Shown here: in pieces, positions 1 through 64,000 of the stretch
How the letters are laid out: the number at the start of each line of letters is the position of its first letter
How positions within the stretch are numbered: the stretch's first letter is position 1
Virus record (IMG/VR): IMGVR_UViG_3300029310_000003
DNA: 64,000 nucleotides
Strand: one strand, 5' to 3'
Origin: a virus
Translations under genes and position numbers: made by a program
Notes under the pieces: generated by a model
Seen by the model: only the letters and a program-made list of their open reading frames with translations
What the model was told of the DNA's origin: nothing
The model's database searches: none

Positions 1-395
1 TTCGAGTTCTGAGGCGCTGCCTGGGGTCGTTTCCCTTGTCCGTTGCTATGGCAACAAAACGGGTCAGACAAGCCGGAACCGCTGAACACGGCGGAGCCGT
101 GAACACTTTCCCCGCCCTGGCCTTGTGTTCCTGTATGCGCTGGCAATGGCTGGCGTGAGAGTGGCCGGAAGTTTGCCGGGCTGAGATGTGCCGCGCTTGC
201 ATAGGTGGGAGTAAATGAAACGGGAGTAAACTATACTTTAACCGTGGGCGTGTAAAACGTGTGCGCACATACGCGCACGGGCGCATACACGCGCGACGCG
301 CGCGCACGCACGCAATATTAATTGTATGTAGATACAGTTAAGCCGCCTCGACGTTTAGCCGGGGCGGCGTGGTGGATGTATGGCGGGGCGTTGCT

Positions 396-1112
396 TTAGG
401 CTTGGGCGCGGTAGCGGCTGCGGATGGAGTTGATGCGGCGTTGAACTGCTGATTTGCTCATGCCGAGCGCAGAGGCAATAGCGCGGACGGTGAGACCGAC
501 TGCAAGCGCCTGTATGATCTGTCGATCGGTGTTGTCGGCGGCTGTTGCCTCGATGGCGGCGCGGATGATGGCGGCATCTTCTGGGCTGCTGGCGGGGGCG
601 GCTGTGACGCTTGGGAGTGCGTCTAGTGCGGTTTGATCGGCTGTGTCTCCGTCCGCGTCGCTGGCTATGATTCGGCAGCAGTTGGAGGTGTGGCGATACT
701 CTGCGCGGGCTATGGTGTGTACGGCCTGCGTGCAGGCGGCGAAGAGAATGAATGCGAGCATGTGCGGTTCTTCGGCCTGCTCGTTGCGGGCCAGGGCCGG
801 AGCTACGCGGGGCCAGGCTTCGGCGGCGACGGTCTGCGCGTCGTCGGCTGTGCGCATCCATGCCGTGTCAGCGCTGCGGCCTGTAGCTTCGGCGCGGCCT
901 TTGACGGTCCACGCCATTCTCTGCAATGCGGTATACTGTTCCTCACCGCTCATATTCTCCCACTCACGGCGGACGCTCTGCGCGGCTCTGGCGGCCTCGT
1001 GGGCGGCTTTCAGGCATAATGCGAACTGGGCGCGGCTGCGCGTCTCTGGGAACTCTGCGACGGTGGCGCGGTAGAGGCTCCACGCCTTGCGCATGATCTG
1101 GCTTTTGTTCAT
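396..1112 (-). CDS. sigma-70 family (ECF-like) sigma factor-like protein with N-terminal extension
   Basis: 238-aa ORF. The C-terminal 'LTVRAIASALGMSKSAVQRRINSIRSRY' looks like a sigma region-4/LuxR-type HTH. 'AEAWPRV...HMLAFILFAACTQAVHTIARAEYRH' resembles region 2. The first ~90 aa are unassigned. Confidence 0.55.
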   Translation of the reverse strand: MNKSQIMRKAWSLYRATVAEFPETRSRAQFALCLKAAHEAARAAQSVRREWENMSGEEQYTALQRMAWTVKGRAEATGRSADTAWMRTADDAQTVAAEAWPRVAPALARNEQAEEPHMLAFILFAACTQAVHTIARAEYRHTSNCCRIIASDADGDTADQTALDALPSVTAAPASSPEDAAIIRAAIEATAADNTDRQIIQALAVGLTVRAIASALGMSKSAVQRRINSIRSRYRAQA

Positions 1113-1208
1113 GGTGACGGTCTCCTTTTTCGTTTCATTTGATGGGGGCGGGGCCGCTTTGGTGCCCGGTGCGGCTCTGCTAGGGTGTCCGGGGTGGGGG
1201 CTGTGCCC

Positions 1209-1385
1209 TCAGAAGCTCGGCTGTAGCTTGATCTCCCAACGGCCACAAATGTCGCCTGCGGCGTTTTTCTCGGCCTTTTTCAGGGCCTTTTCGATTGCTG
1301 CCGCTTTGTTGGGTGCGCTCACGGTAAATGCTTGGTGCTTGCCGCCATTATCCACGCAGCGGAATGCGAACTTGTAGCTGCTCAT
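1209..1385 (-). CDS. hypothetical small protein (58 aa)
   Basis: Internal ATG (MSSYKF...) of track ORF 1209..1574. It overlaps the upstream gene's stop by 4 nt (ATGA). Confidence 0.45.
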   Translation of the reverse strand: MSSYKFAFRCVDNGGKHQAFTVSAPNKAAAIEKALKKAEKNAAGDICGRWEIKLQPSF

Positions 1386-1612
1386 GCTCTCACCTCCCCG
1401 ACGGTGAATTCTCCGGCCCATGCCTGCAAGATGCTGCCGTGCTCCATGACGGCGGTGATCCAGCCGCTGACGTTCGCGGCCTTGCGGCAGCGGATGATCT
1501 GCCCGCGTCCGGCGTTGTAGTCGATTCGCAGGCCCTCGGCGGATGCGGCGCGGATCTCTTCGGGCGTGTGCCACTGCGGGCGGTCCGTGGGACTAATGTT
1601 GATCTTCTGCAT
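1382..1612 (-). CDS. hypothetical protein (76 aa)
   Basis: ORF track entry. Tightly packed and co-oriented with its neighbours. Confidence 0.5.
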   Translation of the reverse strand: MQKINISPTDRPQWHTPEEIRAASAEGLRIDYNAGRGQIIRCRKAANVSGWITAVMEHGSILQAWAGEFTVGEVRA

Positions 1613-1668
1613 GGTGTATGCTCCTTTCAGGTTGTCCCGGCGGCGTGTGCCGCCGGGGTGGTTAGTAT

Positions 1669-2427
1669 TCAGATGATGTACAGTGTGCCGTTGATCTCGG
1701 CGCTGATTGCTTCCTGCTGCATCTCGTCTTTGATCTGCTGGGCCAGTGTCAGAACGTCCGGCAGGCGTTCGCGGAGCTGGTCGGCGGTGCAGGCGGCGTA
1801 TACGATGGTCACGGCCTCACGGATCAGCCTGGCGGACTCGCTGAGCCAATAGCCAGCGCTTTGCTGGGCGGTTGCGCCGCCGAACCAACCGCAAAACTCG
1901 CGCGCGACGCGTTCGACCTGCGCGGCGTTGTCGGTGGCGTGGTTGATGTCCTGCGTGCCGGGTACGTAGAGCGCGACGCGCTGCGGGAGAGTCACGGCTC
2001 CGGCCTGCTGCATGATCTCGGTGGTGTCCTGCACTTCCTGCGCGGGTGCTTCCTGCTCCTGCGGCGCGGGCGGCGCGTACTTGCTCATAGCCTGCGCAAG
2101 CTGGTTGATGTGCGCGGGGTGGATTTCTGCGGGTTGGTAGATGCTCTTTGCTTCCAGCTCGTCACGGGTCGCGGCGGTCTCGATGGTGGCGGCCCACTCG
2201 CGGGAGCTGGGCCAGATTCTGCCGTCCCACTCGCCGACGGTGTTCACGATTTCAGCGATTGCTTCGCGGGCGGTATCGTATCCGATCTGCTCCACGATAG
2301 CGGCGACGGTCTCGGCGGGGGTCCGGTCGCTGGTTTCGCAGTAGATGTTTACCACGGTTTTGATGTTCGCGCGGGTGGTCTTGATCTGCTCGCGGCGGGC
2401 GGTGATCTCGGTTGCATTCATTTTCAT
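1669..2427 (-). CDS. hypothetical protein (252 aa)
   Basis: ORF track entry with non-biased composition. First gene of the minus-strand unit that diverges from the repeat-rich 2.43-2.73 kb spacer. Confidence 0.6.
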   Translation of the reverse strand: MKMNATEITARREQIKTTRANIKTVVNIYCETSDRTPAETVAAIVEQIGYDTAREAIAEIVNTVGEWDGRIWPSSREWAATIETAATRDELEAKSIYQPAEIHPAHINQLAQAMSKYAPPAPQEQEAPAQEVQDTTEIMQQAGAVTLPQRVALYVPGTQDINHATDNAAQVERVAREFCGWFGGATAQQSAGYWLSESARLIREAVTIVYAACTADQLRERLPDVLTLAQQIKDEMQQEAISAEINGTLYII

Positions 2428-2488
2428 ATTGGTTTCTCCTTTCCCTTGCGGGGCGTTCGTTGTTTCATTTGATGGCTTTATTATATAT

Positions 2489-2657
2489 ATGATTAATCAT
2501 ATTGTCAAAACAGCGTTTTAGTTATGATTAATCGTATTTTACTATATGATTAACCGCATTGTATCCTTGAATAGTTCGGGATTTCCATCTTTTCGTGGAT
2601 TTTTCGTGTTAATCATACATTTTGCGAAAAGTTCACCAAATGTTAATCGCATATTTT
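2489..2657. repeat. five direct copies of a ~16-nt motif RTG(A)TTAAYCRYATWTT (iteron/operator-like)
   Basis: Copies at 2489-2504, 2524-2540, 2546-2561, 2606-2623 and 2640-2657, in an AT-rich divergent intergenic region. Confidence 0.6.
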
Positions 2658-2672
2658 GTTCAATTCGACAGT

Positions 2673-2700
2673 GGTACATAAAGTCAAAACCCGGTAGAAT
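2673..2700 (+). promoter_or_regulatory. cassette promoter-like motif, variant copy (GGTACA-N16-TAGAAT)
   Basis: GGTACA 2673-2678, 16-nt spacer ending CCCGG, TAGAAT 2695-2700. The motif ends 35 nt before ATG 2736. Confidence 0.5.
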
Positions 2701-2735
2701 AAAAAATAAAATCACCCAGATCGGGGGCATACAAT

Positions 2736-3035
2736 ATGAGCATCAAAAACCCAAACAGTGCGAAGACGGACGCGGAGCGTCGCGCACAAAATAAGTGGGA
2801 GCAGGCAAACCGCGTGACGCTGGGCGTGCGCCTGAGCAAGGCAGACGGCGAAGCGTTCCGGGCGTGGTGCGCGGCGCGTGGTCAGACGGTCAACGCGGCG
2901 CTTTCGTCCTACGTCGCGGACTGTCTGCGGGGGTCCGCTTTCCCGGATCAGGCCGCGCCGGAAAATTCCCCAGCTTCGCAAAAAACCGGAGCCGCCGAAG
3001 CTCCGAAAATTCCGGCCGAAGATTCCGGGGACTGA
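2736..3035 (+). CDS. ribbon-helix-helix (CopG/Arc-like) DNA-binding protein
   Basis: 'VTLGVRLSKADGEAFRAWCAARGQTVNAALSSYVADCL' fits a beta-strand/helix/helix RHH pattern. The C-terminal tail is low complexity. Confidence 0.55.
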   Translation: MSIKNPNSAKTDAERRAQNKWEQANRVTLGVRLSKADGEAFRAWCAARGQTVNAALSSYVADCLRGSAFPDQAAPENSPASQKTGAAEAPKIPAEDSGD

Positions 3036-3107
3036 ACAGCCGCTTTCCAAAAACTCCGGGGCCTGACGGCCTGAACAGCGCTGCCGGAAAATCCGGGGAA
3101 AATACAG

Positions 3108-3142
3108 AACAGCGTCCGAGAAAAACTCGGGCGCTGTTTTTT
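3108..3142 (+). terminator. rho-independent terminator
   Basis: aacagcgtccgag/ctcgggcgctgtt stem followed by a T6 run. Confidence 0.65.
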
Positions 3143-3152
3143 GCGCTTGAGC

Positions 3153-3180
3153 GGGACAAAAGCAGAAAACGGAGCAGAGT
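3153..3180 (+). promoter_or_regulatory. cassette promoter-like motif (GGGACA-N16-CAGAGT)
   Basis: GGGACA 3153-3158, 16-nt spacer, CAGAGT 3175-3180. The motif ends 42 nt before ATG 3223. Confidence 0.5.
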
Positions 3181-3222
3181 ATAAATCAGAAACAAAATCA
3201 CACCGAACGGAGGAACTTCAAA

Positions 3223-3714
3223 ATGACGAATAAAGAGCTTGGCAGCGCGATCCGCGCGACACTGAAAACGGCAGGCTATGCACCGCGTGATATATCGGTC
3301 CGTGTCCGGGACTGCGGCTACAGCACGAGCGCGAGCGTGACGATCAAGAACCCGGAAATCCGCCGGGAAAGCGTGGAGCGCCTGCTTTCCAAATTTGAGA
3401 GCATCGACCGCGACTATGCGACGGGCGAAATTCTGGCAGGCGGCAACTGCTACTTATTCGTAGACTACGCGGACGGAATTTTCGACGTACCGGCGCAGGA
3501 GATGGCAACGACGGCAGCGGGCATTCTCCGGGAAAAACGGGAATGCATCCGCATTTTCGACGGTCTTTACCTCTGCAACATCCACGGGCGCACGGAGCTT
3601 CGCCAGCAGAACGGCAGCGGAAGCTTTTCACGTCAGATCGGCGGCTTTTCGCTTCTGAATGAGCTGTGCATTGCCATGTATAAGTATGCAAAATTCGGGA
3701 CCATAGCGCCCTGA
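3223..3714 (+). CDS. hypothetical protein (163 aa)
   Basis: GGAGG RBS 8 nt upstream. The cassette has its own promoter-like motif and its own terminator. Confidence 0.65.
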   Translation: MTNKELGSAIRATLKTAGYAPRDISVRVRDCGYSTSASVTIKNPEIRRESVERLLSKFESIDRDYATGEILAGGNCYLFVDYADGIFDVPAQEMATTAAGILREKRECIRIFDGLYLCNIHGRTELRQQNGSGSFSRQIGGFSLLNELCIAMYKYAKFGTIAP

Positions 3715-3789
3715 CGGTGCGGCATGCGAACCAAAAAAACCAGAAAAACCAAGGAAAACGCAGAATCCGGCAAAACCAGAAAAAGCAGA

Positions 3790-3817
3790 AAGCCGTCCCA
3801 TTCGGGGCGGCTTTTTT
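3790..3817 (+). terminator. rho-independent terminator
   Basis: aagccgtccc/ggggcggctt stem plus T6. Confidence 0.65.
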
Positions 3818-3905
3818 GCGTCCGGATGTACAAAAAACCACTTACACGGCCTGCTATGCTGGGATCATGGGGCCCCGCAAAAAATGAAAAAAGTCCGAAA
3901 TCGGC

Positions 3906-3933
3906 GGGACAAATCCGGATTTCCGTGCAGAAC
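3906..3933 (+). promoter_or_regulatory. cassette promoter-like motif (GGGACA-N16-CAGAAC)
   Basis: GGGACA 3906-3911, CAGAAC 3928-3933. The leader 'cagaacaaaaactgtaaa' is nearly identical to the copy at 12387. Confidence 0.55.
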
Positions 3934-3972
3934 AAAAACTGTAAAGAAATCACCCAAAAAGGAGACAAAACC

Positions 3973-4074
3973 ATGAAGCCTGAAACTTTCAAAACGATCA
4001 TTCGCGGATTTCTGCTGACCGTTCTTTTCATCGTGATCTTCAGCGCGGACGCGCTGATCGAGTACATTTTCTGA
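3973..4074 (+). CDS. small single-pass membrane peptide (33 aa)
   Basis: AAGGAG RBS. 'FLLTVLFIVIFSADALI' is a hydrophobic span. Below the 60-aa cut-off of the ORF track. Confidence 0.45.
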   Translation: MKPETFKTIIRGFLLTVLFIVIFSADALIEYIF

Positions 4075-4148
4075 GGGAGGAAAAAATCATGACCGTCTAT
4101 TCCTGGGAAATTTCCGAGCAGGAGATCGAATAAAAATCTGAAATTTCC

Positions 4149-4176
4149 GGGACAAATCCGAAAAACCCGGCAGAAC
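4149..4176 (+). promoter_or_regulatory. cassette promoter-like motif (GGGACA-N16-CAGAAC)
   Basis: GGGACA 4149-4154, CAGAAC 4171-4176. The motif ends 33 nt before ATG 4210. Confidence 0.55.
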
Positions 4177-4209
4177 AGTCCATAGAACAGAAACAGGAGG
4201 AACCCCCCA

Positions 4210-4854
4210 ATGAAAAATTTCGAGACCATCGCCAAAACCATTGAAAACCAGCTGAATTCCGGAAATTCCCGTATGACCATCTGTACGCAGAACGAATTCG
4301 GCGGCGTGTATTTTCTGCACGTCACCATGACGGGCGCAAAGATCGAGCCGTATGCGCAGTACAAGGAAAGTCTCCTGCTTCTGTTCAAGAAGCGCGGAGG
4401 CCGCACGGTGTACGGGATGCGCATCTACGGCGAGAAGCCCATCGCGATTTTCAGCGGCTGGCCGGAAACGACCTACGAGCAGCCGAAAAGCTTCTGGTGC
4501 TTTGATAAAAATCTGTTTTACGGCCTTGTGGACGGATTCCCGCAGGAGCTGAAGCTTGCGGAGGAATCGGAGCGCGTCCACCTCGCAGAAATTCAGGCGA
4601 AGGGCAAGGTCTACCGCGTCATCACGATGAACGAAGCCCGGCGCATGACCATCGCAGAATTCCAAACCGCCGACGAATTGAAAGCCGCCTTTGAATCCAC
4701 GGGAGAATTCCACAGCGTATCCTGCCGGGCCGAGCTGCAAGGCGCACCGAAGCTAAAGAATTTCTGCGGGCCGATGTACGACGGAACGGACGAAGCCGGA
4801 AATTCGGTCATCCGCTACGAATCGCGCGAGGTGTACGAAATTCTGAGCGCATAA
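4210..4854 (+). CDS. hypothetical protein (214 aa)
   Basis: AGGAGG RBS; ORF track entry. Confidence 0.65.
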   Translation: MKNFETIAKTIENQLNSGNSRMTICTQNEFGGVYFLHVTMTGAKIEPYAQYKESLLLLFKKRGGRTVYGMRIYGEKPIAIFSGWPETTYEQPKSFWCFDKNLFYGLVDGFPQELKLAEESERVHLAEIQAKGKVYRVITMNEARRMTIAEFQTADELKAAFESTGEFHSVSCRAELQGAPKLKNFCGPMYDGTDEAGNSVIRYESREVYEILSA

Positions 4855-4878
4855 AATTGAAAGAATTCACGGGAAAGC

Positions 4879-4906
4879 GGGACAAACCCCGCTTTTTCTG
4901 TAGAAC
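4879..4906 (+). promoter_or_regulatory. cassette promoter-like motif (GGGACA-N16-TAGAAC)
   Basis: GGGACA 4879-4884, TAGAAC 4901-4906. The motif ends 35 nt before ATG 4942. Confidence 0.55.
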
Positions 4907-4941
4907 AGAAACCAGAAAAACCAAACAAGGAGGCATTTCAA

Positions 4942-6141
4942 ATGTATTACATCATCAACCGCGAGACGGAAAAGCTCGAGCTTCACTTTTCCAAAGAGGA
5001 ATATCAGGCGCTTCCGGAAGCGGACAAGGCAAAAATCAAAAGCAACTTTCTGTTTTCCAAGCGAGGCGGCTGCTGGGTGAGCCGTGCGAAGCGTCCGAAT
5101 CTCTACTACGCCGAAAAAACGGCGAAGGAGCTGGGCGCGGAGGATCGCGGAAAGACCGGGGAGCTTCTGACCTTCGAGGAAAAAATGGCGCGACAGGCGG
5201 AGCGGGCCGCAGAGCGGGCCGACCGCATGGAGGCGCGTTCGGAGAACGCCAGAGAACGGGCGCAGGCGCTGCAAGCGCCCATCAACGCCATGCACGGAGA
5301 CATCGCGTTTTTCACGCAGCCGAACATCAACACGTCATCTGGCCGTGCCTTTACGCGGCAGCGGGAAAGAATGTTTGCAGCCTTCGACCGTGGCTTTGAG
5401 GAATTCAAAAAATCCGAGTACTACGCAGAGCGCGCAGAAATCGCCCGCAGAACAGCGGACCAGAAAAACGCCGGGGATAAAGCCTTCTGTGACCGCCGCG
5501 TAAAGGACGCAGAAAAGGCCATCAAAAAGCTTCGGGAAAATCTGGACCATTACCATGTCATGCTGGAATGCGACGCGATGGGAGAAGCCCAGACGCGCTG
5601 GGACGGTACAAAAATCGAGCGTTCGGAGATCGAGAACTGGATCGACGATACGGAGGACCGTCTGGAATCGGAAATTTCGAAGCTCTGTTATTATCAGTCG
5701 TGCATTGACGCATTGGGCGGCGTGCAGTTCAGCAAAGAGAACATCAAGCCGGGCTATGTCGTGAAGATCAAGCATTACAACGACTGCACCGTCCTGCGGA
5801 CAGGCCCGAAGAACTTCACCTATCGCACGCCGAGCGGCTTTGACCTGACAGCAGCCTACGCCGAAATTCTGGAGATCGTCAAGGCGGAGGAAGCGAAAAA
5901 ACCGGTACAGCCCTTCAAGCCCGGAGAAATTTTCACCGTTCGCAGACTTCCGGCAGGCGCATGGACTCCGGAGCAGTGGGAGATCGTCAAGGCGACCGCA
6001 ACGACCGTCACGCTGAAAAACCAGGCGACCGGTGAGATCATCCGCAGAACGCCGAAGATCCGCTCGACGTGTGGGGGCGACAAGTGGGTCCTTTCGCTCG
6101 ATGATTACAGTGAAACCGTTTACCGCAATATTGGAGAATAA
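4942..6141 (+). CDS. hypothetical protein with Arg/Glu-rich coiled-coil core (possibly DUF3560-like)
   Basis: AAGGAGG RBS. 'ARQAERAAERADRMEARSENARERAQAL...HGDIAFFTQP' resembles DUF3560 proteins of mobile elements. That assignment is from memory and has not been searched. Confidence 0.6.
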   Translation: MYYIINRETEKLELHFSKEEYQALPEADKAKIKSNFLFSKRGGCWVSRAKRPNLYYAEKTAKELGAEDRGKTGELLTFEEKMARQAERAAERADRMEARSENARERAQALQAPINAMHGDIAFFTQPNINTSSGRAFTRQRERMFAAFDRGFEEFKKSEYYAERAEIARRTADQKNAGDKAFCDRRVKDAEKAIKKLRENLDHYHVMLECDAMGEAQTRWDGTKIERSEIENWIDDTEDRLESEISKLCYYQSCIDALGGVQFSKENIKPGYVVKIKHYNDCTVLRTGPKNFTYRTPSGFDLTAAYAEILEIVKAEEAKKPVQPFKPGEIFTVRRLPAGAWTPEQWEIVKATATTVTLKNQATGEIIRRTPKIRSTCGGDKWVLSLDDYSETVYRNIGE

Positions 6142-6159
6142 AAAATACCTGCCGGGAAC

Positions 6160-6187
6160 GGGACAAAGCTCCCCTTCCCGGCAGAAT
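6160..6187 (+). promoter_or_regulatory. cassette promoter-like motif (GGGACA-N16-CAGAAT)
   Basis: GGGACA 6160-6165, CAGAAT 6182-6187; upstream of ATG 6239. Confidence 0.5.
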
Positions 6188-6238
6188 CCGAGCTGTGTGA
6201 AAAACCAAGAAAACCAAAACCATCGGGAGGTCATTTCC

Positions 6239-6430
6239 ATGAAAGTAAATGCCAACATCGGCGGAAAAATCTATCCGCGCAAGATTCACAAAACGACCGT
6301 CGAATATTCGGACGGGACGCGGCAGCGTTTCAATTGCATTTCGGTTTCGAGCCGGGAATACGTCGTGCAGACCTGCAACGGGATTCCGGTCAGCGTCTAT
6401 CCGCTGATCTCATTTCTTCTGCTTCCGTAA
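6239..6430 (+). CDS. hypothetical small protein (63 aa)
   Basis: Internal ATG of track ORF 6032..6430, preceded by a GGGAGG RBS. Confidence 0.45.
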   Translation: MKVNANIGGKIYPRKIHKTTVEYSDGTRQRFNCISVSSREYVVQTCNGIPVSVYPLISFLLLP

Positions 6431-6610
6431 AAAATTTCCACGGCATCTGGAAAACCGGAAAAGGCTGTGCTATGATGGAAAAACAGGGGCGGCAGGATTC
6501 CAACAATCGGAGCCGCCCGAATCACAGAACAGAACATTTTCGTGACCTCACGAAAATGCTGCAAAACCAAGAAAAATAATGAATTCCAAGAAAGGGTGGG
6601 AGGACAGAAC

Positions 6611-7360
6611 GTGGCGGAACTGACTTTGATCTTTTGTGTAGTTGTCGTTGTGATTATTTTCGCAATATGTTCCGGAGCCGATCAGGCGAAGGAAAAACTG
6701 GCCATCATGGAAGCAAGCAATCAGAAAATCGAAGCAAGCAAGAAGGAGCTTGTATCGGCAGGTTTTCAGATTGAAAAAGAGGCCAAGGAACCAAGCGGAA
6801 ATTTCTATCTCGCCATCGACCCGAAAAACAAGCGCTGGGTGCTGGTCATACCGAATCTGCCGCATCCATACGTCTATAAGTTCAAAGAATTGATCTCCTA
6901 TGAGCTGGTAGACGACGGAGAAACGACGTATTCGAGCAATACGGGAAAAGCACTCGTCGGCGGACTTCTCTTCGGAGCCGCAGGCGCGGTCGTTGGAGCA
7001 GCCGGCAAGAAAAAAGTAAAAACGACCTGCAAGGATATGCATATCGACTTGAATATAAACGTCATAAAAAGCCCCATGCAGGTCTTGCAGATCAACGACG
7101 CGGAAATCTCGCGGGATTCCGAGCTGTATAAGCAGAACCTGGCATTCGCAAAAAACGTCATGGCCATGCTTGCATACATCAAAGAAAACGCGGAGCTTTC
7201 GGAGCCGGAGAAACCCCATCCGGAGCAAAAGCAGCTCGAAAGCCAGCAGAGAACGGGCGATATCTACGCAGAGATTGAAAAGCTCCACACTCTGAAGGAA
7301 AAGGGCATCATCACCGAAGAGGAGTTCCAGAAAAAGAAGCGTTCCCTTCTCGGCATATAA
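6611..7360 (+). CDS. membrane protein with C-terminal SHOCT domain
   Basis: GTG start after a GGGTGGGAGGA RBS. N-terminal TM 'LTLIFCVVVVVIIFAI'. The C-terminal 'IEKLHTLKEKGIITEEEFQKKKRSLL' matches the SHOCT pattern. Confidence 0.7.
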   Translation: MAELTLIFCVVVVVIIFAICSGADQAKEKLAIMEASNQKIEASKKELVSAGFQIEKEAKEPSGNFYLAIDPKNKRWVLVIPNLPHPYVYKFKELISYELVDDGETTYSSNTGKALVGGLLFGAAGAVVGAAGKKKVKTTCKDMHIDLNINVIKSPMQVLQINDAEISRDSELYKQNLAFAKNVMAMLAYIKENAELSEPEKPHPEQKQLESQQRTGDIYAEIEKLHTLKEKGIITEEEFQKKKRSLLGI

Positions 7361-7363
7361 CAA

Positions 7364-7387
7364 AAGCCGCCCAACCGGGCGGCTTTC
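7364..7387 (+). terminator. hairpin aagccgccc-aacc-gggcggctt (copy 1 of a perfect 24-nt direct repeat)
   Basis: Lies directly after the stop of the SHOCT gene. The identical 24-mer recurs at 7728-7751. Confidence 0.5.
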
Positions 7388-7389
7388 CG

Positions 7390-7418
7390 TTGACAAGGCG
7401 AAATTTCGACGATAAAAT
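7390..7418 (+). promoter_or_regulatory. sigma-A-type promoter of toxin mRNA 1
   Basis: TTGACA 7390-7395, 17-nt spacer, TAAAAT 7413-7418. Confidence 0.55.
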
Positions 7419-7495
7419 AAAAAAGCCCCATTGGGGCGGGGCGCTGCCAAGGAGGCGGCAGGCGGTCGGCACTTCCTGAAAAGGAGGTGTTGCTT

Positions 7496-7582
7496 ATGGT
7501 GACATATTCCGATCTGATTCAGATTGGTATTTTGATCGTAGGCATTTGCTCTCTGGTTTTCCAGATAAGCAAAAAGAAATGA
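7496..7582 (+). CDS. 28-aa holin-like toxin peptide (type I toxin-like), copy 1
   Basis: MVTYSDLIQIGILIVGICSLVFQISKKK: one TM span plus a KKK tail, typical of the 'putative holin-like toxin' peptides of Firmicutes. The AGGAGG RBS sits inside an 8-bp hairpin (cacttcct-GAAA-aggaggtg, 7470-7489). Confidence 0.7.
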   Translation: MVTYSDLIQIGILIVGICSLVFQISKKK

Positions 7583-7665
7583 CCGTCCCAAGTTAGCCGC
7601 TCGGACGGTCATTCTTTGTAAAATGATCTTTAACTACGGCTGACTGCCTGCGGCAGCGCCCTTGT
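7570..7665 (-). ncRNA. candidate antisense (antitoxin) sRNA of TA-like module 1
   Basis: Minus-strand TTGACT (7693-7698) followed by TAATATAAT (about 7668-7676). The transcript would run convergently into the shared terminator. Its 5' segment gggcgctgccgcaggcagtcagcc is conserved in copy 2. Confidence 0.4.
7578..7613. terminator. bidirectional terminator hairpin shared by toxin mRNA 1 and its antisense RNA
   Basis: 11-bp stem aatgaccgtcc/ggacggtcatt. A T-run follows on the minus strand; the plus-strand T-run is weaker. Confidence 0.6.
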
Positions 7666-7727
7666 TTATTATATTAACAGCTTGCACAAAAAAGTCAAGC
7701 GAAAAGAGGAAAACAATAAACACTGAG

Positions 7728-7751
7728 AAGCCGCCCAACCGGGCGGCTTTC
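7728..7751 (+). repeat. copy 2 of the perfect 24-nt direct repeat aagccgcccaaccgggcggctttc
   Basis: Identical to 7364-7387. The two copies bracket TA-like module 1 with a 364-bp period. Confidence 0.8.
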
Positions 7752-8217
7752 GCCATCTATCAAGCCTCGCAGGATGCGAAAACCAGCGCAGCTTGAGATC
7801 GAGTCGAATGCGCGGATGCATCTGGCGTGCCGTAGGAAGCCATAGAAGCAGAGAACAAGGTGTTATGAGTATCCTATCATTATTTCATCAAGTTCGCGGC
7901 TTGTAGAGCCTCTGAGGGCGCGAGGCTTGCTGGGAAAACGCCACGAAAAAGGCAGCAAGTCGGAAAAACAAGAACAGTCTCGAAAATCTCACCCTGAACT
8001 CCACCGTAAAGGTGAGCAGACACGGCGAAGAAATCCTGCTGCAAAAAGCGACCATCGCAGGCCGAAAGCGTCCCGTTTGGGTATCGTGGTCTGACCGCAT
8101 CTACTACACCACCGCGCAGGTGAAAAACCGAGGATATAAGCTTCACACAGTCGCTTGAAATCCCGAAAAATCCTGCTATACTGAAATAAAACGGAAAAAG
8201 GAGGAAGCAAAACGCGA

Positions 8218-8445
8218 ATGTTTTATAAACCCGGCGAATACGAGATCAATGGCGGAGAATTTTTCTCCGCCAAAACCGGCGAACCTCTGAACAGCGGCGA
8301 TCTGGCGGGTCTGGTGGCTTACTGCGAACCGAACGACATCTCCCCTGTCGAAACCTACGGCAAAGAAGTTGTGTCCATGCACCGTGAAGTAGTGACCTTG
8401 GACGGCAAGAAGATTCTGTACAAAGGCGCTGTCGTGAGAATTTGA
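8218..8445 (+). CDS. hypothetical protein (75 aa)
   Basis: AAGGAGGA RBS. A TTGAAA-N16-TATACT promoter-like sequence lies at about 8155-8182. Confidence 0.5.
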   Translation: MFYKPGEYEINGGEFFSAKTGEPLNSGDLAGLVAYCEPNDISPVETYGKEVVSMHREVVTLDGKKILYKGAVVRI

Positions 8446-8479
8446 ATTTTGTAAACAGAAAGAGAACGGAGGAGAACAC

Positions 8480-9193
8480 ATGGCAATCATAAAATGCCCC
8501 GAGTGCGGGCACGACGTAAGCACCATGGCGACCGCCTGCCCAAACTGCGGCTATCCGATCAGCAGCATGAATCTGAAAGCGCCTGAACAGCCGGAACACA
8601 CAGAACTGATGGAAGAACCGAAACCGCAAAACGACGCATTGGACGAATTTGACATGATCGATAGCGAGCTGGAACAGCAGCAGAAAGAATCATCCGAAGA
8701 AAAAACGGGAGCCTCAAAAACTGCGCTTGCGTGGACAGCGGTAACGTGTATTATCTCCTTTGCTGTTATCGCATTTGTAATATCGATCGGTTCAAAATCA
8801 TCCAATTCTCATAGCAAAGCGAAATCAAACGATAATACATCGTCATCATATTCTTCAGGATCGTCGTATTCTTCCGGAACCAACGGATACGATTACGCCG
8901 AAGAATATAAAATTTTATATCTTGAACTGGAAGATCTGGAATTAAAATCAAGCGATTATAAAATGTACATGATTCTTTCCGGTGCGGTTAGGAACACCGG
9001 AACAAAAACGTGCTATTTTGTGAAGGTCAAGACAACATTCTATGACGAAAACGGAATATCGATTGATATTGGAGATACCTATGCCTGTGGTGCGGAAGGA
9101 ATAGCGCCGGGTGAAAGCTCGAAATTTGAGATTCGCGTTGATTATGACGAAAGGATTGAAACATCCAGAACAAAAATATACGATTGCGATTAA
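8480..9193 (+). CDS. zinc-ribbon / TM / FxLYD-like domain membrane protein
   Basis: N-terminal 'KCPECGHDV...CPNCGYPI' zinc ribbon, TM 'AWTAVTCIISFAVIAFVI', Ser-rich linker, and a C-terminal beta-rich domain '...VKTTFYDENG...GESSKFE'. Confidence 0.7.
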   Translation: MAIIKCPECGHDVSTMATACPNCGYPISSMNLKAPEQPEHTELMEEPKPQNDALDEFDMIDSELEQQQKESSEEKTGASKTALAWTAVTCIISFAVIAFVISIGSKSSNSHSKAKSNDNTSSSYSSGSSYSSGTNGYDYAEEYKILYLELEDLELKSSDYKMYMILSGAVRNTGTKTCYFVKVKTTFYDENGISIDIGDTYACGAEGIAPGESSKFEIRVDYDERIETSRTKIYDCD

Positions 9194-9260
9194 ACAGAAA
9201 ATCCGCCCATCTGGACGGCTTTTCTCATGCTTCCGAAATCACAAATTTTATGTACTTCGC

Positions 9261-9288
9261 GGGACAAATCACATATTTCGTGTAGATA
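9261..9288 (+). promoter_or_regulatory. cassette promoter-like motif (GGGACA-N16-TAGATA)
   Basis: GGGACA 9261-9266, TAGATA 9283-9288; upstream of ATG 9377. Confidence 0.4.
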
Positions 9289-9376
9289 AGAAAACAGAAA
9301 ATTTCTCCAATTCCGCGAAATAAGTATTGACAGTTATATAACTATTATGGTATAGTGATATCGAAAGGAGGGCAGC

Positions 9377-9535
9377 ATGGAACAGAACGATAAGGCATTG
9401 AGCATGAAGTTGCCGCAATCCCTGTATGATCGTCTGAAAGTGCAAGCGGACAGGATGAATATATCAGTCGCATCCGTTGTACGTATCGCTTGCACAGAGT
9501 ACCTTTCAAAAACAGAGGAAAGCAAAAATAAATAG
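9377..9535 (+). CDS. ribbon-helix-helix (CopG-like) protein, 52 aa
   Basis: GGAGGG RBS. 'LSMKLPQSLYDRLKVQADRMNISVASVVRIACTEYL' fits the RHH pattern. Below the ORF-track cut-off. Confidence 0.6.
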   Translation: MEQNDKALSMKLPQSLYDRLKVQADRMNISVASVVRIACTEYLSKTEESKNK

Positions 9536-9538
9536 AAT

Positions 9539-9580
9539 AAACGCTGCGTCCCTTCCGACCAAAGACTGAACGCAGCGTTT
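9539..9580 (+). terminator. hairpin aaacgctgcg/cgcagcgttt
   Basis: 10-bp stem directly after the stop codon; the T-run is short. Confidence 0.45.
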
Positions 9581-9713
9581 ACCGACAATCACGCAATTTC
9601 TCGCGCAATCTCTGTATATATTTATACAAGACACGCCGCGAAATTGCAAGTGTTACTTTTGCTTTTCGCGGAATTTTTGTACCCATTTTTAAGTGACAGG
9701 AGGAATTTTGAAC

Positions 9714-10487
9714 ATGAATTTACAGGTCATCAATGTCAGTGGAATTGACGGATATGAGAAAGACGGCGTGGTTTATCTCAAACTGGAAACCGTAGCGCGT
9801 GGTCTCGGCTTTGTAGATACAAGGGACGGCGTTGAGTATGTCAGATGGGCAAGAGTTGACAAATATCTTGCAGAACTGAATTTCGCCACTTGTGGCGAAA
9901 GACCGGAGTACATCCCCGAAAACGTATTCTACCGTCTGGCAATGAAAGCAAAGAACGAAGCGGCAGAAGCGTTTCAGGCGAAAATCGCAGATGAAGTGAT
10001 TCCGTCCATCCGTAAGACCGGCGGCTATCAGGCAAAACCCATGACCGCCGCGCAGATGTTTGCAATGCAGGCGCAGGTCAATTTGGAGCAGGAGCAGCGC
10101 CTTTCCGCTCTGGAATCCGGGCAGAAGCAGATCCACTCCGCCATGCAGAGCGCAATTTCGGCGCTTTCCATGCCGACCGTGAGCCGCGACCATTGGCAGG
10201 ACGCGACGCGCAGTAAGATCCGTCAGCTGTGCATGGAATTCTCGCTGAATTTCCAGACGGAAACCGGCTCGCTTTATCGGAAGCTGGAAGAAACGGCGGG
10301 CTGCAACCTCGATGTGCGATTGAAGCATCTCCGGGAGCGCATGAGAGCGGGCGGCGCAAAATACTCCGAATGTCAGGCCGCGAATAAATTGACGGTCGTC
10401 GCGCAGGACCAGCGCCTCCGGGAAATCTTCTCCGGCATCGTCCAGCGACGGAGCGCCCAGCTCATGGCATCCAAACTCTCCGCATGA
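9714..10487 (+). CDS. phage antirepressor, Bro-N-like N-terminus + ORF6C-like C-terminus
   Basis: ATG after an AGGAGG RBS. 'AFQAKIADEVIPSIRKTGGY' is the typical end of a Bro-N domain. The C-terminal coiled 'MQAQVNLEQEQRLSALE' is ORF6C-like. Confidence 0.75.
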   Translation: MNLQVINVSGIDGYEKDGVVYLKLETVARGLGFVDTRDGVEYVRWARVDKYLAELNFATCGERPEYIPENVFYRLAMKAKNEAAEAFQAKIADEVIPSIRKTGGYQAKPMTAAQMFAMQAQVNLEQEQRLSALESGQKQIHSAMQSAISALSMPTVSRDHWQDATRSKIRQLCMEFSLNFQTETGSLYRKLEETAGCNLDVRLKHLRERMRAGGAKYSECQAANKLTVVAQDQRLREIFSGIVQRRSAQLMASKLSA

Positions 10488-10581
10488 GAACGGAGAGATC
10501 GAAAAACCGCCGAAATTCCAACGAATCCAAATTTGGTTCGGTTGATTTCTTCATCCCTCCAGCGTTTCATTGTTGACATAA

Positions 10582-10606
10582 AAATGTACAAAAAACATTT
10601 GCCGCT
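10582..10606 (+). promoter_or_regulatory. operator-like palindrome AAATGT-N7-ACATTT + GCCGC (copy 1)
   Basis: AAATGTACAAAAAACATTTGCCGC lies 5 nt upstream of TGTTATGCT (extended -10, 10609-10617). A near-identical 25-mer is at 13484-13508. Confidence 0.55.
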
Positions 10607-10657
10607 TCTGTTATGCTGAAAGTAGAGAACACCAAGCGAAACAGAAAGGAGAAATTC

Positions 10658-11467
10658 ATGGAACTACAAAAAATCAACAACACAGACATCACCATCAAGG
10701 AATACAGCGGTCAGCGCGTAGTGACCTTCAAGGACATCGACGCAGTCCACGGCAGACCAGACGGAACGGCAAAGCGAAACTTCCGTTCTAACCGAGAGCA
10801 CTTTATCGAGGGCGAAGATTTCTTCATGCTTGACCAACCGGACGAAATTCGTTCCCTTGGTATTCAGCGTCCGCAGGGTGGCACACCGGATAGCGTAATT
10901 CTCATCACGGAATCCGGCTATCTCATGCTGGTAAAATCATTCACGGATGATTTGGCGTGGAAAGTCCAACGCGAACTCATTAAAGGATATTTCCGTGCGA
11001 AAGAAGCCGCGCAGCTCTCCCCTGCCGAGCAGCTGCTTGCGCAGGCACAATTTCTGGTCGAGCAGGAGCGCCGTCTTAAGGCTTTGGAAGCCAGCAGCGC
11101 CGAAACCTCGCAGAAAATGGATACCGTCCGGGATGCGCTGGGTACCATGGTCGCATCGTCCATAACGGCGGAGAACTGGCAATCGCAGCTGAACCGCAGC
11201 GTCCGTGCATTTTGTATGCAGACGGGATTCGACTTCCATAAAACCTTCCAGCAGCTCTACAAGGAGACCGAAACGACCGCAGGCGTAAAGCTGGACGTCC
11301 GCGTCAAGTTCGCCAAACAGCGTCTGCAAGCAAACGGCGCGACGCAGGCCGAGATCACCGCCGTTTCCAAACTCAGCATCATTGCCAAGGACAAAAAGCT
11401 TCGTGAGATCTTCGGGAATCTTTTCAACCGCATGGTCGCACGATATAAACTCAGCGGAGAAATTTGA
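10658..11467 (+). CDS. phage antirepressor, ORF6N (KilA-N-like) + ORF6C
   Basis: AAAGGAG RBS. 'IKEYSGQRVVTFKDIDAVHGRPDGTAKRNFRSNREHFIEGEDFF' fits the ORF6N pattern. 'LLAQAQFLVEQERRLKALE' is ORF6C-like. Confidence 0.75.
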   Translation: MELQKINNTDITIKEYSGQRVVTFKDIDAVHGRPDGTAKRNFRSNREHFIEGEDFFMLDQPDEIRSLGIQRPQGGTPDSVILITESGYLMLVKSFTDDLAWKVQRELIKGYFRAKEAAQLSPAEQLLAQAQFLVEQERRLKALEASSAETSQKMDTVRDALGTMVASSITAENWQSQLNRSVRAFCMQTGFDFHKTFQQLYKETETTAGVKLDVRVKFAKQRLQANGATQAEITAVSKLSIIAKDKKLREIFGNLFNRMVARYKLSGEI

Positions 11468-11501
11468 GGAAGCACACCAAGTGCCAGAAAGGAAAATCAC
11501 C

Positions 11502-11666
11502 ATGGAAAAAGAACTTATCAAAATGATCGAAAAAACCAAGAATCAGGAAGCATTTCTGAACTTCCTGAAATTCTGCCTCCCGCGCGTGGAATCGGGTCTG
11601 ACGGTCGAAGAGATCTGGAACGAATGGCAGATCATCCGGAGCCACAGCGAGGAGCCACGCGTATGA
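11502..11666 (+). CDS. hypothetical small protein (54 aa), paralog of 19043..19216
   Basis: Internal ATG with an AAAGGA RBS. Shares the pattern KNQ..F..F..FC..R......TVE.IWN.W with the minus-strand 57-aa protein. Confidence 0.5.
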   Translation: MEKELIKMIEKTKNQEAFLNFLKFCLPRVESGLTVEEIWNEWQIIRSHSEEPRV

Positions 11667-12085
11667 CCGCACAGAAGATGGACGCGCTGGACATTGAAAT
11701 TTACCAGCTGATGAAGGAACTGGGCATTCCGGCCAGCATGACGGGCTATGACTACCTCCGCAGCGCCATCCGCCGCAGCGCAGAAAACGGCTGTCCCAAA
11801 ATTTCGACCATGAGCGCGGACGGGATCTATCCGAGGATCGCCGAAGAATTCGGCGTCAGCTCAAACAGCGTGGAGCGTGCGATCCGGAAGTCCATCGGAG
11901 TCGGAGTCGAGCGCGCCGGGGGCAGCAAATTTTATAAGGTGTTCGGCTTGAGCATGGACGCGGACAAAGCCCGTCCGACGAATGCGCAGTTCATCCGGCA
12001 GGCGGCGTTGGAGGCTCTCTGCCGGGAATCTGAAAAAAATCTGAAAACAGCGGGACAAAAGCGTGAAACGTGGCAGATTGGATAA
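11663..12085 (+). CDS. Spo0A C-terminal (DNA-binding) domain protein lacking a receiver domain
   Basis: 'GIPASMTGYDYLRSAI', 'IYPRIAEEFGVSSNSVERAIRKSI' and 'ARPTNAQFI' parallel Spo0A 'GVPAHIKGYLYLREAI', '[24 protein letters not shown]' and 'KPTNSEFI'. The start overlaps the upstream stop. Confidence 0.75.
   Translation: MTAQKMDALDIEIYQLMKELGIPASMTGYDYLRSAIRRSAENGCPKISTMSADGIYPRIAEEFGVSSNSVERAIRKSIGVGVERAGGSKFYKVFGLSMDADKARPTNAQFIRQAALEALCRESEKNLKTAGQKRETWQIG
12052..12079 (+). promoter_or_regulatory. cassette promoter-like motif (GGGACA-N16-CAGATT)
   Basis: GGGACA 12052-12057, CAGATT 12074-12079. Lies in the 3' end of the preceding CDS, 47 nt before ATG 12127. Confidence 0.45.
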
Positions 12086-12126
12086 CTGGAAAGCAAAAAC
12101 CACAGAAAACCGAAAGGAGAAGAAAA

Positions 12127-12348
12127 ATGTGTGAAAGCAAAAATCTGGTCCCCCTCCCCATGACGGGGCCTGAGAATCTTTTTGAGAACGTCGTCAATCG
12201 ACACCACGACGAGGTGAAAGCGGAAGTCCGTGCGGAGGCGCGCCACAAGCGGGAAAAATTCATCACCCGCTGGCTGATCGCGGCGCTGCTTGCCGGAATG
12301 GCCGCGTCTGCCTACGCAGGCTTTCTGATCGGCGCATCCATCGTCTGA
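12127..12348 (+). CDS. C-terminally membrane-anchored small protein (73 aa)
   Basis: AAAGGAGAAG RBS. C-terminal TM 'WLIAALLAGMAASAYAGFLIGASIV'. Confidence 0.5.
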   Translation: MCESKNLVPLPMTGPENLFENVVNRHHDEVKAEVRAEARHKREKFITRWLIAALLAGMAASAYAGFLIGASIV

Positions 12349-12364
12349 AAAATTTCAAGAAACC

Positions 12365-12392
12365 GGGACAACCCCGAAAAACCCGGCAGAAC
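12365..12392 (+). promoter_or_regulatory. cassette promoter-like motif (GGGACA-N16-CAGAAC)
   Basis: GGGACA 12365-12370, CAGAAC 12387-12392; upstream of ATG 12440. Confidence 0.55.
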
Positions 12393-12439
12393 AAAAACTG
12401 TAAACACAAAAACAAAATCACAAATGGAGGTAATTCAAA

Positions 12440-13135
12440 ATGGCAAAGGAAAACAAGGATATCAAGCGGTACATCAAGCTCACGTTTATCGAGCCGGTAC
12501 TTGGCACATGGCCCAGCAATGAAAATGTCGCACGCGACTTCATCGCGTCCAAGTCCCCGGACGCGGCCACCATTGAAGAGGAGATCGCCGCCATCGGCGC
12601 AGAGAACTATTCCGACAAGGCGATGACGGTATTCCCGCGCGTCGATGGAAAGCCCGTTTTCTACGACTACCAGATCAAGGGCTTTTTCAAGGATACCTGT
12701 GGCGCACTCTCCCGCGCAAAGCACACAAAGTCCAGTGCCCTGAAGGCGTACAAAAAGGTGATCGACGGCATGATCTTTCCATTCCCGAGAACCATCGCCA
12801 TTCAGGTAAACGGCGAGATCGGCGAATGCCAGCGTCCACTTCGTGCGCAGACCGCGCAGGGCGAACGTGTGAGCCTAGCAAATTCCGAGGAAATTCCGGC
12901 GGGCAGCACGATCCGTTTCGGCGTCAAGCTCAACGATCCGGCGCACGAGGCTCTTTTGAAGGAATGGCTCGATAACGGCATCGACCGTGGCCTCGGCCAG
13001 TGGAGAAATTCTGGAAAGGGCCGATTCATCTATAAGATGCTGGACGAGGAAGGAAATAGCCTCGGAGGAACGGCAGAGGACTACGAAGCGCGGAAGTTGG
13101 AGGAAAGCTTCTTCCCGGAGGAAAAGGCGGTCTGA
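12440..13135 (+). CDS. hypothetical protein (231 aa) with C-terminal G-rich loop 'GLGQWRNSGKGRF'
   Basis: GGAGG RBS; ORF track entry. No confident family assignment. Confidence 0.65.
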   Translation: MAKENKDIKRYIKLTFIEPVLGTWPSNENVARDFIASKSPDAATIEEEIAAIGAENYSDKAMTVFPRVDGKPVFYDYQIKGFFKDTCGALSRAKHTKSSALKAYKKVIDGMIFPFPRTIAIQVNGEIGECQRPLRAQTAQGERVSLANSEEIPAGSTIRFGVKLNDPAHEALLKEWLDNGIDRGLGQWRNSGKGRFIYKMLDEEGNSLGGTAEDYEARKLEESFFPEEKAV

Positions 13136-13323
13136 TAGGCCCGCCGAACGGGGCAACGGAACTGCTTGGCCGGGCAATGCGCAGCAAGGGCATTGCGATG
13201 CGAAGATTAGGCAAGCAAAGGATTGGCAGCGAACAGAAGTGGGACGCAAAGCAGAGCAAAGGCAAAGCAAAGTACTGTGGCGCGGGGCAAAGGCAATGCT
13301 AGGACAAGCTGGGCAGAGCAAAG

Positions 13324-13363
13324 GCAGAGTTGCGCAGAGTCACGCAGAGTTGCGCAGAGTTGT
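13324..13363 (+). repeat. 4 tandem 10-bp repeats GCAGAGTYRY
   Basis: gcagagttgc|gcagagtcac|gcagagttgc|gcagagttgt. Embedded in a purine-rich about 350-nt tract (13140-13480) that also carries at least 6 GCAAAGG motifs. Confidence 0.8.
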
Positions 13364-13483
13364 GAACAGCAAAGGATACGCATGGCCGTGCGCGGATACG
13401 ATCAGCAAAGCAACGACAAAGCGGCGCATAGTAAGGCAAAGGCAAAAATCAAAAGACAGCAGAAACCATTCCGGAACGCATCC

Positions 13484-13508
13484 AAATGTGCAAAAAACAT
13501 TTGCGGCG
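13484..13508 (+). promoter_or_regulatory. operator-like palindrome AAATGT-N7-ACATTT + GCGGC (copy 2)
   Basis: AAATGTGCAAAAAACATTTGCGGC lies 5 nt upstream of TGGTACAAT (extended -10, 13511-13519), about 25 nt before the integrase ATG. Confidence 0.55.
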
Positions 13509-13542
13509 TTTGGTACAATAAAATCAGAAAGGACGGAAACAG

Positions 13543-14628
13543 ATGAGCTTCCCCAAAGCGTATGAAAAATTTCGGTCGGCCATGATCGCCTACGAAGATA
13601 ACCTCCGGGCGTTGGGACGTTCCGGAGTCACGATCAAAAATCAGGAACAGATCTTCAAAAATTTCTCCGGCTTCCTTCTGGAAAACAAATTGTGGGATCA
13701 TGAGGAGGGCTTTCCGGAGATCCTCGCATGGCGCGACCAGATGCGCCGGGACGGCAAAAAACCGTCCACCATCAAGCAGTATCTGACCGTCCTTTCTGCC
13801 ATGTACAATTTCGCCAGCTCCGAAGAACTCGGCGAAAACCGCTGGTACGACCGGAATCCCGTCGCAAAGCTCCTCATGCCGGATACGCGAAAGCTCGACA
13901 AGCGACCGTATGAGCAATTTTTGACCGACGAACAGGTCATGCTTCTCTGGCGAAATAACCCTCCCGCGAAAACCGTGGAAAGCCCGAAATTCTGGCCGCG
14001 AAATTACGCCATCGTCATTTTGCTTCTGACAACGGAGCTTCGCAACAGTGAGCTTCTGGCGCTGACGCCTGCGGATCTCGACTGGGAAAATTCCGAGCTG
14101 TACGTCGAGCACGGCAAGGGCGATAAATTCCGTCCGGTCGAATTCCCGCCGCTTGCGCAGACCGCCGTCCGGCTGTATCTTCGCAGCGGACTGCGTCCGG
14201 CGGCCGCAGGCGACCATGACCCGCTTTTTGGCACGGAGGCAACCAAGGAATTCAAGGGAACCAATCGGGGCGCAGAATGGCACGCAGGCACACGTCAGTG
14301 GCTTTCGGACGTCGTGAAGCGCCATGTAAAAACCGTGACCGGCGTGGATATGATCCGTTCGCACGATTTGCGGCACGTCGGCGCACGGCTCGATCTCAAC
14401 AGCGGCATGAGCTTTGAGGAGCTTCAGGCAAAACTCGGCCATGAATCCGTAGCGACCACGCAGATCTATTCCGGCAAGCTGACCAGCCGGAAAAACCGCC
14501 GTATGACGAAGATCGTGCAGGAGGAGAAGGAACGGCAGGCGCAGCGGAACGTCCTGCGTCTGGAAGAGTCGGGAGATGATTTTTTCGAACAGCTCCGGCT
14601 GAAACAGCCCCGGCCGGAGATCGCCTGA
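13543..14628 (+). CDS. int: tyrosine recombinase / phage integrase
   Basis: 361 aa. N-terminal SAM-like core-binding region. C-terminal 'HDLRHVGARL...LGHESVATTQIYSG' carries the HxxR...H...Y catalytic signature. Confidence 0.9.
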   Translation: MSFPKAYEKFRSAMIAYEDNLRALGRSGVTIKNQEQIFKNFSGFLLENKLWDHEEGFPEILAWRDQMRRDGKKPSTIKQYLTVLSAMYNFASSEELGENRWYDRNPVAKLLMPDTRKLDKRPYEQFLTDEQVMLLWRNNPPAKTVESPKFWPRNYAIVILLLTTELRNSELLALTPADLDWENSELYVEHGKGDKFRPVEFPPLAQTAVRLYLRSGLRPAAAGDHDPLFGTEATKEFKGTNRGAEWHAGTRQWLSDVVKRHVKTVTGVDMIRSHDLRHVGARLDLNSGMSFEELQAKLGHESVATTQIYSGKLTSRKNRRMTKIVQEEKERQAQRNVLRLEESGDDFFEQLRLKQPRPEIA

Positions 14629-14680
14629 ACAAACCAGAAAAACAGAAATGATCCGGGTTTCGTCGTAAGCCCGGAGGCAC

Positions 14681-14748
14681 GGCGGAGGCAGGTGCGTCGT
14701 GGGGATAACCCACACCCCGCGATTTCGGTTCAAATCCGGATTCCGCCG
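14681..14748 (+). other. tRNA-like fragment (good acceptor + T-arm, defective D/anticodon region); possible att core
   Basis: ggcggag...ttcgg-ttcaaat-ccgga-ttccgcc-g. Only 36 nt separate the acceptor 5' arm from the T-stem, and no canonical anticodon loop can be drawn. Confidence 0.3.
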
Positions 14749-14941
14749 CAATGCTGTGAGTTTGGGCATGGCTCACAGCTGGTCATAACTGACCTCCTTT
14801 CTGTGAAGAAAAGCGTCACCCATGTAAGCGAAGGCGCTCACCGGAACATTTCAGAGATTCCGGTGCTCCAGGCTGGGAAGCCTGGCCATGGGTTTTCGGG
14901 AAGAACGCTCCCGCACCGGAGTAAAACGGGGAGCCATTTAT

Positions 14942-15015
14942 GTGCGTGTAGTTTAATGGCAGAACATCAGACTTCCAATCTGATGGTGGGAGTTCGATTC
15001 TCCTCACGCACTCCA
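14942..15015 (+). tRNA. tRNA-Gly (anticodon UCC), CCA encoded
   Basis: Manual cloverleaf: acceptor gtgcgtg/cacgcac, D-stem gttt/gaac, anticodon stem tcaga/tctga with loop cTTCCaa, T-arm gggag-ttcgatt-ctcct, then tCCA. Confidence 0.85.
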
Positions 15016-15382
15016 CATGGGTATTGCGGCGGACTCAGGGAAAGTTTTGAGGTTCCAAAGGCTTGGTGAAACGATATATCCGGCCATCCGCTCAATCTGT
15101 AGGTAGTGCAAGTACGACAGATTGCGAATTTAATTAGCTGGCTCCGGCTTAATGTGTGAAAAAACGGATGCGACCGATGCACCGGCGCAGGGCTGAAAAG
15201 TTCCGTGGCTTACCCTCCCGGCCTTCCGACAGTCTGCTGTGAGGCGTAAAGGATGGAAGAAAAACCGGCGTGGCGACGCAGACCAACTTCTGCACGGAAG
15301 CGTCTAGGCGTCGAGTAACGGCGGCTCCGGAGCCGGGAGGCAGGCTGTAAAAACCAAGAAAAAAAGGCAAGGAGGAAAACAA

Positions 15383-15706
15383 ATGAGCTTGGAAATTCGC
15401 TATCTCACCAACGGCACGAAAAATGTCTACGTCGTCGCAGAGAAGGACGTGGCGCCGGTCGCGGTCCATTTCTACAGCGAACGGGACGAAATCCCCTATC
15501 AGATCCGTAACTACGCACCGAAAGGAAAGCCAATGTTTGTCGGGCCGGATTCGGCAAGAAACCTTTTTGCAATGAAAGCCCTGTATCCGGAGCTGATCCA
15601 CGAATTCTGCGACAAGCAGGAGTACGCCGGATCACCCTGCATCTTCGAGTCGTGCAGCCTCGCGGACTGGAAAACCTGCAAATACCGCTGTACCGCAAAA
15701 ATCTGA
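15383..15706 (+). CDS. hypothetical protein (107 aa)
   Basis: Strong AAGGAGGA RBS 7 nt upstream; unbiased composition. It sits between the two tRNAs. Confidence 0.6.
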   Translation: MSLEIRYLTNGTKNVYVVAEKDVAPVAVHFYSERDEIPYQIRNYAPKGKPMFVGPDSARNLFAMKALYPELIHEFCDKQEYAGSPCIFESCSLADWKTCKYRCTAKI

Positions 15707-16025
15707 ATGAAATCATGCGGCATTTGGCAAAGGGCAGTTACGAGCAGCTGTCCCAAGGCCGTTCGATTCGGTCACGCCGCACCATCGTAAAAATCGTGTG
15801 ACTAAGGTTTTCGTAGAACGCCGCGCATTTTCAAGATGCAAATCGTTCAGCTTGCCGGAGAAAGCCAACGCGTGGCAGATCCGGATGAAGTCACTTGAGA
15901 AGCCGAACTGACAAAACCGGCCGCACCGGAATCCGGTGTGAAGCGGAAACGGCAGGATGCCGCAAAGAACTGCCCGTTGGCCAGCGCGCATGGCCTCGCG
16001 TCCGGTACGTCAAGCCGGAAACGAC

Positions 16026-16101
16026 GGGCCGTTATCTCAAAGGCTAGAGCAACTCGCTCATAACGGGTAAAATCTCGGTTCGACTCCGGGACGGCCCACC
16101 A
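16026..16101 (+). tRNA. tRNA with CAU anticodon (elongator Met or Ile2), CCA encoded
   Basis: Acceptor gggccgt/acggccc, anticodon stem actcg/cgggt with loop ctCATaa, T-arm ctcgg-ttcgact-ccggg, then aCCA. Lacks the three G-C pairs of an initiator anticodon stem. Confidence 0.8.
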
Positions 16102-16129
16102 TGAAATTTTCGGGAAAGGAGGAAAAACC

Positions 16130-16402
16130 ATGAACAAGGAAGCACTTGCACAGGCCGTAGCCAATCGCACGAATATGCCGAAGGGCGCAGCGCTGGAATC
16201 CATCGACGCGGTTTTCGAAAGCATCCGTGAAGCGCTGATCTCGCACGAGACGGTGAACATTCCGGGCTTCGGAAAATTCGAAGCGCCGTATAAGGCGTCC
16301 AGAGTCGCAAGAAACCCGGCGACCGGCGGAACCATTTCGGTTCCTGCGCATCACGGCGTGAAATTCGCGCCCGCGAAGGCGCTGAAGGATGCCGTACATT
16401 AA
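16130..16402 (+). CDS. HU/IHF-family DNA-binding protein
   Basis: 90 aa. 'MNKEALAQAVA...ESIREALISHETVNIPGFGKFEAPYKASRVARNPATGGTISVPAHHGVKFAPAKALKDAV' is a canonical HU sequence. AAGGAGGA RBS. Confidence 0.9.
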   Translation: MNKEALAQAVANRTNMPKGAALESIDAVFESIREALISHETVNIPGFGKFEAPYKASRVARNPATGGTISVPAHHGVKFAPAKALKDAVH

Positions 16403-16471
16403 GGAACCTCTGAATAAATCCGGGCGAAAGCCCGGAGTACATAAACGCCAGAAAAATGAAAGGAGCAGCCC

Positions 16472-17017
16472 ATGGAACAGGAAATTCATCGCGGAGACGT
16501 ATTCTGGATCGCGGATGCACAAACGGCGGTCGGCTCCGAGTACACAAAAACCCGGCCGGCCGTGATCGTGTCCAACGAAGCAAATAACCGATACTCCGCA
16601 AATCTGGAGATCGTCTGGCTCACAACGGCCAATAAAAAGCCGCTTCCGACGCACGTCACGCTCTATTCCGCACCGCGCGTATCCGTCGCGCTTTGCGAGT
16701 GCGTCACAACGATCTCCAAGGAGCGTCTCCGGGAATATTATTGCACGCTCACGTCGGAGGAAATGGCGCATATCGACCGTGCCATCCGCATTTCGCTGGG
16801 GCTTCCGGAGCCTGCCGAAAAACCGGAAAAAACCGCATCGTCCGAAAAAACGCCGGATGATCTCCAGCTTTCCAACCTCCGCAGCGACTATCAGCTCCTG
16901 CTGAAAAAGCACGACGCTCTGCTTGCGCAGCAGGCCGTCTATGAGAAGATCTGCATGGCCTTCATTCCAAACTGGACGCCGCAGGCCAAAGCCGCAGAGA
17001 ACGGGAGCCGCGTATGA
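16472..17017 (+). CDS. MazF/PemK-family endoribonuclease toxin with ~65-aa C-terminal extension
   Basis: 'RGDVFWIADAQTAVGSEYTKTRPAVIVSNE...LEIVWLTTANKKPLPTHV...TISKERL' matches the PemK/MazF core. Residues from about 115 to 181 are an extra Pro/Glu-rich plus helical tail. Confidence 0.8.
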   Translation: MEQEIHRGDVFWIADAQTAVGSEYTKTRPAVIVSNEANNRYSANLEIVWLTTANKKPLPTHVTLYSAPRVSVALCECVTTISKERLREYYCTLTSEEMAHIDRAIRISLGLPEPAEKPEKTASSEKTPDDLQLSNLRSDYQLLLKKHDALLAQQAVYEKICMAFIPNWTPQAKAAENGSRV

Positions 17018-18123
17018 TCTACCTCGACCACGCAGCGACCTCTCCCCTTCTGGCCACCGCCCGCCGGGAATTTTACCGGGCCTCGCAATTCAGCTGGGGC
17101 AACCCAAATTCCGTCCATTCCTTCGGGATCGCAGCCGCGCGGGAGCTGGAAAGAGCGCAGAGGATCGTCGCCTATTGCCTTTCATGCAAGCCGGAACAGG
17201 TGATCTTCACCTCCTCCGCCACGGAAAGCTGCCGATTTGCCATGAACGCCATGATGTACGAATGCGGCAGCGTCCATATTTCCAGCTTTGAGCATAAGGC
17301 CGTTTCTGCCGGATGGGAAGACAGTTTCCGCTTTTTCGGGATCAACCGCAGCACCTCCGGCTTCGCACATATCCATACCGGCAACGAAACGGGCGAAATT
17401 TATGACCTCGCAAAAGCATTCGAGCCGTACACCGTCTGTTTTTCGGACTGCACGGCAGCCATGGGAAAAGCGCCCCTCGACTTCCGGCATGGAAAATGGT
17501 CGTACATCGCGGGCGGCGGACATAAATTCGGCGCACCCATCGGCATCGGCGTCCTGATCGCCAGAAAACCGGAGGTGATCCGAGAGCTTTTCCATCCGGC
17601 AACGCCCGCCGTTCCTCTGGCCGCAGCCCTCGCGCAGGCGCTTTTCTTCCGCACGGAGCATATCGCAGAATTTGCGGATACCGCCGGATACTTGCATGAC
17701 CGCCTGATCGATGGTATCATGGAGGAAATTCCAGACGCGCAGCTGAACGGCACGAAATATCGTGGAAACGAAAAAACACAGTCGCCCTATATCACGAGCA
17801 TTTCTTTCCCAAACATCGAAAATCATGCGCTTGTTCTGCGGATGTCCGCCGACGGCCTGATGGCGTCCTCCGGAGCCGCCTGTTCCAGCGGAGAAAACGA
17901 GCCGTCTCCGGTGCTTCTGGAATCCGGCTATCCCGCCGCCCGCGCAAGGAGCGCCGTCCGCTTTTCTCTGGACTATAAGCTCGACCCCTGCGCTTACGAA
18001 TTTTCGCACGATCTTGGCATCGACCGCCGCCGGGACGAAGCCATCATCGACCACGCCGTCAAAATCGTCGCGCAGAACGTCCGGGAGCTGAAAAAATTAT
18101 CTCCCGCGCGGGACAAAGCGTAA
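17014..18123 (+). CDS. class V aminotransferase / cysteine desulfurase (NifS/IscS-like)
   Basis: 'IYLDHAATSP', 'NPNSVHSFG', 'FTSSATES', 'HTGNETG', the PLP-Lys motif 'GGHKFGAPIGIGVL' and the catalytic Cys 'SSGAACSSG'. Its ATG overlaps the MazF stop (ATGA). Confidence 0.8.
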   Translation: MIYLDHAATSPLLATARREFYRASQFSWGNPNSVHSFGIAAARELERAQRIVAYCLSCKPEQVIFTSSATESCRFAMNAMMYECGSVHISSFEHKAVSAGWEDSFRFFGINRSTSGFAHIHTGNETGEIYDLAKAFEPYTVCFSDCTAAMGKAPLDFRHGKWSYIAGGGHKFGAPIGIGVLIARKPEVIRELFHPATPAVPLAAALAQALFFRTEHIAEFADTAGYLHDRLIDGIMEEIPDAQLNGTKYRGNEKTQSPYITSISFPNIENHALVLRMSADGLMASSGAACSSGENEPSPVLLESGYPAARARSAVRFSLDYKLDPCAYEFSHDLGIDRRRDEAIIDHAVKIVAQNVRELKKLSPARDKA

Positions 18124-18137
18124 AATACCCGTAGAAT
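18110..18137 (+). promoter_or_regulatory. cassette promoter-like motif (GGGACA-N16-TAGAAT)
   Basis: GGGACA 18110-18115, TAGAAT 18132-18137. The motif ends 43 nt before ATG 18181. Confidence 0.5.
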
Positions 18138-18180
18138 CCAAACCAAGCCCAACCGGGCAAAAAATAAAAGGAGAACAGAT

Positions 18181-18522
18181 ATGGATATTCAGGATATGGC
18201 CGCCGCAATGGCGCAGAAAAATGAAAACTTCCACGGAACGGTGCAGAACGAGGAAAAGGCGGAGATCTTCCACACCGTCCACGAGCACGCCGCCGCCGTC
18301 GCAAAAGCGCTCCGCACGCCGATGCACACCGAAGGCTTGGAGCTGCACGCGCAGTGCGCGTCCGTCTCCGTCGATTTTCCGCTTCCAACGGGAATTCTGA
18401 ACGAGAACATCCGCCGCAGGATCTCGGAAATGACCAAGCTCTGCGACATGGTGACGTATGCGGACGTGAACTGCCGTCTGCGCATGACCTTCACCGTCGC
18501 AAACGTCTGGAAGGAGGAATGA
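18181..18522 (+). CDS. hypothetical protein (113 aa)
   Basis: AAAGGAGAA RBS; ORF track entry. Confidence 0.55.
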   Translation: MDIQDMAAAMAQKNENFHGTVQNEEKAEIFHTVHEHAAAVAKALRTPMHTEGLELHAQCASVSVDFPLPTGILNENIRRRISEMTKLCDMVTYADVNCRLRMTFTVANVWKEE

Positions 18523-18526
18523 ATAT

Positions 18527-18721
18527 TTGGAAAAGCCAAAGCTCCGCACGAACGTCATAAGCCATGGATACACATTTCTCGTGACGTTTCACGGCCGAAA
18601 AAGCAAGGAGATTCGAGTGGAAGCAGAAAGCATCGACGCGGCAATTTTGAAGCTTCCCGCTGACCGTATGTGCGCCAGACTTCTCCGTGAAGATACATGG
18701 GAGGTCGCAGAAAATGAATAA
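18527..18721 (+). CDS. hypothetical protein (64 aa), TTG start
   Basis: TTG preceded by AAGGAGGA at about 10 nt; co-linear with its neighbours. Confidence 0.4.
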   Translation: MEKPKLRTNVISHGYTFLVTFHGRKSKEIRVEAESIDAAILKLPADRMCARLLREDTWEVAENE

Positions 18722-19004
18722 CGATCAGGAAATGAAGCAATTCGCCGACCGCTTGTGGGAATATTTTCTTCCGAAGGTCGAAGTGCTGACGCGCGCGAAC
18801 GTCTGGTATTTCCGCGCGCAGGTGACAAAGGCCGCAGAAAACGGGCGTATCACCGTCCAACGCCCCTTCGATAAAGAAATCGCCCTTCCCTATGTGACCA
18901 GCATGGCAGCCGCATCCATAGGCTCACAGGTCACGGTTTTCGTCCTCGGCAGCAGCCTCACGAACGCCGTCATCATCGGCGACGGCACGCTTTCCAATTT
19001 ATAA
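18714..19004 (+). CDS. hypothetical protein (96 aa), possibly OB-fold/spike-like
   Basis: ATG overlaps the upstream stop; GGGAGG RBS. 'GRITVQRPFDKEIALPYV...GSQVTVFVLGSSLTNAVIIGDG' is reminiscent of gpV-type small spike domains. This is a weak call. Confidence 0.5.
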   Translation: MNNDQEMKQFADRLWEYFLPKVEVLTRANVWYFRAQVTKAAENGRITVQRPFDKEIALPYVTSMAAASIGSQVTVFVLGSSLTNAVIIGDGTLSNL

Positions 19005-19034
19005 GAAAAAACCGGGAGGCGTAAAACCTCCCGG
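19004..19034 (-). terminator. rho-independent terminator of the convergent minus-strand unit
   Basis: ccgggagg/cctcccgg stem, with a T7 run on the minus strand. Confidence 0.6.
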
Positions 19035-19042
19035 AATCCCAT

Positions 19043-19216
19043 TCAGCTCTGGCTTTCGCACCATGCGTTCCAGATGTTCTCCACAGTCTCGCTTTCATCG
19101 TCCTTCAGGCGCTCCATGCAAAAAAGCATGAAGTCTGCAAATCGTTTTTGATTCTTCACCTGACGGGAAATTTCGAGCAACTCTTCCTGTTCAAACAAAA
19201 TCGTGCTGCAACTCAT
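19043..19216 (-). CDS. hypothetical small protein (57 aa), paralog of 11502..11666
   Basis: Internal ATG (MSCSTILF...) about 11 nt after GGAGG. Conserved KNQ/FC/TVENIWN.W pattern. Confidence 0.5.
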   Translation of the reverse strand: MSCSTILFEQEELLEISRQVKNQKRFADFMLFCMERLKDDESETVENIWNAWCESQS

Positions 19217-19233
19217 GTTTTTCATACCTCCAT

Positions 19234-19995
19234 TCACATCTGCGCATCCGAAATCAAACTGGCGGCTTTCCGGCGGATAATTGCTTCGAACGCCGGTCGA
19301 AGCTTCCGGTCTCGGGAAATGACCTGCAAAATCGAAACCTGTTTGCATTCCGTTTCCGTTGCGCCGTTTTTCCGCATTCGGTTGCGCAGACGTGTCTGGC
19401 GGCATTTTAAGTCAACGCCGGTTTCCGATTCCAACTCAGCGTAGCGGTCGCTGCGGAACTTTCTGTGATTTCCGCCGTACTGCTCCACAAGCGTGTTGAT
19501 CTGGTGATTCATCGCCGAAGTCCAATCGTCCGGGCTGACCGCCGGGGCGGAGAAAATGTCCAGCGTTTTCTGCATGGTCTGTTCCGTGCGTTCTGCGCGG
19601 TTTTCCAGAGCCTTGAGACGGCGTTCCTGCTCCACCATGAGCTGTGCTTGTGCAAGAAGCTGTTCCGCCGGAGACAACTGCGGATTTTTGATTTGCGCTT
19701 CCATACGGTTGAATGCGTCGATGTACTTGAGTTTCCATTCGAGCGCAGACTTTCCAGTGAAGCCCATGACCAGCAGTGAGAAACCATCACGATTCATGAG
19801 GTACGCGCGCTGCGGTCTGCCGTAGCTGTCCGGAATTTCGACCGAGAAAAACATCTGCTCAAAATTGAGCACATCTTTTCTGAGGTCATCAATGTCACGA
19901 AGAACATTCCGATGCTCTTTTTCGAAGTGTTCGGCGATATCCCGGCTGCTTGCGACGGGTTGACCGTTCTGGTTAATGGTGATTAAATCTTTCAT
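19234..19995 (-). CDS. phage regulatory protein Rha-like N-terminus + ORF6C C-terminus (antirepressor)
   Basis: 'VASSRDIAEHFEKEHRNVLRDIDDL...YLMNRDGFSLLVMGFTGKSALEWKLKYIDAFN' fits the Rha pattern. 'LLAQAQLMVEQERRLKALE' is nearly identical to the ORF6C of 10658..11467. Confidence 0.75.
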   Translation of the reverse strand: MKDLITINQNGQPVASSRDIAEHFEKEHRNVLRDIDDLRKDVLNFEQMFFSVEIPDSYGRPQRAYLMNRDGFSLLVMGFTGKSALEWKLKYIDAFNRMEAQIKNPQLSPAEQLLAQAQLMVEQERRLKALENRAERTEQTMQKTLDIFSAPAVSPDDWTSAMNHQINTLVEQYGGNHRKFRSDRYAELESETGVDLKCRQTRLRNRMRKNGATETECKQVSILQVISRDRKLRPAFEAIIRRKAASLISDAQM

Positions 19996-20114
19996 ATCAA
20001 AATCCTTTCTTGACGCGTCCGAAAGAACCTGATAGAATAAATTTATCAAAGTTTCTTTTGGACTTTGGTGGTTAGAGCCGTCCGTGATCTTTGCAGGAGC
20101 AACGGGCGGTTCTT

Positions 20115-20291
20115 TTATTTTTTGACCGTGGCTTTCACCATCTGAATTCCCAAACGAATCACATCGCTCTTTGTCTTACTGAGTTTTTCACAGCAATACT
20201 CCAAATCCGACATTGTATCTCGATCTGCCAAAAATTTCACCTGTGTATCTTTCGGGTTTTCAGATTTCGGTCTGCCTGTACGGGGCGACAT
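20115..20291 (-). CDS. ribbon-helix-helix transcriptional regulator (58 aa)
   Basis: ATG 6 nt after AGGTGA. 'GRPKSENPKDTQVKFLADRDTMSDLEYCCEKLSKTKSDVIRLGIQMV' fits the RHH pattern. Confidence 0.6.
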   Translation of the reverse strand: MSPRTGRPKSENPKDTQVKFLADRDTMSDLEYCCEKLSKTKSDVIRLGIQMVKATVKK

Positions 20292-20321
20292 TTGTATCAC
20301 CTACTTTCTATGTACATGTTT

Positions 20322-20350
20322 ATTATATTTATATGTACCTAAAAAGTCAA
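20322..20350 (-). promoter_or_regulatory. consensus sigma-A promoter (TTGACT-17-TATAAT) flanked by TGTAC(A/C) half-sites
   Basis: Minus-strand TTGACT 20345-20350 and TATAAT 20322-20327. TGTACA at 20311-20316 and TGTACC at 20333-20338 flank the -10. Confidence 0.6.
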
Positions 20351-20469
20351 CCCCATTTCAGAAAAAATTTTCAAATCAGCGGGACAAATCAAAAACCGGC
20401 GCTTTCGCACCGGCTTTCCATTCCCATTTCTATTGACATTTTCAAATAACCTGTTAATATAATAGACAA

Positions 20470-20557
20470 GGGCGCTGCCGCAGGCAGTCAGCCGAAGTGA
20501 ATCATCTCAAAAAAAGAAATGACCGTACCGGGCTGGGTAAGCGGTCATTTCTTTTTG
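20470..20557 (+). ncRNA. candidate antisense (antitoxin) sRNA of TA-like module 2
   Basis: TTGACA 20433-20438 and TATAAT 20458-20463 on the plus strand. Conserved 5' gggcgctgccgcaggcagtcagcc. Ends at hairpin 20518-20550 plus a T-run. Confidence 0.4.
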
Positions 20558-20631
20558 CAAATCTGAACGATCAGACCAGCAAAGCCGATGAGTACGAGCG
20601 AAAAGGTAAAAACCTCATTCCATGTAACCAT
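20545..20631 (-). CDS. 28-aa holin-like toxin peptide (type I toxin-like), copy 2
   Basis: MVTWNEVFTFSLVLIGFAGLIVQICKKK. Has the same SD-sequestering hairpin and a 5' UTR about 90% identical to copy 1, although the coding sequence is diverged. Confidence 0.7.
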   Translation of the reverse strand: MVTWNEVFTFSLVLIGFAGLIVQICKKK

Positions 20632-20708
20632 CCGCATCACCTCCTTTTCAGGAAGTGCCGACCGCCTGCCACCTCCGTGGCAGCGCCCCGCCCCATTGGG
20701 GCTTTTTC

Positions 20709-20737
20709 ATTCTAGCATCCATGTCAAAACGTGTCAA
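20709..20737 (-). promoter_or_regulatory. sigma-A-type promoter of toxin mRNA 2
   Basis: Minus-strand TTGACA 20732-20737, 17-nt spacer, TAGAAT 20709-20714. Confidence 0.55.
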
Positions 20738-20740
20738 TAT

Positions 20741-20771
20741 AAGAAAAAACCGGAGGACTTCCGTCCTCCGG
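20741..20771 (-). terminator. terminator of the lysis/late operon
   Basis: ccggaggac/gtcctccgg stem, with T-runs on both strands. Confidence 0.7.
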
Positions 20772-20783
20772 CTCTTTTTATCC

Positions 20784-22286
20784 CTACGTCCTTTTCACAT
20801 ACTGCTTGGAAACGTAGCCTTCCTTACCGCCTGCCGTCCGTACATAATACCAGTTCTCTGTCTGATATCCGTACCATGTGACGACCTCGCCGAATTTCAG
20901 CACCGTTTTGACCGCCGTCGAGATCCCGGCTCCCGCCCGGAGATTCAGCGCGCTTGCCGTTACCTTCAGCCGCACACCCTTCGCGGCGGACTTGTCCGTC
21001 TCCGCCCAGCTTTCGGTTTTCGCAGGCTTCGAGGGCTTGACCGGCCCTACGGACCTGCTGAGATAGTTCCCGCTTCCGCCCTTGAGCCAAATTCCGACGA
21101 ACCCGCGAAGCTTGTTCGCTCTGGCCCATGCCTTGGAGGGGATGGCGTATCCGCTGGAGCTTCCGCCGTCGAGATTGATGGCGAAATCGTAGCCCTCGGA
21201 AACGAACTTGTTCGCCACGACCTCCAGATTCACGGGATTCTGCGTCACGAGGATTCCGAGTACATCGCCCTTGAGGCCCATCGCCGTGCGGTAGCGGTTT
21301 CCCTCAAGCCCCTTGGGAACCGTGAAGGACTTTTCACCGCCGAGAACGAGCGCGGGGTAGCCCCCGACCGCATCGGGCGAGGAAACGGCGCTGTAGCCCT
21401 CCTGAATGGGCGTCCGGTAATTCGAGAAGCCGATAAACGGCTGCCACCCGCGATATTCCATCTCTCCATGATGCACCACGCCGGAAGCCGGCGTGTAATT
21501 GGAATAATTGAAAAGCTCCGCGTTTATGACGATATCCGGCGCACGCCCGTTCCATTTTGCGCGAACGGCCGCGCTTGTGAGATATTCGCCTCTTGCGCCA
21601 TCCATGCGGATGTGTTCCATCCGTTCGATGCAGGAAAACGGGACTTCGGCAAAAATTCCTCCCTGGAAGGAGCCGTACCGAACGCTTTTCAGCTCCGTCC
21701 GCTCCGGGATACCGGAAATTTTGGAGACTACGTCCCACTTGGGCCGTCCGATCCCGCCGATGGCCGCAGAATTCCGATAGTACCACTTCTTGAAAACGCC
21801 GCCTCCGTTCGGGATCACCGTGTTTTCTCCGGAGCCGGTGTTTCCTTCGATGGTGTAAATTTTCGCGCTGTCCACCTTATAGACAATTCCCGTGTGCGTC
21901 ATGTTTCCGGGAGAACCGAAGAAGATCTGATCTCCCTCCTGAACCTTGGAGACCGGAACGCTCTGGCCTGCATCCCGGAAATAATTGTAGGACATCGTGC
22001 ATCCGGCTCCGTAGAGGCCCTTCGGCTGGCACGTCATCTCCATTCCGGCGGAAAACCCGAACGCCGTGATAAAGCACCAGTCCACGAACATATCGCACCA
22101 TGCGTAGCCCTGCTTGGAGGCATTGTAGGTCCCCCATTTTGCATGATCCCGCGCATATTTCGTGTAATTGTTCCGTCCGGCGTTGGCCGTTTTGTCGTCG
22201 AGCTGGGCGTTCGTAGCCTTTTCGAGATAACCGACCTCGTTTTCGGCCACGGAAAGCAGCTTTCTGATTGCCTCGGAGACCGTCAT
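20784..22286 (-). CDS. endolysin: CHAP + phosphodiester-glycosidase (NAGPA/DUF2233-like) + SH3b
   Basis: CHAP Cys/His context ('GYAWCDMFVDW', 'HTGIVY'); middle 'INAELFN...AINLDGGSSSGY'; C-terminal 'LNLRAGAGISTAV...WYYVRTAGGKEGYVSKQYV' SH3-like. Confidence 0.85.
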   Translation of the reverse strand: MTVSEAIRKLLSVAENEVGYLEKATNAQLDDKTANAGRNNYTKYARDHAKWGTYNASKQGYAWCDMFVDWCFITAFGFSAGMEMTCQPKGLYGAGCTMSYNYFRDAGQSVPVSKVQEGDQIFFGSPGNMTHTGIVYKVDSAKIYTIEGNTGSGENTVIPNGGGVFKKWYYRNSAAIGGIGRPKWDVVSKISGIPERTELKSVRYGSFQGGIFAEVPFSCIERMEHIRMDGARGEYLTSAAVRAKWNGRAPDIVINAELFNYSNYTPASGVVHHGEMEYRGWQPFIGFSNYRTPIQEGYSAVSSPDAVGGYPALVLGGEKSFTVPKGLEGNRYRTAMGLKGDVLGILVTQNPVNLEVVANKFVSEGYDFAINLDGGSSSGYAIPSKAWARANKLRGFVGIWLKGGSGNYLSRSVGPVKPSKPAKTESWAETDKSAAKGVRLKVTASALNLRAGAGISTAVKTVLKFGEVVTWYGYQTENWYYVRTAGGKEGYVSKQYVKRT

Positions 22287-22591
22287 CCTTCCCCACCTCC
22301 GTAAAGCTCGTGGTGGAGCGTCAGCACCGCAGACTCGATCATTTTGTCCACGGTCGCATCGTCAAACCGAATGCCCTTCGAGGCCAGATATTGCAGAACA
22401 TACGCCTTTTTCTCCTGACCCTGATCGGATCTATAGAGCTGCTCTGCCGCCCGAACGGCGATCTCCACCACCGACTGCCACTTTTTCAGCTTTTCCGAAC
22501 CGATCTTCTCCTTCAGCCACGGAACGAGAAACGCCGAGACCAGCGCCGAAATCAGCGCAAGGAACGTTGTAATGATCTTTGTGTAATCCAT
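22283..22591 (-). CDS. holin, LL-H family-like
   Basis: N-terminal TM 'IITTFLALISALVSAFLVPWL' followed by a helical 'AVRAAEQLY...GQEKKAYVLQYL' tail. Directly upstream of the endolysin with a 4-nt overlap. Confidence 0.7.
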   Translation of the reverse strand: MDYTKIITTFLALISALVSAFLVPWLKEKIGSEKLKKWQSVVEIAVRAAEQLYRSDQGQEKKAYVLQYLASKGIRFDDATVDKMIESAVLTLHHELYGGGEG

Positions 22592-22604
22592 GATATTTCT
22601 CCCT

Positions 22605-22877
22605 TCAATCCTTCAAAACCGTTTCGAGAATTCTGCTCGTGCTTTCAATTCCGTACCGGTCCGCCAGCTTTTCCACGAATTTCAGCGCGTACTTGCTCCG
22701 GTTTTCATTTTTGGCCTTCCAGAAATAAAAGCCGGTCGCAGCACCGCACTCCGCGATCCACGCGCAGAGCACCGCCGCAGCGGAGCTTTTGTCCGACTCC
22801 GCCAGAAAAACGAAGATCAGCACCGCCAGCACGAAATACGAAAAAACGAGAATTTTCTTGCTCCATTCCATTCTCAT
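22605..22877 (-). CDS. two-TM membrane protein of the lysis cassette (90 aa)
   Basis: ATG overlaps the upstream stop (ATGA). TMs 'ILVFSYFVLAVLIFVFL' and 'AAVLCAWIAECGAATGFYFW'. Confidence 0.55.
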   Translation of the reverse strand: MRMEWSKKILVFSYFVLAVLIFVFLAESDKSSAAAVLCAWIAECGAATGFYFWKAKNENRSKYALKFVEKLADRYGIESTSRILETVLKD

Positions 22878-23179
22878 GACACCACTTCCCATTCGTCCAC
22901 TTCCCTCTTGATCTTGTCGATGAAGGAATTTCCGTGGAGCGCCTTGTATGCGTCGTACTCGTACTGGAAATTTTCCGACTCATACTGCCGAATTTTCTGT
23001 TTTTCCTTGTTTTTGTAGTAGGTGTGCAGCATATCGGCGCGAAGCTGACATTTCATCCCATCCTTGATGGCTTTTGAGCCAAGCACACGCTCCCGCAGCG
23101 GCCGGACGAGCGCGACCAGCAAAACGCCGATGGTCGTAATTCCTCCGCAGACCGATACCACGTCCTTGAAAACTTCCAT
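22874..23179 (-). CDS. single-TM membrane protein (101 aa)
   Basis: Internal ATG (MEVFKDVV...) 7 nt after GGAG. TM 'VCGGITTIGVLLVALV'. Confidence 0.5.
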   Translation of the reverse strand: MEVFKDVVSVCGGITTIGVLLVALVRPLRERVLGSKAIKDGMKCQLRADMLHTYYKNKEKQKIRQYESENFQYEYDAYKALHGNSFIDKIKREVDEWEVVS

Positions 23180-23307
23180 TCCATTTCTCCTATCGTCATT
23201 TTTTATAAAGCTTCCGGATTCCCGCAACAGGGGGAGGAATCCAGTTTCTCCCGAAAAAGTGCGCGCACGCGCGAATTCCAAAGACCGTATCTCTCCAAAA
23301 CCGCCCG

Positions 23308-23487
23308 TTACTGCGCATCCTTTTTCTCCTTTCTGTCCGCTGGAATTTTCCGAACCTCTGCGATCTCCGGATTGCTCTTCCGGAACTGCCGTCCCTCGCA
23401 GTAGAAGAATTTTCCGTCCTCGGAAAGCACCGGGATTTTTTCACCGCTCGCAAAAACCAGAACCTTTCCGTATTTCCTTGCGCTCAA
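23308..23487 (-). CDS. hypothetical small protein (59 aa), TTG start
   Basis: TTG 6 nt after GGGAGG. The track's longer start would overlap the upstream gene. Confidence 0.35.
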   Translation of the reverse strand: MSARKYGKVLVFASGEKIPVLSEDGKFFYCEGRQFRKSNPEIAEVRKIPADRKEKKDAQ

Positions 23488-23506
23488 AGCCGTACCTCCC
23501 TTCTGC

Positions 23507-24772
23507 CTATGCCGGCCAGTTTGTGACGGTCGCAATGGGAAAATCATTGACCGATACCGCCGAGATCGTCATGCTTCCGTTTCCGGTCAGAGGCCGGGAA
23601 TAGCCCTGAATGAGATGGCGCTCCACGGGCGCACCCGGCTTGTCCGTTCTGCATATCGAGCATAGGTTATTTTCAAAAATGTGCATGATCTGTGAGCACG
23701 AGATGGAGACCGCCTTCTGCAAAACCGCCGACCGCTTGAGCTTCCACACCGCCAGATCCTCGCACTGCTTTTTCGTGTAATACCCGGAGGCCGATTCCCG
23801 GAGCGTTTTCCGGCCGATTGCAAAAACGTTCGTGTCCGACGCCGGGTCAAGATTCTGCGCACGACCGGCCGCCTGCGGGTTTCCGTCCTCCTGTTCTCCC
23901 AGAATAATGTAATCGTTGTAGACATCGTTGTTTTTGACCGTGTACGTCGCGCCAAGCAGCGAAGCCTCATCCGTCGAAAACTGCCACAAAACGGGCTTGT
24001 TCACGTCCAGAATATCGTCCTGCGAAGGCTCGACACGCAGCGCACCGTTCGGGTCATACCCGACGAGAGCGCCGAGCATTTCCGAAAGTCCCAGAACCAC
24101 GTCCGCATAGCTCCCATCGTCGGAATCCACGCGGAACGTATACGGCGTGCTCGTCAGCAGGACTGTTCCGCCTCCGGGAAGCACCTGCGTTTTTCCGTTG
24201 TAATACTCCGTAAAAACCGGAGCCACCGGATCGACCTTGTATCCATTTCCACGGTCGAGCGCCAGAATCGCAGAAATTGGATTGAACACATAAGTCCCGA
24301 TGGGGACCTCATACGTCGCCTCGAGCTTTCCGAAAAGCGTCCCGTCCAGATACGCCCATTTGTCCACTAAGGGAAATTCCATCGTCCTCTGGCCGGGCTG
24401 CAAGGTCTCCACCGGCTCGGAAACGTAGAAAACGCCCTGCTGGATGTAAAAATCGGAGCCGTCCGAAAGCACCAGACCCTCGTCAATGGCGATCTGCTGA
24501 CCAAACCAGATGTTGTTGACGTTGTAGTCATACTCCGCGTCCAGATTCGACAGCAGAACGTTCGCCGTCCGTCTCTGGCCGTTCTGGAGATTTCCGGAGA
24601 TGGTCCCCTCCGCCAGAAAAGCGCCGCTTCTCCGATTGAGTGGATTGTTGTCCAGCGCAAAGGCCGTGGAGCCGTCCGGCTGCAAAAAGCGCAGCCGGCA
24701 CAGCTTCGTAAACGGCGTTCTAAGCTGCCGCAGATAATCGTTCATTTTTTCCGCGTAGGTCGTAAAAGCCAT
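23507..24772 (-). CDS. tail-tip/baseplate-associated structural protein (421 aa)
   Basis: Second gene downstream of the tape measure gene, last large gene before the lysis cassette. The call is positional. Confidence 0.55.
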   Translation of the reverse strand: MAFTTYAEKMNDYLRQLRTPFTKLCRLRFLQPDGSTAFALDNNPLNRRSGAFLAEGTISGNLQNGQRRTANVLLSNLDAEYDYNVNNIWFGQQIAIDEGLVLSDGSDFYIQQGVFYVSEPVETLQPGQRTMEFPLVDKWAYLDGTLFGKLEATYEVPIGTYVFNPISAILALDRGNGYKVDPVAPVFTEYYNGKTQVLPGGGTVLLTSTPYTFRVDSDDGSYADVVLGLSEMLGALVGYDPNGALRVEPSQDDILDVNKPVLWQFSTDEASLLGATYTVKNNDVYNDYIILGEQEDGNPQAAGRAQNLDPASDTNVFAIGRKTLRESASGYYTKKQCEDLAVWKLKRSAVLQKAVSISCSQIMHIFENNLCSICRTDKPGAPVERHLIQGYSRPLTGNGSMTISAVSVNDFPIATVTNWPA

Positions 24773-24785
24773 TTTTCAGCCTCCC

Positions 24786-27700
24786 TCAATACGGCCATGC
24801 ATCGTCCTGCTGTGTCAGCACGATCTGCACATTTTCCGCGCTTCCGACCTCCGCCCATGGAAGGCTGACGGTCTGGGCCTGACAAACGGCGTCGTCCATC
24901 GTCTCCATTGTGACCGGCCCGGAAATGCGGATCTTCATGAGTTCTCCCTTGCGGTTTTTGAGGAACAGCGTCCTCTGCGTCACGGAAAGCCCGTAGACGG
25001 CTTTTTTTAGCTCCGGGGTGTCGGAATACGTTCCTTCCGTGATCGTCCCGATGAGGCTTTGCAGCGTACCGCTCCGGTAATTCTGCGGAGCCGCCTGAAT
25101 CGTGGGATACGGCGTAAAGTTCTGCAAAACCTGCGGCGCGTTGTTGTTCGAGACCGCTCCGGAAACCAGATTTTTTCCGAACCGGAAAATTTCCTGCGCG
25201 TGATAAATTCCCTTCGCATCCTGTGTGCAGGAGAGAATGGTCCAATCCCAGAAACACGGCGTGATTTCGTTGGAAATGAGCGCCGAGGAGGAATATTTGT
25301 CTCCGCCGATGCCGTAGGCGTAGTAGGTGTAATTTTTTCCGGTCGCCGCACCGCAGTCAAACAGCACGTCTCCGTAGGCCGAATCCGTGTCCAGCACATG
25401 CTCCAGAACGGCGCTTCCTTCGGTCTTGCGGTAAATCGCGAAGGAGAAAATTTTCGTGTCTCCGACGCCGCCGCCGTTTGCCGAGCCGTCGAAGTCCGCA
25501 AAGAACCGCGATGCCAGATCGTTCGGGTGATAGCTCCCGTCTGTAAGGATCTTGTTGATGGTCTCCTCGGAAAGCTTCCCGTTCGAGACAAACAGATAGT
25601 CACAGCTCTGCACGCCGTCCAGCTCCAGCGCCGTGATGTACTCCCACGGGATCGGCACGGAAACCGAATCCGCCGCACCGCCGCCGCAGAAGAAAATGCT
25701 CGTCCCATCGCTCACAATGGAAAGGAAATTTCCGTCCGGGACCGGCTTTGTCTGCGTGATCGTGTCGTTCAGCTTGAATTTCAGCGTCCCTTCCGCACTT
25801 TCCGGTATCACAGCGCCGGTGTTTCCGTTGAACGGAAGCGCCAGAAATTCGCTGTTCCCGTAGCATACCGCGTTAAAAACCGCGCCGCCGGGTCCGTCCA
25901 CATAGGCCCACGAAATTCCGTCGCTCGAAAGCAGAACGCGCGGAGCGACGCACGTCGCCAGGAACCTCCCGTTTCCGAACGCCACGCGGTTGGCAGGGAC
26001 GGAGAAGCTGTTCTTTGTCCACGTGACTGCGTCCGCCGAATAGGCAAACGCACTGTTCCCGACCGCAACGAACTTCCCGTTTCCATAGCAGATATCCGTC
26101 ACTTGGAAGCCAAGCTCCGCCTTCGTCCAGCTGATACCGTCCGCCGAAGAAATGCAGTAGCCCCCGGCAACCGCCGCAAATTTTCCGCCTCCGTAGCAAA
26201 CGGAAAGTGCCAGCACGCCGGAGGGCGGCGTACCGCCCAGCGTCCACGTTTTTCCGTCCGTGGAAATGGCGCATTCGTAAAAACCGATGGCGAGGAATTT
26301 TCCGTTTCCGTAGCAAATGTCCTGCCATGCCGCCGTTTTCGGCAGATCGTAATATGCCCAGTTGACCCCGTCCGCAGAAAGCGCAGATTTGATTCCGCTG
26401 CTTCCCGCCTCAATCGCCACAAATTTTCCGTCTCCAAAGCAGATTCTTTGCCAGTGGTACGATGCGTCCAGACCGGAATTCGTCCACGTTTTCCCATCTG
26501 CCGAATACGCGCCCGTGCTGTTCCGAAGAACGGCGACGTATTTTCCGTTCCCGTAGCAGACATCATCCCAGTATCCAGAAGCCGGCATCGTCATCGTCTC
26601 ATAGAGCGTGTTCGATTCCGCCGTGACCGTAAGCGTGCAGTCCGAAAGTCCGCCGCTTTCCGTCACAACGGCCATTTTCTGTGCGCTGTCGGCGACCGCC
26701 GCAAAGCCTTCTCCGCCATAGCATACCGCGTTCCAGTTTGCAGCCATCGGCATCGTGTCCGCCGTCCATACCGCGCCGTCCTGCGATTTTGCGCAGACCG
26801 TCCCGCCGGAAGAAACGGCAAAAAACCGTCCGTCTCCGTAGGCGACCGCCGTCCAGTCCGCATCCTGCGGCATGTTCCGGCTGTACCACGTCACGCCGTC
26901 CGAGGAATACGCGCAGATCTTTCCGGTCTGTACTGCCACAAAAATGCCGTCTCCGCAGCATACCGCGTTCCAGCATCCGAATTCCGGCAGAGAGCAGCGC
27001 GTCCACGAAAGGCCGTCCGAGGAGATCGCCGCATCCGCGCTGGAATTTGCGACCGCCACGAACATCCCGGCTCCGTAGCAAACGGAATACCATGTACCGG
27101 GAAAACTGACCGCGCCGGAGCTTCCGGCGTTTACGAGCGTGACGTTTCCATCTCCGTCGTCGCTTGCATAGACCGCTCCGCCGTCCGCTTCCATCGTGAT
27201 CTCGCCGTTTCCGCCGTCGGTGCAGGTCCCGGAAAACTGCGTGATGTCGAGATTTCCGCTTCCGTCGTCCGTCACGCTCATGCCGGAGTTTCCGCCAGAG
27301 CCGCCCCAGTGGATGCCGTCCTCCGACCGTGCAAAATAATCATGCGCAGCGGCAACGAAATATCCGCCTCCGTAGCAGACCGAATTCCAGTAGGCCGATA
27401 CCGGCAGATTCGCCTTCGTCCATGTCTTTCCGTCCGCCGAATAGGCCGCAATGGCGCTGTCGCACGCAACGGCCACGAATTTGCCGCCGCCGTAGCAGAC
27501 GGAAAACCAGCCCGCACCCTCTGCGGGCGATTCCGCCGCCGTCCACGTCTCCCCTTCATCGGTCGAATAGGCCATCTCTCCGGAGGCCGCGACCGCCACA
27601 TACACCCCGTTTCCGTAGGCAATGCCGTCCCAGCAGGCCGCCGCCGGCAGCGTCTGAATTTCCGCCGAGGTGCGCATTTTTCCGGAGACCTTCAAAAGCG

Positions 27701-28622
27701 TGCCGTTTGCGTTCGGCATCCCGCGCCATACAATGTCCAGCGGCGCGTCCAGCCGCATGTCCGCGCTGTTGACCTTGTTCCAGACCGCCTTCGCGCCTGC
27801 GGGAAGATTCAGAAAGCTTCCGGACATCGTTGTGTTTCCGGTCAGTTTCGCCGGAATGTCCCGCGTCGCAGGGAAATTGAGCTTGACGCCGCTCACGCCG
27901 TTCACCGGACACGCGCGGAGCGTCCCAAGGAACGGCTGTGTCTGATACGATACTGAAAACGCCACAAAACCCGTGGAGGCCTCGATTCCATTCTGCGTCT
28001 GTACCGTGCAGCGCACGGCGTACCGCCTCCCGGAGAAAAATCCGTCGTAGTCGAACCGGAGCTGGGCCGTTCCGTAAATTCTCCCGGTGTCACGGAGAAT
28101 GTCATACTCCGTCCCGTCCACAAGCGCCAGCTCCCAGCGCACCCAGTTCAGATTGTCACCCTGTGCCTGCGTATACTCCGCAGAGAACGAGGCGCTCTTG
28201 GCCGCGACCGGGGACGGGATCGTCCCCATCGTGACCACCGGCGCAGCCCTTGTGATGAAAACGCTTGCGCTCGACTGCGTGACAAAGTCCGACGCGCTCC
28301 ACCACTGCGTAATGAGAATTTTGTATTCGTTTCCGTTTGTGATCTTGGCCGTCTGGAGCGCGGACGCGGAAATGGTGTAGCTGAAAAACTGCACATTTCC
28401 TGCGTAGTCCACGCCGTAGAACGGGCATCCCGTGCTGATCTTGCCCGTCGAATAGACCTGATCGGAGGTCGAATTGTTCTTGCAGATGACGATCTGATAG
28501 CTCACCATCGCAGAATTTCCGTTGACCTGCCAGCTCACGGTGAGATCCTTCGAGGCGTCCACAACGCCGTTTCCAAGTCCTCCCGTCATGCTCGGATAAA
28601 TATTGGTCGGCTGATAAAGCAT
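24786..28622 (-). CDS. large tail protein with 14 BNR/Asp-box beta-propeller blades (putative receptor-binding protein)
   Basis: ATG 6 nt after GGGAGGA. 14 repeats of 'W..VCYG.GKFVAV...S.DG..W'. Immediately downstream of the tape measure gene. Confidence 0.75.
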   Translation of the reverse strand: MLYQPTNIYPSMTGGLGNGVVDASKDLTVSWQVNGNSAMVSYQIVICKNNSTSDQVYSTGKISTGCPFYGVDYAGNVQFFSYTISASALQTAKITNGNEYKILITQWWSASDFVTQSSASVFITRAAPVVTMGTIPSPVAAKSASFSAEYTQAQGDNLNWVRWELALVDGTEYDILRDTGRIYGTAQLRFDYDGFFSGRRYAVRCTVQTQNGIEASTGFVAFSVSYQTQPFLGTLRACPVNGVSGVKLNFPATRDIPAKLTGNTTMSGSFLNLPAGAKAVWNKVNSADMRLDAPLDIVWRGMPNANGTLLKVSGKMRTSAEIQTLPAAACWDGIAYGNGVYVAVAASGEMAYSTDEGETWTAAESPAEGAGWFSVCYGGGKFVAVACDSAIAAYSADGKTWTKANLPVSAYWNSVCYGGGYFVAAAHDYFARSEDGIHWGGSGGNSGMSVTDDGSGNLDITQFSGTCTDGGNGEITMEADGGAVYASDDGDGNVTLVNAGSSGAVSFPGTWYSVCYGAGMFVAVANSSADAAISSDGLSWTRCSLPEFGCWNAVCCGDGIFVAVQTGKICAYSSDGVTWYSRNMPQDADWTAVAYGDGRFFAVSSGGTVCAKSQDGAVWTADTMPMAANWNAVCYGGEGFAAVADSAQKMAVVTESGGLSDCTLTVTAESNTLYETMTMPASGYWDDVCYGNGKYVAVLRNSTGAYSADGKTWTNSGLDASYHWQRICFGDGKFVAIEAGSSGIKSALSADGVNWAYYDLPKTAAWQDICYGNGKFLAIGFYECAISTDGKTWTLGGTPPSGVLALSVCYGGGKFAAVAGGYCISSADGISWTKAELGFQVTDICYGNGKFVAVGNSAFAYSADAVTWTKNSFSVPANRVAFGNGRFLATCVAPRVLLSSDGISWAYVDGPGGAVFNAVCYGNSEFLALPFNGNTGAVIPESAEGTLKFKLNDTITQTKPVPDGNFLSIVSDGTSIFFCGGGAADSVSVPIPWEYITALELDGVQSCDYLFVSNGKLSEETINKILTDGSYHPNDLASRFFADFDGSANGGGVGDTKIFSFAIYRKTEGSAVLEHVLDTDSAYGDVLFDCGAATGKNYTYYAYGIGGDKYSSSALISNEITPCFWDWTILSCTQDAKGIYHAQEIFRFGKNLVSGAVSNNNAPQVLQNFTPYPTIQAAPQNYRSGTLQSLIGTITEGTYSDTPELKKAVYGLSVTQRTLFLKNRKGELMKIRISGPVTMETMDDAVCQAQTVSLPWAEVGSAENVQIVLTQQDDAWPY

Positions 28623-28638
28623 CGCGTTTCCTCCCGCC

Positions 28639-31600
28639 TCACATATTTTTCTGGATCGCCAGCGTCGCCGCAGACCGCGCGAAATCCGCCACACTCATGC
28701 CTCGTGCGCGTCCCTCGGAGATCGTCACCCCTCCGAAGCTGTAAAAGCTGCATCCGTTCTGCTGTGTACCGACGTGGTGATCGTCATACGTCGAGCCTGC
28801 GAAAACGTTGGAATTCCGCAGATCTCCGCAGAGCGCCGCGCGCATCCGGTCCATCCCGCGCTCAAACCGCGCGTCCGCCTGCGGGACCAGAAGCATATTC
28901 TGGATGGCCCTTGTGATGTCCGGCGGCAGCACCATTTCCGGCTCCGCCGTAGCCTTGATCCCGCCGATCCCTTCGAGGATTCCGCCCCGGTCGTATACCG
29001 TGTAGACCTTTCCGTCCTTCTTCGTGATGGAGGTCGTCCCGTCGTAGTTTTTCAGCCACGACGTGCCGTCTCCGCCGGTCATTCTGGCTCCCGCCGCCTC
29101 GTAATTGAGGAAATCCAGACCCTTCTTGGAGCTGATGGTGTACCGGGAGCCGTCCTGCGCGTAGGCGTAGACCGTCCCGCTGTATTTCAGTCCGCTTCCG
29201 GAGCCGCCGGAGCCGCCGGAGCCTCCGGAGGAATCCCCACCCGGCGGCGCGTCGTACTGTCCGCCGTAATTGTAGGTGGTCTGATTTTTGTCCACCAGCT
29301 GAGACTGATACGTTCCGTCCGGATTGACGCCGATAATTTCATAAGTGCCGCCGCCTGTGACCACGCGGTCGCCCACGGAAAGCCCGGAGGGCGCTTTTCC
29401 GTCCGCGCCGACCTTCACGATGCGGTTTGCCGTTTCGTTCACCGCATCGGAGAGCTTCGACACGTCCACGCCGAACTGCCGGAAAATGTCCGCGTTTTCG
29501 AGAATGATCTTTTTCAGCTCCGGCGTCGCATTTTTCCAGATGTCCTGCAGGATCTCCCCGATCCCGCGCGTCTTGGCCTTGAGCGAATCGAGGAAATTGT
29601 TGTACTGCCGTTCCAGCGCGTCATACTGCGCGTTGATGGCGTCCTTCCGCGCCTCAATTTCCGCCACAGCCGCGTTGTACGCCAGATCGTCCTGAAAATC
29701 CTTGAGGTCCTTTTCAGCCTTTTCCAGAGAATCCTTCGCAGACTTGACGTTTCCCTCGTCCGCGACCCATTCCCACTGTCCCGTCGAAGCGTTCCACTGC
29801 CGGACCGTCCGCTCGTTCTGAGCGTTCGCAAGGTCCGCCTGTGCCTTCTGAACTGCGAGAATTTTTTCCTCCAGCGTCAGCTGGTCGTCCTTTGTCTCCT
29901 TCTGCCGTTTGAGCGCGTCGAGCTGCGCGTCCAGCGCGGCCAGCTCCGCATCCCTCGCATCCTGCTGGGAGCTGAGAGAATCCTGCATCGCATCCTTCAG
30001 CTCCGAAAGCAGGTCGTCCATGCTCTTCGTCTGCTCTTTGATCTTTTTCTGCCAGTCGTACCATTCCGAGGAAAGGTCGTTGATGTCGGCCTGACTGGCT
30101 CCGATGGAGCGCATATAATCCGCCTGTGCGGAAAGCGCGTCCTGAATTTCGCGCATTTTGGCCTTCTGCGCGTCCTCGCTGGCTCCCTGCTTTTCCAGCA
30201 GCGTCAGCTCGGATTTCAGCAGCGTCACGCGTTCCTTGTGCGCTGTCAGCGTCGCATCCGACGAGCTTCCGCCACCACCGGAGCCGGAACCCTTGGAACC
30301 GGAGCTGCCGGACTTGTTCCACGAACTTTCGCTGTAATCAAAGGAATCGTAAATCCCCTGAAGAAGCTTCTGTTCGCCCTCTTCATAGCTTCCTACCTGT
30401 CCGGTTTGAATCCATCCCTTGATGGTCCTGTCCGCGTCGGAGGATTTGATCCCGCTGATCGATGCAATGGAAGCCGCCGTTGCACCCGCCGCGCGTCCAA
30501 GCGCAACGACCTGCGCGATCTGCGCGGAAAGGTCAAGTCCCGTCTCGTTGAGCTTGATGATCTCCAGCGCCAGATCGTAAAGCGCTTTTCCGGAGTATCC
30601 GGCATTTTCCGCAACATCGAGCAGGGAAGAAACGAATTTCGCTGCCGCCTCGTCCGCGCTGGACGAAGCGCCGATCTGCTGCTGTGTCGCGTCCACATCC
30701 TCGAGGATCGCACTTGCCACCGCCTTGAGCGATTCTTCCGTGATCCGAAGCTGTCCGTCCTCGTCGGTCAGCATCTCCACATATTTATCACTCAGCCCGA
30801 TCAGGCTCTGCAGCGTGGAGGCGGAGATATTTCCGTTGATGCGGTATTCACCGAGCGCCGCCGATACCGCCGCAAGGTCGCTTTGCTGTGTTTTCAGCGC
30901 CTTGCCGTATTCCTGAATTTTCGAGACCTTTTCAGAAGTTTTCTGATTGTTCTCATCTGTGAGCTGATTGTTCTCCTCCAGCAGCTCATTTTCGCGCCCG
31001 TAACTGTCCAGAGTCCCGTCGCGCACCGCCTGAAGCTTGTTTTCCAGCTCCGTCTGATTCGCAATGGCTGTGTTATAATCCTCGACTGCCGACTTGACGC
31101 CGTTTATGAGCTTTTCATTGCTGGAATACTGGTTTTCGCCGAAAATTTTCGTTGCGTCCTGTTTTCCTGCATCGATTAGTTCCTTGCGGGCTTCCAGATT
31201 TTTCTGATAGTCCTTGATAACGGCTTCTGCACTGTCCAGTTCCAGCGCACCTGCCATCTGCGAACCGTAGGTGTCCTCCGCTGCGGCAATGAGCGCCTTT
31301 TCCGCCGCGATCGTCGCAGCCTTTGCGTCGTAAAGAGCCGCCTCGAGGGCCGATTCCGTAGAGGCCCGAATTGCCTCGTCCAGACTTCCGTATTTTGCCG
31401 TCAGATCGTCTACGCTTTCCTTTTCGTATCCGAGTTTTTTCAGCAGCCGGTCCGTCGCGTCCTCGAAGTCCTTTTTGGAGCCGGCACCGGTCTCATAGGA
31501 GCTTTTCAGATCGGAATAGGTCTGGTAGAGAGACTGAATTTCCTCGGCCTCCCGAGCCGCAGCCTTTCCGGCTTCCAGCGCTTTTTGCCGTGCTTCCTCC

Positions 31601-33546
31601 TGTGCGCTTTTTATTTTGTTGACCGCAAAAATGAGAATCCCAATTGCGGCTGTAACAGCGCCGATGGCCAGCTGCGTCGCAGAAAGGGAGATATTCAGCG
31701 ACTGCATGACCGCGCTGAACGACGATGCACTCACGCCCGCCGTCTTAAAGATCGTCACAAGTCCAGAAACGGCGCTTCCGATTTTTACAAACGTCGCAAC
31801 GACGCTGTTCCATTTCGCGGCAAGCAGGAAACCGCTGACGATCAGGAGCACATTTCCAAGATTGTCAAACCCGTCGATCAGCCACGTCAGCGCGTCCACA
31901 AGCCCCTTGATCCAGCTCGTGTCGATGGTTTTCGCAATAAATTCCGTCCATGTGTTTTTCAGCTGATTTGTCTTGGCTTCCCAGCTCGTCAGCATAATGC
32001 CGACTTCCTTATCCGCGCTTCCTGCCGCCGAAGCCACCTTATCGAGCATTTCGGCGTACATGTCGTAATTTTTAATGAGCGCGTCGAGCTGGTTCGTTCG
32101 AAGCTTGCCTCCAAGCTTTGTCTCGATCTCGGCCAGCTGTGCCTGCGTCAGAACGCCGTCCTTATACGCCTCTGCCAGCGCCGCAACGGCCTTCATCGGA
32201 TCGACGATCTTTCCCGCCGCATCCGCAGCCTTCATCGCGTCCTCCGCATAGATCCAGAGAACGTCGTTCAGCCCCTCGATCTCCTCCTTTGTCCACGTCA
32301 CGCCGTCCTCGATCTCGGTCTCGGTATCGCCGATGATGTTGAGGATCAGCGCGCGGAGCGCCGTCGCCGCCTTCGAGCCGGATTCCTGCGTGACCGCCGT
32401 GATCGTGCCGAGCGCCGCCATTGTCTCATCAATGGACATATTCGCCATCGACGCCACATTCGCAACGATTGGGAAGCCTTCGGCCAGCTTCTGAATGGAG
32501 GTCGCGTATTTATTTTCAATTTCGTTGGCCCTGTCGAGAACGCCGGAAAGCTCCTCGACATTGCCCTTCATCTTATAGGCCGCGTCCGCAGAAAGCAGGA
32601 ACTGATTCGCGGTCGCGGAGTTCACATCGCCGACGAGCTGCGTCTTGGTCGCCAGCTCCGCCATGTCCTCCGACATTTCTTTGTAACCGGCCTTCGCAAA
32701 CGTTCCCACGGATTCCAGATAATCCGCCACAGCCACGCCATACTGCGACGCGACCTCGTATGCGTGTTCGCTGAGACTGGCCATTTCCGCGTCGGTGTTG
32801 TTCGTCACCTTCTGGATCGCAACCAGCTCCGTGTCCACTTCCTTCATCGTCGCCAGCGCTTCCTTGAAGGAACGAATAACCGTGGCCACCGTTGCATTGA
32901 ACACCTGCCACGCAGCGACCTTTTTCAGGATGTTTCCAAGACTGTCTCCAAGGACGTTTGTTGATTTTTGCAGCTTTTCGGTGTCTGCCTTGGTCTGTGA
33001 AAATTCTGAACGCAGGCCAGCCAGCCCAGATTTCGCATCCTCCACGCTGTTCATCAACGTGTAGAATCCGCTGCTTCCGTCCTTCACGCCGTTTGCCAGC
33101 GCGTCCAGCTCCGTTCTGGCCTGTGCGACTCTTTCGGAAAGCCCGTCAAACGTACCTTTCGGATATTTCGCAGACGCGGCCGCTATGGAGTTTGCAAGAT
33201 CCGCATACTGCTTTTGGAGCGCCGGAATGCTGTTTTTTGCGTTCGTGAACCGCTGCTGCTCCGCCTTGTATGCGCGCTGTGACGCCTTTTCCGCCGCAGC
33301 CGCCGCTTTTCCCGCAGCTTTCTCCGTCTGTTCATAGTGCTGCGTAAACTTCCCGCGCAGACTATCTACGTTCTGCACCATCGTCTGCACAGAACGATTG
33401 AATTGGTTGATCGCCTCCATTCCGGAAGAATCCACCGTGACCTTGATTTTCTGCTCCTTCAAGCTGTTTACGTCCTTGATGAGCGTATCGAGCTGTGTCC
33501 GAACGACCTCTACTTGAAGCTGGACCTTATCCACATTTCCGGCCAT
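28639..33546 (-). CDS. tail tape measure protein
   Basis: 1635 aa, coiled-coil rich. Core 'IQKLAEGFPIVANVASMANMSIDETMAALGTITAVTQESGSKAATALRALILNI' is typical of TP901-type TMPs, with TM-like segments in the middle. Confidence 0.9.
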   Translation of the reverse strand: MAGNVDKVQLQVEVVRTQLDTLIKDVNSLKEQKIKVTVDSSGMEAINQFNRSVQTMVQNVDSLRGKFTQHYEQTEKAAGKAAAAAEKASQRAYKAEQQRFTNAKNSIPALQKQYADLANSIAAASAKYPKGTFDGLSERVAQARTELDALANGVKDGSSGFYTLMNSVEDAKSGLAGLRSEFSQTKADTEKLQKSTNVLGDSLGNILKKVAAWQVFNATVATVIRSFKEALATMKEVDTELVAIQKVTNNTDAEMASLSEHAYEVASQYGVAVADYLESVGTFAKAGYKEMSEDMAELATKTQLVGDVNSATANQFLLSADAAYKMKGNVEELSGVLDRANEIENKYATSIQKLAEGFPIVANVASMANMSIDETMAALGTITAVTQESGSKAATALRALILNIIGDTETEIEDGVTWTKEEIEGLNDVLWIYAEDAMKAADAAGKIVDPMKAVAALAEAYKDGVLTQAQLAEIETKLGGKLRTNQLDALIKNYDMYAEMLDKVASAAGSADKEVGIMLTSWEAKTNQLKNTWTEFIAKTIDTSWIKGLVDALTWLIDGFDNLGNVLLIVSGFLLAAKWNSVVATFVKIGSAVSGLVTIFKTAGVSASSFSAVMQSLNISLSATQLAIGAVTAAIGILIFAVNKIKSAQEEARQKALEAGKAAAREAEEIQSLYQTYSDLKSSYETGAGSKKDFEDATDRLLKKLGYEKESVDDLTAKYGSLDEAIRASTESALEAALYDAKAATIAAEKALIAAAEDTYGSQMAGALELDSAEAVIKDYQKNLEARKELIDAGKQDATKIFGENQYSSNEKLINGVKSAVEDYNTAIANQTELENKLQAVRDGTLDSYGRENELLEENNQLTDENNQKTSEKVSKIQEYGKALKTQQSDLAAVSAALGEYRINGNISASTLQSLIGLSDKYVEMLTDEDGQLRITEESLKAVASAILEDVDATQQQIGASSSADEAAAKFVSSLLDVAENAGYSGKALYDLALEIIKLNETGLDLSAQIAQVVALGRAAGATAASIASISGIKSSDADRTIKGWIQTGQVGSYEEGEQKLLQGIYDSFDYSESSWNKSGSSGSKGSGSGGGGSSSDATLTAHKERVTLLKSELTLLEKQGASEDAQKAKMREIQDALSAQADYMRSIGASQADINDLSSEWYDWQKKIKEQTKSMDDLLSELKDAMQDSLSSQQDARDAELAALDAQLDALKRQKETKDDQLTLEEKILAVQKAQADLANAQNERTVRQWNASTGQWEWVADEGNVKSAKDSLEKAEKDLKDFQDDLAYNAAVAEIEARKDAINAQYDALERQYNNFLDSLKAKTRGIGEILQDIWKNATPELKKIILENADIFRQFGVDVSKLSDAVNETANRIVKVGADGKAPSGLSVGDRVVTGGGTYEIIGVNPDGTYQSQLVDKNQTTYNYGGQYDAPPGGDSSGGSGGSGGSGSGLKYSGTVYAYAQDGSRYTISSKKGLDFLNYEAAGARMTGGDGTSWLKNYDGTTSITKKDGKVYTVYDRGGILEGIGGIKATAEPEMVLPPDITRAIQNMLLVPQADARFERGMDRMRAALCGDLRNSNVFAGSTYDDHHVGTQQNGCSFYSFGGVTISEGRARGMSVADFARSAATLAIQKNM

Positions 33547-33560
33547 GTTTCATCCTCCCG

Positions 33561-34100
33561 TCATTTGACATCGAAGCCTGCGGCTTTCAGCCCGGCTTGC
33601 AGCGCACCTTCAAACCATCCGGATTCCACAACGATTTCCTGCGCTCTTTTATGGAACGGTCTCGGCCTCTGCCCATCCCACGGAAACCGGTAGCCCTCAC
33701 CGCTTTCCACGACCGGCGCGACCAGCCTTCCGGTTTTTTCGTCTCGGCTCATGTCCTGAACCTCGAGGGTCCTTGTCTGCGGGTCATAGGTCGCCTCCAT
33801 GTTGTCCGGACTCTGATCCTGCAAACCGCCGTCCATCGGTCCGCGCCGGATATACATGTGCGGATCGTAAGCGTCGTAGACCTCCGTCTCGACCGCCTCC
33901 GCCAGCGATACCCGGACCGCCGAAGCCACATCGTTTTCCATCGCGTACTGAATGGCTCTGTCCAGCTCCGCACTGAACTGCGCCGCAAAATCCTCGATCG
34001 CCATAAGCTCCTCCGAATTTCCCAAAACGCGCCAATCCGGCATTTCCTGCCGTCCTCGCGCGTTTCCCGGAAGGGATTTCTCCCCTCCGGGATTTTTCAA
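33561..34100 (-). CDS. hypothetical tail-module protein (start uncertain)
   Basis: The only ORF between the Ig-domain protein and the TMP. Alternative starts are MPDWRV and MAIEDF. May be a tail-assembly chaperone by position. Confidence 0.45.
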   Translation of the reverse strand: MKNPGGEKSLPGNARGRQEMPDWRVLGNSEELMAIEDFAAQFSAELDRAIQYAMENDVASAVRVSLAEAVETEVYDAYDPHMYIRRGPMDGGLQDQSPDNMEATYDPQTRTLEVQDMSRDEKTGRLVAPVVESGEGYRFPWDGQRPRPFHKRAQEIVVESGWFEGALQAGLKAAGFDVK

Positions 34101-34105
34101 ATGCC

Positions 34106-35230
34106 TTACGCCGTCACGGAAACGTCGCAGGTGTCCTTGAACGTGGACTCGCCTGCGGTGTAGCTCACCTCGACGGTGAAATCACCTGCGGTCGCGCCTG
34201 CGGTAATGAGACCGCCCGCTGCAACGGTCGTTCCGGTCGGAGCGCCGGTCGCGCTGTAGGTGAAAACGGCCGGGTCGCCCTTGACCAGCTCGCCGTTTTT
34301 CATCACGATGCGCGGCTGCATCTGATAGGTGCTGGACTTCGCCACGGAAATGCTGCCGATGGAGGCAACAATGCCCTCCACATCGTCCGCAGAGCTGTCG
34401 CACGGCTGATAGATGTAGTAGCAGAGATCGGAACCGGCTCCGCTGCAATCGTCGCAGCCGTCGGAAATGACGTCCGGGTCATACTGCACGGCCTGACCGG
34501 AAAGCGACGTGGTGTCGTTGTTGGTCTGATCGCCGGTCAGTCCGCCGTTTGCGCCGAACTTCAGAGAAGGAACGATCACGAACAGCGTGCCGACGCGCGT
34601 ACCCTCGTTCTGAGCCGAACCCGCGTCGTTGCAGAAAACGGCCAGCGTCGCAGTGAAGTGAACGACCATCGGGTCCATTGCCGTGGTCATGGTGGCGATC
34701 TGGGCGCCCGCCTTGTTCACGAAATAGAACACCTTGTACTTCTTGCCGTTTTCGGCCGTGAAACCGGAGATCGCGCCGGTGTCGGGATTGAGCGCATACG
34801 CAACACCGCCCGTTGCAACCTCGGAGGGCGCACCGACCTCCTGCACATAGCAGAAAATCTTCGAGAAGCCCTTCTGCGCGACCGGCGTACCCTCTGCCTT
34901 GTTGATGGAAAGCGAGGTTCCCGTTGCAGTCACGGTCGTGCAGGTCATGACGGTCGCGTTGTAGCTGAGAACTGCGCCCTGCTGGGCTGCCTTTGCCCAC
35001 ATGGAGAAATCGGCGGCGTTGAATTCCACGGTGATACCGGCGTTCGACGGAATCATGGCCGCAATGGCGTTTCCGAGGCCCGCGCGAATTTCGCCGTTAT
35101 CGACGTTCGGGGTCACGTTGCCGGTCTGGAACTTGTTCGACCAGTACCGGATATTACCCGTTACCTTGTCGGTACACATGGCCTCGCCGATTCCCTTCAC
35201 ATAAAGTCTTTTGTCAGTAAAACGAATCAT
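34106..35230 (-). CDS. putative major tail protein with C-terminal Ig-like (Big_2-type) domain
   Basis: ATG 8 nt after AAGGAG. Position upstream of the TMP. C-terminal 'FTYSATGAPTGTTVAAGGLITAGATAGDFTVEVSY...DVSVTA'. Confidence 0.55.
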   Translation of the reverse strand: MIRFTDKRLYVKGIGEAMCTDKVTGNIRYWSNKFQTGNVTPNVDNGEIRAGLGNAIAAMIPSNAGITVEFNAADFSMWAKAAQQGAVLSYNATVMTCTTVTATGTSLSINKAEGTPVAQKGFSKIFCYVQEVGAPSEVATGGVAYALNPDTGAISGFTAENGKKYKVFYFVNKAGAQIATMTTAMDPMVVHFTATLAVFCNDAGSAQNEGTRVGTLFVIVPSLKFGANGGLTGDQTNNDTTSLSGQAVQYDPDVISDGCDDCSGAGSDLCYYIYQPCDSSADDVEGIVASIGSISVAKSSTYQMQPRIVMKNGELVKGDPAVFTYSATGAPTGTTVAAGGLITAGATAGDFTVEVSYTAGESTFKDTCDVSVTA

Positions 35231-35265
35231 TCTTTTCACTCCTTATCGTCTTTTTGAGATTTTTG

Positions 35266-36105
35266 TCATGTCGTCTTGTTTCCTGCGTTCTGGTATGCCC
35301 GCATACCGCCGCCTCCGGCGAAGCTTTCCAGCGAGATCACGCCGCCGCTCGACTCCCGAATACGGTCGAAAAGCGGGCTTGGATACGGATTCCCGTCCTT
35401 CCATTTGGCTCCCTGCGCTTCGGCAGCGCCGCAAAGCAGGTATCCAAGCATCCTTTGCAGCGCCTCCCTTTGCCGCAGAAAGCGCAGGATTGGCCATTCG
35501 TCCATGTCCTCCTCGGGAACGCCGGAAACGAGAGAAATACTTGCCTTTACGGATTCGAGAGAAAAATCCAGCTCCGGCGCGTTCAGCTCCGCAAGGTCGC
35601 GTTCTGCCTGCACAAGCTCCGGATTGGCATTTTCCGAAACCATTTCAATGCCGTTCTGAGCCGCGAGAATGGGCCGAATTCTCTGAAACTGTGCAGGAGT
35701 TACGCTTTTTTCTCCGTCCTCCGTCCGGAAAACGATCCTTTCGAGCCTTTTCGGGTCGTCCGCGTTCGGAACGATCTGCACAAGCTGCATCCTCTGCTCC
35801 ATTTCCATTCCGTCTCCGATCCGGAGCGCCAGCAGGAGCGCAAGCACGCACTTGAAGATCATCCCTTCGCTTTTTTCGCCATGTTCCGCCGCGTCCAATT
35901 CCATCCGATAGAATGCCTGCAGGATCGGCTTGGAGATCAGTGTCACAGGGAGGCACTGCTGCATGAAGTCGATCACCGGCCGCACAATCGAAAATTCCTC
36001 GAACTCGCGTACACGGATCGGATATAAGGTCAGTCCTTCGGCCTCCACAGGCTCATACCTCCGGATTTTTCTGACCATGCCTTGAGAAAGGTTGTTATAA
36101 TGCAT
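35266..36105 (-). CDS. hypothetical structural-module protein (279 aa)
   Basis: Internal ATG (MHYNNLSQ) after GAAAGGGAAAC. The longer track start would read through the terminator element. Confidence 0.6.
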   Translation of the reverse strand: MHYNNLSQGMVRKIRRYEPVEAEGLTLYPIRVREFEEFSIVRPVIDFMQQCLPVTLISKPILQAFYRMELDAAEHGEKSEGMIFKCVLALLLALRIGDGMEMEQRMQLVQIVPNADDPKRLERIVFRTEDGEKSVTPAQFQRIRPILAAQNGIEMVSENANPELVQAERDLAELNAPELDFSLESVKASISLVSGVPEEDMDEWPILRFLRQREALQRMLGYLLCGAAEAQGAKWKDGNPYPSPLFDRIRESSGGVISLESFAGGGGMRAYQNAGNKTT

Positions 36106-36126
36106 TGTTTCCCTTTCCTTCTGCCA

Positions 36127-36209
36127 AAACAAAAAGAGCCGCTGCATATGGAAAATCCATACGCATCAGCTCTATCCAGCCCTTTTGCGGCACTATCCTG
36201 CCGCAAGCA
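36127..36209 (-). promoter_or_regulatory. conserved intergenic RNA element copy A (GGAUAG-loop hairpin + GGCUGGAUAG + intrinsic terminator)
   Basis: Minus sense: ttgcggca-GGATAG-tgccgcaa, aagggctGGATAG, then a long imperfect stem agagc...gctct followed by TTTTTGTTTT. Homologous to 50393-50470. Confidence 0.6.
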
Positions 36210-36214
36210 AATTA

Positions 36215-36910
36215 TCAGATTGTGCCGCTGTCCGGCGCATCCTCGTGCGAATCGCACCATTCCAAGCTCAGATGCGGCATTCTCAGCACATGCACGCCGT
36301 AGTCAAAGCCGCCCTTGCTTCCGTTGTCCGGATGCGCGTAGCGGTTGAAATCGAAAACGCCAACACCCGTCATGTTCACACCATGCAGTGCCTCAATGAT
36401 GCACTGCTCGATGTCGTAGCTTCTCGCGTAAGCGTCCGTCCTCGTTGTGTTTTCCATATTGACGTTTACGAGAATTTCGAACTGCAATCCCAAAACCGTG
36501 TGAAGGCTGTCCTTCGCAATGGTCCTCCCGAGATACAGCTTCAAAAGGACGCCCGCTTCTGTGTCGCTCTGACCCCATACTCTTTGGGGGAAAACGCGGT
36601 ATCCCTTCGGATGTCTTGCTTTCTCCTCCGCCGTGTTGAGAACGGGATGCTCTCCGTCAAAGAGCATCGAGAGCTTTTCCTCCGCCGTCGGCAGCGGATT
36701 TTCCAGAGGCCTTGCGCCGTCGTACCAGAGATATTTCGCCAGCCGTACCCTTGCACGCTCGTTGTCGTCCTTCGGGAGGTATCCCGGCAGCGGCAGATCG
36801 AGCAGATACCGAAGCACCTTCATTGGGATCTCTTCGGTCCCGCGCAGCCGGTTGTATCCCGGAAAAACGCGGCTGTAAGGATACGTCGGGGAATCGACCG
36901 ATACCGTCAT
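36215..36910 (-). CDS. hypothetical structural-module protein (231 aa)
   Basis: ORF track entry; 4-nt overlap with the upstream gene. Confidence 0.6.
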   Translation of the reverse strand: MTVSVDSPTYPYSRVFPGYNRLRGTEEIPMKVLRYLLDLPLPGYLPKDDNERARVRLAKYLWYDGARPLENPLPTAEEKLSMLFDGEHPVLNTAEEKARHPKGYRVFPQRVWGQSDTEAGVLLKLYLGRTIAKDSLHTVLGLQFEILVNVNMENTTRTDAYARSYDIEQCIIEALHGVNMTGVGVFDFNRYAHPDNGSKGGFDYGVHVLRMPHLSLEWCDSHEDAPDSGTI

Positions 36911-37530
36911 TTTTTCAGCACCGCCTTCTCGCGTTCTTTCTTATAGGCTTCCATTTCCTTCTGCACGTTTTCCAGCTCCTTCTGCAATCCCTGCATGACC
37001 TCCGGCGTCGTCTGGAGCTGCATTGCCATGAGAATGCGGCTGACCGGCTCGTTCATGACCATGAGCTTTCCGGAAATTTCCGCGTTCAGCATTTTTTCGG
37101 TCGTCCGCCAATCCGCCAGAATGTCGAATGCGCGGTCGCGCACCTCACCGTATTCGGATTTCAGCCGCTCGAGCTGGTTAAAAATGTGGCTTCCGGCATA
37201 AAGGTCATACGCCTCCTGCGTCATGAGCCACGGGCAGACCTCTCGCTTTATGGGCTTTCCGTCCGCATCCTCGGAGGCTTCCGTTTCCGTCTCAAACTCC
37301 ATCCCGAGATACATTTTCACAAATCCGCCCATGAGCATCCGGAGCTTAAACTCCGTGTTTTCCTTGTACATCGGCGGCATCGGCAAACTGTCCGGTCCGC
37401 CCGAAAGCTTCAGATTCAGCCGGTCGAAGCAGAAATTCGCCGCCTCCTGCGCATAGTGCGTCTTGAGCGCCACCGGCACATAATCTTTCGCCTTCAAAAG
37501 CTGTTCCGCCGTGATTGTGATTTTTTCCAT
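36907..37530 (-). CDS. hypothetical structural-module protein (207 aa)
   Basis: Internal ATG (MEKITITAEQ) after a GAGAGGAG RBS. Confidence 0.6.
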   Translation of the reverse strand: MEKITITAEQLLKAKDYVPVALKTHYAQEAANFCFDRLNLKLSGGPDSLPMPPMYKENTEFKLRMLMGGFVKMYLGMEFETETEASEDADGKPIKREVCPWLMTQEAYDLYAGSHIFNQLERLKSEYGEVRDRAFDILADWRTTEKMLNAEISGKLMVMNEPVSRILMAMQLQTTPEVMQGLQKELENVQKEMEAYKKEREKAVLKK

Positions 37531-37734
37531 GCTTTTCAAACTCCTCTCAGATCTTCCATGGTTTTCTCCGCACCGCACAGTCCGCCGAAGCGCACCGGCG
37601 CGCCCATGCGGTGCTTTCCCTACGATTTTTCTCTGTGGGCATTTTTCAGGATCTCGCATTCACACGCGCCGTCCGAAACCTCCCACATCTTTGTCCTCTT
37701 GCACAGGTACTGATGTGCGCACCAGTCCCGCCGA

Positions 37735-37908
37735 TTATCCTTTCCGCTCAGAAGATCGCAGTGCAGGCTTGCATCCGCATTCTTCCGGAACGCATGCTGG
37801 CATTTTCCCATACGCCATCAACCTTTCTTCCGCCTCAATCTCGCACTCCGGACAGACCATCCTGCCCTCCGGCACGGCCCGTCCACAGCATATGCAAGTA
37901 TCCATCAT
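37735..37908 (-). CDS. small zinc-ribbon protein (57 aa)
   Basis: ATG 6 nt after GAGGAG. 'CICCGRAVPEGRMVCPECE' is a CxxC...CxxC motif. Confidence 0.4.
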   Translation of the reverse strand: MMDTCICCGRAVPEGRMVCPECEIEAEERLMAYGKMPACVPEECGCKPALRSSERKG

Positions 37909-37918
37909 TCCGGACTCC

Positions 37919-39643
37919 TCACGCATTCGCGCTTCCATACACGCTATCGTTTGCATCGGTAACGCGCACGGTCTCAATCTGGCGCAGGCCGCAGACAGAA
38001 ATGATCTGTCGAATTTTATCGATCATGGATTCCGCCACGCATTTGTGCGCATTCCCGGTGATATGCACATCGTCAATAAAGAACTTGCTGCGTAAATCTG
38101 TATCGTCGTAATTGAGGAACCACTTGTCGAACAGATCCAGAACCCAGCATCGCGTATGCATCTGGCAGAGGATCTTCAACGCGATCAGATAATCTACCAT
38201 CTTGACCGTGCTGGTTTTCCAGTTCTGATTTTTGAACGGCAGCAGCCACATAATCTGCGCGTGTGGGAACGTATCCTCCAGCAGCGTCAGCGTCTTTTCG
38301 ACCGCACCGTAGAAGTTCGTATCCTCTGTCAGATCGGTCGCAACGCCCAGCGCCGCCTGATCCCAGTGATCGTTCGTTCCAAGCTCGACGACCACAATAT
38401 CGACCGCATTCGCCCACATTTTGAGAGACAGATTCGTTTTGTACTCCGCAAGCTTTTGCGCCAGCCCGGAATAGCCCGACATCGCCGCGTCGTATGCTGT
38501 ATCGGTATTCTTCTTCCCATTCCAATCGTAGCTTCCGCTGCCTGTCGTGGCCGACACACCGCTTTGACACAGCGCCATAGTCTCTGCCCGCAGATTCATG
38601 GGCACATATTTGCGGAATGCATTCTGCAATCCAGCGTTGGATGCTGCATAAGTGATGGAGTCGCCTATGAACTGGATGCTCAGCGTGCGGTCGCGCGGAA
38701 CGTCTCTGGACATGGCCGCATACGCGCGTTCATTTTCTGCGGTTGCCGTTTTGGATGCGAAAATCTGCTGCAAATATCCTCTATCTCTTGCGTAGCCGTT
38801 TCCAAGATCCTTTTTGTAAACGCCCCAGCTCTCCCCATTTGTCTCCCCGATATCACTCATTCCCGCCAGAACTTCTGCCACGAAGTAATTGTTGATGCGC
38901 TTGCCGGCATCCGGCTTAACGCTTGCCCGGAGTAGATACCAGTCCTGTTTTACCGTGAAATAATCGGGAACACCGGCCAGCGTTTGACCAGTGATTGCAG
39001 GCTCAATGTAGCCGTCACTGACTGCTTTCTGCATGATCGTGTTAATGATACCCAACGAGAATTGGCCATAGAGTCTGTCCCTTCCTGCCGCAAGATTCGC
39101 GGCCACATCCGGAAGCGCCGAATAAGATCGATACCAACCAAAATTGCTGACATCAGGATCTGTCACAAATTCATTCGTATTTACCGGATACGGAATTCCC
39201 AGTAGGCAGTATGTTTTCCCGACCTCGAACTTTACCGCGTAAACTGCGCAGTCGGCGTCCTCCTGTGTGTTTGCGGCAATCGTTTTGTATCCGTCCAAAA
39301 ACAGCTCCCACGGAATGTCTCTGCGTTCCATGCTGTAGCCCGCCAGTTTCTGTGCGGAAATACTGCCATCCTGTACGGTCGTGGTTGCCTCCGGATGCTC
39401 CGTCAGCCATGTGTCTACTGCCGAGGAGACCTGCGCGTCCGTCGGGCCGGATTCCGGCATTTCCACCGCCTCCCACGCTGTCGGCTTTCCGACCGCATCA
39501 ACCGCCTTGATTTTTGGGATTTTCCCAGCCACCGCGCCGGTAATGCCGAGCGATTCATCCGACCCGCCGCCTCCGCTCGCTGGAATCTCATAGGTATCCG
39601 GAAGCCCCGGAAATTTGATCGATTTGAGGTCTTTTGTCGCCAT
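37919..39643 (-). CDS. tail fibre/spike protein with SGNH (GDSL-like) esterase domain
   Basis: 'FIGDSITYA' (block I), 'VVVELGTNDHW' (block III) and 'FFIDDVHIT' (block V DxxH). The N-terminal Gly-rich attachment region is shared in style with fibre proteins. Confidence 0.8.
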   Translation of the reverse strand: MATKDLKSIKFPGLPDTYEIPASGGGGSDESLGITGAVAGKIPKIKAVDAVGKPTAWEAVEMPESGPTDAQVSSAVDTWLTEHPEATTTVQDGSISAQKLAGYSMERRDIPWELFLDGYKTIAANTQEDADCAVYAVKFEVGKTYCLLGIPYPVNTNEFVTDPDVSNFGWYRSYSALPDVAANLAAGRDRLYGQFSLGIINTIMQKAVSDGYIEPAITGQTLAGVPDYFTVKQDWYLLRASVKPDAGKRINNYFVAEVLAGMSDIGETNGESWGVYKKDLGNGYARDRGYLQQIFASKTATAENERAYAAMSRDVPRDRTLSIQFIGDSITYAASNAGLQNAFRKYVPMNLRAETMALCQSGVSATTGSGSYDWNGKKNTDTAYDAAMSGYSGLAQKLAEYKTNLSLKMWANAVDIVVVELGTNDHWDQAALGVATDLTEDTNFYGAVEKTLTLLEDTFPHAQIMWLLPFKNQNWKTSTVKMVDYLIALKILCQMHTRCWVLDLFDKWFLNYDDTDLRSKFFIDDVHITGNAHKCVAESMIDKIRQIISVCGLRQIETVRVTDANDSVYGSANA

Positions 39644-39658
39644 CTTCGTTCTCCTTCC

Positions 39659-41392
39659 TTATGCTGTTTCCGTGGGGGTGCCGATCTTCTTCCCATCCAC
39701 AAACACGTTCCCATTATCGTCCACCGTAAGCTTGTGCAGTCCGTTCGGAGATGCAAGCAGCAGATGCGGAGCCACCGTATACGGTGCAAGCACATATTTC
39801 TGGTAGTCTTTCGTTTGTGCTGGAACAGTCTTGTACGTGAGCGTCAAATTGGTCAGCGCTCTTGTGGTCGTCAGCGTATAAGCATCCGTGCATGCATTGT
39901 ATGCAAGATTCACCTGCCAATAATTTCCGCCACCGGAAAAATTGACAGTTTCCGCCCCGCCCCACACTATCGTAACAGGCGTAGCCGGCGTGTAATCGTC
40001 AAATCCCAGCGTGATTTCTGCGCCGATCGGAATATCAAGCCCAGATGCCACAAACGGCGTATCGGGTGATACATTGCCGCACGCAACCGTTTTTTCGTCG
40101 CCATCGGTCAGTTCCCCAAGAAATTGTATGGACGTTCTATCTGGGTGACTATGGTCGCTTCTCGCCACACGGTCACTGTCTCCCTGTTTGCCAGTCAAAG
40201 TAGACGGCATTGGTTTGTCATAGGAGAATTCAATAGAGCCATCGATTTTCTCCCATATATGTCCACTCTTCCATCGGAAACGTGCAAGGCTCATAAGGGT
40301 ACTGCCACTTAGGGAAATATCGTTCACCTCATAGAAGCTCACAGACATATCATCCACATATTTCCCATATCCGTCCACCAGTCCGACGTTGTTCGATTCG
40401 CCAAATGCAGAGGCCACTGCCGCAACGAGCTTTCCGTTGTCTATCGCGGCCTTGATATCTGCATATTCGGCATAAGTTCCGTCAAGTTTTTTGGAAAAAT
40501 ACGTTTGGGTCTTTTGATCGAATTCAAACTTGATCCAGTAAACATCCTTTACGTTCTCAAGCTCAAGGAATTTTTCCGGGATTTTAACAACCTGTCGAAT
40601 TGCAGCCTCGAACACTGCGCTCTGCCCCGTGTAAGTTCCGGCTGTCTGCGCGACCCATTGGGACTCCTGATAGTAGCAAAGCACATAATTCGTAGCTGTG
40701 CCGCCTACAATGTCCTCAACAGGAACAGTCGCAAAGTATATAAGGCCCTTATAATAGCCAACCGTACAGTCGATGCTTTCCGTCCCAACCTTGACCGTGA
40801 CAACATCCCCGAGCGTCGGCACATAGTCCATTTGAATGTTTGCTGATTCCGGAAGTATCCCATTGTATATCTCGGTTGCGACTGGATCAGACATATACGC
40901 GCCCGGACGATTCTTCACGAAATCCGCCGCCTGCGCATCGTTCTGGCTCCAGTCCGCCTGAACGCTTCCGCCGCTCATCTGAACGCCGGCCGCGCCAACG
41001 ACCACGGAAACATTTCCCGCGTCGTTTCCGACCTCAATGATGCTCCGCGAAAGCAGCTTTCCATCCGTGATCTTCGCCCCGCCCAGAATTCCGCGATTGA
41101 CGGCCGGCAGTACGGAAACCGGCGCGCCGTTTCCGCCGAAAACGCTTCCGTCCTGAAAAAGCACCCGCGCCTGTATCGGCAGCATTCCCTTCATTCCGAA
41201 GGTCTGCGCCTGACTGAGCGGAAACAGCCATTTCCCGTCCGCGTAGGTGATATCGTCGGGATACTGCCTTGAGAGATTTCCAATGCTGAGAACGAGCGCC
41301 GTCACCATCTCCGGCGTAATCAGCGTCCCGTCGAGCGTGCGCAGTGTGAACGGCTTCTGATAGCTGTCTCCCTGCATGATCGAAATTCCCAT
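39659..41392 (-). CDS. tail fibre protein
   Basis: 'QADWSQNDAQAADFVKNRP' is a motif common in phage fibre proteins. 577 aa, beta-rich. Confidence 0.65.
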   Translation of the reverse strand: MGISIMQGDSYQKPFTLRTLDGTLITPEMVTALVLSIGNLSRQYPDDITYADGKWLFPLSQAQTFGMKGMLPIQARVLFQDGSVFGGNGAPVSVLPAVNRGILGGAKITDGKLLSRSIIEVGNDAGNVSVVVGAAGVQMSGGSVQADWSQNDAQAADFVKNRPGAYMSDPVATEIYNGILPESANIQMDYVPTLGDVVTVKVGTESIDCTVGYYKGLIYFATVPVEDIVGGTATNYVLCYYQESQWVAQTAGTYTGQSAVFEAAIRQVVKIPEKFLELENVKDVYWIKFEFDQKTQTYFSKKLDGTYAEYADIKAAIDNGKLVAAVASAFGESNNVGLVDGYGKYVDDMSVSFYEVNDISLSGSTLMSLARFRWKSGHIWEKIDGSIEFSYDKPMPSTLTGKQGDSDRVARSDHSHPDRTSIQFLGELTDGDEKTVACGNVSPDTPFVASGLDIPIGAEITLGFDDYTPATPVTIVWGGAETVNFSGGGNYWQVNLAYNACTDAYTLTTTRALTNLTLTYKTVPAQTKDYQKYVLAPYTVAPHLLLASPNGLHKLTVDDNGNVFVDGKKIGTPTETA

Positions 41393-41394
41393 CC

Positions 41395-42714
41395 TCAGAT
41401 TCCCTCCAATCCGATCCTCGCCTCCGCGAAAATTTCACCGTTTGCCGCCGTGATCTTAAGTGCCTGTGCGCTGGCATGCCAGCAGGTAACGGAAATTTTG
41501 TTTCCGTCGATTTTCGCCGTATAGGCCGATTCCTCCGCGCCGGAGCATGTGAACGTGATTGCTTCGTCCGTCTCTGCCCCATTTTCAAATACCGCCGCTT
41601 CCAGCGTCAGCGTCTCATACGCCCGGAGCAAATCCGGAACGTTCCCAAGGAACGCAATTTCCTTTTCTCCGTCCGCCGGAACGACCGTGATCTCCATTGT
41701 CTGAAAAACCTCTCTGTTCTGTACCAGTCTGCACCGCAGCATGCAGTTTCCATCCTTAACGGCAGATACAACCCCGTCCGGGCTGACCTCTGCCACACTT
41801 TCATCCGAGCTTTCCCATTCGTAGAAGATCGGATGCTCCATGGAGTTTTCGACCGTCTCCCCCATCCGGAGGCTTTCCGCCGCAAAACTCTGCGTCCGAC
41901 CCGTCTTGATAACGGGGTTTCCCTTGATACGAATTTCCCACGAAAACGTCTTTCCGCCGGCAACGTGCCGCTTCATGTCGTCGATCTCCGGATTTACAGG
42001 CTCATACCGCGCCGTAAATTCCATCAGCCGTACCGAATCATAGTCTCCTGTGAATTCCTGCGACCAGTCACCGAAGCCCGTGATCCGATACGCGCCGGAG
42101 CCGAGAATGATCCGGCTGTTCGTGTTGAGCTGCCGCGTTTCCGCGTTGCACTGGCACACGATGTTCACATAGCCCTTCGTAATCAGCGCATATTCCTGCA
42201 TATCGCTTTCGTTCGCGGTCAGAATGGCTTTTTCCGCGCAGATTGGCTCCGAAAGCAGATTTCCGTACCAATCCAGATGATTCCAGACCGTCCGGCATCT
42301 CTGGATAATTCCTCCGCCAATGTCGTTTGAAATGTTCGTGGGATTCACAACGAGCCATGTGCTTCCCATCGTCTCGATCTTCGACCCCTCCGGCACATAT
42401 TCAATGCGTTGGTCCGCAAAAAGCACGATTTTGTAATCGTCCTGCTTTCGGAGCGTCGAAGCGGAATCCGGCGCAATGTCCGCTATGCGAATCCGCGTTT
42501 CCGTCCAGCACTCGCGGTCGTTCGGATCAAGTCCCTGCACACGCGCTTTCACGAAATTGGACGCATACTTGGAAATTTTCTCCGTAAACCGCGCAGAAGG
42601 ATTTGAAAGGTACTGCTTCTCCCGGTTTCTGTACTGCGCCGGTGTGTTTTTCACGGAGCCGGAAATTCTGCCGCCCGCACAAAGCCCGCTTGCAATGTTT
42701 TTTTCAATGGACAC
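41395..42714 (-). CDS. structural protein with C-terminal Ig-like (Big_2-type) domains
   Basis: GTG start chosen to avoid overlapping the upstream gene. 'WESSDESVAEVSPDGVVSAVKDGNCMLRC' is Big_2-like. Confidence 0.6.
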   Translation of the reverse strand: MSIEKNIASGLCAGGRISGSVKNTPAQYRNREKQYLSNPSARFTEKISKYASNFVKARVQGLDPNDRECWTETRIRIADIAPDSASTLRKQDDYKIVLFADQRIEYVPEGSKIETMGSTWLVVNPTNISNDIGGGIIQRCRTVWNHLDWYGNLLSEPICAEKAILTANESDMQEYALITKGYVNIVCQCNAETRQLNTNSRIILGSGAYRITGFGDWSQEFTGDYDSVRLMEFTARYEPVNPEIDDMKRHVAGGKTFSWEIRIKGNPVIKTGRTQSFAAESLRMGETVENSMEHPIFYEWESSDESVAEVSPDGVVSAVKDGNCMLRCRLVQNREVFQTMEITVVPADGEKEIAFLGNVPDLLRAYETLTLEAAVFENGAETDEAITFTCSGAEESAYTAKIDGNKISVTCWHASAQALKITAANGEIFAEARIGLEGI

Positions 42715-42734
42715 TCTCCCGGCCCCCTTTTCTG

Positions 42735-43511
42735 TTAAGTTCCGTAAATGCAGACGTTGTAGTCCGCATACGGGAAAGCATTCGGTACGGCTACCTGCAC
42801 CCGTATATTTCCGCTCACAAGCGAAACGCCGACGGCCGTCGGAAGAAGCGCGGAAATTCCACTGCCCGTGGTTTTGACCATCGCTCCGTTTGTTGCGTTC
42901 GCATCCTTGAAATATGCCGCCGAATAGATCTGCTTGTCCGACAGCAGCGCATAGCTGATCGACGCGCATACATACACGGCGAGAATGTCCGAGATTCCGG
43001 CCGTGTTGGAAATGTCCAGATAATTCTTCGCATCTCCGGCTACCGTCGCTGTGATTTTCTTGACCGTCTGTCCGCTCGGAGGATTGATAAGCACCTGACT
43101 CAGGCCCGTGTAGCCGCTGTCCGGCGTCACCGTCTGCTGCACCGTTCCGGCCGTGACCGTCTTGCTCTGCAATTTGACGCCGCCGACAACGACCTGAGAA
43201 AGCCCGTTATAGCCCGCGTCCGGCTTGACGGTCTGCTGGCTTGCGGACGGGATCACGACCTTTCCCTGAAGCTTGATCGCGCCAACCGTCACCTTGCTCA
43301 GTCCCGTAAAGCCGCTGTCCGGCGTAAAGATCTGCTGGCTCGTGGACGGCGTAACGGATTTTTCCTGAAGCTTCACCTGCGCCACGGAAACCTGATCGAG
43401 TCCCGTATAGCCAGCGTCCGGCTTCACCACGACCGGCGCGGTCGTGGACGCGCTCACGCTCTTGCTCTGCATTTTCACAACGCCGCCTCTGCGGCTGAAT
43501 TCGCAAGCCAT
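42735..43511 (-). CDS. fibre-like protein with 4 tandem 33-aa repeats
   Basis: GGGAGGA RBS. Repeats 'KLQ.K.V.PS.SQQ.V.PD.GY.GLSQV.V' at aa 13-145. Confidence 0.65.
   Translation of the reverse strand: MACEFSRRGGVVKMQSKSVSASTTAPVVVKPDAGYTGLDQVSVAQVKLQEKSVTPSTSQQIFTPDSGFTGLSKVTVGAIKLQGKVVIPSASQQTVKPDAGYNGLSQVVVGGVKLQSKTVTAGTVQQTVTPDSGYTGLSQVLINPPSGQTVKKITATVAGDAKNYLDISNTAGISDILAVYVCASISYALLSDKQIYSAAYFKDANATNGAMVKTTGSGISALLPTAVGVSLVSGNIRVQVAVPNAFPYADYNVCIYGT
43077..43475 (-). repeat. 4 x ~99-bp in-frame tandem repeats
   Basis: Derived from the 33-34-aa periodicity in CDS 42735..43511. Confidence 0.75.
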
Positions 43512-43531
43512 ATTCTGTCCTCCCTGAAAAT

Positions 43532-44245
43532 TCAGAGCATCGTGAATACCCGCCGCAGCGGATTGACTCTCTGCATATATGCGCAGCTCTGCTCATATGC
43601 CCGCAGCTCCGAATAAAAGAGCTGTAAATTTTCCTTGAACCGAGCCGTGGATTCCTTCATCGTCGTGTTTTCGTTCGGTGGATTGAAATTCTTGTCGTGG
43701 ATTTTCGGCTGGATGTTCAGCCATTCGCGGTTGAACCGGTTGTCCCACACGACCGATACCGCCAACCCCAGAAGCCGTTTCTGCCGCATCGTCAGCTCAT
43801 GTGAAAACCGACCGTCCGTGTAAAAATCCAGCCTGTATTCGGTCCCGGCGTTGTCCTGCCTTGGGAACGTCACGTTTCCCGTCTCCTTGTCGTATGTAAA
43901 ATCCGTATACGGGAAAAATACCGCCTCGTCCATCCCGGCGCTTCCAACCATCACGCAGGAGCACAGCTCGTACCCGATCTTTCCGGTCGCAACGACCGTT
44001 TCCTGCGTCGTGCTGGTCTGGTCGCTGACCCATTCCGCGTCATCGTACTGTGCTTTTTCAAGGCCCTCCGCCAGATAAAGCGCAAGCTCCGGCGGCTGCG
44101 TAAGCATTGGGATAGCCATTTCCATCCATGCGCTCATACGCCGGAAAAAAAGCGCCGCATCCTGTTGAAGATCCTCCGTCATCCGTTCGTCCGAGATCAG
44201 GACCATTGCGTGCTTTGTAATGATCTCGCTCCAGCTCGTACCCAT
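43532..44245 (-). CDS. hypothetical structural-module protein (237 aa)
   Basis: ATG (MGTSWSE) overlapping the upstream stop by 1 nt (TGATG); the track lists a TTG three codons earlier. Confidence 0.55.
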   Translation of the reverse strand: MGTSWSEIITKHAMVLISDERMTEDLQQDAALFFRRMSAWMEMAIPMLTQPPELALYLAEGLEKAQYDDAEWVSDQTSTTQETVVATGKIGYELCSCVMVGSAGMDEAVFFPYTDFTYDKETGNVTFPRQDNAGTEYRLDFYTDGRFSHELTMRQKRLLGLAVSVVWDNRFNREWLNIQPKIHDKNFNPPNENTTMKESTARFKENLQLFYSELRAYEQSCAYMQRVNPLRRVFTML

Positions 44246-44394
44246 CAGTCCCAATCCTCCTTTTCGTAGGAATCCACGTTCCGGATCTTCTGCATATCCT
44301 CCCGGATACAGTCTGCGGCGGTCTCATCCTCGATCAGAGCCAGAAGAGATTCAATGATGCCGCAAAGCGCCTCGATTTTTTCCTGGCTGTCCAT
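44245..44394 (-). CDS. hypothetical acidic small protein (49 aa)
   Basis: ORF MDSQEKIEALCGIIESLL...EDWD fills the gap between two genes; below the track cut-off. Confidence 0.4.
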   Translation of the reverse strand: MDSQEKIEALCGIIESLLALIEDETAADCIREDMQKIRNVDSYEKEDWD

Positions 44395-44416
44395 GAAACC
44401 GCCGCCTTTCCTCTAT

Positions 44417-45469
44417 TTAAGCCGTGACCGTAACGGTGCATTCCGCCGTTCCGGCCAGATGATTTTTATCTTCTTCCTGCTGGATCTCCAAAACGCACTC
44501 CCCAGCTGCGATTGCCGTTACTGTGATCTTATTGCTTTCGGCTCCAACCGAAAGTTCTACCACGTCCGGCGTCCGCGCTTCGATGTCGATCTTTCCGTCG
44601 GAATTCGTGCTGATCGTGATCGTGTCGCTTCCGCTGACGGACATTTCGATGGCTTCCGGCGATACGCTGAGACCGGCCGCCGCTTTCGCAATGGTCCACG
44701 GCGCAATGATCGTCCCCGCATAATTTCCGATTCCGTCGATGCGCAGAGAATAATTTCCTGCGTCTGTTCCCTTGTCACCGCTGACCGTGTAATCCGTGTT
44801 TTCCGTCAGTTTGACGTCGCCGAGCGTCACGCTCGTCACGGCCTTTTCCTGCTCGTTTCCGGTGTAGGTCAGCGCCGCGCCCAATACGACCGCCGCGCTT
44901 TCAATGCTTGTCCGCACCGTGAGCGCATTTTCAAGGTTATAGAAAAAACCGGTCGTCACGCCGTTTGCCGTCAGAAAATATCCGCCGATGCAAAGCTCAT
45001 ATTTGCCGCCGGCCGCCGCCGGGACCTCAAAGCCACCGCGCGTCAGCTTCGCGCCGGAGACCGACGTGATCTGCGCCACGGCGTGGGTCTTGTTTTGCAT
45101 CGCCCAGCGAATATGCACGTTCGTCAGCGTTGCCGCCGCGCTGAAAACCACATATTCCACGGGTCCCCGATACCGCACGGCATAGCCGGAGCCGCCATTA
45201 CTGAGCGTGATATTTCCGCTTCCATCGTCGGTCGCGCTCATACCGGCAGACTTTGCCGTGAGCTGTGTCTCCCGGTTGAGCTTCGCGGTAAATTCCGCCG
45301 CCGACTGCATCTCGATCTCCAGAATTTCCGCCTCGGAGCCGCGCCAGTCGAGCGCCGGGAAGGCGTTTTTGATAGCCTCCCGCAGCTCCGGCAGGATGTT
45401 GATGTTGGCCGCGTATGCGGACGCAGGCACAAAGGAAAATTCGCTGTATACAGGACTGCTCATATTCAA
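44417..45469 (-). CDS. Ig-like repeat surface protein (head or neck decoration?)
   Basis: 'TYTGNEQEKAVTSVTLGDVKLTENTDYTVSGDKGTDAGNYSLRIDGIGNYAGTI' (MBG/Ig-like) and a C-terminal Big_2-like '...ITVTAIAAGECVLEI'. Confidence 0.6.
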   Translation of the reverse strand: MNMSSPVYSEFSFVPASAYAANINILPELREAIKNAFPALDWRGSEAEILEIEMQSAAEFTAKLNRETQLTAKSAGMSATDDGSGNITLSNGGSGYAVRYRGPVEYVVFSAAATLTNVHIRWAMQNKTHAVAQITSVSGAKLTRGGFEVPAAAGGKYELCIGGYFLTANGVTTGFFYNLENALTVRTSIESAAVVLGAALTYTGNEQEKAVTSVTLGDVKLTENTDYTVSGDKGTDAGNYSLRIDGIGNYAGTIIAPWTIAKAAAGLSVSPEAIEMSVSGSDTITISTNSDGKIDIEARTPDVVELSVGAESNKITVTAIAAGECVLEIQQEEDKNHLAGTAECTVTVTA

Positions 45470-45503
45470 TACCTCATTCCCGCGCCCACATGCGGCGCTT
45501 TTC

Positions 45504-46412
45504 TCAGAGCGCTTCGCGCTCGTTCATTCTCTCGATGATATGGACAAAATCGCCTCTCGGCTTTTCTGCCGTCTTGCTCATTTCGTTGAGCTGCACGACG
45601 ATCTCCCGCGTCACATGCGTATCACCGTTTTCATACGCCTCCATATATCCCTGTGCGACCATTTTCTTGTGGCCGTCGCAGAGCCTTGGATAGATCTCCA
45701 GCATTTCTTCGCCGAATTCCACGATTCTTGTAAAGACCTTACGGTCGAGGATCTCCCCCTCCCGGTAATTGACGCCCAGCGCCTCGCGTTCGTCCTCATT
45801 GAGTCCGGACACCACGATCAGCCAGCGCCTTGCCATGAATACGCGGTTGACCTCCGTCAGCACGCGCGAAAGATCGCGCTTCGGCACATAGAAGCTTCCC
45901 GTCTTTCCGACGATCTGTCCGTAAATACCGCCCTCTCCAAAGAAAACGATGTTGTCGTCCGCGACCGGAGCCATCCACAGGAAATGCACCATTTCCGTGT
46001 CATTGGAAACCTGAATCACCTGCGGAGTCTGCTGTGCGGGAACGCTTGCCATCGCGCGCGCGACCGCATCCGCGATCATCTTCTGCACATCCGACTTCTT
46101 GAACGTCTCTTCCTTCGGGGCTTCTGCCTTTTCCTCCACAACGGATTCCCTAGGAACTTCCACTTCCTGTCCCTTCAGCTCCGGTTCCAGCTCCGTCAGC
46201 GGTGTCTGTTCACCGTCGTAGCCGGCACCCTTGACATCGTCCGCCATCACCGTCAGCACATTTTCTTCCCCGATCTGCGCCTTTTCAGCGGTGTTTTCCG
46301 TCGCGATTTCTTCCGGGACGTTGAAGAAAACGTCCTTTTCTTCCGAAGCTTCCGCTTCCGGATTTTTTCTCGGTCTGCCGGGCTTTCTGCCCGCGTTCTT
46401 GTTCTCAGCCAT
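45504..46412 (-). CDS. hypothetical protein (302 aa) with acidic disordered N-terminus
   Basis: ATG 8 nt after AAAGGAG; directly downstream of the capsid gene. Confidence 0.6.
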   Translation of the reverse strand: MAENKNAGRKPGRPRKNPEAEASEEKDVFFNVPEEIATENTAEKAQIGEENVLTVMADDVKGAGYDGEQTPLTELEPELKGQEVEVPRESVVEEKAEAPKEETFKKSDVQKMIADAVARAMASVPAQQTPQVIQVSNDTEMVHFLWMAPVADDNIVFFGEGGIYGQIVGKTGSFYVPKRDLSRVLTEVNRVFMARRWLIVVSGLNEDEREALGVNYREGEILDRKVFTRIVEFGEEMLEIYPRLCDGHKKMVAQGYMEAYENGDTHVTREIVVQLNEMSKTAEKPRGDFVHIIERMNEREAL

Positions 46413-46575
46413 TTTCAAAAACTCCTTTCAGATCTATGGCGTTTTTCGTGTCGGCCCCCGCCGGAATTGAACCGGCGTCTGTGCGCCAGCGGAGCCATAT
46501 GGCGCTGGGAGGGAGGAGGTTTACCCTCCCAGCGTTTGACGCACGCGGGCCTGCCCGTGACCCGCGCGGCCTTGC

Positions 46576-47805
46576 TTAGACAGTAACGTGTCCGACCTTG
46601 TTCGAGAAAACGGCGACCATATCCAGCGCAATGGTCAGATTGATGCCGATCTCGAAATCTGCCGTGCGCGTCGGGTCCATCTCAATGGTGATGGGCGTCT
46701 CGGCGTTGTAAGCGATGGTCATGGGCTTTCTGCCGGAGGAAGAGAGCATCCATACATCGTTTGCAGACAGGAGCGTGGTCGGTGCGCTGTTGATGTTGAC
46801 GGGGCTTACCGCGTCACGCAGCGGCATCAGGCGAACGCCAAGGAATTCGCCGAGCATACCGTTGCTGTTGTACTGCTGACCCAGCAGCATCGCCAGCGCG
46901 GAATCCATGCTTGCGTTGGTGGAGCCGGTGGCCTGCGTCGGCAGGACCTTTGCCAGCGCAACGGGAGAACCGGCCGCGATGATGTTTCGAACGCCGGTGT
47001 TGTTGAGCGCGGCCAGCTTGTTTGCCAGCGAGATCCAGTTCTGGTTGGTGAACGTCTGGTTGAGGTTGCTCGGAATGAGCGTGGTGTCGGCTGCCGCAAG
47101 GGTCATCGCCTGATTCCACATGCCCATGGTCTTTGCATACATGCCCGCAACGAGATTCGCAAAGAACTGACCGAAGTCCTGATTGTTGCCGACCAGCTGA
47201 TACCACTTGGCCGTAATCATTGCGGTCTTGGGCTGCGGGTTGAGCGTGTAGTCCTTCGTGTAGAAGCGGTTGCGCGGCACGCTTCTGGAGGCGCCCCAGC
47301 TGGAATCCTGGAAAATGGGGATGTCATTGGAGCCGACAGAGATCATAGCCGTCTCGCCAAAGCCGACCTCCAGCGTGTCCGCGAAGAAATCCACGGCCTC
47401 GGAGTAGACGTTGGCAATGATGGGAATGACGATCTCCTGATAGATGCCCTGAAGCACTCTGTAGAACGCAGCGTTTCCGTAGAAGCGCATACCGTTGCGC
47501 TTGAGTTCCTCAAAGCTTGCCGGAGGCGTTTCGCCGGTCTGTGCGCAGGCGACCTTCGCGGCATACATCAGGTGTTCTCTCTGGAACTTTTCATTCAGCT
47601 CCTTGTAGCCCTTGCCACTCAGCATGTGCTGAATGTTGGCAGTCTGCATACCGTTTGCCGCCAGAATGGCGGATTTGCCGTTTGCGGCGTGCTCATAGAA
47701 AAGCACACGGCCCTTGGAAACGATGTCACCGCGTTCTGCTTCATTGCCGGAAGCATTCACGCGGAAAACAGCGGTAGGGATGCTGTTCAGATTGATTTTC
47801 GGCAT
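46576..47805 (-). CDS. putative major capsid protein
   Basis: 409 aa. Positioned after the scaffold-like and decoration-like genes. Followed by a 157-nt hairpin-dense spacer, typical of highly expressed capsid genes. No family was searched. Confidence 0.65.
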   Translation of the reverse strand: MPKINLNSIPTAVFRVNASGNEAERGDIVSKGRVLFYEHAANGKSAILAANGMQTANIQHMLSGKGYKELNEKFQREHLMYAAKVACAQTGETPPASFEELKRNGMRFYGNAAFYRVLQGIYQEIVIPIIANVYSEAVDFFADTLEVGFGETAMISVGSNDIPIFQDSSWGASRSVPRNRFYTKDYTLNPQPKTAMITAKWYQLVGNNQDFGQFFANLVAGMYAKTMGMWNQAMTLAAADTTLIPSNLNQTFTNQNWISLANKLAALNNTGVRNIIAAGSPVALAKVLPTQATGSTNASMDSALAMLLGQQYNSNGMLGEFLGVRLMPLRDAVSPVNINSAPTTLLSANDVWMLSSSGRKPMTIAYNAETPITIEMDPTRTADFEIGINLTIALDMVAVFSNKVGHVTV

Positions 47806-47822
47806 TTTCTCTCACTCCTTCC

Positions 47823-48407
47823 TTATGCGTAGACGCGGCAAGCCTGCACGTCGATGTAGTCAAAGCTCTCCGTCGTACCCTCGGTGAATTTTCCGGTCTG
47901 CGGAAGCACCTTGAAGTACAGTGCGCCGTTCGCTGTCGGAGCGGCAGCGGCGGGCTTGAGCTGACCGGCGTCGATGGTCAGGAACGTGTTGGCTCCAACG
48001 GCGGCATTCACATTGCCGATACCGAAGCGGTATGCGTGATCGCCGTCGAAAACGATCTTCGTGAACGTGCCGTCGCGGCCTGCCGGAATGCCGAGGCCGA
48101 GCGTCTCCGTGCCGACGGCATAGCGCTGGCCGTTTTTGCCCGCAAGCAGCGAGACTTCGTAGGTATTCGCGGCATAAACGACATCGCCTGCCTTCGTGGC
48201 GGAAGTGGCGTCCACCATGATCCATGCGTTTTCATTCTTGATGTTCGGGAAGCCTGCGCACGGCAGCTGCGTGGTGCGCACGACCAGACGGCCCGCGTCG
48301 CAGTCCGCGTCCGCGCTGGACGCCTGATATCTGCCGGTCACATTGATGAGGTCATCGCGGAAATCGTTCGTCACGCGCGGCTCAAATGCGGTTTTTGCAG
48401 TAAACAT
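47823..48407 (-). CDS. putative head decoration/accessory protein (positional)
   Basis: 194 aa, beta-rich, lying between the scaffold-like gene and the capsid gene. Confidence 0.4.
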   Translation of the reverse strand: MFTAKTAFEPRVTNDFRDDLINVTGRYQASSADADCDAGRLVVRTTQLPCAGFPNIKNENAWIMVDATSATKAGDVVYAANTYEVSLLAGKNGQRYAVGTETLGLGIPAGRDGTFTKIVFDGDHAYRFGIGNVNAAVGANTFLTIDAGQLKPAAAAPTANGALYFKVLPQTGKFTEGTTESFDYIDVQACRVYA

Positions 48408-48424
48408 TCTTTTTCACTCCTCTC

Positions 48425-49840
48425 TTATTCCTCGGAAGCGGCTTCGACGCCCCACTTGTCCAGCAGGCCGGCAATGGAGCCGTCGTCCTTTTCGCTGTTC
48501 TTTCCGAGCTTGTCCCATACATAGGTGGTTTTCTTCTTCGCGGCGGCTTCGGCATCCATCTTCTCGACGGCCTCTCCGCATACGGCATAAACGGCCTTTG
48601 CGACCTCTGCCTCGCCGGTCCAGTTCTTGTCTTTGTCGCAGCTGTTGGTGTAAAGTCCCGCCTCAATGTCGGTCAGAATGCCGGAAATTTCGCTGTCCGC
48701 GACCTTCTGCTCCCGGTTGAGGTTAAACCTCCGCAGCGTTTCTTCCGCCTTCGCCTTCGCGGCGTTCAGACGGCGCTTGCTTTCAAACTCCTGCATTGCC
48801 GCGACCTGCGCGTTCGCGCTGTTCAGCTGCTGAGTCAGCGCTTCCACGTTTTTCTCCGCCGCGTTCAGTTTTGTGTTCGTTTCTCCGCAGATCACATCCA
48901 CAAAATCCGCCGCGTCCGTGGTCAGCTGTTCTTCGCCAAACTGCGCGACTGCATTGATGGAAAGCGTCTGGAAGCGTTCCGGCACGATGGTCTCGGCGGC
49001 GTTTTCCAGAATGTAGGACTTATACGCGCCGTCCTTCGTCATCAGGCAGACATAGATCTTTCCGTCCTTTTCACCTGCCGCCAGAACCTTATAACCGTCG
49101 AAGCGCGCGGAAAGCTCCTTGAGCTGTCTCTTGCTGTAAGGTTTCAATGTTTTCACTCCTTCGTGTTGTAAATTCCCGTTTTCGGGTCCGTTTTCTCCGT
49201 CCGGGGCCTTCTGTAAAGATGCCGCCTTGAGCTTCAATGTCTTAAACTCTTCTCCCAGCGCGGCAAGCCGAGCGATGTTGGCCCCCGGAATTGCCGGAGC
49301 AACGCCCGCACCCAGAATCGTGACGCCAAGTCCCCGCCAGACCTCCTCAATCTCAATGTCTCCGTCCATGCGGTTTTCCTCGATCAGAGTTTCCACGGAT
49401 ACGTCCATGCGCCCTGTTCGCACGATCTCATCCACGGCCTCCTTTGCGTAGAAAGCGAAAAGCTTTCCCCTTGCCACAATCCAGGTCTGACCATCCCTCT
49501 TCTTGAGGGAAAAATCACGTTCATCATCCGACAGCGTTCCGACAATGCGTTCCGCCGTCCCATCCATGTAGGAATAGTATTTTTCGCCCGTTCTCGGGTC
49601 CGTCCGGAGCTGGCTGTTGTGTCCGTCTCCGACCTTTCCCAGAACGTAGGCGATCAAAATCGGCTGCCCTACAAACGTCTTGTAGAACTTTTCCAGATTC
49701 CGATAATCCCATTTGTTCCGATTCACGCCCTCGCGCATCAGCCACAGCTCCACGCCGAATTCGTAGGGATTCAGCCTTTGCAGTACGCGAAGCTGTCCCG
49801 TCGCAAGCGCGTTGGTGTTTTTTGTCAGCGGCATTTTCAC
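48425..49840 (-). CDS. putative prohead protease/scaffolding fusion protein
   Basis: The C-terminal half is an Ala/Glu/Lys coiled coil ('NAAEKNVEALTQQLNSANAQVAAMQEFESKRRLNAAKAKAEE'). The N-terminal ~200 aa are globular. Position is after the portal gene. Confidence 0.5.
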   Translation of the reverse strand: MKMPLTKNTNALATGQLRVLQRLNPYEFGVELWLMREGVNRNKWDYRNLEKFYKTFVGQPILIAYVLGKVGDGHNSQLRTDPRTGEKYYSYMDGTAERIVGTLSDDERDFSLKKRDGQTWIVARGKLFAFYAKEAVDEIVRTGRMDVSVETLIEENRMDGDIEIEEVWRGLGVTILGAGVAPAIPGANIARLAALGEEFKTLKLKAASLQKAPDGENGPENGNLQHEGVKTLKPYSKRQLKELSARFDGYKVLAAGEKDGKIYVCLMTKDGAYKSYILENAAETIVPERFQTLSINAVAQFGEEQLTTDAADFVDVICGETNTKLNAAEKNVEALTQQLNSANAQVAAMQEFESKRRLNAAKAKAEETLRRFNLNREQKVADSEISGILTDIEAGLYTNSCDKDKNWTGEAEVAKAVYAVCGEAVEKMDAEAAAKKKTTYVWDKLGKNSEKDDGSIAGLLDKWGVEAASEE

Positions 49841-50370
49841 TCACCGTCCTGTCTGTAAAGTCCCTCGATCCATCCTTCGAAGCTGGTCGCGCTCATTTCG
49901 TGCTCGGAATACATCTGCCACGCATACAGGAGCTTTTCGTAGCTCTGACTGTTCTCCATCTGCAAATTTTCAAACCCGCGTCCGAGCGGATACATCCCGT
50001 TTCCGTCGCAAACCTCCACGCATTTCCGGAGCGCATCTTCGATCCTTTGCAGCATTTCAATGGCCGCTTCAAAGACCTCGTCGAGGTTTTCCGGCCGGTC
50101 CGCGTATTCTGCGGTCGCCGGGTAGATCTGTAAGATGTGCCTCTGGTGGAGCAGATCACCCACCCCGTCAAAGCGCTGCGGCTGCAAATGCGCCAGCCTG
50201 TGCAGAACGTCCGCCGTTTTCGGCATCCCCAGCTCGATCAAGACCAGCTCCTTGAGTGTGTCCAGCCCTCTTGCCGCATCCTGATAGGCGCCTGTCACAT
50301 CCCGCGCTGCATCGCGCACGGCCGCAAGTGCGCCGTTTTCAAAATCAAACCGTTCTTTCAGCCGAGCCAT
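49837..50370 (-). CDS. hypothetical helical protein (177 aa)
   Basis: Internal ATG (MARLKERF) after a GGGAGAAGAG RBS. Confidence 0.55.
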   Translation of the reverse strand: MARLKERFDFENGALAAVRDAARDVTGAYQDAARGLDTLKELVLIELGMPKTADVLHRLAHLQPQRFDGVGDLLHQRHILQIYPATAEYADRPENLDEVFEAAIEMLQRIEDALRKCVEVCDGNGMYPLGRGFENLQMENSQSYEKLLYAWQMYSEHEMSATSFEGWIEGLYRQDGE

Positions 50371-50392
50371 GTTCTCTTCTCCCTTCCGCAAA

Positions 50393-50470
50393 AAACAAAA
50401 AGAGCCAACGGCACGTTTCCGTGTCGTTGACTCTATCCAGCCCCTTTGCGGTACTATCCTACCGCAAGCA
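50393..50470 (-). promoter_or_regulatory. conserved intergenic RNA element copy B (GGAUAG-loop hairpin + GGCUGGAUAG + intrinsic terminator)
   Basis: Minus sense: ttgcggta-GGATAG-taccgcaa (a C-G to U-A compensatory change relative to copy A), aggggctGGATAG, stem agagtcaacgacacg-GAAA-cgtgccgttggctct, then TTTTTGTTTTTT. Confidence 0.6.
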
Positions 50471-50483
50471 CTCTATTTTCTTT

Positions 50484-50636
50484 TCAGCTCCGCGCGATTT
50501 CCTTCTTCTCGATTACCCTCGCGCTGATCTCCACCACGCGGATCAGATCTTTCGTCCGCTGAATTTCAACGTTTTTCCAGTCGTTCAGCGCCTTGTTAAT
50601 CGCCGGAAGATCTTTTTCCGTCAGAAATTCAATCAT
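50484..50636 (-). CDS. hypothetical small protein (50 aa)
   Basis: GGAGG RBS. MIEFLTEKDLPAINKALNDWKNVEIQRTKDLIRVVEISARVIEKKEIARS. Overlaps the portal stop by 8 nt. Confidence 0.4.
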   Translation of the reverse strand: MIEFLTEKDLPAINKALNDWKNVEIQRTKDLIRVVEISARVIEKKEIARS

Positions 50637-52380
50637 TCGTACCTCCGTACTGGTCGATCATCGTCTCGCTTCCGTCCGCCGTCACGGTTCCGTCGCCCTT
50701 CGGCCGTCCGGGAGACTGCGGCGGCAGTCCCGAGGAATCCTGCTTCATGTTGTATGCCGTCACCAGCGGCAGCCGCTTGTCGAGGATACCGCTGTTGTAG
50801 ACCGCATCCGACAAACACAGATCGTCCAGCATCGACCGGTCAAGCAGCGCGTTATAAAGAATGGTGTCCGGCAGAATTCCGTGTTCCATCCCATTCATGC
50901 ACCGTTCGAGCGTTTTTTCATCCTCCGCAATATCTCCAAACATGACGAATTTCCAGTCGTATTTGAGGTTGAGCTTTTTGATAATGGCATTCATCATCCG
51001 CTCAAAATCGCGGTAGACCGTCTGCATGAACTTACTTTCGATCTGAAGCGAGATCTGTGCCGTTCCTGCCTTCGGATCGTCTCCCAGTGGAATGATCGCG
51101 CCCATACCCGCCTGACTCATCGTGTCGCTGTAGCCCTGCTTCACAATATCCATTGCCGACGGAGCTTCCGACAGGCTTTCCAGTTTCATATTTTCAAACG
51201 GAGCCGCATACAGGCCGATTCCGCTTGTACTGTTCATCTGCAGCATGTCGTACCAGATTGCTTCAAACAGAAGCCGTCCGGCGTTACTGAGTTTGTATTG
51301 ATCCTCAGATGACGCTGCTTTGTCGTCCCGATAGGGAATTTCTCCGTGCAGGAGGCTCACAAGCGGATTCTGGATCAATTCCAGCTGGATCTGTTCCATC
51401 TGCGCCAGCTGGATCATGTTCAGGAAGAGTCCCGCGAACGGCGAGATTGCCGTCCGGCTCACATCGTCCGCTTCAAACGGGAAAACCGAATCGACCGGCA
51501 GATAGACCCAGTAATACCATCGTCCGTTCTGATAATAGACGTCCGGTGTCCCCGGTATATCGCCCATCGCCTGAATCCGCTGGAATTTTTGCATGTCAAT
51601 GCGCGTTTTCTGCGCAAAAACAACGCTTGTTCCCGTTCCTTCCGGCTTCTGCACCACGCTTCCAAAGTCGTACAGATACGGCAGAAACAGCTCTCCGAAC
51701 TGTTCCGGCACGCATCCCGGCTGCAGGAAGTACATCATGTTGAAGGCGACCGTATATTTGGAAACGTTATTATATCCCGTGATCTTCGTCCAGTCGCTGG
51801 GCAGCTGCTGCATGAATGCGTAGTTCACCTTGTTGTGGCTCTTGTCCACGCTGTAGCGCGGGTAGTAGAAAACCTTGCCTTCTACCCCGACCTGCCCGAC
51901 GATCTGGTGCGCGTTTTCCTTGGGCTTGAATTCCTCCCGGAGCTTTTCCGTCAGCTTCCATTCCCGCAGGAAATCGTCCTTTTTCGTATCCTCTCCGGAT
52001 ACCATTCTCGGCATCACATAGCTGTGATAGGTCAGCAGATTCTGGTACGTTTTCCGGATGTGAAACAGTGGATATGCCGTGTATTCCAGAATGTGCGATA
52101 CCTGCCGGAGCGGCTGCTCGCTGTCATACGGAGCCGTGAGCATCTCGCCGACCTTGTCTTTCGTGAAATTGACCGGCAGAGAGGATATCTGCTTGACGCG
52201 GCGATTTTGAATGTAGGGATTTGCCATCCCGTAGCGGCCGGCATTGATCCCGGCAAATGCCGTCGAGATCGCGCTCATCGGCATCCCCTGATTTTCTGCC
52301 GCCATCGTCCGGAGCTTTTCAAAGATCTGCGGGAATGCGGCGTATTGGAGCTTATTCAGTTCACTTGTCTCTATCGCCAT
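50629..52380 (-). CDS. putative portal protein
   Basis: 583 aa, between the terminase large subunit and the scaffold-like gene. Start MAIETS lies 8 nt after GGAGGA. Confidence 0.65.
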   Translation of the reverse strand: MAIETSELNKLQYAAFPQIFEKLRTMAAENQGMPMSAISTAFAGINAGRYGMANPYIQNRRVKQISSLPVNFTKDKVGEMLTAPYDSEQPLRQVSHILEYTAYPLFHIRKTYQNLLTYHSYVMPRMVSGEDTKKDDFLREWKLTEKLREEFKPKENAHQIVGQVGVEGKVFYYPRYSVDKSHNKVNYAFMQQLPSDWTKITGYNNVSKYTVAFNMMYFLQPGCVPEQFGELFLPYLYDFGSVVQKPEGTGTSVVFAQKTRIDMQKFQRIQAMGDIPGTPDVYYQNGRWYYWVYLPVDSVFPFEADDVSRTAISPFAGLFLNMIQLAQMEQIQLELIQNPLVSLLHGEIPYRDDKAASSEDQYKLSNAGRLLFEAIWYDMLQMNSTSGIGLYAAPFENMKLESLSEAPSAMDIVKQGYSDTMSQAGMGAIIPLGDDPKAGTAQISLQIESKFMQTVYRDFERMMNAIIKKLNLKYDWKFVMFGDIAEDEKTLERCMNGMEHGILPDTILYNALLDRSMLDDLCLSDAVYNSGILDKRLPLVTAYNMKQDSSGLPPQSPGRPKGDGTVTADGSETMIDQYGGTND

Positions 52381-52732
52381 TTTCCGCATCCTCCGCCGTT
52401 CCGGCCTGCTTTCTGCGTTCTTCTGCCAGCGCGCTTGACAGCTCGTCGATCATCCGGCTCAGATTCTCCATTGTTTTCGGCTTTTCCTTTTCCAGCCGTT
52501 CCCGCAGAAGCGCCGTCGCGCAGCTCATGATCCAGTCTTCGTCTGCCTTCGTCAGCCGCTTCACGTTTTCTCCGTCGATCTCCATGCCGCCCTCTGGCCG
52601 AGCACCCGCCGTATAGATCAGGATGTATCCCGGCGCGATCCTGCTGAACCGTTCGCGCATCGCCGTTTCCACAGCCTCCTGTGTCACGCGCAGCGCATAT
52701 AGCCGGTATACCTTCGTCTGATCTTCTGTCAT
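52361..52732 (-). CDS. hypothetical protein (123 aa)
   Basis: ORF track entry, between TerL and the portal gene. Confidence 0.5.
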   Translation of the reverse strand: MTEDQTKVYRLYALRVTQEAVETAMRERFSRIAPGYILIYTAGARPEGGMEIDGENVKRLTKADEDWIMSCATALLRERLEKEKPKTMENLSRMIDELSSALAEERRKQAGTAEDAENGDRDK

Positions 52733-52733
52733 C

Positions 52734-54479
52734 TCAAAAAATCCTTCCTCCGCGTCTCTGCGTCACAAGGCGTCCCGCACCCTGCGCAGGGCCTGCGTTC
52801 CGGACGCTTTCGCGTCCCTGATACCTCTTGAGCATTTCGTCCCAATCGCTTTTCTTCCGGATCTCACTCAAAGCCAGCTCTTTTTCCAGTTTCTGCGCCA
52901 GCCGCAGTCCGTATTTGATAGCCGACCAGCTGTCTCGCTGGATCGCCCGTGAAATACGCTTTTCGCTGAAACCCGCGCCCGACGGCACGGCTTTCAGGTT
53001 CTGGATTTGGCCCGAAAGCTCCCGCGTTTTCTGATATGGCCTCGCGATCTGATAATCCAGATTGTCATCCTTGATCTTGTGAAGCCGCTTGTACGCCTCC
53101 ACGCCCTCGCGCGTGTTCATCGTCAGCAGCTGTACATTGTGGTTGTCAAACTGCGTCTGCGCATACCGGATCATTTCCACATCCGGGTCTGTCACGCCGC
53201 TTCCGCCCGCCTTGATGGGATAAATGACCGGCAGCGCCCCGTCCAGCTCCAGCGCCGTATATTCCGTGTGGTCGAGGATACAGAGCGGCGGAAGCCCATC
53301 TCCGAGATCCTTCATGAGGTCCTCAATGACCGCCTTGCCGTACTGCCATCCGTCTATCGCAATGTAGGTCGTGTTTCCGCCGTCAAAGCAGAACCGATAC
53401 CACACGTCCTTCAGCTTTCTGGCTTGCTTCATGGCGTTATCCGGAGGCGGCCAATCGTCCAGCCATACAAGCTGCTTCAAAAACCGATCCCTTTTCAGGA
53501 AATCCATCTGCTTCGTGAGCTTCCATACGCCGACGGCGCATTTCGCGTTCTTTTTCGCGTCCTCATAGGAAACGTCATAGCATACGATGTAGGTCACATC
53601 CTGCGGTTCCGTTTTGCACCCCGGATATTTGCAGCAGTGCTGCCGTTCCATCGAAAGCAGGCAGCAGCTCTCCGAAAGGCTTTCATCCGCAATGATCGGA
53701 TATTCGTCCGCGCCGGTGTACCGGCTTTCCATCTCGCGCATCCAGCGCTCCGGCGTCAGCTTCGACTTCAGCTTCTGCGCCCACGAATATGGCCGCATCT
53801 GCTGCAAAACTACGCATTCCCAGCTCATGTCGTATGCAAACGCGCTTTCTCCGCGATACATTTCCTTCAATGTGTCGCATCGGACGGGAAAGGACGGATG
53901 CTGTTTTCTTCCCGCGCTCGTAATGGAGTGGTTTTTATATGCAACGAAATTTTCATCTGGCTTTCCATCTACGTTGTGCCGCAGACGGACCGCCGGAAGA
54001 ACGATCGTCGAATACTCGGTAAAATCAAACGGAGGATTTTCTTCCTGTGCAAATTCCTCCGCCGTCACGTCGTGGATGTTGTCTCCACGGAAGGCAGAAA
54101 TATAAAATGCGCTTCCAAGGTCCGTTTCTATCTTGAAATCGTCCTTGCTCTCAGCCGTCACGCGCCATCCCTTTGCCAATGCCGGATAATCGTGTGCGAT
54201 CTGCTTGAACTGCTTGCTTCCAATCAGCGCCATCTGCTTGTAGCTTGGGCCGTAATAGGCGCTTTGCGTCCCCGGCCAAACCAATCCGTTCAGCATGGCA
54301 TACTTGAATTTTGTGCTCGTTTTCGTGATGCCGCGCGTTCCCGTGAATGCCACATCCGCGTTTCTCGCGTAGGCACGCATCATCAGCCGCTGCATGATTT
54401 CTTCGTTTGCGTAGTCCGCAAACTCATCCCGAAACAGGTCGCAGCCCTTGTCTGGATACCAGCGGATCACCCAGATCAA
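52734..54479 (-). CDS. terminase large subunit
   Basis: 581 aa. 'AFTGTRGITKTS' is Walker-A-like. Size and position fit. No in-frame ATG exists, so the start is TTG after GGTGGG. Confidence 0.75.
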   Translation of the reverse strand: MIWVIRWYPDKGCDLFRDEFADYANEEIMQRLMMRAYARNADVAFTGTRGITKTSTKFKYAMLNGLVWPGTQSAYYGPSYKQMALIGSKQFKQIAHDYPALAKGWRVTAESKDDFKIETDLGSAFYISAFRGDNIHDVTAEEFAQEENPPFDFTEYSTIVLPAVRLRHNVDGKPDENFVAYKNHSITSAGRKQHPSFPVRCDTLKEMYRGESAFAYDMSWECVVLQQMRPYSWAQKLKSKLTPERWMREMESRYTGADEYPIIADESLSESCCLLSMERQHCCKYPGCKTEPQDVTYIVCYDVSYEDAKKNAKCAVGVWKLTKQMDFLKRDRFLKQLVWLDDWPPPDNAMKQARKLKDVWYRFCFDGGNTTYIAIDGWQYGKAVIEDLMKDLGDGLPPLCILDHTEYTALELDGALPVIYPIKAGGSGVTDPDVEMIRYAQTQFDNHNVQLLTMNTREGVEAYKRLHKIKDDNLDYQIARPYQKTRELSGQIQNLKAVPSGAGFSEKRISRAIQRDSWSAIKYGLRLAQKLEKELALSEIRKKSDWDEMLKRYQGRESVRNAGPAQGAGRLVTQRRGGRIF

Positions 54480-54615
54480 AAACGCCCACCATTCTGATTC
54501 AAACGAGGTGTAATCCCGCTGTTCGACCTCGCGCTTCTGAATCCATCCGACACCCTATTCAACTAGCCGGCAGACCACACTTTTCCGTATCGTCTCGCCA
54601 ACTCTCATCACCGTC

Positions 54616-55560
54616 CTATTTCTTCGCGCCGTCTTTCAGCGGCGGCATTCTGATGAGGCCCAATTTGTCGTAAGCCTCTTTTTCGTCCTCGTTCGGCTCC
54701 GAAGCGAATTCTCCCAGTTCGTCGTGAATGCGCATCTCGTCCGGCAGTGCGGAAAGCTCCGGCATTCCGTCGTTCTGGCGCATCCGATTCTCATTGATTA
54801 GGATCATCTGGTCAACTGCGTCCGCCGTATAGGGATATCTCGGCTTTCGGCCAAAGAAATATTCAAACATCTCGTCTGGGCTGCACTGCTTTCCGTTTTT
54901 CAGCAGTCCGGCCTTTTCCAGTCTGTCCGTGATCTCGTCCAGCCGTATCACGTCCGCCGGCCGAACGTCCTTCTTGCGCAGATTTTCGCTTGCAAGGTTT
55001 TCCTGTATCATGGTGGACAGCTTCTTTGCCGCGTCGAATTTTCCGGACGCCGTCATGTCGTTCATCTGCTTCATCCAGCGCGCCACATTGCGAAGGATCA
55101 GCTGCTGCTTTGCGCTGACCGCATTCTCTCCGCCAAAATCCGAAACGAGGACTTCATAAATTCTGTCGAATTCTGCGTAATCCTCGCTGGAATAGTCGTT
55201 TCCCCAATCCTTCCGCTGCCTTACCGTTCCGGCCTTTGCCGTCTGGGCGTTTCTCTCTGCGGAAACGGCCTTGGTGAACTCGCCATCTTTCAGACCTTCT
55301 CCGAAGATCTTCGTGATGTCCGTCAGCCCGTCCAGAAAGCCATAGGGTTCTCTGGACTTGTTCACATCGAGCTTTTTGATGTGCAGATTATCGAGATACG
55401 AAAGCCACCTGTCGCGCCCGTCGTCGCGCGGCACGCAGTCGCGCGCGAACGGAACATCGTATTTGATGCAGCAGTAAAAAATTGCAAGGCTTTCGGAGGT
55501 TTTTCTGGCAAGCTGCGTGAAATATTCCTGCTGTTCCAGCTCACTGACCGACTCGCTCAT
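54616..55560 (-). CDS. putative terminase small subunit / packaging protein (positional)
   Basis: ATG (MSESVSEL) 4 nt after GGGAGGA. First gene after the late promoter and leader terminator. Confidence 0.4.
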   Translation of the reverse strand: MSESVSELEQQEYFTQLARKTSESLAIFYCCIKYDVPFARDCVPRDDGRDRWLSYLDNLHIKKLDVNKSREPYGFLDGLTDITKIFGEGLKDGEFTKAVSAERNAQTAKAGTVRQRKDWGNDYSSEDYAEFDRIYEVLVSDFGGENAVSAKQQLILRNVARWMKQMNDMTASGKFDAAKKLSTMIQENLASENLRKKDVRPADVIRLDEITDRLEKAGLLKNGKQCSPDEMFEYFFGRKPRYPYTADAVDQMILINENRMRQNDGMPELSALPDEMRIHDELGEFASEPNEDEKEAYDKLGLIRMPPLKDGAKK

Positions 55561-55573
55561 GCTTCCTCCCGTC

Positions 55574-55628
55574 CAACAAAAAAAGCCGCTTCGTTCGTCT
55601 CCAATCATGGAAACAGTCCCGAAGCGGC
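55574..55628 (-). terminator. intrinsic terminator in the leader of the packaging/structural operon
   Basis: Minus sense gccgcttcg-(26 nt)-cgaagcggc followed by TTTTTTTG, 6 nt upstream of the RBS of 54616..55560. Confidence 0.6.
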
Positions 55629-55654
55629 ACGTCATTTCTATATTCTTTTACCTG

Positions 55655-55683
55655 ATTATACCACACTTTCCCGCAAAAAGCAA
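55655..55683 (-). promoter_or_regulatory. near-consensus sigma-A promoter (TTGCTT-17-TGTGGTATAAT)
   Basis: Minus-strand TTGCTT 55678-55683, 17-nt spacer, TATAAT 55655-55660. Confidence 0.65.
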
Positions 55684-55773
55684 GAATAAATTGTGCAGTT
55701 CCTTTTTTCTTCTGATTTTTTGCCTCTTTTTACTTCTGAATGTCCGCCGTCCAAGTCCAAATCTTGGGGGAAT

Positions 55774-56133
55774 TCACTTGTTATATGTCCCCAGTACGCC
55801 GCGCTCTGCCCGGTCATCGGCGCGTTTCGCCATCCACATCAAGGCTTCCTCAATGTGCGTGATCGCGCAGGCATTTTCGCGCGTAGCGAATTCTCCCTTG
55901 TTGAACGCCGTCAGCCTATCACGCACGATTTCCAAAAGATCAGCGTCCAAAACACCACGCCGCGCGTTTGGGTCATTTCGTGCGCCTTTCTGAAACTCGA
56001 TTTGCGCTACCACCTTCGTCCCTCCTGCATCCATGACTGTGTAACTGTGGTATCCGCCACCGGGACCTTTTTCGGCGCTGCGGTAGATTGTGTTCAGGTT
56101 ATTGCGCTTTTGAATCGTCGATAGCTTTTCCAT
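55774..56133 (-). CDS. conserved phage protein of unknown function (119 aa)
   Basis: 'IEFQKGARNDPNARRGVLDADLLEIVRDRLTAFNKGEFATRENACAITHIEEALMWM' resembles a widespread phage family (FQ.G...G....LL.I..DRL..F..G.F..REN). I cannot name the family. Confidence 0.6.
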   Translation of the reverse strand: MEKLSTIQKRNNLNTIYRSAEKGPGGGYHSYTVMDAGGTKVVAQIEFQKGARNDPNARRGVLDADLLEIVRDRLTAFNKGEFATRENACAITHIEEALMWMAKRADDRAERGVLGTYNK

Positions 56134-56479
56134 ATCGTTCCTCCCATTTATCCAAAGGTTCTTTCAGAATTTCTACCGATGCAAGTTCACCGTTTACAAA
56201 CTCGCATCCGCAGTAGCTGGTTGAAATTACGATTTCAGTAATATCGGGCCGTATGCTTTTCAGTAGTCCAACGGGTTTGCCGTTAGCCGTCACAAACGGT
56301 GCGTTCTCTGGACGATAATCCCTGATTGGGGCTTCCGGCGCGGCTTTCAGTTTGCTCCTGAATCGAAGCAATTCATCGACATCTTCCGTGTCCGGTAGCT
56401 CGCCATCTTCTTTCCGCATTGAATCAAGAGCTTCATCAATGCTTGCGATCAGTTTGGTTGCGTTTACGTATCTATCCAT
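56099..56479 (-). CDS. hypothetical protein (126 aa)
   Basis: ORF track entry in the co-linear early gene string. Confidence 0.5.
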   Translation of the reverse strand: MDRYVNATKLIASIDEALDSMRKEDGELPDTEDVDELLRFRSKLKAAPEAPIRDYRPENAPFVTANGKPVGLLKSIRPDITEIVISTSYCGCEFVNGELASVEILKEPLDKWEERYGKAIDDSKAQ

Positions 56480-56877
56480 GTATTGTCAATCTCCTTCCCG
56501 TCGAATACCGCAACAAGTGAAATGGGGCCGACTTCAATTTTCTCAATTTGTAGCTTGTCAGTAACATTATCGGTTACAACAAACCTGCCGTCTTTATTTG
56601 GATCAATCGCGTTGTCATCATCCAGCATCGCAGTTACGTCAATTTTTGCTTTGTATAATCGCCCTGGTAGCCCCTGTTTGAAGCAGACACGTCCGAGTGT
56701 GTCGCTGAATGTATTGACACCGTATCGGCATTTCACTGTGAATGTCTGCCTATTTTCCGTCCGCTTGTAGTTTGACGCAATGCCCACGATGTATGGTCCA
56801 ATGCTTTCCACTGTAAAGCTGAAGTTTTCTTCTGGGGGAAATCCAGAATATAATAGGATTGCTTCGTGCAATGTCAT
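56464..56877 (-). CDS. hypothetical protein (137 aa)
   Basis: ORF track entry in the co-linear early gene string. Confidence 0.5.
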   Translation of the reverse strand: MTLHEAILLYSGFPPEENFSFTVESIGPYIVGIASNYKRTENRQTFTVKCRYGVNTFSDTLGRVCFKQGLPGRLYKAKIDVTAMLDDDNAIDPNKDGRFVVTDNVTDKLQIEKIEVGPISLVAVFDGKEIDNTWIDT

Positions 56878-56906
56878 TCAAATTCAATCCTTTCTTCCGC
56901 TTTACG

Positions 56907-57161
56907 TTAAAAATCCATCCGGTATCCGCAGTGCGGACATTTTTTCTTCAAAAGTGCCCACCTCAAAATGTCCGTATCCTCTTCATGTCCGCGCACCGTA
57001 GGCGCGTCGTGATAGCAATTCGAGCAGACAATATCAACGATGGAATTCCCATGCGCAGCCCAGAGATACTCGTCTCCGCCGTATACGTCATACGCGCGAT
57101 GTATTTTCCAGAAAGCATGACGGCGTGCCTTCTTTTTCTTACGCTTCGTCAGTCTTGACAT
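56907..57161 (-). CDS. hypothetical Cys-rich protein (84 aa)
   Basis: Start MSRLTKRKKKK chosen. C-terminal 'CSNCYH...CPHCGY' is zinc-ribbon-like. Confidence 0.4.
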   Translation of the reverse strand: MSRLTKRKKKKARRHAFWKIHRAYDVYGGDEYLWAAHGNSIVDIVCSNCYHDAPTVRGHEEDTDILRWALLKKKCPHCGYRMDF

Positions 57162-57342
57162 CTTCAACTGCATCCCTCGGGCTAAAATCCCGGCATTTCT
57201 GATACGCAAGCACCTTGTAAAACCACTCCATGTCGGAATAGGTCTTGCCCTTGTCTCTCAGGCATCTGTACGGATATAAATAGCCATCCCTGTACTCCCG
57301 ATACTTGCATAGCTCACAGGTCGCTTGTAATTTGCCCTCCAT
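57139..57342 (-). CDS. hypothetical protein (67 aa)
   Basis: GGGAGGA RBS; ORF track entry. Confidence 0.5.
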   Translation of the reverse strand: MEGKLQATCELCKYREYRDGYLYPYRCLRDKGKTYSDMEWFYKVLAYQKCRDFSPRDAVEDVKTDEA

Positions 57343-57353
57343 TTTTGTCCTCC

Positions 57354-57443
57354 CTAGACTAAGCGCAGCATCAGCGCCAGCGGCAGGAAGATCACCAGGA
57401 ACAGCGTCACCGCCGCGACGGCCTTCTGCGTTTTCTTATTCAT
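57354..57443 (-). CDS. 29-aa membrane peptide
   Basis: MNKKTQKAVAAVTLFLVIFLPLALMLRLV. The ATG is embedded in the upstream stop region. Below the track cut-off. Confidence 0.35.
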   Translation of the reverse strand: MNKKTQKAVAAVTLFLVIFLPLALMLRLV

Positions 57444-57660
57444 CGTCGCTTCCTCCGTACTTCTCTTCGTACTCCTCCTGTGAAATGACCTGAATGTCCT
57501 CCGCTGTGTATCCAGCTTCCTCAATGCAGAGAAGCCGCAGCACTTCGTCCTTATTGATGCACCTTGCCATCAGCTCATAGGGGAGTTCTTCCTTTGCCTC
57601 AAACGTCATCTGCACGCCGAATTCTCCGCGAATGCTGAAATAAAGCTTGTTTTCTACCAT
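57436..57660 (-). CDS. hypothetical protein (74 aa)
   Basis: ORF track entry. Confidence 0.5.
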   Translation of the reverse strand: MVENKLYFSIRGEFGVQMTFEAKEELPYELMARCINKDEVLRLLCIEEAGYTAEDIQVISQEEYEEKYGGSDDE

Positions 57661-57662
57661 TT

Positions 57663-57959
57663 TTACCTCCCAATCTTCAAGACATCGTGCGATTCAATTT
57701 CCGCCTCAATGCTGAAAACGTCGCTGTGCGGGTCGGCCTCTTCATCCTCGCAGACCAAAAGCGTCTGCTCCGCTGTCCCGACGTTCTCTCTTTCGATGTA
57801 CCATATGCCGAGATTTTCCTTTCCGTATCCGATGAGAATGACCGTTCCATCCGTAAACCGGAAGCGAATCTCTTTGTCATAGCAGTCGATCTCATGGTCT
57901 CCGTGTTCGCTGTGCTCTACCACGACCAGATCATCGCTGTACCCGTATATTGTCACCAT
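57663..57959 (-). CDS. hypothetical protein (98 aa)
   Basis: ORF track entry. Confidence 0.55.
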   Translation of the reverse strand: MVTIYGYSDDLVVVEHSEHGDHEIDCYDKEIRFRFTDGTVILIGYGKENLGIWYIERENVGTAEQTLLVCEDEEADPHSDVFSIEAEIESHDVLKIGR

Positions 57960-58394
57960 TTACCGTCTCTCCGTGTTCAGATAATTGATGATCTCATTGA
58001 TTTTGAGCGCAATCGTCGCGTTATCCGGAATGTCCTGAACCAGAATCCCCATCACGCCACGTTTGATGGTCTTTGTACCGTCCGCATTGTATGTCACCTC
58101 ATATCCGTTGACCTTGTCTTTTTTCATAAGTTCAAACGGCTCAATAGGCTTTTTCCCCATGCACTCTTTGAGAAACGGGTTTTCATACGTGCCAACGCGT
58201 TTGAACTGCTTCCAAAGCGCAGATTCGTCGCCTTTAAAGAATCCTCTGTTTCCTGGCATTTTCTCCGGATACAAAATATTCCAGTCAAAGGCAAATCGCT
58301 TGCCGTTTTCATTTTCCGCCGGTCTTCCAACCGTGTTGACTACGCCGACAATTCCACGCAGATCTTCTATATAATCACCGGTTTTAATGTTCAT
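57960..58394 (-). CDS. hypothetical protein (144 aa)
   Basis: ORF track entry. Confidence 0.55.
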   Translation of the reverse strand: MNIKTGDYIEDLRGIVGVVNTVGRPAENENGKRFAFDWNILYPEKMPGNRGFFKGDESALWKQFKRVGTYENPFLKECMGKKPIEPFELMKKDKVNGYEVTYNADGTKTIKRGVMGILVQDIPDNATIALKINEIINYLNTERR

Positions 58395-58632
58395 TTCGTC
58401 TCTCCCTCACATAAAGATTCGGCTCCTGCAATTTCATTTCTACCGTCTTTCCGCACCGCTCACAGACGACCTCGATCTCTGCATAGCCGGAGCGGAACGT
58501 CAGCAGCCTCCCCTTGTGCTTGACCCGGAGCGTGTCGCCTGCCTCAAACGCACCGAGAATATGCCCGTTCGGACAGCAGATGGTGCAGTTCACGTTCAGC
58601 ACGTCCGCCGGTGCTTTCACATAGTTCGTCAT
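58384..58632 (-). CDS. zinc-ribbon protein (82 aa)
   Basis: ATG after a GGGGGAG RBS. 'CTICCPNGH...VCERCGK'. Confidence 0.5.
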   Translation of the reverse strand: MTNYVKAPADVLNVNCTICCPNGHILGAFEAGDTLRVKHKGRLLTFRSGYAEIEVVCERCGKTVEMKLQEPNLYVRERRNEH

Positions 58633-59177
58633 TTCAGCTCCCCCACATACTGCCAGCTTTGCGGCGCACGCTTCAAAGGGCGCTTCCACTCGCAGTCATA
58701 ACCGTATTCTCCGTTCACGTCTGCCACCTGATCATACGGGCAGCTTCCACACCGTTCCTTTTCACAATACAACTCAGGCGGAAACCAGAACTCGTTCAGT
58801 TCTTTCGGTTGATTGTAGATTTTCAGGTCGGAGATATGCCATCCGTATAACATATTTGCGCCGTTTGCATACGTCCGAATTTCATCGGCAGTCAGGCAAG
58901 TGTGCCGGACATCATCTTCGTTTAGCCAAAAGCGGCTATTTGCGAAAATATCTGTTACGCGGTCGCAGACAAACTCCCCGACGACCGTTCCACCAACTTC
59001 TATCTTTACCCATTTCCCATTGATGATATGGGGAACGATTCCTTTTGTCCGGTAGATATAGCACCTAAACGGCGTTTCCAGCTTTGGCCGCGTCTTGCGC
59101 ACCTCAATCGTCTTTTCGCCGTCAGCAATTTTCTCGCACCATTTCGGCCGGATGCTGATAAGAACTGCCCTGCTCAT
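58629..59177 (-). CDS. ASCH (PUA-like) domain protein
   Basis: 'AVLISIRPKWCEKIADGEKTIEVRKTRP' is the typical ASCH N-terminus. Confidence 0.7.
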   Translation of the reverse strand: MSRAVLISIRPKWCEKIADGEKTIEVRKTRPKLETPFRCYIYRTKGIVPHIINGKWVKIEVGGTVVGEFVCDRVTDIFANSRFWLNEDDVRHTCLTADEIRTYANGANMLYGWHISDLKIYNQPKELNEFWFPPELYCEKERCGSCPYDQVADVNGEYGYDCEWKRPLKRAPQSWQYVGELK

Positions 59178-59362
59178 ACCGCCGCCCCCTTCTGCGCGGC
59201 CTCTACCTGCATTTTCAGCCGGTCAGCCCTTTGCAGATGCTTTTCCGCCCGCGCAATGATCCGTGAGACCGTAGACCGATTCACGTTGTATTTCAGCGCG
59301 ATCTGTCCCATCGTTTTCCCGGACATATAAAGCGTGTAATACAGCTCCTGTTTTTCCGTCAT
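59174..59362 (-). CDS. small sigma-70 region-4-like HTH protein (62 aa)
   Basis: 'LYMSGKTMGQIALKYNVNRSTVSRIIARAEKHL'. Confidence 0.55.
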   Translation of the reverse strand: MTEKQELYYTLYMSGKTMGQIALKYNVNRSTVSRIIARAEKHLQRADRLKMQVEAAQKGAAV

Positions 59363-59363
59363 G

Positions 59364-59711
59364 CTATACCTCCATGCATTCGTTCCATCGGACGTTCACC
59401 CTGTGTCCGTTCACCGTCACCACATATCCCGGCCGTTCGCTGCGGTACTGATACTTTTCCGACGAATAGACCGCGCCGACCGCCGGCTGAAACTCGGCAA
59501 ATACCGGCAGCAGCGCTGTGATCCGGATCATGATCCCGTCCCATTTTCTCGCCTTCAGGCGTTCCGGCTTTGCCGAGTCCCGTGCCTGTTCCTGCTTTTT
59601 CATGTAAGCGTGGTAGCACTCCGGCCCGCAGAAAATATGCCGGTATCCGTTCTTAAGCCGCCGCGTAATGCTTTCTCCGCAGTTCGGGCAGTTCTGCGTC
59701 ACATTAGGCAT
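59364..59711 (-). CDS. zinc-ribbon protein (115 aa)
   Basis: AAAGGAGA RBS. 'CPNCGESI...FCGPECYHAY'. Confidence 0.5.
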   Translation of the reverse strand: MPNVTQNCPNCGESITRRLKNGYRHIFCGPECYHAYMKKQEQARDSAKPERLKARKWDGIMIRITALLPVFAEFQPAVGAVYSSEKYQYRSERPGYVVTVNGHRVNVRWNECMEV

Positions 59712-60324
59712 TTTCACGTCTCCTTTGCCTGTAAAAGAGTTTATTGTACGCCTCATAGCGTTTGTCGATGTGCGTCGAGCTGATAAGCCCGCCCGATTTC
59801 TCCATCAGCACATCAAAGTAGTTCTTGCCCTTCCCGCACGGATGCATTTCCGGACATCCCCCGCGATATACGCAGTTCGGACAAAGCACATCCGCAATTT
59901 CCGGCTCGATCTCATGCAACGCCGCCTTAAAGTCCTCGGCATACTGTCGCGTCTCTGGCGAGGACTGGCGGCACAAGCGCTTGCGCATGGTGTCAATGAG
60001 CGACTGCGCATTTGCTTCGCCTGTGAAGTCAACAGGTGCGTCCTGTGGCAGTTTGTCTCGCGGTATCCCCGTCCGGTCTGAACGCTGGCTTTTGATGTAC
60101 TTCTCAAATTTGTGGCGGCTCCAATGCGTCGCCACCCAACTCTTGATGCCGTGCCATGTCCATTTTACGGAGATATCCCGGATCGGGCTGTGCTCCGCAA
60201 TGAGAATTTTCCTTTTGAAATCCACGCTCGGCTCATGGTCGAGCGGCGGCTTGCCAACCGTTGACCGGCAGTCGGAAGCGACTTCCATCCAGTCTCCCTT
60301 GATCTTCAAAATTTCCGTTTTCAT
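59704..60324 (-). CDS. ThyX-like (FAD-dependent thymidylate synthase fold) protein, degenerate motif
   Basis: 'IAEHSPIRD' and 'HWSRHKFEKYIKSQRSDR' resemble the ThyX RHR(x7)S signature, but with RHK in place of RHR. Confidence 0.5.
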   Translation of the reverse strand: MKTEILKIKGDWMEVASDCRSTVGKPPLDHEPSVDFKRKILIAEHSPIRDISVKWTWHGIKSWVATHWSRHKFEKYIKSQRSDRTGIPRDKLPQDAPVDFTGEANAQSLIDTMRKRLCRQSSPETRQYAEDFKAALHEIEPEIADVLCPNCVYRGGCPEMHPCGKGKNYFDVLMEKSGGLISSTHIDKRYEAYNKLFYRQRRRENA

Positions 60325-60596
60325 GATTTCTCCCGTTCTTTCAGAAAATCCTTCAGCCGTTCGCATTCATCCATGCAGCTTCTTGCATATGGATTTCCCC
60401 ACCCCGTCACGCAATCGTCGCACGGTGTCGGCGTTCCCATCAGTGATTCTTTCAGCCGTGCGTTTTCATTTGAAAGCTTTTCAATCAAATCAATCGTATC
60501 ATTGAAAAGCCTCTGCTTGCAGTGGACGAACGGCCTGTATCGGCATACCCCGCACCCGTTCTTTTCGTTCTCATCACAGTATCGAAGTGCTTCCAC
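60321..60596 (-). CDS. hypothetical Cys-rich protein (91 aa)
   Basis: ORF track entry. Confidence 0.5.
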   Translation of the reverse strand: MEALRYCDENEKNGCGVCRYRPFVHCKQRLFNDTIDLIEKLSNENARLKESLMGTPTPCDDCVTGWGNPYARSCMDECERLKDFLKEREKS

Positions 60597-60614
60597 GACC
60601 TTTTCTTTTTTCCA

Positions 60615-61148
60615 TTAACGTCTCCCAATTTTCAGATATTGATTTTCGTTGTGCGTGTACTCCGGGAAAAACAGAAGCAATCTCGCCGTCAATATCGCCG
60701 TCTTGGTCAGCTCCCGGTCCAGGAAAAACCATCCTCTCCAGCAAAGAGAAGCGTATACGCTCTTCTCAACAAGCGCCGCGTTCTCCCTTGCGCAGTTTTT
60801 GGGGTTCCCGTCCAGCCATACAAGATTTCCGTCTTTCCCTGGAAAATACTTTTCCTTGAAATATTTGTTTGCGGCAACATAACCGTTCTCCGTTTTCACC
60901 CTCGCCGGCTTTTTCCCATTCCATATGACCGTTCCAACGGGGTTTTTCGGTCTTAAAAGTTCTCTGCGTACATTGTGCGTTCCCTTGCGAATACCAAGCT
61001 TATGCACTCTTTTCTGCAAATTGCGAAAATCTGTCGGATGCTCCGGAAACCTCGCCACAAACAGCTCTGTCAGATCATAATAAGTCCGTGCAGTTTGTGT
61101 GTGTTCCCGAAGAAAAGCGTCCTGCTCCGCAGTAAACCTAACCGCCAT
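60615..61148 (-). CDS. HNH-endonuclease-like protein (degenerate) with Myb/SANT-like N-terminus
   Basis: 'NGYVAANKYFKEKYFPGKDGNLVWLDGNPKNCARENAALV' parallels HNH_3 'H.DGN..NN...NL', but the first His is replaced. Confidence 0.45.
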   Translation of the reverse strand: MAVRFTAEQDAFLREHTQTARTYYDLTELFVARFPEHPTDFRNLQKRVHKLGIRKGTHNVRRELLRPKNPVGTVIWNGKKPARVKTENGYVAANKYFKEKYFPGKDGNLVWLDGNPKNCARENAALVEKSVYASLCWRGWFFLDRELTKTAILTARLLLFFPEYTHNENQYLKIGRR

Positions 61149-61344
61149 TCAGTTCTCCTACAACGCTATTGATGCGCTTTCCGTCCGCTTTTGTGTATTT
61201 GTCGGCACGCATAACAACGTCGGCATTGTTTATCATCTGCTTTGCAATGCTTGCAATCGCTCTCGCGTGTTCCACGTCCGCCGTACCATTCACCATCGCA
61301 GATATCTGTTCCCCAAGAACATTTTGCAGCTCAAGTAATGTCAT
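61138..61344 (-). CDS. hypothetical protein (68 aa)
   Basis: ATG after a GGAGGTGA RBS. Confidence 0.45.
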   Translation of the reverse strand: MTLLELQNVLGEQISAMVNGTADVEHARAIASIAKQMINNADVVMRADKYTKADGKRINSVVGELNGG

Positions 61345-61374
61345 TTTTTCACCTCCATCAGACAATGTTTCACC

Positions 61375-61707
61375 CTAAAACACCCCCATTTTCTTCTTGT
61401 AGTTGTATATCGACGACCGGCTGATCCGAAGCTCCTCGCAGATCTTTTTCTGCGGCACCTTCAGCCGGAGCATTTCCTTCAGCCGCTCCACGTCGATCTT
61501 TTCTTCGACACTCGGACGGCCTTTCTTTTCGTGCGTACCGCCGCCCAGACAGTTACAGCACTCCGTATCTGCGTATGGGCAGCGTTGGAGGCAGAAATTG
61601 ATTTCCTCCTGCGTGTCGTATGTGCGTTTTTCAATGGGATCGTCCCTGTATACGCTGTTCCATGGAAGTGCCGCCAAAATCAGCACATTTTCACGTCCGG
61701 ATCTCAT
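61375..61707 (-). CDS. HTH DNA-binding protein with Cys-rich N-terminal region
   Basis: C-terminal 'QKKICEELRISRSSIYNYKKK' is a Hin/resolvase-type HTH. Start lies 7 nt after GGGAGG. Confidence 0.55.
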   Translation of the reverse strand: MRSGRENVLILAALPWNSVYRDDPIEKRTYDTQEEINFCLQRCPYADTECCNCLGGGTHEKKGRPSVEEKIDVERLKEMLRLKVPQKKICEELRISRSSIYNYKKKMGVF

Positions 61708-61723
61708 ATTTCTGCCTCCCGTT

Positions 61724-62107
61724 TCATTCGTATAATTCTGTGATCGTGATCTCTGTTCGCGGCTCGTCCTTGTCATATAAGACCCGGCTCCCGTCATGTG
61801 CCGCCGCAATGGAGCTGTTGTCGTCCGCCAGGACTCCGGCCAATACCAGAATGTCCATTGTCGCCTCGATCAGATTGCAGAGGTCAACCCGCCTGTGCGT
61901 CGGCATGTAATATACGCACTTCACGTTGACCGACACATCGACCGGCTTTGCAGGCTTTCGGATCTGCCACAGGCACGCCTGCTCATACTCCTTGTACTGC
62001 TTCGACGGAATGACCATTCTTTTCCCGGTTTTCTTGTTAAAGATGATCTGGCTGTGATTTTTCTTTGTCCTCGGCGGCATTTTTATCATGATTCTGATTT
62101 CGTCCAT
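61724..62107 (-). CDS. rusA: RusA-family Holliday junction resolvase
   Basis: 'PPRTKKNH...IPSKQYKEYE...VDLCNLIEATMDILVLAGVLADDN' matches the RusA pattern. Confidence 0.8.
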   Translation of the reverse strand: MDEIRIMIKMPPRTKKNHSQIIFNKKTGKRMVIPSKQYKEYEQACLWQIRKPAKPVDVSVNVKCVYYMPTHRRVDLCNLIEATMDILVLAGVLADDNSSIAAAHDGSRVLYDKDEPRTEITITELYE

Positions 62108-62116
62108 CGAAGCACC

Positions 62117-62689
62117 TCAAATCGTCAGCTCATAATCATCGCCAGCGGCTGAATCCCCTTCTCCGTTCTCCTGCGGTTCCTCACCCTGCATGTTCTGGCA
62201 AAGCTCCCAGAACGCATCCACAAATCCCGTGTTAAAGGCCCGCATGAATTCGCTCCGGTCGTGGATATAGCCCTTCGACATCGCGTTTGCAAACGCCGTC
62301 CAGAGGCAGTCCACCATTTCCTCCCGATAACTGTCGCTCTGAATGGCGATCTGCTCGATCCGAAGCTCCGTCCATGTTTTGTTCTCGCCCGCGCCGTTCT
62401 GATAGTCCTTGCTGGACCACTTACCGGCGATCAGAACGTGGTCGCCCTTTCTTACGCGCTGTGCGATATTCGTCTGCGGGCTTTCTCCGACGGAAATGAT
62501 GTTCATGAAGCGCTTGTCCTCGTATGCCACGCCGAATGTGACCTTTGGCATCGGAGGCCGCGTGTCGGAGCCTTTTGTGTACTCGACCTTTGCGTCCCGC
62601 GTGACCTTTCCCCAGATCACCATGGTTTCGCAGGTTTTTCTTTTTGGGTCCTTGGGGTCTGCAATGATCGCGCTGTTGATCGGCCTCAT
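62117..62689 (-). CDS. SSB-like OB-fold protein with acidic C-terminal tail
   Basis: Lies between RecT and RusA. OB-like 'VIWGKVTRDAKVEY...KGDHVLIAGKWSSKDY'. The acidic end is 'GDSAAGDDYELTI'. Confidence 0.5.
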   Translation of the reverse strand: MRPINSAIIADPKDPKRKTCETMVIWGKVTRDAKVEYTKGSDTRPPMPKVTFGVAYEDKRFMNIISVGESPQTNIAQRVRKGDHVLIAGKWSSKDYQNGAGENKTWTELRIEQIAIQSDSYREEMVDCLWTAFANAMSKGYIHDRSEFMRAFNTGFVDAFWELCQNMQGEEPQENGEGDSAAGDDYELTI

Positions 62690-63723
62690 CCTTCACCACC
62701 GCCGAAAAAGCCGTCGTCCATGGATTCCATATCGATCTTTTTGGGCTTACTTGCGGCTGCTGCTCTCGGCTGCTTTTTCACTGCTTCCTGAACTTTTTCC
62801 GGCTTGGCATCTTTCCGGCGCGTCAGTTCCTCTTCCACCGCCGCAGTTTCAAAGAACTCTTCTTCCTGCACCGCCTCGATGGCTGGAGTGTTCTCCGTTG
62901 TGCCAGTCACCTCTCCGGTAGCCTTGTCCACGTTTATGATTGGAATGTCCGGAATTACACCATCTTCGGAGTCGCTTTCCATTGCATAGCGGATTTCATT
63001 GGAAAGCGGCGCATAACCGGAGTTCAGGAGGCTGCGGAGAACGGTTTTACGGCACATCTTGTCTTGCCCATACCCAACGTCGTTCCAAGGTGAGGATTTC
63101 CGCATCTTTTCTTCCTCTTCTTTTGTCATTTCCCCAGAAGTGAACTTTTTGAACTTTTCAAGATCAAACGCTTGTGAATACCGATCTGCATGGAACAGGA
63201 GCTTGTTCATCGACCAAAATTCCGGTCGGAACATTCCATCTTTCAATTCGAAATAGGCATAGTACCCGATTACTTGTGCTGCTTCACGCTCTTCATCCGT
63301 AGAGTAAACGTTGAAGTCAAATTTTGGCTTTCCAGTGCGCGAATCGCGTCCCATGTACTCGCCTTCTCGGATATCAAGGCAATCTATATCGTGGTACTGC
63401 TTAGTCGCAAGAGCCAGCGCAATATAGCCTTTATACGAAATGATAAAATTACACATCCGCCCGAAGGGAACCAAATGGTAGTGAATGTTGAGTATCAGGC
63501 CCATTCCTTCTCCGCGCAGTGCAGCTGCTACGACGCTTCCGGGATCACATGCCTTTAACTGGTCAGAAGAATTCACCGCTTGAATCAGCGTCGATGTAAA
63601 TCTCGCCACAACTTTGGGGTCTTTCAAAGATTTTCGGATAAGCTCCTGCATCGCGTTCGACGTGATGGCGCTTGAGAACGTCTGCTTCGGCGCACTGGGC
63701 GTCAGTCTGTTTGCTGCATTCAT
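62686..63723 (-). CDS. recT: RecT-family single-strand annealing recombinase
   Basis: 'LKACDPGSVVAAALRGEGMGL...HLVPFG...ISYKGYIAL...SPW...MCRKTVLRSLL' is the typical RecT pattern. Confidence 0.85.
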   Translation of the reverse strand: MNAANRLTPSAPKQTFSSAITSNAMQELIRKSLKDPKVVARFTSTLIQAVNSSDQLKACDPGSVVAAALRGEGMGLILNIHYHLVPFGRMCNFIISYKGYIALALATKQYHDIDCLDIREGEYMGRDSRTGKPKFDFNVYSTDEEREAAQVIGYYAYFELKDGMFRPEFWSMNKLLFHADRYSQAFDLEKFKKFTSGEMTKEEEEKMRKSSPWNDVGYGQDKMCRKTVLRSLLNSGYAPLSNEIRYAMESDSEDGVIPDIPIINVDKATGEVTGTTENTPAIEAVQEEEFFETAAVEEELTRRKDAKPEKVQEAVKKQPRAAAASKPKKIDMESMDDGFFGGGEG

Positions 63724-63741
63724 CGTTCAGTTCCTCCCTTT

Positions 63742-64000
63742 TCAATCTCCAAATTTCGGCACGCGGCAGAAGCGAATCCCGTTGGCGTTCAGCCAATCCC
63801 GCAGTGCGATCATCTGTGTTCTCGTCACATAGCACCGGAAATCCAGCACCTGTTCAGTTTCCTGCGGTTCTTCCATGCGCAACGGCTCCGGAGCATTTTC
63901 CGCGTTCAGGAGCTTTTCCGCACGCTCTGCCGCCTCTGTTTCTGCTTTCTTCTGCGCCATGCGCTCCGCACGTTCCCGTTCCGCCTTTTCCTGCGCTTCC
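63742..64000 (-). CDS. hypothetical protein, probably 5'-truncated by the window edge
   Basis: The frame stays open upstream of ATG 63960 through to the window end. Confidence 0.4.
   Translation of the reverse strand, partial: EAQEKAERERAERMAQKKAETEAAERAEKLLNAENAPEPLRMEEPQETEQVLDFRCYVTRTQMIALRDWLNANGIRFCRVPKFGD

Follow-up and report, generated by a model that had tools for sequence, protein, structure and literature searches.

A candidate family of structured RNAs adjoining tRNA genes in phages of gut Oscillospiraceae and related Clostridia

The tRNA gene cluster of phage T4 contains, besides tRNAs, the genes of species 1 and species 2 (rnaC and rnaD), two stable non-tRNA RNAs of about 120–140 nt that are co-transcribed with the phage tRNAs and cut from the same precursor, and whose function is still not known. 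Elements that resemble tRNAs can also serve as processing signals, as documented for mascRNA at the 3' end of MALAT1 and for the tRNA punctuation of mitochondria. In phages and prophages of Firmicutes, ROOL is a large structured RNA that is often found near tRNA islands (Weinberg et al. 2017, PMC5737381). Like GOLLD, it forms RNA-only cages, and the function of both is still not known (PMC12286853).

The locus analysed here lies between the integrase gene (int, 13543–14628) and the HU gene (16130–16402; Pfam) of the viral record IMGVR_UViG_3300029310_000003 (hereafter the window, meaning the whole stretch of 64,000 nucleotides), which also codes for a tape-measure protein and a portal protein. 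An initial annotation, made from the sequence alone, had placed in this interval two intact tRNAs, a 107-aa ORF and three hairpin-rich spacers (14629–14941, 15016–15382 and 15707–16025), and had proposed that large structured RNAs could be present, with ROOL and GOLLD as leads. The layout was correct. ARAGORN and the Rfam tRNA model both recover a tRNA-Gly(UCC) at 14942–15015 (71.5 bits) and a tRNA with anticodon CAU (Met or Ile2) at 16026–16101 (50.8 bits), both on the + strand and with an encoded CCA. The latter, which precedes the HU gene, displays a G1-C72 pair in the Rfam alignment, and this argues against an initiator tRNA. The 107-aa ORF (15383–15706, + strand) is preceded by a strong ribosome-binding site and codes for a protein with a Cys-rich C-terminus; it matches no family in Pfam or PHROG and is conserved as a protein.

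Comparison of homologous loci indicates that what lies between int and HU is a succession of distinct modules rather than a single 1-kb RNA, and these modules recombine independently from phage to phage. The single-sequence folding of the three spacers is above chance in part only, with z-scores of -3.7, -0.8 and -2.5 for spacers 1, 2 and 3, respectively. The value of spacer 2, where the copy present in the window folds no better than shuffled sequence, means that the best-supported RNA of the interval is undetectable by folding energy alone and that the evidence for it is comparative.

This RNA, here named E, is located in spacer 2 (15016–15353, + strand) and was delimited by comparison. It starts at the base that follows the CCA of tRNA-Gly (15013–15015) and spans 338 nt in the window, or 261 nt without its variable 5' module, of a spacer of 367 nt. 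The 5' module (15016–15092) is specific to a subfamily, unrelated sequence occupying this place in other subfamilies, and includes a weakly supported helix, GCGGA/TCCGC (93% paired, no change on both sides). It is followed by helix Px (15093–15124), in which CAATCTGT pairs with ACAGATTG around an inner GTA/TAC and a 7-nt loop, and where changes on both sides affect 8 of the 11 pairs among 71 distinct sequences. An AU-rich linker (15125–15135) and an A-rich linker (15150–15163) flank the next hairpin, Pa (AGCTG-GCTC-CGGCT, 15136–15149), which is paired in 96% of the cells, has a U-G pair that is invariant (71/71 sequences) and is found in the compensated forms AACTG/CGGTT (locus L119) and GTCTG/CGGAC (locus L084).

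The near-invariant core (15164–15206) comprises helix Pb (ACGGA/TCCGT), which surrounds hairpin Pc (TGCG-A-CCG / CGG-CGCA, 6-nt loop) and loop J, an 11-nt internal loop GGGCTGAAAAG (15190–15200) for which variants are rare. It is modelled as a three-way arrangement of Pb, Pc and loop GGGCUGAAAAG, with about 45 near-invariant nt. Pb and Pc are invariant, partly as a result of how the loci were collected, and are therefore without covariation support. The 3' domain (15207–15346) is closed by the long-range helix Pd, GGCTT+CCTCCCGGC / GCCGGGAGG+AGGCT (15207–15222/15332–15346), which starts at the GG after Pb and ends at YUG. Pd includes the 9-bp complementarity already pointed out by the initial annotation (cctcccggc/gccgggagg, 15214–15222/15332–15340), a pairing that is kept in every homologue with differing sequences. 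Indeed, every variant has Pd, and 100 sequences display 63 versions of it, including at least 8 that are unrelated in sequence. Within Pd lie hairpins and two motifs that are conserved and unpaired, GAGGCG (15241–15246) and GAGTAA (15313–15318); the general forms of these motifs, GAGGC[GT] and G[TA]GTA[AG], are each present in 112 of 115 distinct 3' domains. A tail, GTAAAAA (15347–15353; family consensus YUG-UG(A/U)AA), directly follows Pd.

E is present in at least 150 gut-phage contigs. A 27-mer of its core (15182–15208) has exact matches in more than 119 IMG/VR viral contigs, and a scan with the adjacent 15-mer added 26 copies with 1-nt variants; the 15 nt located 5' of the 27-mer, outside that query, are identical in 70 of 71 distinct sequences. 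Among 185,579 species genomes, the core has 3 matches only, in Oscillospiraceae, Oscillibacter and Eubacteriales MAGs. A covariance model, R1, that covers the core region (Px, AU linker, Pa, A linker and Pb[Pc]J) gives a single match per phage, second or divergent copies having been looked for with this model and not found. It scores the single copy of the window (15084–15212) at 127.7 bits (E=2e-33), a match expected by construction since this copy belonged to the seed alignment. R1 has no match in 0.9 Mb of unrelated viral DNA, a negative control made of the chance loci returned by a loose pattern scan (Pa + AACGGAV); that scan had itself yielded chance matches only.

The search for covariation among homologues was positive for spacer 2. 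In alignment A2, the 76 modelled pairs of E are paired in 95.3% of the cells, versus 35–47% in slid controls, and 9 pairs are changed on both sides, helices 6–12 of the 3' domain being among those counted. In alignment A1, 28 pairs are 95.6% paired and 79 cells carry changes on both sides, many of which were inherited and are not independent since the effective sequence number of this alignment is 1.37, i.e. the sampled family is shallow. G-U accounts for 10–11% of the paired cells of E, versus 0.5–1.9% for A-C, and all 162 tRNAs found within 3 kb of E lie on its strand; together, these two observations argue that E is strand-specific. Comparative analysis thus shows the signature of a strand-specific folded RNA, with covarying peripheral helices, that occurs once per phage.

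The same data bear on the possibility that the conserved sequence works as DNA, i.e. as an attP core, a pac or cos site, an origin or a recombination hotspot of mosaic phages. In loci of the same type as the window, E lies 0.4–0.6 kb from int, elsewhere it is close to terminase genes, and mosaic breakpoints flank its conserved core, as such a role would lead one to expect. However, G-U pairs far exceed A-C pairs, helices whose strands are 110–130 nt apart are maintained by compensatory change, the orientation matches that of the tRNAs throughout and the position relative to int and terminase is inconstant. Furthermore, the rarity of the core in species genomes implies that no host attB carries it. 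A role as DNA is thus very improbable.

None of the catalogued RNAs corresponds to E. With Rfam 15 at gathering thresholds, the whole window contains the two tRNAs only (RF00005), as do ten diverse homologous loci, which returned tRNAs and nothing else. Even at E<=10, nothing credible beyond tRNAs appears over the 1.9 kb of 14400–16300: the sub-threshold matches are to eukaryotic lncRNA and plastid models, with 15–26 bits versus gathering scores of 40–80. ROOL, GOLLD, HEARO, raiA and group I introns are excluded by the absence of any model match, and so the leads of the initial annotation are not borne out. Known self-cleaving ribozymes, RNase P RNA, 6S RNA and SRP RNA have no Rfam model match either. 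Neither default ARAGORN nor Rfam reports a tmRNA; a permuted tmRNA was also rejected, as the relaxed 'tmRNAp' calls lie on the opposite strand with implausible tags and, by eye, the AU-rich linker lacks a conserved tag reading frame. A literature search did not find the core sequence of E, which is not described in the main text of two large catalogues of structured-RNA candidates (PMC10690425, PMC8040213).

Like ROOL, E is a large structured phage RNA without a known role, close to tRNA genes and with no associated protein (PMC5737381, PMC12286853). However, ROOL measures about 580 nt, whereas E, with 260–340 nt, is about half this size; ROOL has few highly conserved nucleotides, whereas E has a long near-invariant core; and ROOL is merely near tRNAs, whereas E abuts the 3' end of a tRNA. 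Furthermore, the present model of E has no pseudoknot and far fewer junctions than ROOL. GOLLD also occurs in phage tRNA islands, sometimes directly 3' of a tRNA, and joins a conserved part to a less conserved 5' part (PMC12286853), but it exceeds 800 nt, and the most conserved part of E is central, with variable modules on both sides. E therefore has no more than its setting in common with ROOL and GOLLD and belongs to neither family. That E could be a strongly diverged form of ROOL, of GOLLD or of another large catalogued RNA, missed by the Rfam models, is scarcely credible: the shared setting, a phage tRNA island in which a conserved part is linked to a variable 5' part (PMC5737381, PMC12286853), is countered by the lack of any match at E<=10 over the 1.9 kb or in the ten homologues, and by the difference in length. 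The T4 RNAs, to which E is likened by description only, are much smaller and belong to another group of phages and hosts.

Of 116 loci, 75 have a tRNA call whose end is 103–173 nt 5' of the core, where the 5' module of E begins, and most other loci have odd tRNA-like genes ending with ACCA at the same position. In the compared loci, the predicted start of E is thus consistently found where a tRNA or tRNA-like gene ends with its 3' CCA. This junction could be cut by E itself. CCA-containing precursors are poor substrates for the RNase Z of Firmicutes, and E, which starts exactly at the CCA of many unrelated tRNAs, has about 45 near-invariant nt around an internal loop, as ribozyme cores do; a ribozyme that processes itself, by cleavage exactly at or close to the tRNA-CCA/E junction or else at the 3' end of E, would release both the tRNA and itself. 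However, the nucleotides that adjoin the junction are those of the 5' module, which is variable and differs between subfamilies, and no known ribozyme family matches, so that self-cleavage is an improbable explanation.

On the 3' side, E is followed by varied ORFs, terminase genes or further tRNAs. No constant protein partner was found near E: the most widespread protein family occurs in at most 31 of about 124 loci, and the 107-aa ORF, present in 17 of them, is outside the RNA and is not a constant neighbour of it. A terminator-like site is found 3' of E in 3 of 129 loci only, E usually passing straight into the downstream ORF, and this also fits a role as a 5' leader. E could thus act in cis, either stabilizing the 5' end of an mRNA after the tRNA has been cut off or serving as a processive-antitermination or late-operon leader. 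In the window, E leads into the 107-aa ORF with its strong ribosome-binding site, and in many loci it lies shortly 5' of terminase or ParB-like late genes. However, the downstream element is inconstant, being another tRNA in L002, L076 and L248 and a terminator-like hairpin in L300, and no gene family reaches more than about 25% of the loci. A stabilizer would also need neither an internal loop that is near-invariant nor a multi-helix domain of 140 nt. A cis-acting leader is rather unlikely on this evidence, and the absence of a widely common neighbour gene, together with the varied 3' elements, argues against E being the leader of one particular gene.

Several other ideas about the core were rejected. 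An RNase P-like P4 pairing of CCGGCUU with GAAAAGUUCCG is contradicted by the local pairing of CGGCU in Pa, which is compensated in L119 and L084 with the partner unchanged. The resemblance to 5S and 23S rRNA is limited to short identities, with no model matches. In a T-box-like pairing of UGGN with the NCCA of the upstream tRNA, N does not track the discriminator base. Finally, the complement of loop J, which a trans target within the phage would carry, shows no enrichment across the window: when one mismatch is allowed, there are 5 matches, one of them J itself on the opposite strand, for 1.8 expected.

Spacers 1 and 3 harbour three tRNA-like elements, all on the + strand. None of them is reported by default ARAGORN or by RF00005; they surface only at 80% of the default ARAGORN score threshold or in mitochondrial mode. 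Element 1 (14681–14748), read from the sequence and present with the same fold in the minimum-free-energy structure, has a 7-bp acceptor stem (GGCGGAG/TTCCGCC, all 7 paired), a canonical T arm (TTCGG-TTCAAAT-CCGGA) and a central stem of 8–9 bp with a 10-nt loop, and lacks a D arm; the relaxed threshold calls it at 14673–14749. Its T arm is retained in the L020 variant despite changes on both sides, and the support for it is weak since only 4 distinct homologues are available. Element 3 (15717–15784), detected by ARAGORN in relaxed or mitochondrial mode only, displays an acceptor stem GCGGCAT/ACGCCGC with one A-C mismatch, a discriminator A followed by an encoded CCA, and a T arm GGCCG-TTCGATT-CGGTC; it is devoid of a D arm, and its central stem, of 6 bp with a bulge, carries a 10-nt loop. 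In alignment A4, it is 98.4% paired and a single pair, in the T arm, is changed on both sides.

Between these two lies cloverleaf 2 (14819–14892), defined from alignment A3, with an outer stem CCCATG/CATGGG, a short arm AGCG/CGCT, a long variable arm and an arm CCAGGC/GCCTGG with loop TGGGAAG. Its 22 pairs are paired in 98.4% of the cells, versus 31–37% in slid controls, and 7 of them are changed on both sides. Relaxed ARAGORN labels it 'SeC tca', and its middle arm varies between loci in both length and loop sequence and thus is not a decoding anticodon arm. None of the three elements has a usable anticodon loop, and canonical tRNAs were rejected for all of them, elements 1 and 3 having 10-nt loops on 6–9-bp stems and no D arm. 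These two combine an acceptor stem with a T-loop-like 7-nt loop (TTCAAAT in element 1; TTCGATT, then ACCA, in element 3), whereas cloverleaf 2 has the non-canonical TGGGAAG where a T-loop is expected. Covariation argues strongly for the predicted fold of cloverleaf 2 only.

The structured-RNA proposal of the initial annotation therefore holds for spacer 2, as a covarying RNA of about 340 nt, and for the clearly covarying cloverleaf of spacer 1; the two other tRNA-like folds, in spacers 1 and 3, have little or no covariation support. All the stems that it quoted exist in the sequence. Two of them, caccgg(a)/(t)ccggtg (14841.../...14866) and ccaggc/gcctgg (14869–14886), are arms of cloverleaf 2, and caatctgt/acagattg (15093–15100/15117–15124) is helix Px. 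The second caccgg/ccggtg (about 15917–15935) lies in a stretch common to only 2 further loci and is without comparative support.

The 3' halves of tRNA genes are common targets of tyrosine integrases, and element 1, whose T arm and 3' acceptor strand are perfect, begins 53 nt past the int stop codon and travels with int in homologous loci. Element 1, and it alone, might therefore be no functional RNA but the attP region used by the adjacent integrase, in which case it would have been copied from a host tRNA gene, either whole or from the 3' half only. However, its 5' acceptor strand is also there and paired 7/7, although an attP core could do without it. The element is not a copy of a working tRNA, since a D arm and a normal anticodon arm are both missing; moreover, two similar D-armless elements lie far from int. 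Origin as an attachment site is thus a tentative possibility, doubtful without being negligible.

Smaller features complete the interval, all on the + strand. A GC-rich hairpin of the minimum-free-energy fold, TCCGGG...CCCGGA (14652–14675), 24 nt past the int stop codon, has a stem conserved in 4 distinct homologues, a variable loop and no T-run 3' of the stem. Shortly 5' of cloverleaf 2, CCTCCTTTC (14793–14801) is identical, letter for letter, to the anti-Shine-Dalgarno end of 16S rRNA, and (C)TCCTTTC occurs there in 22 of 22 distinct homologues. Two conserved hairpins, GGCCA...TGGCC and CCGGTACGTCAAGCCGG, lie shortly 5' of tRNA-Met (15975–16025); among 7 sequences, the former covaries, as GGCCA/TGGCC, GGTCT/AGACC and GGTTT/AAACC, and the latter is invariant. 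A scan of the int-HU interval found no promoter-like site. The two weak + strand terminator-like matches (14781–14794 and 14871–14887) are inside conserved, covarying stems and look like chance consensus matches. The lack of a promoter-like site and of a convincing terminator-like site between int and HU supports a single transcription unit, as does the rarity of terminator-like sites 3' of E.

The best explanation is that the int-HU interval would be a phage tRNA operon carrying non-coding RNA modules, E chief among them, and that the E family would represent previously uncatalogued structured RNAs of about 260–340 nt from phages of gut Oscillospiraceae and related Clostridia. One joint judgement covers this explanation as a whole, which we hold to be somewhat better than an even bet. 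We infer from sequence comparison that E would be transcribed, processed and stable. It would be produced with the tRNAs as one precursor transcript, its 5' end being generated by the nuclease that releases the 3' end of the upstream tRNA, and would then work in trans as a stable non-coding RNA whose invariant core may bind a putative conserved partner, the most plausible one being a component of the tRNA or translation machinery of the host. The three anticodon-less elements may be extra RNase P-type processing signals, or decoys. By analogy with mascRNA and tRNA punctuation, non-decoding cloverleaf-like elements could recruit RNase P or RNase Z; those systems are, however, eukaryotic or organellar, whereas the elements described here are known from sequence alone.

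A bolder version, again by analogy, would make E an ornate class of phage RNA with a candidate active role in tRNA biology, through self-processing at the tRNA-CCA junction or as an RNA-only complex of the kind that ROOL and GOLLD form. This is unlikely. If true, the E complex might still be attached to the phage tRNAs or hold them, and E and the tRNA-like elements together would be an RNA module to take over or protect the host translation apparatus.

Bacteria and phages have few large, highly conserved RNAs that lack a protein partner, and such RNAs have repeatedly been a source of new biochemistry. E would be the third RNA of the phage tRNA-island niche after ROOL and GOLLD, unrelated to them, smaller and from abundant human-gut phages. 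A 5' boundary fixed at the 3' end of a tRNA and a core of about 45 nt that is almost invariant ease the design of experiments, and make E a tractable route to understanding why phages put structured RNAs inside tRNA operons. The comparisons suggest that the spacers of phage tRNA arrays can be functional RNAs themselves, and the anticodon-less tRNA-like elements bear on the cutting of phage polycistronic RNAs and possibly on the evasion of host defences that target tRNAs.

The second of the three non-coding stretches lying between the integrase and HU genes (spacers 1, 2 and 3: 14629-14941, 15016-15382 and 15707-16025) harbours an element, hereafter E (15016-15353, + strand), that comparative analysis shows to be a conserved, strand-specific structured RNA. 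E is joined directly to the 3' ends of tRNA genes that belong to phage tRNA operons; in the window, it directly follows the CCA of tRNA-Gly.

A blastn search of GenBank phages found that 15126-15237 is about 80% identical to two unannotated human-faecal phage contigs displaying the same layout, in which 330-400 non-coding nt separate a tRNA from an ORF or from more tRNAs and HU. Their common 27-mer CCGGCGCAGGGCTGAAAAGTTCCGTGG (15182-15208) recurs without mismatch in more than 119 IMG/VR contigs, whereas 185,579 species-representative genomes contain just 3 exact matches, all of them in MAGs assigned to Oscillospiraceae, Oscillibacter or Eubacteriales. The preceding 15 nt, which were outside the query, are identical in 70 of the 71 distinct sequences. 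A scan with this 15-mer retrieved 26 further copies, each with the 27-mer altered at one position, and a few clearly divergent members (loci L300, L282 and L248). R1, a covariance model of the core of E, finds exactly one copy per phage and, at E<=1, none in 0.9 Mb of unrelated viral DNA, and therefore behaves as a specific detector.

E comprises a subfamily-specific 5' module (15016-15092), hairpin Px (15093-15124), an AU-rich linker (15125-15135), hairpin Pa (15136-15149), an A-rich linker (15150-15163), the core (15164-15206), a 3' domain (15207-15346) and a tail (15347-15353). In the core, strands 15164-15168 and 15202-15206 form helix Pb, inside which lie hairpin Pc (15169-15189) and J, an 11-nt internal loop of sequence GGGCUGAAAAG (15190-15200). 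Long-range pairing of 15207-15222 with 15332-15346 forms helix Pd, and the 109-nt multi-helix domain that it closes contains the conserved unpaired motifs GAGGCG and GAGUAA. The 9-bp long-range complementarity noticed in the initial annotation is the inner part of Pd, kept in every variant.

Compensatory pair changes among homologues support this fold. For the 76 pairs of the model, itself partly derived from the very sequences scored, 20 full-length members of the window's subfamily have standard pairs in 95.3% of cells, versus 35-47% in slid controls (partner shifted by 1-3 columns), and nine pairs display both-sided changes. Among 71 distinct cores, from a shallow family sample (effective sequence number 1.37), 95.6% of cells are paired and both-sided changes affect 8 of the 11 Px pairs. 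Pb and Pc are invariant and therefore provide no covariation evidence. Pd exists in 63 versions among 100 sequences, derived from at least eight unrelated sequences, and always starts with GG after Pb and ends with YUG. Although the rest of the 3' domain is variable, GAGGC[GU] and G[UA]GUA[AG] each occur at fixed relative positions in 112 of 115 distinct sequences. G-U pairs occupy 10-11% of paired cells and A-C just 0.5-1.9%, and every one of the 162 tRNAs located at most 3 kb from a copy of E has the same orientation as E. Both observations argue that selection acts on the + strand RNA and not on duplex DNA, which makes a DNA-level site very improbable.

The position of E relative to tRNAs recurs between loci. 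Of the 116 loci whose upstream sequence is long enough, 75 have a tRNA call ending 103-173 nt before the core, exactly where the 5' module starts; Gly, Trp, Thr, Met, Ser, Leu and Arg are all represented among these tRNAs. At this position, most other loci have odd tRNA-like genes that end in ...ACCA. This CCA junction is where a self-processing ribozyme would be located, a reading to which we give little credit. An approximately 92-nt tRNA-like gene, GCGGCAT...ATGCCGTACCA, immediately precedes E in L003, L005, L015, L030 and about 20 other loci; it has three internal hairpins, two of which are replaced in L058 by different, still paired sequences, gets no ARAGORN call and shares its first 7 nt with the window element 15717-15784. 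Other tRNA genes with long insertions or extra arms of 88-110 nt (L002, 2820-2907; L006/L029-type loci, upstream of E) pass the Rfam tRNA model (49 bits for L002) and are missed by default ARAGORN.

The downstream side is not constant. Coding neighbours include the 107-aa ORF, small ORFs of zinc-ribbon or membrane type, and genes for ParB-like proteins or terminase; L002, L076 and L248 have further tRNAs there, and L300 a terminator-like hairpin. Modules recombine freely between phages. No constant protein partner was found: the most widespread family, itself a spurious antisense ORF, is common to at most 31 of about 124 loci. Just 3 of 129 loci have a terminator-like site after E, and a scan of the + strand between int and HU revealed no promoter-like and no convincing terminator-like site. 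Together, these features suggest that E would be an internal segment of a polycistronic transcript that also carries tRNAs. A leader or stabiliser acting in cis would have to serve these varied neighbours, and we regard it as unlikely. Another conserved structured module, ...GCCC-TTCG-GGGC GGGTAAAGTCTGCTATGTAAGGCCAAGGGGCGGGGGCTGGTAGCAAA, absent from the window, lies 20-150 nt downstream of E in L001, L003, L005, L012, L024 and others, ahead of late genes of various kinds (terminase small subunit, ParB-like, small ORFs). Truncated or internally deleted copies (L004, L106, L267, L297), with a methyltransferase-like coding sequence replacing the 3' domain in L004 and L106, indicate that E can be lost or broken in some phages.

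The proposal that the interval encodes a large RNA of the ROOL/GOLLD kind failed. Rfam 15 returned only tRNAs at gathering thresholds over the whole window and ten diverse homologous loci, and even at E<=10 over 14400-16300; sub-threshold matches were eukaryotic lncRNA or plastid models, far under cut-offs, and a very divergent known family is hardly credible. By its setting, E is nearest to ROOL and GOLLD, which are phage-borne, located in tRNA islands, devoid of protein partner and of unknown function (PMC5737381; PMC12286853), but it differs from them in every membership test run, i.e. model match, size and architecture. No occurrence of the core sequence was found in the main texts of the literature searched. 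We therefore regard E as forming a class of its own, new and unrelated, among elements of a known kind; large catalogues of viral candidate structured RNAs (PMC10690425) have unnamed entries that could overlap it.

The surrounding phage genome encodes tape-measure (28639-33546, - strand) and portal (50629-52389, - strand) proteins and has a block of + strand genes, extending from about 1 to 18 kb, whose products include the integrase (13543-14628), a MazF/PemK-like protein, a class-V aminotransferase and HU (16130-16402). ARAGORN and Rfam agree on the two tRNAs described between int and HU (tRNA-Gly(UCC), 14942-15015; tRNA-CAU, 16026-16101) and detected no other catalogued RNA in the window; ORF calling confirmed the 107-aa ORF (15383-15706, +). 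The protein encoded by this ORF is conserved in related phages, at 17 loci where it lies downstream of E; it has a conserved Cys-rich C-terminus (C..C....C.......C...C) and no match in Pfam or PHROG. All stems quoted in the initial annotation were located; its description of the spacers as hairpin-dense holds statistically for spacers 1 and 3 (folding-energy z of -3.7 and -2.5 against shuffled controls) but not for spacer 2 (-0.8).

From 5' to 3', spacer 1 contains a post-int hairpin (14652-14675), a tRNA-like element that has no D arm, a canonical T arm and a 7-bp acceptor stem (14681-14748), two further hairpins, the anti-Shine-Dalgarno-like CCUCCUUUC (14793-14801) and a cloverleaf (14819-14892). 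Taken alone, the 14681-14748 element may be an attP copy of a host tRNA, a possibility that we hold only tentatively. The cloverleaf fold is strongly supported by its homologues (22 pairs, 98.4% of cells paired, both-sided changes in seven); the middle arm differs between loci in both length and loop sequence, so that it does not decode. Just upstream, CCTCCTTTC (14793-14801), which exactly matches the anti-Shine-Dalgarno sequence ending 16S rRNA, is conserved in 22 of 22 distinct homologues; its opposite strand provides a strong ribosome-binding site, then ATG and an 18-codon ORF. Spacer 3 starts with a second D-armless element with an encoded ACCA end (15717-15784; 98.4% paired, one T-arm pair altered on both sides) and ends with two conserved hairpins upstream of tRNA-CAU (15975-16025); the stretch 15801-15950 is common to just two loci. 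ARAGORN calls the three tRNA-like elements only under relaxed or mitochondrial settings, and the Rfam tRNA model does not report them (14400-16300, E<=10).

Upstream of int, a 400-nt gap carries short tandem repeats, GCAAA x5 (13246-13272) and GCAGAGTTGC x3.9 (13324-13362), which may be candidate integrase arm-type or regulator binding sites. A protein (11624-12085, +) matching the Spo0A C-terminal DNA-binding domain (E=1e-22) hints at interference with host sporulation control. Directly after HU, a MazF/PemK-like toxin domain protein (16472-17017, +) has a C-terminal extension of about 70 aa and no obvious antitoxin gene upstream. The cysteine-desulfurase-like class-V aminotransferase (17014-18123, +; Pfam Aminotran_5) accompanies the tRNA island, some 2 kb downstream of E, in 17 related loci. 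As enzymes of this type are a sulfur source for tRNA thiolation, the phage may also modify tRNAs.

Globally, E is very probably a real structured RNA, and confidence in any specific function is low. The reading that we somewhat favour is that the nucleases maturing the neighbouring tRNAs would free E from the precursor, that E, as a stable non-coding RNA, would then act by means of its near-invariant core, and that the tRNA-like elements would serve as additional processing signals or decoys.

Follow-up and report, generated by a model that had tools for sequence, protein, structure and literature searches.

The gene string at 16026-19004 of the window (the whole stretch of viral DNA analysed, 64,000 nucleotides, IMG/VR record IMGVR_UViG_3300029310_000003) is probably a mosaic accessory cassette of a temperate Oscillospiraceae siphovirus, not a toxin-antitoxin-like system, with a stand-alone MazF gene inserted into an older cassette. 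Judged from their occurrence in related phage loci, MazF and the cysteine desulfurase encoded in this string are separate modules that adjoin in one phage lineage only. Such distributions do not support a dedicated MazF-desulfurase system, and the sequence-only reading of the region, which had linked the two proteins functionally, is not supported on this point.

The window phage is an approximately 85-kb temperate siphovirus of gut Oscillospiraceae, the host being indicated by matches to Oscillospiraceae MAGs. Integrase, lysin, tape measure, portal, RecT, and SSB genes were found, and the accessory arm from integrase to lysin holds the tRNA/HU/MazF/NifS string. There is precedent for this position in Staphylococcus phages, where pemK/mazF genes are flanked by the lysis module and the integrase (PMC6507118). 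The comparison set comprised about 200 related phage loci, and dN/dS ratios indicated purifying selection on all genes of the string.

Genes of the cassette

The tRNA array begins upstream of HU with tRNA-Gly(TCC) (14942-15015, + strand; ARAGORN, Rfam tRNA 71.5 bits), and arrays of variable content occupy the same position in related loci. Between the two tRNAs of the window lies a 107-aa ORF (15383-15706, +) with no family match; it is restricted to the MazF-bearing lineage (62-97% identical by tblastn in clade A loci, no match in clade B). A tRNA with anticodon CAT and an encoded 3' CCA, reported earlier as directly preceding HU, is placed by both ARAGORN and Rfam (50.8 bits) at 16026-16101 (+). 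Assignment as initiator tRNA-fMet was rejected, as it lacks the 1-72 mismatch and the three G-C pairs closing the anticodon stem; its cloverleaf has paired G1-C72 and the anticodon stem ACUCG/CGGGU, and it is therefore of elongator type, either an elongator tRNA-Met or, if C34 is lysidinylated, a tRNA-Ile2. The following gene (16130-16402, +) encodes a 90-aa DNA-binding protein of the HU/IHF family (PF00216, 3.8e-27, 94.8 bits, residues 1-89 of 90, a full-length profile match; phrog_379, 7.6e-26). HU, which is present in 55 of 57 loci and has a dN/dS of 0.19, comes after the tRNA array in every related locus. In the HU-MazF spacer, a terminator scan detected the GC-rich hairpin TCCGGGCGAAAGCCCGGA (16419-16436, +), which has no U-tract on the + strand and was called terminator-like on the - strand only; it may be an element of RNA stability, processing, or attenuation.

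The next gene (16472-17017, +) encodes a phage-type extended MazF/PemK endoribonuclease of 181 aa (PF02452, 9.7e-22; phrog_1936, 3.8e-25). The PemK/MazF core with a C-terminal extension recognised earlier is borne out by the PF02452 match to residues 7-109 (77.7 bits, cut-off 23.1), and the protein is composed of a core (residues 1-111), a variable linker (112-127), and a long helix (128-164), the whole tail (112-181) being about 70 aa long. The nearest solved structures are the MazF proteins of S. aureus and B. subtilis (36-40% identity), whose SH3-like barrel the model matches in Foldseek with an E-value of 2.5e-12 and a target-normalised TM of about 0.8. Residues R28 and T51 align to the catalytic Arg (Bs R25 / Ec R29) and Thr (Bs T48 / Ec T52), and both are invariant across 32-33 family members; the loss of catalytic residues, one of the findings that the earlier note had named as counting against it, was thus not observed. 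Given these invariant residues, the fold match to MazF structures, and a core dN/dS of 0.05, the RNase is likely active.

The HU-MazF gap is 69 bp, and the desulfurase gene overlaps the MazF 3' end, an arrangement that is the same in all related loci. The ATGA overlap reported at 17014 can be read directly in the junction gtATGAtc, where the desulfurase ATG takes positions 17014-17016 and the MazF TGA positions 17015-17017. The absence of a recognisable antitoxin, with HU upstream instead, also stands: no antitoxin ORF adjoins MazF in the window or in any related locus, and no overlooked ORF was found. In a wider survey, tblastn for MazE across the 80 best MazF-family loci gave no match, the MazF-family loci have no small neighbour in common, and no antitoxin gene lies next to MazF among about 120 family members. 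An RHH gene at 20115-20300 was rejected as a candidate antitoxin, since it is absent from close relatives that retain MazF. The adjacent, co-transcribed cognate antitoxin gene that defines type II MazEF systems (MazE/PemI, of AbrB or RHH type) is accordingly missing here.

The desulfurase (17014-18123, +) is a short group-I NifS/IscS-like protein of 369 aa (Aminotran_5, PF00266, 86.8 bits, cut-off 21.5), which corresponds to phrog_12787 (2e-43), a PHROG listed as of unknown function. Its scores fall far below the cut-off of every NCBIfam equivalog (NifS TIGR03402, 150 of 530.75 bits; DndA, 110.6 of 480; IscS, 100 of 643), and it is therefore not assigned to the NifS, IscS, or DndA equivalogs. 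The intact PLP-Lys and catalytic-Cys motifs noted previously are confirmed as the HK motif H170-K171 and the loop SSGAACSSG with C290, and T70, H94, N124, D145, H170, K171, C290, and R316 are all invariant in 43 distinct phage homologues. This set includes the PLP-binding Lys, the His, Asp, and Thr that contact PLP, the Asn and Arg for the substrate, and the Cys on which the persulfide forms. The invariance of this catalytic set, together with a dN/dS of 0.17, suggests that the enzyme is likely active. The equivalent of IscS Gln183 is Ala in all 43 homologues, and about 30 aa of the PLP domain are deleted relative to IscS 108-149; with these residues missing, the activity could be altered. None of the sulfur acceptors and scaffolds sought (PP-loop, radical-SAM, IscU/NifU, ThiI, MnmA, and TusA proteins) was found among the neighbours, among the scanned ORFs of the window, or in the replication arm of one related phage, so that any use proposed for the persulfide is a guess. 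As a precedent, IscS-to-TusA tRNA thiolation promotes the growth of lambda (PMC3296357).

Three small genes follow, and the earlier description of them as unknown holds. They have no clear family assignment, are conserved, and evolve under purifying selection. The first, s1 (18181-18522, +), encodes a 113-aa alpha/beta protein without family match, with homologues in 54 loci, where it travels with NifS and HU whether MazF is present or not. It has a dN/dS of 0.09 and no conserved Cys in its alignment; its AF2 model (pLDDT 73) has no fold match in PDB, and its sole match in BFVD is an uncharacterised Siphoviridae protein. The second, s2 (18527-18721, +; 64 aa, no family match, dN/dS 0.38), has the conserved core TNV...F.V...AES..AA.L.L; in one sub-lineage it is the C-terminal portion of a longer protein of 239 aa. 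The third, s3 (18714-19004, +, with a mechanical ORF start at 18687), encodes about 96 aa with a weak match to phrog_2416, and shares homology with the N-terminal domain in fibre-like proteins with Gly linkers (269-594 aa) encoded just 3' of the lysin in related phages. A strong hairpin with a T-run (19012-19034, - strand), found by the terminator scan in the gap where s3 (+) and a Rha-like gene (-) converge, delimits the + strand string at its 3' end.

Distribution of MazF and the desulfurase

The extended MazF is assigned to PHROG 1936, a large phage family with 553 matches in IMG/VR, the members of which are normally solitary and located inside replication modules. Solo relatives adjoin ThyX, SSB, methylases, or primase, and the Faecalibacterium phages FP_Brigit and FP_Lagaffe encode the extended MazF alone. 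Neither a desulfurase nor an antitoxin adjoins MazF in about 68 of the 80 best loci; NifS is present in only ten of the 80, all from one lineage with the full cassette. Conversely, about 25 loci of a sister lineage carry the tRNA array, HU, NifS, and s1-s2-s3 without MazF, and the size and catalytic set of the desulfurase are alike with and without it.

The survey of gene neighbourhoods proposed earlier recovered the MazF-NifS pairing in relatives (about 40 loci, the lowest MazF identity being 42%, the 4-bp overlap included), all of them, however, in a single phage lineage sharing the whole cassette, so that as evidence they represent a single evolutionary event. Within this lineage the overlap is kept across sub-lineages in which MazF is 42-50% and NifS 54-62% identical; such a junction is steadier than a casual insertion would suggest, which speaks against our preferred explanation.

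In this explanation, the older conserved core of the cassette would comprise the phage tRNA array, an HU-type architectural protein, the trimmed group-I cysteine desulfurase, and s1-s2-s3. In one lineage, a solitary PHROG 1936 MazF would have been placed between HU and the desulfurase and then retained. The genes, which are tightly packed, would be co-transcribed with the tRNAs, and translation of MazF and the desulfurase would be coupled via the ATGA overlap. MazF would cut single-stranded RNA with its canonical Arg/Thr site and would need no dedicated antitoxin, its timing or level being set by the phage, while the family-wide amphipathic C-terminal helix on a flexible linker may regulate or oligomerise it. 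Separately, the desulfurase would make persulfide sulfur for host acceptors to the benefit of the phage, with tRNA thiolation or Fe-S assembly as conceivable destinations.

The MazF tail and alternative explanations

The tail helix carries the family motif ERDxYKxLYExLL (in the window, LLAQQAVYEKICMAF; the window lineage has YEKIC instead of YKxLYE) and has a dN/dS of 0.26. The same tail is shared by solo MazF relatives in unrelated phage contexts that have no antitoxin either; hence both the tail and the lack of an antitoxin are traits of the MazF family and not specific to the pairing with the desulfurase.

The core may be neutralised by its own tail. In the full form of this idea, MazF would be a single-chain toxin-antitoxin, the helix of which folds back via the linker to close off the RNA groove of the dimer, as does the C-terminal helix of Firmicute MazE, until a protease cuts the linker, or a trigger like superinfection acts, and the groove is freed; the protein would then serve as a prophage device of abortive infection or exclusion, or for timed shut-off of the host. 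The lack of an antitoxin gene beside any of the about 120 family members is consistent with it, as are the architecture of the tail, in which a disordered linker leads into a conserved amphipathic helix kept by purifying selection, and the location of the gene within the lysogeny-side arm. The core is closest to the MazF proteins of B. subtilis and S. aureus, toxins that are inhibited by a C-terminal helix of their antitoxins (PDB entry 4ME7), and by eye the MazE motif RDLxRxxYxEM resembles the tail motif. However, when the tail was compared with B. subtilis MazE at the profile level, no similarity emerged (probability 0.1), and the tail alone has no sequence match in PDB. The AF2 monomer (pTM 0.56) contains one 37-residue helix (128-164, block-mean pLDDT about 76-91) after the disordered linker, which is more coiled-coil-like than a docked plug. 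Furthermore, the tail is frame-shifted or missing while the core is intact in several contigs (L012, L026, L084, and poly-G variants), a state that a lysogen could not survive if nothing but the tail restrained the enzyme, and many family members reside in early replication modules, some of them in large lytic Lactobacillus phages. We therefore regard the single-chain explanation as unlikely.

An extension of it, in which the extended MazF is a helix-gated toxin-antitoxin switch in one polypeptide that is translationally wired to the desulfurase, so that cleavage of RNA would join with mobilisation of sulfur or thiolation of tRNA in acting on the translation apparatus during infection or exclusion, appears improbable. 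Within the same scheme, a poly-G tract at the core/tail junction would toggle the tail on and off in a sister subfamily.

A functional coupling of the two proteins, in which NifS or its persulfide chemistry neutralises or activates MazF, or NifS-dependent thiolation of tRNA or RNA, the tRNAs of the phage included, sets the cleavage targets of MazF, is very improbable. It would account for the overlap and gene order being kept in about 40 loci at the MazF and NifS identities given above, and the tRNA array is always found upstream, often with Gln(UUG) or Glu(UUC), both of them s2U34 substrates; some MazF enzymes are also reported to cleave tRNAs (PMC4756823). Against it stand the separate occurrence of either gene, the origin of all pairs in one lineage, and the indifference of the desulfurase size and catalytic set to MazF. 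Moreover, ARAGORN detected no Gln, Glu, or Lys tRNA in the window, and a literature search found no described MazF-desulfurase system. Neutralisation of the toxin by the desulfurase, as suggested by the sequence-only reading, is rated unlikely.

Least probable is a DndA/SspA-like role of the desulfurase as sulfur donor for phage DNA phosphorothioation or nucleic-acid thiolation, with HU as DNA-binding partner, the small proteins as accessories, and MazF unrelated: SspA (1e-50) and DndA (4e-48) are the best HMMs of the defence library, and a PF01507 PAPS-reductase-family gene (DndC/SspD family) lies 3-4 kb 3' of NifS in three related loci, but these scores reflect generic NifS-level similarity (compare the DndA equivalog score above), a PAPS_reduct homologue is absent from the window (tblastn) and from almost every related locus, the scans for DndD/E and SspB/C turned up no candidates, and PADLOC matches only SspA and DndA.

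Comparison with known systems

With type II MazEF/PemIK systems (B. subtilis EndoA/EndoAI and S. aureus MazEF), the window MazF has in common the toxin-core fold, 36-40% identity, and the catalytic Arg/Thr; it differs in having no antitoxin gene, in its 70-aa linker and helix, and in being phage-borne with HU and a desulfurase as neighbours. It shares the length class (150-205 aa), the helix motif, and the absence of an antitoxin with the PHROG 1936 'MazF-like growth inhibitor' proteins (FP_Brigit gp83, FP_Lagaffe gp50), which mostly reside in replication/nucleotide-metabolism modules, whereas the window gene is desulfurase-coupled in a lysogeny-side accessory arm. CapRel(SJ46), a prophage-located fused toxin-antitoxin consisting of a toxin domain and a C-terminal extension without a separate antitoxin, is similar in concept; its toxin fold is unrelated, and the comparison of the MazF tail with MazE was negative. 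T4 RegB is a sequence-specific phage RNase with a toxin fold and no antitoxin, which acts as a phage-timed regulator of mRNA; the extended MazF would resemble it as a predicted antitoxin-free phage RNase, whereas the RegB fold is that of RelE/YoeB, not MazF, and has no helical tail. The desulfurase shares with NifS/IscS, as well as DndA and SspA, the class-V PLP fold, the Schiff-base HK lysine, the SSG(S/A)AC persulfide loop, and the active-site His/Asp/Asn/Arg residues; in contrast to NifS/IscS it is phage-encoded and has lost about 30 residues (IscS 108-149), has Ala in place of Gln183, and has no IscU/NifU, ThiI, MnmA, or DndC partner nearby.

The apparent pair of an RNase toxin and a sulfur enzyme is thus best seen as lineage-specific synteny of two independent phage modules, and it cautions that a single neighbourhood is a poor guide to function. 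Two widespread uncharacterised families emerge from the analysis: a MazF that lacks an antitoxin and has a conserved helical tail, present in hundreds of gut-phage copies, and a trimmed cysteine desulfurase with intact catalytic residues, always accompanied by a tRNA array and HU in phages of Oscillospiraceae. Either of them could uncover new phage control of host RNA or of sulfur/tRNA-modification metabolism.

Gene content and genomic context

The gene string starts with a tRNA bearing the anticodon CAT (16026-16101) and continues on the plus strand with an HU gene (16130-16402; PF00216, 3.8e-27), a 181-aa MazF protein (16472-17017; PF02452 over residues 7-109), a 369-aa NifS-like protein matching Aminotran_5 (17014-18123), and three small ORFs, s1 (18181-18522), s2 (18527-18721) and s3 (18687/18714-19004), followed at its 3' end by a strong convergent terminator (19012-19034). 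All elements listed in the sequence-only reading were found where it had placed them, and the ATGA overlap that it reported at 17014 is borne out by the raw sequence gtATGAtc, in which the NifS start codon occupies 17014-17016 and the MazF stop codon 17015-17017.

Since G1 and C72 of the CAT tRNA are paired and its anticodon stem reads ACUCG/CGGGU, it is an elongator-type tRNA (Met, or Ile2 if lysidinylated) and not an initiator. This tRNA and a tRNA-Gly(TCC) at 14942-15015 were identified by both ARAGORN and Rfam, and an Rfam scan of 14600-19300 revealed no riboswitch or other known RNA besides these two. The tRNA arrays upstream of HU differ widely among related phages (Gly, Gln, Met, Pro, Trp, Glu, Thr); two of them contain an ARAGORN 'tRNA-???' with a two-base anticodon (aa), at L033:1620-1694 and L041:2867-2941, both inside tRNA arrays of the more distant NifS clade (clade B, below).

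The window is phage DNA. In the plus-strand arm (1-19 kb), a tyrosine integrase gene (13543-14628) is accompanied by genes for Bro-N, ORF6N, zinc-ribbon, SHOCT and Spo0A_C proteins. From about 20.8 kb on, the minus strand carries the genes for lysin, tail proteins, tape measure and portal, with those for RecT and SSB farther along. Near-identical IMG/VR contigs span 80-87 kb, and more distant relatives are held by MAGs of Oscillospiraceae/Eubacteriales. This gene content on both sides, together with the related contigs and MAGs, places the string in the integrase-to-lysin accessory arm of a temperate gut siphovirus. Phages of Staphylococcus carry pemK/mazF and other accessory genes at the same position, between integrase and lysin (PMC6507118).

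No near match to the window DNA was found in INPHARED. The only near-identical DNA detected in GenBank phages corresponds to 15164-15209, between the tRNA-Gly gene and the ORF at 15383. Two human faecal phage scaffolds, unrelated in other respects, match this stretch at 86-96% identity (MT835520.1, 51426-51471; MT835513.1, 17265-17341). Among the other genes of this arm, the 153-aa protein at 11624-12085 (plus strand) has a Pfam Spo0A_C match (1e-22) without a receiver domain, and might be a means for the phage to modulate how the host controls sporulation. In one related phage of this lineage, the replication arm contains another gene of the integrase family, which has a DUF7575 zinc-ribbon (L162:5618-6769, minus strand).

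The extended MazF family and its missing antitoxin

The MazF core (residues 1-111) is closest to the MazF proteins of S. aureus and B. subtilis, both by phmmer (1e-16) and by Foldseek (E = 2.5e-12, target-normalised TM of about 0.8, 36-40% identity). The catalytic Arg and Thr are present, corresponding in the alignment to R28 and T51, neither of which varies among 32-33 family members. The core evolves in this phage lineage with a dN/dS of 0.05, and the protein is very probably enzymatically active.

The C-terminal extension noticed in the sequence-only reading is real; the PF02452 match ends at residue 109 of 181, and the tail follows it. An AlphaFold2 model built from a 33-sequence alignment (pTM 0.56) has a confident core, a disordered linker (residues 117-126, pLDDT < 50) and a single long helix (residues 128-164, block-mean pLDDT of about 76-91). 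The tail is a trait of the family: in each of the long relatives (150-205 aa), including gp83 of Faecalibacterium phage FP_Brigit and gp50 of FP_Lagaffe, a variable linker followed by a conserved amphipathic helix makes up the C-terminus. The family has an entry in PHROGs, phrog_1936, under the name 'MazF-like growth inhibitor'. The helix motif of the family, ERDxYKxLYExLL, takes the form LLAQQAVYEKICMAF in the window protein, and a dN/dS of 0.26 indicates purifying selection on the helix.

Exactly at the core/tail junction, 25 related loci, all among solo MazF relatives, have a poly-G tract whose length ranges from 7 to 12 G with a mode of 9 (e.g. L091:4340-4348, L104:4340-4350 and L106:4340-4349). 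With G9 or G12 the conserved tail is in frame, with G7 or G10 a stop follows straight after the core, and G8 or G11 gives an alternative 148-aa form. Either the tail is subject to phase variation or the homopolymer was misassembled.

No recognisable antitoxin had been seen beside MazF, and none was found on closer examination. Its upstream neighbour is indeed HU, the 69-bp gap between the two genes holds only a hairpin, and the MazF 3' end is overlapped by NifS; the same arrangement is observed in all members of the lineage. The hairpin itself (16419-16436) is a perfect 7-bp GC-rich stem with a GAAA loop and no U-tract on the coding strand, and might set unequal levels of HU and MazF/NifS or serve as an RNA processing site. 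Candidates for a missed antitoxin were rejected: HU, s1 and s2 each occur without MazF; a ribbon-helix-helix (RHH) gene at 20115-20300 is not found in L005 and L028, close relatives in which MazF is present; and a 107-aa ORF between the two tRNAs (15383..15706, plus strand) lacks the features of an antitoxin, and its distance varies. Searches with B. subtilis and E. coli MazE (tblastn) gave no match in 80 MazF-family loci, and clustering of the immediate neighbours of solo MazF members, which include ThyX, SSB, C5 and N6 methylases, primase-like proteins and others, revealed no common small partner. Thus, with no MazE, no common small neighbour and the RHH gene missing in relatives, the absence of an antitoxin is the norm in the extended MazF family.

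Such an absence, as well as the linker-plus-helix design, would fit a single-chain toxin-antitoxin protein whose tail acts as a cis-antitoxin, as the sequence-only reading had proposed. Mimicry of MazE by the tail is without sequence support: a profile of 19 tail sequences, compared with B. subtilis MazE by hhalign, reached a probability of 0.1, and phmmer of the tail against PDB yielded chance matches only. Self-neutralisation also sits uneasily with the broken-tail variants that retain an intact core, and we consider it unlikely.

The cysteine desulfurase and its pairing with MazF

The NifS-like protein aligns in two blocks to IscS and M. tuberculosis IscS, lacking about 30 residues (IscS 108-149). 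As predicted, the PLP-Lys and catalytic-Cys motifs are intact: T70, H94, N124, D145, H170-K171, C290 (in SSG[SA]AC) and R316 are invariant in 43 distinct phage homologues, in all of which the position of IscS Gln183 is filled by Ala. Judging from these residues and a dN/dS of 0.17, it is a conserved, shortened group-I cysteine desulfurase that is probably active. It scores far under every equivalog cut-off (NifS, 150 vs 530; DndA, 110 vs 480; IscS, 100 vs 643), and its PADLOC matches to SspA and DndA (about 1e-50) represent generic similarity. The family is listed in PHROGs as phrog_12787, 'unknown function'. No sulfur acceptor was detected among the scanned window ORFs or in the replication arm of one related phage.

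A scan of IMG/VR with NifS identified 54 loci. In clade A, which comprises about 30 loci with NifS identities of 57-95%, the order is tRNAs-HU-MazF-NifS-s1-s2-s3, mostly with the 4-bp MazF/NifS overlap. Clade B comprises about 25 loci with NifS identities of 33-38%, among them GenBank MT835520; these combine a tRNA array, HU, NifS, s1, s2 and s3 in varying order, lack MazF, and often have the integrase abutting NifS. The reciprocal scan of IMG/VR with the MazF alignment gave 553 relatives. Among the best 80 loci, NifS is present in 10, all from one phage lineage with the whole cassette and including sub-lineages with 42-50% MazF identity; MazF in the remaining loci (about 68) is solo. Since clade B has no MazF, and MazF is either solo or confined with NifS to one lineage, the two distributions are separate and meet in that lineage, where the adjacency is stable and counts as one evolutionary event. 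The pairing suggested earlier is therefore conserved across sub-lineages, but within a single lineage, both genes otherwise occurring apart.

True functional coupling of the two enzymes, for which the conserved overlap is the only argument, appears quite improbable; ATGA overlaps are common between functionally unrelated phage genes. Consistent with the sequence-only reading, literature searches yielded no description of a MazF-desulfurase system; nor did they yield one of the extended phage MazF. Similarly improbable is a Dnd/Ssp-like role of the desulfurase in nucleic-acid thiolation, suggested by a PAPS-reductase-family gene (PF01507, the family of DndC/SspD) 3-4 kb downstream of NifS (L158:9385-10278, L160:8526-9419, L082:8003-8557), which is limited to these three loci of one sub-lineage and absent from the window and most relatives.

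A probable modular accessory cassette

The three small ORFs after NifS are present as described, and modelling and profile checks gave no PDB match for any of them. The s1 protein co-occurs with NifS and HU (dN/dS 0.09), and its AlphaFold2 model (pLDDT 73) is a small alpha/beta fold with no significant PDB fold match and a sole BFVD match, to an uncharacterised Siphoviridae protein; having no conserved cysteine, it is not an obvious persulfide carrier. The s2 protein is a conserved 60-aa domain, which in one sub-lineage is part of a larger fusion protein.

By homology, s3 corresponds to the N-terminal domain of glycine-linker fibre-like proteins (269-594 aa) of related phages, and is probably virion- or envelope-related, outside any sulfur or RNase function. 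Orientation and length of s3 differ among close relatives: in the window it is a short stand-alone ORF (18714-19004, plus strand), and the same domain (about 73% identical) forms the N-terminus of 269-, 391- or 594-aa proteins, whose genes directly follow the lysin on the opposite strand (L027:7574-8383, L006:8562-9737 and L030:8275-10059, all minus strand).

We favour, with moderate confidence, the explanation that the string is a mosaic accessory cassette, the individual functions being assigned more tentatively. Its genes would be co-transcribed with the tRNAs, as no promoter is predicted between the tRNAs and the genes and the gaps are 28-70 bp; no sigma-70 promoter for the string was predicted upstream on the plus strand. 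Under the control of the phage, MazF may work on its own as an endoribonuclease in host shut-off, transcript processing or exclusion, and its C-terminal helix may have a part in regulation or oligomerisation. HU may be an architectural factor, e.g. for integration, and the desulfurase may independently feed persulfide sulfur to host acceptors. Growth of phage lambda is promoted by IscS-to-TusA tRNA thiolation via programmed frameshifting (PMC3296357), which is one documented route by which such sulfur flux aids a phage.

The proposed MazF-desulfurase system thus dissolves into independent modules. Each of the two enzymes falls into a phage family that is catalogued, though uncharacterised, and the cassette brings its genes together in a combination that is new and confined to one lineage. 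The finding is not trivial, since both the family of extended MazF proteins lacking an antitoxin and the tRNA-HU-desulfurase cassette of phages are amenable to testing.

Follow-up and report, generated by a model that had tools for sequence, protein, structure and literature searches.

Two cassettes on a Faecalibacterium-like phage

The stretch of DNA analysed here (the window) is the 64,000-nt viral record IMGVR_UViG_3300029310_000003. Two related cassettes lie in it, one at 20386-20737 on the minus strand (copy 2) and the other at 7390-7755 on the plus strand (copy 1), and their carrier is an Oscillospiraceae (Faecalibacterium-like) phage with holin, endolysin, repressor and anti-repressor genes. 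Each cassette opens with a sigma-70 promoter and a structured 5' UTR, which are followed by a 28-codon hydrophobic Open Reading Frame (ORF) with a KKK end, by hairpin T1 and, facing the toxin gene, by a convergent promoter for an antisense RNA. The original prediction read copy 2 as a type I toxin-antitoxin-like module and as the second, inverted copy of the module at 7390-7755, which our analysis bears out, and every sequence feature listed there was recovered in place. The extent given, 20433-20737, does contain these features, but as a boundary it had to be moved, since a second terminator (T2) at 20391-20414 belongs to the module.

Ahead of copy 2, the terminator T0 (20744-20777, minus strand; a 15-pair stem followed by TTTTTT) lies 3' of the endolysin gene and insulates the cassette from the lysis operon. 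The toxin promoter has the expected geometry TTGACA-17-TAGAAT at 20737-20709 (minus strand), with 11/12 matches plus TG, and transcription would start near 20702-20704; homologs keep both hexamers and vary the spacer. The mRNA would open with a 5'-terminal hairpin, GCCCC-AAU-GGGGC (20690-20702, minus strand), which is swapped for other hairpins in homologs (GCCAUCGAAAGAUGGC, GCCCCUCCGAUGAGGAGGGGC and GGUCUCGCAAGAGAC). On the plus strand, the complement of this hairpin plus a T-run makes up a terminator-like site (20685-20702) that looks like a terminator for antisense read-through. Further downstream, the hairpin CACUUCCU-GAAA-AGGAGGUG (20638-20657, minus strand; 8 bp) sequesters the ribosome binding site and shows compensatory changes in homologs (CACUUCCC/GGGAGGUG and others).

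The toxin ORF of copy 2 was confirmed at 20631 to 20545 on the minus strand, with AGGAGG 8 nt 5' of the ATG. Its product (MVTWNEVFTFSLVLIGFAGLIVQICKKK) is probably a membrane peptide of 28 aa with a single helix, belonging to the “holin-like toxin” type, and by analogy would be toxic. In copy 1, the promoter (7390-7418), the Shine-Dalgarno (SD) hairpin (7470-7489) and the ORF (7496-7582; MVTYSDLIQIGILIVGICSLVFQISKKK) are followed by the 3' strand of a long-range helix (7638-7661), the sRNA promoter (7698-7671, minus strand) and T2 (7727-7755). The coding sequences of the two copies had been described as different at most codons, and they differ at 20 of 28, 18 of these differences being non-synonymous (CDS identity 49% by pairwise alignment). 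Compared with its relative L017, copy 1 has 7 synonymous and 1 non-synonymous codon differences, and copy 2 has 3 and 1, respectively, when compared within one class with L012. As judged from the sequences, purifying selection acts on the ORF.

Hairpin T1 (20511-20556) has two roles: for the antisense RNA it is the intrinsic terminator, and in the toxin mRNA it makes an internal stem-loop equivalent to SL3 of bsrG. Its 5' arm and A-run are made of the KKK-stop codons AAAAAGAAATGA, and because these codons double as the A-run, the KKK tail is kept at the DNA level. T1 had been called a bidirectional terminator, different between the copies. In the sRNA direction it qualifies, and the U-tract after T1 is universal in this direction among the family modules; in the toxin direction it is not reliable, as 18 of 35 distinct modules have at most 5 T among the 9 bases after the stem. 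The loop of copy 2 does differ, but the stem GAAATGACCG/CGGTCATTTC is identical in both copies. Seven U come next in the toxin direction in copy 2, so that much of its toxin mRNA may end at T1 and lack the helix 3' strand. Toxin mRNA that passes T1 probably terminates at T2 (minus strand), CCGGUGC-GAAA-GCGCCGG followed by UUUUUGAUUUG. It was read directly from the sequence and is contained in the MFE fold, and homologs carry equivalent hairpins; it is absent from a simple terminator-scan list.

Convergent to the toxin gene, the antisense promoter TTGACA-16-TAATAT with an extended -10 TG is present at 20433-20460 (plus strand) as predicted, and the complements of its -10 and -35 boxes are conserved in an alignment of 21 modules. 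From this promoter and T1, the putative antitoxin sRNA would cover 20467-20556 (plus strand; about 90 nt). It would begin with a segment that reads in the sense of the toxin 5' UTR and continue through a linker into the terminator T1.

Long-range helix of the toxin mRNA

In copy 2, the 5' UTR supplies the 5' strand of a two-part helix (20657-20689, minus strand), composed of block A (20679-20689), a 9-nt bulge and block A'B (20657-20669). The 3' strand lies beyond T1 (20469-20493, minus strand), and the antisense RNA would begin with its complement. The complementarity between the 5' UTR and the downstream region, part of which was noticed in the original prediction, is real and longer than was seen there, with 24 pairs in two helices (RNAduplex about -51 to -55 kcal/mol). 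The MFE folds of the read-through transcripts of both copies contain the helix, and the Rfam BsrG model places blocks A and A* of the window in its outer helix.

By scanning viral and genome collections with a T1 pattern, we obtained about 45 real modules from Faecalibacterium, other Oscillospiraceae, Lachnospiraceae, Dehalobacter and their phages. A Faecalibacterium relative carries the UniRef name “Holin-like toxin”. About 60% of the genome matches were chance matches in unrelated phyla, which were removed by ORF hydrophobicity and SD presence, and a spurious viral match (L019) was removed by the same filter. UTR-based patterns on viral contigs returned only near-identical relatives or spurious sites such as L007 and L008, and the T1 pattern was far more productive.

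In all of the about 45 modules, the 5' UTR pairs beyond T1 as a two-part long-range helix. In 19 window-type modules the 5'UTR:3'UTR duplex lies between -36 and -51 kcal/mol, and in the chromosomal class of Faecalibacterium between -44 and -74 kcal/mol. An alignment of 20 diverse modules was assembled from segments that duplex prediction had selected, with an artificial N10 linker between them, a design that favours pairing and is only partly offset by the slid and shuffled controls. In it, 88.3% of the helix cells are paired (34-48% with partners slid), double changes occur at 15 of 24 pairs, and 52 double-change cells are observed against 19.8 ± 3.7 after shuffling, a count that none of 500 shuffles attained. 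These mini-constructs were used because MAFFT on whole 5' UTRs was poor at the left side. On long segments (83 x 67 nt), RNAduplex gave noisy energies, with means of -45.4 kcal/mol for cognate, -35.0 for non-cognate and -30.3 for shuffled segments, and was replaced by defined 3' blocks and column-wise pair counts.

The earlier view that the RNA elements are conserved and functional is supported. The hok-like fold-back proposed at the same time is real as a helix at the family level, by covariation and MFE fold, but it is not new: helix P1 of bsrG mRNA, to which the window helix corresponds, has already been mapped experimentally by structure probing (Jahn & Brantl 2013; PMC3834814).

Relation to bsrG/SR4 and proposed control of the toxin

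Among Rfam models, BsrG (RF01412) gave the best weak match on the window, a full-length alignment to 20443-20687 (minus strand) with 16.8 bits (E = 0.077 in a 451-nt search), which falls far short of the gathering score of 55 bits. Other family members score 29.5 (L108) and 21.8 bits (L077), and L113, a module recovered by the same T1-anchored scan, reaches 79.1 bits, above the gathering score. At the protein level, 6 of 24 family peptides match Pfam Hol_Tox (PF16935) at E <= 0.01 (best E = 1.6e-13). The copy 1 peptide has 19.3 bits (E = 0.001), under the 23.3-bit gathering score, and also weakly matches NCBIfam ComI (E = 2e-4); the copy 2 peptide gave no match to Hol_Tox. Hol_Tox and the window peptides agree in size, single hydrophobic helix and cationic C-terminus. 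The weak Rfam match, the above-threshold score of L113 and the Hol_Tox matches of related peptides tie the window and bsrG into one family. The cassette is a distant relative, unannotated until now, of bsrG/SR4 and bsrE/SR5 of Bacillus prophages. A literature search for type I toxin-antitoxin systems in Faecalibacterium gave nothing relevant, and megablast of window positions 19000-23000 against 50,697 phage records gave no match.

The window and bsrG/SR4 of the B. subtilis SPbeta prophage are both phage- or prophage-borne and encode a small hydrophobic toxin, with the stop codon in the 5' arm of an internal stem-loop that is also the terminator of the convergent antisense RNA. BsrG also ends in KKK, in agreement with AAAAAAAUAG in the Rfam consensus. 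In both systems, the toxin mRNA has a length of about 300 nt (predicted for the window), its 5' end pairs with a 3' segment as a long bulged helix (P1 in bsrG), and base pairing covers the SD; in each, the antitoxin sequence complements the helix 3' strand. As in bsrG/SR4, the antisense RNA predicted for the window would overlap the 3' part of the toxin mRNA and end at the stop-codon stem-loop. There are also differences. The toxin has 28 aa rather than the 38 aa of BsrG, and the sRNA is predicted at about 90 nt, starting right at the helix complement, whereas SR4 has 183 nt. The window has an extra 5'-terminal hairpin ahead of the helix, its mRNA terminator lies about 55 nt past the helix and beyond the sRNA promoter (1 nt after the helix in bsrG), its SD hairpin already has 8 bp without the sRNA, unlike that of bsrG, and the host belongs to Oscillospiraceae instead of Bacillus.

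Toxins of window-like size (29-30 aa) are found in bsrE/SR5 (P6 prophage), bsrH/as-bsrH (skin element) and ComI (plasmid pBS32). The mRNA and sRNA structures of the bsrE/SR5 type were described as “strikingly similar” to those of bsrG/SR4, and bsrE/bsrH-like systems have been reported from Bacillus, Lactobacillus, Halobacillus and Enterococcus, not from Clostridia (PMC6562991). The likeness of the window to bsrE and bsrH is one of design, with no sequence-level match of peptides or RNAs demonstrated. Overall, 20386-20737 (minus strand) and 7390-7755 (plus strand) are very probably two copies of one autonomous type I toxin-antitoxin cassette of the BsrG/BsrE-SR4/SR5 kind. The locus holds no new principle, and its design is already known.

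In the mechanism we propose, the toxin mRNA would be about 320 nt long (from about 20704 to about 20386, minus strand), and its 5' UTR would pair with its own 3' UTR past T1 as the long bulged helix, which requires that transcription pass T1 and stop at T2. The convergent sRNA of about 90 nt would start inside the toxin 3' UTR and end at T1. Its sequence is perfectly complementary to the helix 3' strand and T1, so that it begins in the sense of the toxin 5' UTR. First contact would be made with the T1 loop, in analogy to SR4/SR5. The sRNA would next zip onto the 3' UTR (predicted -79.5 kcal/mol vs -55.2 for the internal helix with its G-U pairs and bulge), displacing the 5' UTR and making a long duplex for RNase III; cleavage of this sRNA:mRNA duplex would destroy the toxin mRNA. 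The transcript ends, the toxicity, the part played by RNase III and the sequence in which the RNAs make contact are all inferred. Indirectly, a toxic peptide neutralised by the sRNA is supported by the purifying selection on the ORF and by a sister phage that keeps the sRNA gene after losing the toxin. In the known system, SR4 binds full-length bsrG mRNA and opens P1, and an initial loop contact was described (PMC3834814). Trans pairing of the sRNA 5' end with the toxin 5' UTR, as in SprA1AS- or par-like systems, was considered and rejected: the two are same-sense and share only trivial 5-6-nt matches.

In the window copies, the SD hairpin changes only between 7 and 8 bp among the predicted states and is closed in every one of them, so that mRNA decay of the bsrE/SR5 kind is the likelier main effect. 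SR5 promotes mRNA decay only and leaves the SD surroundings unchanged, in agreement with this prediction. A bsrG-like translational effect found no support in the window copies, where the SD hairpin is predicted to be essentially the same with and without the helix. In L014, L080 and L117, the helix 5' strand takes in the anti-SD, which is compatible with a switch; in relatives whose displaced strand holds the anti-SD, sRNA binding should tighten SD sequestration too, as in bsrG.

Long-distance 5'-3' pairing in the toxin mRNA and a sequestered SD are also known from hok/sok (plasmid R1) and aapA1/IsoA1 (H. pylori), which are unrelated to the window in sequence and peptide. There, the antitoxin is directed against the 5' region, and it is 3' trimming that activates the mRNA. 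Control of this type, with the 5'-3' helix keeping the full-length mRNA inert, untranslated and out of reach of the sRNA, slow 3' trimming activating it and the sRNA acting mostly on the processed form, would suit a helix that is real and conserved and an SD that is closed in the full-length fold. We consider it improbable, since the window sRNA does not pair with the 5' leader or initiation region: it overlaps the mRNA 3' end, is complementary to the 3' UTR and T1, and targets the 3' strand of the fold-back, exactly the part that would be trimmed off, so that an mRNA ending at T1 keeps only the T1 hairpin as a target. Moreover, the T1-ended transcript folds with its SD hairpin just as closed as in the full-length one, hence trimming would not obviously activate translation, and the bsrG antitoxin binds the full-length mRNA and opens P1 (PMC3834814).

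The peptide might instead be a phage lysis accessory, a small holin- or antiholin-like membrane peptide with its dose tuned by the cis-antisense RNA, given that copy 2 stands directly 3' of the holin and endolysin genes and that the family is named “holin-like toxin” (Pfam PF16935 and UniRef). The cassette, however, has its own promoter and is shut off from the lysis operon by strong terminators, copy 1 is placed among unrelated accessory genes, and many relatives are on Faecalibacterium chromosome records (which may include prophages). A sister phage (L018) has cleanly lost the copy 2 toxin by a 163-bp deletion of promoter, UTR and codons 1-19, and retains both the sRNA gene and the lysis genes. 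Among characterised relatives, both BsrG and BsrE belong to the type I toxins (PMC6562991). A lysis role thus seems very unlikely overall. Hardly credible is the idea that the inverted similarity of 5' UTR and sRNA marks DNA-level operator or recombination sites, or the relic of an inverted duplication, with no role in RNA pairing. Both blocks are indeed inverted repeats in the DNA and the cassettes are clearly mobile and mosaic, but the arms are kept RNA-pairable rather than identical. At many positions, a G of the 5' UTR faces a U of the 3' UTR (three of the pairs are G-U in 14/20, 9/20 and 7/20), and L108 pairs GGUGAACC with GGUUUGCC; in a DNA inverted repeat these would be mismatches. The arms also differ by a one-sided bulge of 5-25 nt. 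The homologous helix of bsrG mRNA, besides, was mapped by structure probing (PMC3834814).

Probable exchange between cassettes and reach of the family

Between the two copies, identity is 92% in the 5' UTR, near-identical as first noted, and 83% in the region beyond the hairpin. The antisense 5' segment is common to both, and a search of the window for the 24-mer GGGCGCTGCCGCAGGCAGTCAGCC and for the 20-mer CACTTCCTGAAAAGGAGGTG gave exactly two sites for either one, a single site in each copy (0 expected from shuffles). Phages with nearly the same toxin ORF as one of the copies resemble it in the RNA parts by only 62-86% (5' UTR) and 45-71% (beyond the hairpin). The near-identity had been ascribed to structural selection rather than recent duplication, which we do not uphold: the paired blocks change freely in sequence across the family while co-varying, and the RNA parts and the ORF are incongruent. 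As the RNA parts are closer between the copies than to phages with the same ORF, cassette shuffling or intragenomic homogenisation is suggested, and the near-identity points to modular exchange or homogenisation within the genome, not to structural selection alone. A similar swapping of ORFs is seen in Bacillus, where bsrG/SR4 loci encoding BsrE/H in place of BsrG have been reported (PMC6562991).

The two cassettes might form a cross-protecting pair; more broadly, “immunity groups” among related gut phages would then be set by the identity of the scaffold and not by the peptide. We offer this as a tentative and somewhat doubtful idea. The predicted cross duplexes of non-cognate sRNA and toxin mRNA have -71 and -72 kcal/mol, compared with -79 for the cognate duplexes and -52 to -55 for the internal helix. 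If cross-protection were true, unrelated toxin ORFs would sit on interchangeable RNA scaffolds and either sRNA would open and destroy either mRNA, while orphan sRNA genes, as in the toxin-less sister phage, would be anti-addiction or cross-immunity elements against incoming relatives.

For annotation, loci of these modules escape the present Rfam and Pfam thresholds, and 28-aa ORFs are under the limits of gene callers; relatives of 33 aa, for the most part labelled “hypothetical protein”, are found on at least 1000 contigs. The collected modules are a ready covariation data set for helix P1. The BsrG/BsrE-SR4/SR5 design, given in a review for Bacillus and a few other Bacilli alone, now reaches Faecalibacterium, other abundant gut Clostridia and their phages, and the conserved core of the family is the logic by which the antitoxin mimics the 5' UTR, more than the peptide.

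Anatomy of the two cassettes

The promoter, leader hairpin, ORF and antisense promoter that the original prediction described for the region of copy 2 (20386–20737, minus strand) were all located in the sequence. The toxin promoter (20737–20709, minus strand) reads TTGACA-17-TAGAAT, with 11 of 12 matches and a TG, and the leader downstream is about 70 nt long, closed by a hairpin (CACUUCCU-GAAA-AGGAGGUG; 20657–20638, minus strand) in which the Shine-Dalgarno (SD) sequence is buried. The toxin ORF of 28 codons runs on the minus strand from the ATG at 20631 to the stop at 20545 and encodes MVTWNEVFTFSLVLIGFAGLIVQICKKK, and an antisense promoter with an extended -10 (TTGACA-16-TAATAT; 20433–20460, plus strand) is directed back at it. 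The other cassette, copy 1, lies at 7390–7755 on the plus strand, and its ORF (7496–7582) encodes MVTYSDLIQIGILIVGICSLVFQISKKK. Across the 64-kb window, the 24-mer GGGCGCTGCCGCAGGCAGTCAGCC has exactly two occurrences, one in each copy, and so has the 20-mer hairpin; from shuffles, no occurrence of either would be expected. Identity between the copies is 92% in the 5' UTR, 83% in the region beyond the hairpin and 49% in the ORF, where 20 of the 28 codons are different and 18 of these differences are non-synonymous.

Copy 2 is placed between lysis genes (endolysin, 20784–22286; holin, 22283–22591) and regulatory genes (a small repressor-like gene, 20115–20300; an anti-repressor gene, 19234–20049), with terminators on either flank. 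The neighbours of copy 1 are accessory genes of unknown function, with a second anti-repressor nearby. No close phage genome was found in the INPHARED set. Direct repeats of one terminator hairpin, AAGCCGCCCAACCGGGCGGCTTTC, bracket copy 1 (7364–7390 and 7729–7755) and are possible recombination substrates for cassette gain or loss; the homologous modules L002, L004 and L005 are likewise flanked by similar hairpins. On the sRNA strand, terminator-like sites at 20685–20702 (plus) and 7425–7442 (minus) consist of the complement of the toxin-mRNA 5' hairpin and then a T-run, and could stop antisense read-through exactly at the toxin transcription start. Two tRNA genes (14942–15012 and 16026–16098, plus strand; Rfam tRNA, 71.5 and 50.8 bits) lie between the cassettes.

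Relatives and the BsrG family

UTR-based patterns on viral contigs gave nothing beyond close relatives. The productive pattern combined the ORF end with the hairpin (AAAAAGAAATGACCG-N8-30-CGGTCAT) and matched 17 viral and at least 120 genome loci, and requiring a short hydrophobic ORF preceded by an SD left at least about 45 real modules among the viral and genome matches listed. The DNA at the ORF end is conserved because the codons AAA-AAG-AAA-TGA build the 5' arm and A-run of hairpin T1. Hosts of the modules include Faecalibacterium prausnitzii (ATCC 27768 among them), F. hattorii, F. tardum, other Oscillospiraceae, Acutalibacteraceae, Butyricicoccus, Lachnospiraceae, various Clostridia MAGs and Candidatus Dehalobacter. 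The peptides form several unrelated-looking classes, all with KKK at the end; divergence within classes is synonymous-biased (7:1 and 3:1), the promoters are conserved, and SD hairpin variants in homologs are compensatory (CACUUCCC/GGGAGGUG and others).

A class of 33-aa peptides (MTFEQVVLLLTLLGGAIYITFEITWTISNGKKK, MTLSEVLQLLAVIGGAVFVTFQITWTISNSKKK) in L023, L026, L056, L059, L070 and other Faecalibacterium loci shares the cassette design and has a still longer 5'-3' helix; it is found on at least 1000 contigs, mostly annotated as "hypothetical protein". Two viral contigs (L011:170–700 on 3300045988_117763; L015 on 3300045988_090719) carry a head-to-head chimera, in which a class-1 ORF (MVTYSDLIQIGILLVGICSLVLQTSKKK) is joined directly to the inverted SD hairpin of a class-2-like module and has thus lost its own promoter and UTR. 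In L010 (IMGVR_UViG_3300012344_000039; module near 1148–1187, minus strand), the class-1 ORF contains an in-frame TGA while the UTR, long-range helix blocks and sRNA promoter look intact, and this is probably a toxin pseudogene with its RNA elements kept.

Among Rfam matches to 20350–20800 at relaxed thresholds, the best E-value was that of BsrG (RF01412; 16.8 bits, E = 0.077, threshold 55). The alignment is full-length (20443–20687, minus strand), and GGCGCUGCCAC and GCGGCAGCGCC are assigned, at high posterior probability, to opposite strands of the model's outermost helix. A Dehalobacter module with the same T1 pattern (L113) reaches 79.1 bits (E = 2e-16), above the curated threshold of 55, and L108 and L077 score 29.5 and 21.8 bits, so BsrG similarity varies by degrees within the family. 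In an uncultured Ruminococcaceae contig, a skipping-rope RNA (RF02924, 62.3 bits; L108:4297–4384, minus strand) precedes the L108 module by about 100 nt. Pfam Hol_Tox is matched by 6 of 24 family peptides (best E = 1.6e-13); copy 1 scores 19.3 bits, under the 23.3-bit cut-off, and the copy 2 peptide has no match to Hol_Tox. UniRef lists one Faecalibacterium relative under the name "Holin-like toxin".

The structure of the 296-nt bsrG mRNA has been probed (Jahn and Brantl, PMC3834814): nt 1–35 and nt 232–262 form the long bulged helix P1, a 4-bp helix holds the SD, and the stop codon lies within the 5' part of SL3. SR4 makes first contact between its terminator loop and bsrG loop 3; on binding, nt 1–33 lose their pairing and the SD helix is extended to 8 bp, and SR4 both blocks translation and promotes decay (PMC3834814). 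The bsrE/SR5 RNAs were described as strikingly similar in structure, with an antitoxin that works via decay only and leaves the SD region unchanged (PMC6562991). The window cassette has the same parts as bsrG/SR4 in the same order. The locus, from a phage of gut Clostridia, is best explained as a type I toxin-antitoxin cassette that belongs, as a distant and unannotated member, to the BsrG/BsrE-type family.

Predicted transcript ends and the long-range helix

T1, originally taken as bidirectional, is dependable as a terminator in the sRNA direction only, where it is canonical with the tail UUUCUUUUU. Read in the toxin direction, the 9 bases after the stem include no more than 5 T in 18 of 35 distinct modules (for example CGGTCAT-TTCATATGA and CGGTCAT-TTCCGTAAA), and a second hairpin with a U-tract, T2, is regularly found past the sRNA promoter (copy 2, 20414–20391, CCGGUGC-GAAA-GCGCCGG-UUUUU); the sRNA -35 box is either inside T2 or immediately before it in L014, L017 and L039. 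On these sequence features, the best reading of the toxin mRNA is an RNA of about 320 nt that terminates at T2 and contains T1 as an internal stem-loop. The main weakness of this read-through model for copy 2 specifically is that this copy is exceptional in having seven U after T1 in the toxin direction. The predicted sRNA is about 90 nt (20467–20556), and its first 28 nt or so are same-sense as the toxin 5' UTR.

The 5' UTR has a common layout in every class, consisting of block A (9–14 nt), a bulge and block A'B (13–18 nt). In each class, the partner of both blocks is one unbroken stretch of 25–30 nt just beyond T1 in the toxin sense, with the complements of the sRNA -10 and -35 boxes on its 3' side. 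Block A is very variable across classes (GGGCGCUGCC, AAGGCUACC, AGGUGCUACC, GGUGAACC, GAGAGUUCUGC, AGGCACUGUC) and its partner co-changes. We aligned 20 diverse modules, each as a 5' segment joined to a 3' segment through an N10 linker, and scored 24 pairs derived from copy 2. In these segments, picked by duplex prediction and so biased towards pairing, 88.3% of cells are standard pairs, against 34–48% when the 3' partners are slid by 1–3 columns. Changes on both sides affect 15 of the 24 pairs (9.6 ± 1.5 in shuffles) and 52 cells (19.8 ± 3.7 in shuffles; 52 reached in 0 of 500). G-U pairs with the G in the 5' strand are frequent, thus the arms are kept pairable as RNA rather than identical as DNA. 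The helix is also present in the minimum-free-energy (MFE) folds of the read-through transcripts of both copies (copy 2: 20704 to 20386, 319 nt, -149.0 kcal/mol), and duplexes of the independent Faecalibacterium class have -44 to -74 kcal/mol. The slid and shuffled controls, the independent class and the MFE folds argue that the helix signal is real. The 5'/3' fold-back originally proposed is thus correct as pairing, given the covariation and the folds of both copies, but not as a new idea, since bsrG P1 already has this design.

Proposed antitoxin action and scaffold exchange

By inference, the sRNA would touch the T1 loop first and then pair with the toxin 3' UTR; it would be expected to displace the 5' UTR, because its predicted duplex with the 3' block has -79.5 kcal/mol versus -55.2 kcal/mol for the internal helix. 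The long perfect sRNA:mRNA duplex would be a substrate for RNase III. In L014, L080 and L117, the 5' strand of the helix extends into the anti-SD, compatible with translational switching as in bsrG. For both window copies, a closed SD hairpin (7–8 bp) is predicted with the helix, without it and in the T1-ended transcript, so these predictions favour bsrE/SR5-like decay plus constitutive translational damping. L018, on contig IMGVR_UViG_3300045988_095454 together with L001, is from a sister phage; compared with window 20576–20738, L018:8760–9140 lacks 163 bp through a clean deletion that takes away the toxin promoter of copy 2 along with its 5' UTR and codons 1–19. T1 and T2 are kept, as is the antisense sRNA gene, which has one substitution (GGGCGUUGCC). 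What is left is an orphan putative antitoxin, and the deletion gives indirect genetic support for a toxin/antidote relationship.

The original prediction explained the near-identity of the RNA parts by selection on RNA structure, but across the family a paired block can vary freely if its partner varies with it, so structural selection by itself would not lead one to expect RNA parts at 92% and 83% identity beside an ORF at 49%. Copy 1 and L002, L013 and L017 share 84–88% in the ORF, only 70–85% in the UTR and 52–71% in the 3' block, and copy 2 and L012 share 94%, 86% and 64%, respectively. For either copy, the nearest RNA parts are those of the other copy in the same genome. Phage contig IMGVR_UViG_3300013382_000012 has the reverse pattern, near-same peptides on different scaffolds (L013 versus L017: CDS 86%, UTR 68%, 3' block 49%). 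This incongruence between segments is what modular exchange between ORFs and scaffolds, or gene conversion within one genome, would leave behind; such swapping has likewise been noted for Bacillus loci of bsrG/SR4 type coding for BsrE/H (PMC6562991). As the RNA parts are nearly identical, the predicted pairing of each sRNA with the 3' block of the other copy (-72.1 and -70.8 kcal/mol) is almost as strong as that with its own, and cross-neutralisation between the copies is plausible on these energies.

From the above, the finding is real, yet it is a rediscovery of a known design. Its mechanistic interest is moderate to low, and somewhat higher for annotation, natural covariation and the scaffold-swapping data.
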